From NCBI RefSeq assembly GCF_006345805.1, contig NW_021829771.1, forward strand, positions 1 to 5,938: a stretch of 5,938 nucleotides of DNA. The letters run 5' to 3'. Source of the stretch: Octopus sinensis (lineage: Eukaryota). Position 1 is the first letter of the stretch. Each line of letters begins with the position of its first letter. A program made the translations under genes and the position numbers. Under the pieces are notes generated by a model that made no database searches, had not been told where the DNA came from, and saw only the letters and a program-made list of their open reading frames with translations. Positions 1 through 5,938 of the stretch are shown piece by piece.

Positions 1-70
1 ATATATATATATATATAATTTATATATGTATGTATGTATGTATGTATGTGTGTATGTATGTGGTATGTAT
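1..70. repeat. Compound microsatellite (AT)n grading into (TATG)n
   Basis: atatatat... followed by gtatgtatgtatgtatg... read directly. Confidence 0.95.
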
Positions 71-411
71 GGTGTTGTATATGGCGCAGATTTAACTCAC
101 CCTTCCACTTTTTGTGAAATACGTAGAAAAGATTGGAGATAGTGATTCTGAAAAAAAGTCATGTTTGTAAAATGACATTTATTCAAAAGAAAAAAAATAA
201 ACCTCACCTCCCGATTCTACGGTTTTCAACCAGGCTATCTACAAGCTAGAAATAACAGCCATACCTCGAGCGAACTTTTGGGGCACATAATTACAGCCTC
301 TGTACGAATGCTTTGCATTTTACCCCATGGGGCAACGGAGTCACTTCGTTACTATCATCTACTCTCTTGTAGTTCCTTCTTTTCAGTTTCTATTTCTTTC
401 TCCTTCGTTCT

Positions 412-570
412 GTGGAAGTGCATGGCTCAGTGGTGAGATCGTCAGGCTCACACTCTCGAGATAGTGAGATCGATTCATGGAACGGATCTGTGCACAGTGC
501 AGTCTTTGGTTCCTGTCCAGCCCATGCCAGAAAATAACAGGGATGTTAGATGATGATGACAATGATGATG
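412..570 (+). mobile_element. Internally deleted tRNA-derived SINE remnant (Pol III head plus (GAT)n tail)
   Basis: A-box TGGCTCAGTGG at 423-433. B-box-like GATCGATTC at 468-476 has one mismatch to GTTCRANNC and tRNA-like spacing. The 3' end ccagcccatgccag...gatgttagatgatgatgacaatgatgatg finishes in a GAT repeat. Resemblance to octopus SINEs is from recall, not a search. Confidence 0.7.
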
Positions 571-755
571 TTATTTACTTTGTTAATGATGACAATCAAG
601 GAAAATCCGTTGTTTCCAATTCGTCGCCTGGCTGCAAACATTTAAAGACCTTACGTTGAGTGTAAACATGAAGAAAAAATTTGGTCTACCTTAGGTTAGA
701 GATGGGCGTTAACCACTCACGTTTCATTTATTTAGGAGCTAGAGAAGTCTTCATA

Positions 756-791
756 TGTTGTGTGTGTATGTGCGGCGTGTGTGTGTGTGTG
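756..791. repeat. Imperfect (GT)n microsatellite
   Basis: tgttgtgtgtgtatgtgcggcgtgtgtgtgtgtgtg. Confidence 0.9.
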
Positions 792-795
792 AGTC

Positions 796-983
796 TTCAT
801 GTTTAGGTGTGTCCTTATCCTACGATCGCAGCCTGACACGGTTGTGCCTTTGTTTATGTCTCCAGAAAGCAACTTTCATTGATAGAGGACGGAAGAATAA
901 GGACAGATTACAAAAAAATAATTAATCAGATCCAGTTAATCCGCCGAAAACGCTTCAAGGCGGTGCACAAGCATTGCCAAGTC
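796..983 (+). mobile_element. SINE 3' half, copy 1 of a tandem duplication
   Basis: Aligns colinearly with 1040-1227, including a 34-nt exact match (881-914 = 1124-1157). Ends in cttcaaggcggtgcacaagcattgcc, a variant of the ttcaaggcggtgccccagcatggcc tail I recall from octopus SINEs. Confidence 0.65.
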
Positions 984-1040
984 TGTATGTGTGTGTGTGT
1001 ATGTGTGTGTGTGTATGTGTGTGTGCGTGTGTGTATGTGT
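984..1040. repeat. (GT)n/(GTAT) microsatellite
   Basis: tgtatgtgtgtgtgtgtatgtgtgtgt... read directly. Confidence 0.95.
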
Positions 1041-1253
1041 TCATGTTTATGTGTGTCCTTATCCTATGATCGCAGCCTAGCACGGTGTTGCTTTGTTTAT
1101 GTCTCTATAAAGCAAAGTTCAGCGATAGAGGACGGAAGAATAAGGACAGATTACAAATACATAAATAAACAGGTAAAGCTAACCCGACGGAGACGCTTCA
1201 AGGCGGTGCCCCAGCATGGCCACAATCCAATGAATGAAAGAAATCCAAGGAAA
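1040..1253 (+). mobile_element. SINE 3' half, copy 2, with A-rich 3' end
   Basis: Paralog of 796-983. Contains cttcaaggcggtgccccagcatggccacaatccaatgaatgaaag followed by a purine-rich tail. Confidence 0.7.
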
Positions 1254-1260
1254 TGAGCAA

Positions 1261-1313
1261 TTTACTAAAACCTTCGATGTAAGGATGTGCTATGGAGCTT
1301 ATTACTGCATTAC
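1261..1313 (+). pseudogene. Possible tiny LINE (RTE-like) RT relic
   Basis: With one frameshift it translates FTKTFDVR/DVLWSLLLHY, resembling the non-LTR RT motif F.KAFD.V.R..LW..L..Y. Very short, so it could be chance. Confidence 0.25.
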
Positions 1314-1351
1314 TCCAGGTTTCCGAGAGAGAGAAGAGAAGTAGAATGATT

Positions 1352-1370
1352 TATATATATATATAATATA
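1352..1370. repeat. (TA)n tract at the left flank of the PLE
   Basis: tatatatatatataatata. Confidence 0.85.
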
Positions 1371-1390
1371 CAAAAAGCAATAAAGATTCA

Positions 1391-1494
1391 TTAATTTAAA
1401 TGAAAGTAAGAAAGTTAATTTAATGAAAGTTAATTTAATGAAAGTTAATTTAATGAAAGTTAATTTAAATGAAAGTTAATTTGAAGAAAGTAAA
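1391..1494 (+). repeat. 15-bp tandem repeat (TAATGAAAGTTAATT) at the 5' truncation point of the PLE
   Basis: Three exact units at 1421-1435, 1436-1450 and 1451-1465. A unit with one extra A at 1466-1481. Degenerate units at 1391-1420 and 1482-1494. Confidence 0.95.
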
Positions 1495-1909
1495 CATGGA
1501 AATGAAAGAGATCATGGAAAAGCTAAATTTACGGATAGAACGGAGCCACTTAAACCATGTGAGCCCAGGATCAATCTTAAAGACCACAAAAGAACTTCTT
1601 GGAAAACCCTTCGGTAAGGTTGATCTGTCAACTAGGTCGGACATTGGCCGACTTAGTAAATCTATCTTGGATACTGTTCTCTACCCCCAAAACCCCTCTT
1701 CTCCCCTTAAACCTATGGCTAAGTACCGATGAAGTTCTAAAATGGTTTAACTCTCTAACTAATACTAGTAGTCTGTCCTTTATTCAGTTCGATATTAATA
1801 GTTATTACTCTTAGCATTTCCCCTATCTTACTCAACAAATCACTAATATTTGCCATGAATCGCTCCCTCATATCTAGAGAAGAAATCAATATTGTACTAC
1901 TCTAGCTAG
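1469..1909 (+). pseudogene. Frameshifted N-terminal part of the PLE reverse transcriptase
   Basis: Stitching frames gives KVNMEMKEIMEKLNLRIE / PLKPCEPRINLKDHK (1546-1590) / ENPSVRLIC / TRSDIGRLSKSILDTVL / LNLWLSTDEVLKWFNSLTNTSSLSFIQFDINSYYS (first catalytic Asp at 1791-1793) / SISPILLNKSLIFAMNRSLISREEINIVL / LARK. The listed ORFs 1469..1732 and 1599..1814 are pieces of this. Confidence 0.88.
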
Positions 1910-1978
1910 GAAACATTTATAGAATTTGAAGATAAATTATGGACTAGAGCAGATACACCAAATTTTTTTGATATACCA

Positions 1979-3625
1979 ATGGGTTCCAGTGATTCGGCTG
2001 AGGTAACCAACCTAGTAGGCGCATATCTATTAAAATGCATAAGCAAGGATATCCCAGAATTACAGGGGGGTCTATATAGGGACGATGCTCTGTTTGTTAT
2101 CCCTAGTAATAATAAATCTGTTATAGAAAGGATTAGAAAGAAAATTAATAAGTTCTTTAGGGATTTCAACCTCAGTATAACGTATGAACCGGGCACTAAA
2201 ATAGTTAATTTCCTAGATACTACGCTAGACCTCAACTCCAAACTACATTACCCATTTAGAAAGGAAGGTGAAATCACGAATTACGTAAATAAATTATCAA
2301 ATCATCCCCCAAATATTATAGAATCTCTAGTAAGAAATATTTCATTAAGAATTTCAAAATTATCATCCAATAAGGATATTTTTAACTCCCATTCTGAGCA
2401 TTATAATGCGGCGTTAACTAAGGCTGGATACAACCAAAAGATTACATTCGTTGATAAGGGGAACTCACGTATTCCTAATAATGAAGTTATCAATAATCAC
2501 GTAAGCAGCAATAAAGACCAAGCCCGAAATAAAAGTAGAATTAAACTAACGGTAAACGCTAATATAGCGTATAAGCCCAACAATTCAAATAGAAACATTG
2601 ACCAGAACATAGGTAACTCGGATAGTATTGAAGTAGATAAACCTAAGATGCACACAAATAAAAATAAAAATAATGGTAGCAAATACAATAACTCCGGTGA
2701 GATGAATAGTAATAATTCTACGAACCCTAAATTTAATAAAAAAAATATATTATGGCTGAATATTCCTTTCAACTGTGCGATACAATCGGATATACAGAAC
2801 AAATTCAAAGTGATTCTGGAAAAAAATTTCCCTATCTCTCATAGATATCATAGAATTATTTCTAGGAAAACAGTTAGGATTTCTTATTCAACCCTCCCAA
2901 ATATGTCCACTTTAATAGCTAAGATTAATAATAACAACATTAAACTAGCCAGGAAAGATAGAAATATAAATAATAATAATAATAATAATAATAATATCAG
3001 CATGAATTCCAATAGCAATTGTAATAATACTACCAACAATAAAAGCAACAATAGTAACTATCAAAACATAGATGAAATTAGTAACCACAGAATGACTAAT
3101 AACATTAACATTAATAGTAATAATAGCAATGCCGATATTAGTAGAAGTAATAATGTTAATAATAGAAATAATAGAAATAGGGAAAATAGAGAAAATAAGG
3201 AGAATGAAAATATTAGTGATATCTATAACAACAATATGCAGTCGGATAAAAAGACTAGCAATAATATTAGCATTACCAATAATATAAGAAATCATGGTAG
3301 GACTTTAGATCTAAATAATGAAACAGAAGGATCAAGAAATAATAGCAATACTTTAGATATCAGCACCAACTATAGAAATGATAATCAAAATAATAGGAAC
3401 CTAAAACATCTACCCAAGAATAATCCAAAGCCTGAAGGTGTTCCTCCTGTGTGTAAGTGTAGAATAAAATCAAAATGCCCGGCACCTGGTCTATGTGGAG
3501 AAAATAATGTAATCTATAAATGTACCATATCCACGGAGAATAACAAATATCATTACATTGGATGTACAATTAATTTTTTAGCTAGAGTTAGAAATCACAT
3601 CTCGACTTTTAAATTAACGTCATAA
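1979..3625 (+). CDS. PLE polyprotein core: RT palm/thumb, Asn-rich linkers, Cys-rich motif and start of GIY-YIG endonuclease (fragment of a disrupted ORF)
   Basis: MGSSDSAEVTNLVG (1979-), GLYRDD (YRDD 2075-2086), NFLD (2207-2218), SNHPP (2297-2311), NILWLNIPF (2744-2770), SYSTLPNM (2882-2905), CKCR-x4-CP-x4-C (3452-3496), VIY (3509-3517), YIG (3554-3562), then R..NH. The frame is open from 1910, so the Met at 1979 is the internal MGS motif and not a true start. Confidence 0.93.
   Translation: MGSSDSAEVTNLVGAYLLKCISKDIPELQGGLYRDDALFVIPSNNKSVIERIRKKINKFFRDFNLSITYEPGTKIVNFLDTTLDLNSKLHYPFRKEGEITNYVNKLSNHPPNIIESLVRNISLRISKLSSNKDIFNSHSEHYNAALTKAGYNQKITFVDKGNSRIPNNEVINNHVSSNKDQARNKSRIKLTVNANIAYKPNNSNRNIDQNIGNSDSIEVDKPKMHTNKNKNNGSKYNNSGEMNSNNSTNPKFNKKNILWLNIPFNCAIQSDIQNKFKVILEKNFPISHRYHRIISRKTVRISYSTLPNMSTLIAKINNNNIKLARKDRNINNNNNNNNNISMNSNSNCNNTTNNKSNNSNYQNIDEISNHRMTNNININSNNSNADISRSNNVNNRNNRNRENRENKENENISDIYNNNMQSDKKTSNNISITNNIRNHGRTLDLNNETEGSRNNSNTLDISTNYRNDNQNNRNLKHLPKNNPKPEGVPPVCKCRIKSKCPAPGLCGENNVIYKCTISTENNKYHYIGCTINFLARVRNHISTFKLTS
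2969..2995 (+). repeat. (AAT)9 encoding poly-Asn
   Basis: Nine consecutive AAT codons in frame. Confidence 0.95.
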
Positions 3626-3872
3626 AGCTGGTACCCCCACAACTTTCAAACAAAATCTGGGAACTCAAAATAATAATAAAATTATAAAAAATTAGGGAAT
3701 AGTTAAGAGAGCAATTCCGTATAAAAATAGTAGGGTTGGTTTCCAACTATGCTCCATGGAGACATATGAAATTCTAAAGCATAGAAAACATGGAAACCTA
3801 TTGAATAACCATATCGAACTAGGTCAAGTTTGTGTCCACGCTAAATTGAAGACTTTAAAATATTTTAAATGA
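3618..3872 (+). pseudogene. Frameshifted C-terminal half of the GIY-YIG endonuclease
   Basis: QLSNKIWELK at 3640-3669, then in another frame IVKRAIPYKNSRVGFQLCSMETYEILKHRKHGNLLNNHIELGQVCVHAKLKTLKYFK-TGA (3699-3872). This contains the expected LC..E, LLN...EL and C.H motifs. Confidence 0.85.
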
Positions 3873-4613
3873 TTAGAATATTCGTAACTAGATAGATTGA
3901 TATAACCTGTTTTCTACTGGTATAGCACTGCTTTAAGTAGATAAATAAGAGTTCTCACACTACAGTTATCTTTGTCCTATATCTGCATCAGTTTTTTGAG
4001 AACAGGGAAATGAATAGCACTTATTCGCTGCTTAATTGAGGCTTTATTTAATTTCAAACTCACAATTTTTAAATTTTTTAAATTCTTAATTTTAAATCTT
4101 AATTGTAATTTTTAATTTTAGTTCCCAACTTAATCTAATTTAATTAGCATAACTCTAATTAATTAGAATGAGTTACTATAGACCCATAATTCTACTTCAA
4201 AATTAAATAAATGAGACTATTCCCTCGGTGATAATATGATTATCTTCATTATGATAGACAATCCCCTAACACCTTTTAAATGATCTTCTAAGATTTGACC
4301 TGTAGTCCGTCATGTATGAATAATAAGGCAACTCCTTAAGACAATAAAATGAATAAATTAAATAAGTAAATTTTAATGACTTTTGATAAGATTATACCTA
4401 GTTTTCCCTAATGTATTTTCTGGTGATTTTAGCATCGACCCCGAAACCCCTAACTGTGTTATCTCTTTAGATTCTCTTTAAATTCATAGCTGGTTTCAAC
4501 AGCAATAAATTAGCTGTTTAACTGGTCAAAGAATAATATTCTCCCCTAATTCCTAGATGCCTGTAAACTAAAACCAACTTGTCGTCTACTAGTTCTTTCT
4601 GTATAACTAGAAA

Positions 4614-4870
4614 CTTTTTTTCTTTTTTTCTTTCTTCTTTCTTCTTTTTTCTTTTTCTTTTTCTTCTTTTTCTCTCCTCCTTTTCTTTCTCTCTTTTTCC
4701 TCCTTCCCTATTTCTTTCTCTTTTCCTCTTTTTTCTTTTCTCTTCTTATTCTCTTTTTCCTTTTCTTTCTCTTTGAACCCCCCTTCCCCCCCTTTTTTGC
4801 TCCTCCTCTTTTATTTTCTCTCTATTTTATTTTCTCTCTTTTCTTCTATTGCCCTTCCCTCTTCTATTCT
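4614..4870. repeat. About 255-nt polypyrimidine (C/T) low-complexity tract
   Basis: Almost only C and T on the + strand (tttc/ttctc units). Confidence 0.95.
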
Positions 4871-5230
4871 ATACACTCTATAGAGCTCTTCAGCCTTAAA
4901 AGTTAAATAGCTACAGCCTCTTAAATAGCAGTAATTTGATTAATATGGCAAATACCTATTCATATAGCAAGATTTGATACCTACCATTGTGTTCAACCAT
5001 TGATAAATTTATCGCCGATGAATATGAAATTCCTTGAAATTACACCTACACCATTGGAAATTGTGCATCTATACAAAGGATTAATTCACCCTCTCTGTAA
5101 TGCTAATAAGCAGGAATTGAAACCCACCTCGTTGTAATGGACAATGGATAAATTTTCCTTTCTGTGAGTATGTAACCCCTCATCATATCTCTGGAAATTC
5201 ATATGTGCACTATGGATCGGGTCACCTTCT

Positions 5231-5303
5231 CTGTGATACTATTAAGACTTTTTTGAAATTCTGTGATGCTATTAAGACTTTTTTGAAATTATGTGATAAG
5301 ACT
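5231..5303 (+). repeat. 30-bp tandem duplication plus a partial third unit
   Basis: ctgtgatactattaagacttttttgaaatt (5231-5260) and ctgtgatgctattaagacttttttgaaatt (5261-5290) differ at one base, followed by atgtgataagact. Confidence 0.95.
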
Positions 5304-5410
5304 GTACATCATCTTTAAAGAACTTTAATGAACTTTTGAAATCTGTTAATTATCTACATTACTTCATGAGTATAGCCTCAACAACTAGGATGTCTAAGGA
5401 CTCACATGTA

Positions 5411-5501
5411 TTTTAAGCTGATGAGTACGGGACACGTTTATATGCTGTAATTTTTGGCAACTTTTAATAAAACCTCCTTGTATGAAACGATCGTACTAAA
5501 A
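5411..5501 (+). ncRNA. Type I hammerhead ribozyme at the PLE 3' end
   Basis: Core CUGAUGA 5418-5424. Stem II GUACGGG 5425-5431 pairs with CUUGUAU 5477-5483. GAAA 5484-5487. Palindromic stem III ACGAUCGU 5487-5494. Cleavage triplet GUA 5493-5495. Stem I UUUUAAG 5411-5417 pairs with CUAAAA 5496-5501 with one bulged A. Confidence 0.85.
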
Positions 5502-5531
5502 ACCTATCCATTCTTGTTGCTTCATTCTCGC

Positions 5532-5532
<1 letters not shown>

Positions 5533-5577
<45 letters not shown>
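5533..5577. repeat. (TA)n tract at the right boundary of the PLE
   Basis: About 22 TA units with one interruption. Confidence 0.97.
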
Positions 5578-5579
<2 letters not shown>

Positions 5580-5580
<1 letters not shown>

Positions 5581-5938
5581 TCTTACAATATATACTGTGA
5601 CTGGTTGCTGAAATGTGGAAGTGTTATACCTCGACGTTGCAAACGCCGATAAATGTTGATAAAGTTTTATCATGGAACGATATGTCACAAACTTTGTGAT
5701 CTTGGCATAGTTGGAAAATTGTGAGAATGGCTTCATGACTTTCTGAAGGATAGAAGTCAGGTGGTAGTAGCCAATGGGGCTACCTCCAATGATACGCAAA
5801 TAGGACCGGTGTCCCGCAAGGCTCTGTTTTGGGAGCACTTCTGTCATATTGTCCCTCTCAGAATGCCCTCAGAACGCCACGATCACAAGTTATGCAGATG
5901 ATACAAATTTCACAGGTAACACAGAACCCTGAAGACAC
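5580..5938 (+). mobile_element. Decayed non-LTR retrotransposon (CR1-like LINE) RT fragment
   Basis: NVEVLYLDVANA (5612-) / DKV / HGTICHKLCDLGIVGKL*EWLHDFLKDRSQVVVANGATSNDTQI (5671-) / GVPQGSVLG (5808-5834) / SYADDT (YADD 5891-5902). Contains stops and frameshifts. Confidence 0.88.

What the first reader, a model, noticed from the sequence alone, without database searches (positions are those of the whole stretch)
5411..5501. Hammerhead ribozyme with palindromic minimal stem III and a very long stem II/loop II
Seen: all core nucleotides are intact (CUGAUGA, GAAA, GUA), with predicted cleavage after A5495, 37 nt before the (TA)n. Stem III is the self-complementary 8-mer ACGAUCGU. The stem II region spans 59 nt (5425-5483) and can extend by GUUUAU/AUAAAAC and UGCUG/UGGCA pairings. 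Established: PLE terminal repeats carry minimal type I hammerheads whose palindromic stem III favours cleavage as dimers, usually with a short stem II. Inference: this is a long-stem-II variant whose insert may provide tertiary contacts or a protein-binding site. With only one copy here, dimeric cleavage would need a second transcript.
Basis: partly seen in the sequence, partly recalled or inferred. Interest (0 to 1): 0.75.

Follow-up and report, generated by a model that had tools for sequence, protein, structure and literature searches.

The report
Long-armed hammerhead holding poly(A) signal
This is a damaged copy of a predicted self-cutting RNA (hammerhead ribozyme) at the end of an abundant jumping gene; its second arm is about three times the usual length and carries a likely polyadenylation signal, and it likely cuts only in pairs to release a circular template.

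Summary
The motif is real: a type I hammerhead in the terminal repeat (pLTR) of a Hydra-clade Penelope-like retrotransposon. The "loop II" is a conserved ~60-nt irregular hairpin with compensatory changes across five subfamilies. Stem III stays self-complementary (ACGAUCGU, ACGAUUGU, ACAAUUGU). Long-spacer motifs number 17,448 in this genome (controls 25). Spacers are 10-25 nt in 41 metagenome Hydra loci and 12-26 nt in published ones. This copy is 5'-truncated and has three indels, probably read errors, that would spoil folding. Full-length relatives carry two hammerheads in cis. An A(A/U)UAAA hexamer abuts the cut site in 16 of 29 short-armed relatives. In this lineage it lies inside stem II instead (79 of 83 sequences; none at the old site). 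Insertions read through the cut site: none of 39 starts there. Their two units are nearly identical, as rolling-circle copying predicts; uncleaved redundant RNA is not excluded. Cleavage and polyadenylation are untested. The scan noted long-armed Hydra hammerheads before (this genome and others) and the embedded hexamer once in another genome.

The parts
5411..5417 (+). Stem I 5' strand (UUUUAAG here; UUUUAG in the family, one extra A)
5418..5424 (+). Hammerhead core CUGAUGA
   Evidence: invariant apart from N7 in the alignment
5425..5483 (+). Long stem II: basal helix GUACGGGACA with its 3' partner (first pair G-U; 2 nt missing in this copy), a weak middle helix and an apical hairpin
5445..5459 (+). 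Apical hairpin UGYAA-3 nt-UURCA, conserved in five subfamilies (one extra G in this copy)
   Evidence: (89% of cells paired)
5466..5471 (+). AAUAAA hexamer, 29 nt before the predicted cut; likely polyadenylation signal
   Evidence: function inferred
5484..5495 (+). Core GAAA, palindromic stem III ACGAUCGU, predicted cut after A5495
5496..5501 (+). Stem I 3' strand CUAAAA
5510..5522 (+). Conserved U/GU-rich tract AUUCUUGUUGCUU (possible downstream polyadenylation element or RT-binding site)
   Evidence: weighted conservation 0.92, the highest block measured; function inferred
5532..5577 (+). 3' end of the insertion (about +37 from the cut) and the (TA)n target
1478..3872 (+). 5'-truncated, frameshifted RT + GIY-YIG ORF of a Hydra-clade PLE (CxCX5C linker CKCRIKSKC near 3450-3480)
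3873..5532 (+). Long 3' UTR / pLTR region, with a pyrimidine-rich tract at about 4607-4870
1349..1404 (-). 5' junction: (TA)n followed by a short inverted piece of the element's tail
   Evidence: window 1345-1404 matches the family tail on the opposite strand

Best explanation
This is the hammerhead motif in the terminal repeat of a Hydra-clade Penelope-like retrotransposon, with stem II grown into a conserved 60-nt hairpin, and it likely cuts only when two copies pair through the stem III palindrome. Shown: the element type, the covarying stems, two motifs in cis in full-length copies, and insertions that read through the cut site. Inferred: as a monomer the core UGAU pairs with the palindrome's AUYG and is off. 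In a pLTR-ORF-pLTR transcript the two palindromes would form one 8-bp duplex, probably helped by the element's own protein. Both would cut after GUA, and the 4.6-kb unit would be ligated to a circle that RT copies from +37 or about +160, past the junction, for more than one round. The arm length is mostly a tolerated expansion that must stay paired. In this lineage the arm has also taken over the AAUAAA that relatives keep just 3' of the cut, so polyadenylation and ribozyme cleavage would compete for the same spot. The window's copy is a dead, 5'-truncated insertion; as written it is predicted not to fold actively.
For: Hydra motifs are present in a natural intact 947-aa copy (criteria). Covariation: 86.9% of 498 cells paired, 12 of 25 pairs changed on both sides, slid controls 33-52%. 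The inner palindrome pair is G-C in 12, A-U in 4, G-U in 3 and broken in 1 of 20. Energies: monomer minima of 4 of 5 family copies pair UGAU with the palindrome. By rough arithmetic (two stems I+II folds plus the duplex, against two monomer minima) the dimer is favoured by 2.6-4.6 kcal/mol in those four and disfavoured by about 8 in the window copy. Two motifs in cis in 21 of 23 loci. None of 39 copies with a whole 5' UTR starts within 20 nt of the cut; 33 run on upstream for 48 to over 1,380 nt. In 20 more-than-unit insertions the upstream part differs from its own downstream unit by 0-1.2%, against medians of 2.4-7.1% to other insertions. Hexamer position. Precedent: dimer-dependent, weak cleavage of PLE hammerheads and the circle model (PMC4209133); protein-assisted cleavage (PMC11167929).
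Against: No cleavage, circle or poly(A) data exist for this family. No genomic footprint of cleavage was found; this fits a circle but also no cleavage at all. In the one PLE tested in vitro, hammerhead mutants still inserted and uncleaved RNA was the main template (PMC11167929). The own unit was strictly the closest in only 13 of 20 insertions (3 ties, 4 slightly worse). The first stem II pair is G-C in 3 of 20 sequences and not a standard pair in 8, unlike the G10.1-C11.1 pair that PMC4209133 lists as conserved. The count of pairs changed on both sides did not beat the shuffle (152 of 500), and the sequences are related. The hexamer lies inside stem II in only 7 of 25 long-armed clusters, so it cannot explain long arms in general. 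Its predicted pairing varies from 0.15 to 0.84.
Confidence: 0.58

Rival explanations
1. The hammerhead cuts, but not to make the template. Insertions are copied from uncleaved, terminally redundant or tandem RNA (with RT jumping), and cleavage only trims read-through RNA or limits expression.
For: Every insertion spans the cut site and none starts at it. In vitro, the Anolis PLE uses unprocessed RNA (PMC11167929). Near-identical units would also result from a template jump on one molecule.
Against: The upstream extensions have continuous lengths up to 3.3 kb of a 4.6-kb unit. A circle gives this simply; a linear donor needs a near-complete tandem or a jump.
Confidence: 0.25
2. The long arm is a specific binding or tertiary-contact module (for example for the element's own RT-endonuclease protein), and the AAUAAA is part of that site rather than a polyadenylation signal.
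For: The apical hairpin and hexamer are more conserved in sequence (0.86) than stems I and II (0.69-0.75). The PAc hammerhead needs its protein (PMC11167929). Insertions end 37-160 nt past the cut, beyond where a polyadenylation signal would end the RNA.
Against: Arm sequence is not shared among 25 long-armed clusters, and lengths run from 13 to 76 nt, with growth by local duplication. The hexamer alternates between AAUAAA and AUUAAA, the two commonest signals (recalled), at both positions.
Confidence: 0.12
3. The motif is a catalytically dead relic, kept only as a folded landmark for RT initiation.
For: Non-canonical first pair of stem II; no Rfam match; some Hydra-type families in this genome show no standard core under my patterns.
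Against: All core positions except N7 are invariant while the stems covary, and the palindrome is kept through different letters in many families.
Confidence: 0.05

Closest known systems
Hammerheads of Hydra-clade PLEs, including Hydra-1_Obim (Craig et al. 2021, PMC8557442; seen: passages, section 11, supplement part 2 with File S2)
   Same: Type I hammerhead near the 3' end, short self-complementary stem III, first stem II pair often U-U or G-U, C-terminal endonuclease with RWK, DKT and CxCX5C, (TA)n target.
   Different: The 26 Hydra rows of File S2 have spacers of 12-26 nt (counted by eye); here 54-62 nt with an apical hairpin and an internal AAUAAA. The ORF is 947 aa with Asn-rich insertions and the unit is 4.6 kb, against under 3 kb.
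Minimal dimeric hammerheads of metazoan PLEs (Cervera and De la Pena 2014, PMC4209133; seen: main text parts 1-2 of 4, no supplements)
   Same: Located in pLTRs, palindromic helix III, predicted dimer activity, most copies single and truncated; circle model proposed there.
   Different: Helix II there is 6-8 bp at most with a conserved G10.1-C11.1 pair; here the arm has about 24 pairs and mostly a G-U or U-U first pair.
PAc hammerhead of the Anolis Poseidon PLE (PMC11167929; seen: passages and section 3 part 2)
   Same: RT starts at two sites downstream of the hammerhead, which define a tail.
   Different: Different clade; the hammerhead overlaps the start codon there; the tail here is about 120 nt, not 30-40.
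PLE-X1_sMoe and PLE-X1_sTam hammerheads of spike mosses (File S2 of PMC8557442)
   Same: PLE hammerheads with an enlarged stem/loop II (35-nt loop on a 9-bp stem in sMoe), marked there as deviating: a printed precedent for a long arm.
   Different: Endonuclease-free plant elements that target rDNA; no family-wide covariation or hexamer is described in what I saw.

Membership tests
Type I hammerhead ribozyme | Core CUGANGA, GAAA and NUH intact and in type I order | tested here: met
Type I hammerhead ribozyme | Stems I and II close the core and are conserved as pairs | tested here: met
   for the family (88% and 80% of cells paired; 4 and 5 pairs changed on both sides); damaged in the window copy
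Type I hammerhead ribozyme | G10.1-C11.1 closing pair (typical, not obligatory) | tested here: not met
   G-U 7, G-C 3, A-U 2, other 8 of 20; U-U is common in published Hydra rows
Type I hammerhead ribozyme | Self-cleavage at NUH | not testable with these tools
   no assay; contig-only runs cannot show ends
Rfam hammerhead families | Match to a covariance model | tested here: not met
   no hammerhead family at E up to 5 and 1
Dimeric PLE hammerheads | Short palindromic stem III kept self-complementary | tested here: met
Dimeric PLE hammerheads | Two copies in cis in pLTR-ORF-pLTR elements | tested here: met
   (21 of 23 loci); not in the window copy
Hydra-clade PLE | RT followed by C-terminal GIY-YIG endonuclease in one ORF | tested here: met
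   (natural 947-aa frame in L074); homologues at 31-38% identity; Pfam scan of the window fragment was blank
Hydra-clade PLE | RWK motif, DKT, CxCX5C linker, CxxC and CxH near the C-terminus | tested here: met
   RIRWK, ADKTG, CKCRIKSKC, CQLC, CVH; criteria
Hydra-clade PLE | Insertion into (TA)n | tested here: met
Hydra-clade PLE | Placement in an RT tree with the published Hydra reference proteins | not tested
   the trees held only loci fetched here
Canonical polyadenylation signal | A(A/U)UAAA conserved, with a downstream U/GU-rich tract | tested here: met
Canonical polyadenylation signal | Poly(A) tails 10-30 nt downstream | tested here: inconclusive
   contigs only; no A-run among the loose ends shown, 7 not shown

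The most novel reading that the evidence does not exclude
Hydra-clade PLEs couple a polyadenylation signal to their hammerhead. In this lineage the signal has moved from just behind the cut into the enlarged stem II, making one RNA element a switch between a polyadenylated mRNA (arm open, ribozyme destroyed) and a dimer-cleaved circular template that is copied by rolling-circle reverse transcription.
Probability: 0.25. Interest if true: 0.75.

Novelty: new variant of a known kind. Interest (0 to 1): 0.5.

Why it matters
The job of PLE hammerheads is an open question. A young family with intact ORFs, two motifs in cis and more-than-unit insertions whose halves match gives a direct test of the circle model. 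Over 17,000 long-armed motifs in one genome escape Rfam and the published spacer limit, so genomic hammerhead counts are too low. The hexamer next to the cut in short-armed relatives, and its shift into the arm here, suggests a link between ribozyme cleavage and 3'-end formation. I did not find that link in the passages I read.

Tried and rejected
Rfam found no hammerhead. Pfam was blank for the window ORF fragment. Naiad was considered from the (TA)n target and rejected, because the endonuclease is C-terminal. Sequencing runs: no RNA holder listed. The 8 layings on 7 runs were contigs of guessed RNA and showed no joints and no piled ends; they say nothing on expression, cleavage or circles. 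A pile-up of 5' ends at the cut was sought and not found. An upstream ACUCA/UGAGU hairpin that hides the core appears in subfamily A folds but not consistently elsewhere, so I dropped it as a conserved switch. The hexamer as the general cause of long arms was rejected (7 of 25 clusters). One exclusive clade of long arms was rejected by a quick tree (AU p 0.022). That group was named after I had seen the endonuclease-only tree, three rows are under half filled, and one gain with later shortening is not excluded. Lunse et al. 2017 and Arkhipova et al. 2017 were not held, so their alignments may already hold long-armed examples. The supplements of PMC4209133 were not read, and only part 2 of 59 (plus a term search) of the PMC8557442 supplement.

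Full report
Observation. The window shows CTGATGA at 5418-5424, a 59-nt spacer, GAAA at 5484-5487, the palindrome ACGATCGT and GTA ending at 5495, then 37 nt and a (TA)n. Alone, 5400-5515 folds no better than shuffles, and Rfam has no hammerhead match. The genome settles chance: CTGAWGA-N45-75-GAAACRATYGT occurs 9,246 times against 9 for the reversed control.

The element. The window holds a frameshifted RT and GIY-YIG ORF, 5'-truncated at about 1478, with a short inverted tail piece at the 5' junction. The DNA search gave 1,357 first-look candidates, of which 40 were scored. A natural copy (L074) has an open 947-aa frame with RWK, DKT, CxCX5C, CxxC and CxH. These are the features that define the Hydra clade in PMC8557442 section 11. 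The host is likely an octopus: one hit carries that label.

This copy is damaged. Against its family it has an extra A in stem I, an extra G in the apical hairpin and 2 nt missing in stem II. Stems I+II fold at -3.5 kcal/mol against -11.6. Over 2.37 kb of ORF the window has 13-14 short indels against full-length matches, while a chromosome-anchored control copy has 0-1 against relatives differing by up to 79 substitutions. Uncorrected read errors in a small contig are the likely cause (inference). Either way the copy has no 5' end and one hammerhead.

Structure. I aligned 20 of 40 distinct sequences, leaving out 18 near-duplicates of subfamily A and 2 from other families. For 25 named pairs in stem I, basal stem II, the apical hairpin and stem III, 86.9% of 498 cells pair and 12 pairs change on both sides; slid controls give 33-52%. 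Percent paired and the covariation score beat 500 of 500 shuffles, but the count of doubly changed pairs did not (152 of 500 reached it), and relatedness inflates such tests. The middle helix was not scored because its register differs among subfamilies. Stem III reads ACGAUCGU, ACGAUUGU or ACAAUUGU: always self-complementary, with one broken case in 20. The first stem II pair is G-U, U-U or G-C, as in published Hydra rows.

How unusual is the arm. The 26 Hydra rows of File S2 have spacers of 12-26 nt, counted by eye; a spike-moss PLE there has a 35-nt loop and is the one printed precedent I saw. Of 77 metagenome loci with related ORFs, 41 gave a hammerhead under one pattern, with spacers of 10-25 nt. 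Looser scans gave 48, up to 29 nt (one search looked at 27 of the remaining loci). None had 45 or more; many of the rest have short flanks. In this genome two long patterns give 8,202 and 9,246 matches (controls 16 and 9), against 8,328 for a broader short pattern (control 71). A third long pattern gave 579 against 28. Among 218 motifs in fetched loci, 37 clusters span 13-93 nt, 25 of them 45 nt or more; the two longest are probably chance. Arm sequence is not shared between families, and local duplications lengthen it. A quick tree puts long arms in two lineages (AU p 0.022), with the caveats listed under Tried and rejected. I read the length as a tolerated expansion under selection to stay paired.

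The hexamer. In the metagenome set, A(A/T)TAAA starts 0-12 nt after the cut in 16 of 29 non-redundant motifs, against 2 of 321 control windows and a shuffle mean of 1.95, maximum 7. These are related, and many fall in one branch. By eye only 3 of the 26 published rows show the strict hexamer there. In the window's lineage it is absent from that site and lies in the 3' arm of stem II: 70 of 74 distinct sequences of subfamilies A-E (7 as AUUAAA) and 9 of 9 of the sister family F, whose arm does not align. Another long-armed group keeps it after the cut in 7 of 10. The hexamer and a downstream U/GU-rich tract are more conserved than the stems (0.86 and 0.92 against 0.69-0.75). That these two hexamers are the commonest polyadenylation signals is recalled knowledge; use in vivo is untested. 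Only 7 of 25 long clusters carry it inside the arm, so it is a trait of this lineage.

Genomic footprint of the template. Insertions end at fixed points, about +37 and about +160 from the cut, so the template extends past the cut. Of 1,012 tail-bearing matches, 30 were examined: 29 end at +159 to +162 and none starts at the cut. All 39 matches that continue into the ORF were examined: 33 extend 48 to over 1,380 nt upstream of the cut, 6 start at +22 to +157, and none is within 20 nt. I fetched 20 of them, chosen for long overlaps, and added 3 earlier loci; 21 of 23 hold two motifs 4.3-4.65 kb apart. I set aside L073, a duplication of two truncated units. In the other 20, the upstream part (147-3,318 nt) differs from its own downstream unit by 0-1.2%, against medians of 2.4-7.1% to other insertions; it is strictly closest in 13, tied in 3 and second in 4. 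This is what copying round a unit-length circle would leave, as proposed in PMC4209133. A template jump or an uncleaved tandem would also do, and PMC11167929 found uncleaved RNA to be the main template in vitro.

Mechanism. Shown: element type, covarying fold, palindrome, paired motifs in cis, read-through insertions, hexamer positions. Inferred: the monomer is off because UGAU pairs with AUYG (minimum-energy folds of 4 of 5 family copies); pairing of two palindromes (-5.8 to -10 kcal/mol) switches both on; cleavage and ligation give a circle; the hexamer in the arm would let polyadenylation compete at about the same site. Confidence is 0.58 for dimer cleavage to a circular template and 0.25 for the full switch.

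Earlier notes. I looked them up after forming the reading. The scan has reported long-armed Hydra hammerheads in this genome and others, and an embedded hexamer in another genome; these are unchecked AI notes and not independent support.

Verdict. A real, conserved variant of a known association: new variant of a known kind, interest 0.5.

Noticed in passing
window 754-1222: Two diverged 243-bp units, each preceded by (TG)n, with a multi-stem fold (z -1.98). 47 matches in the genome, clustered mainly on C27, C29 and small contigs. No Rfam match beyond microsatellite noise; possibly a clustered non-coding RNA family.
   Followed up: partly
window 415-540: Looks like a tRNA-derived SINE head (TGGCTCAGTGG A-box-like, recalled pattern); ARAGORN finds no tRNA.
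   Followed up: partly
window 1410-1491: 15-bp tandem array (5.4 copies) at the 5' inversion junction of the insertion, probably RT slippage.
   Followed up: no
L259, L262, L271, L275 (3' UTR): A Hydra family with core CCGAAGA in place of CUGAAGA and a spacer of about 33 nt.
   Followed up: partly
L256, L258, L260, L264 (3' UTR, about 870 nt): A young Hydra family with open 720-aa frames in which my patterns and Rfam found no hammerhead core; it may lack one or carry another ribozyme form.
   Followed up: partly
L074:4498-7341: The ORF carries two long Asn-rich low-complexity insertions around the thumb and linker (947 aa against about 710 in relatives).
   Followed up: no
L099-L105: Short-armed hammerheads in tandem units of about 558 bp, retrozyme-like arrays.
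   Followed up: no
L276-L305: The optional tail is about 120 nt (ends near +160), longer than the 30-40 bp given for other PLEs (PMC8557442, PMC11167929).
   Followed up: partly
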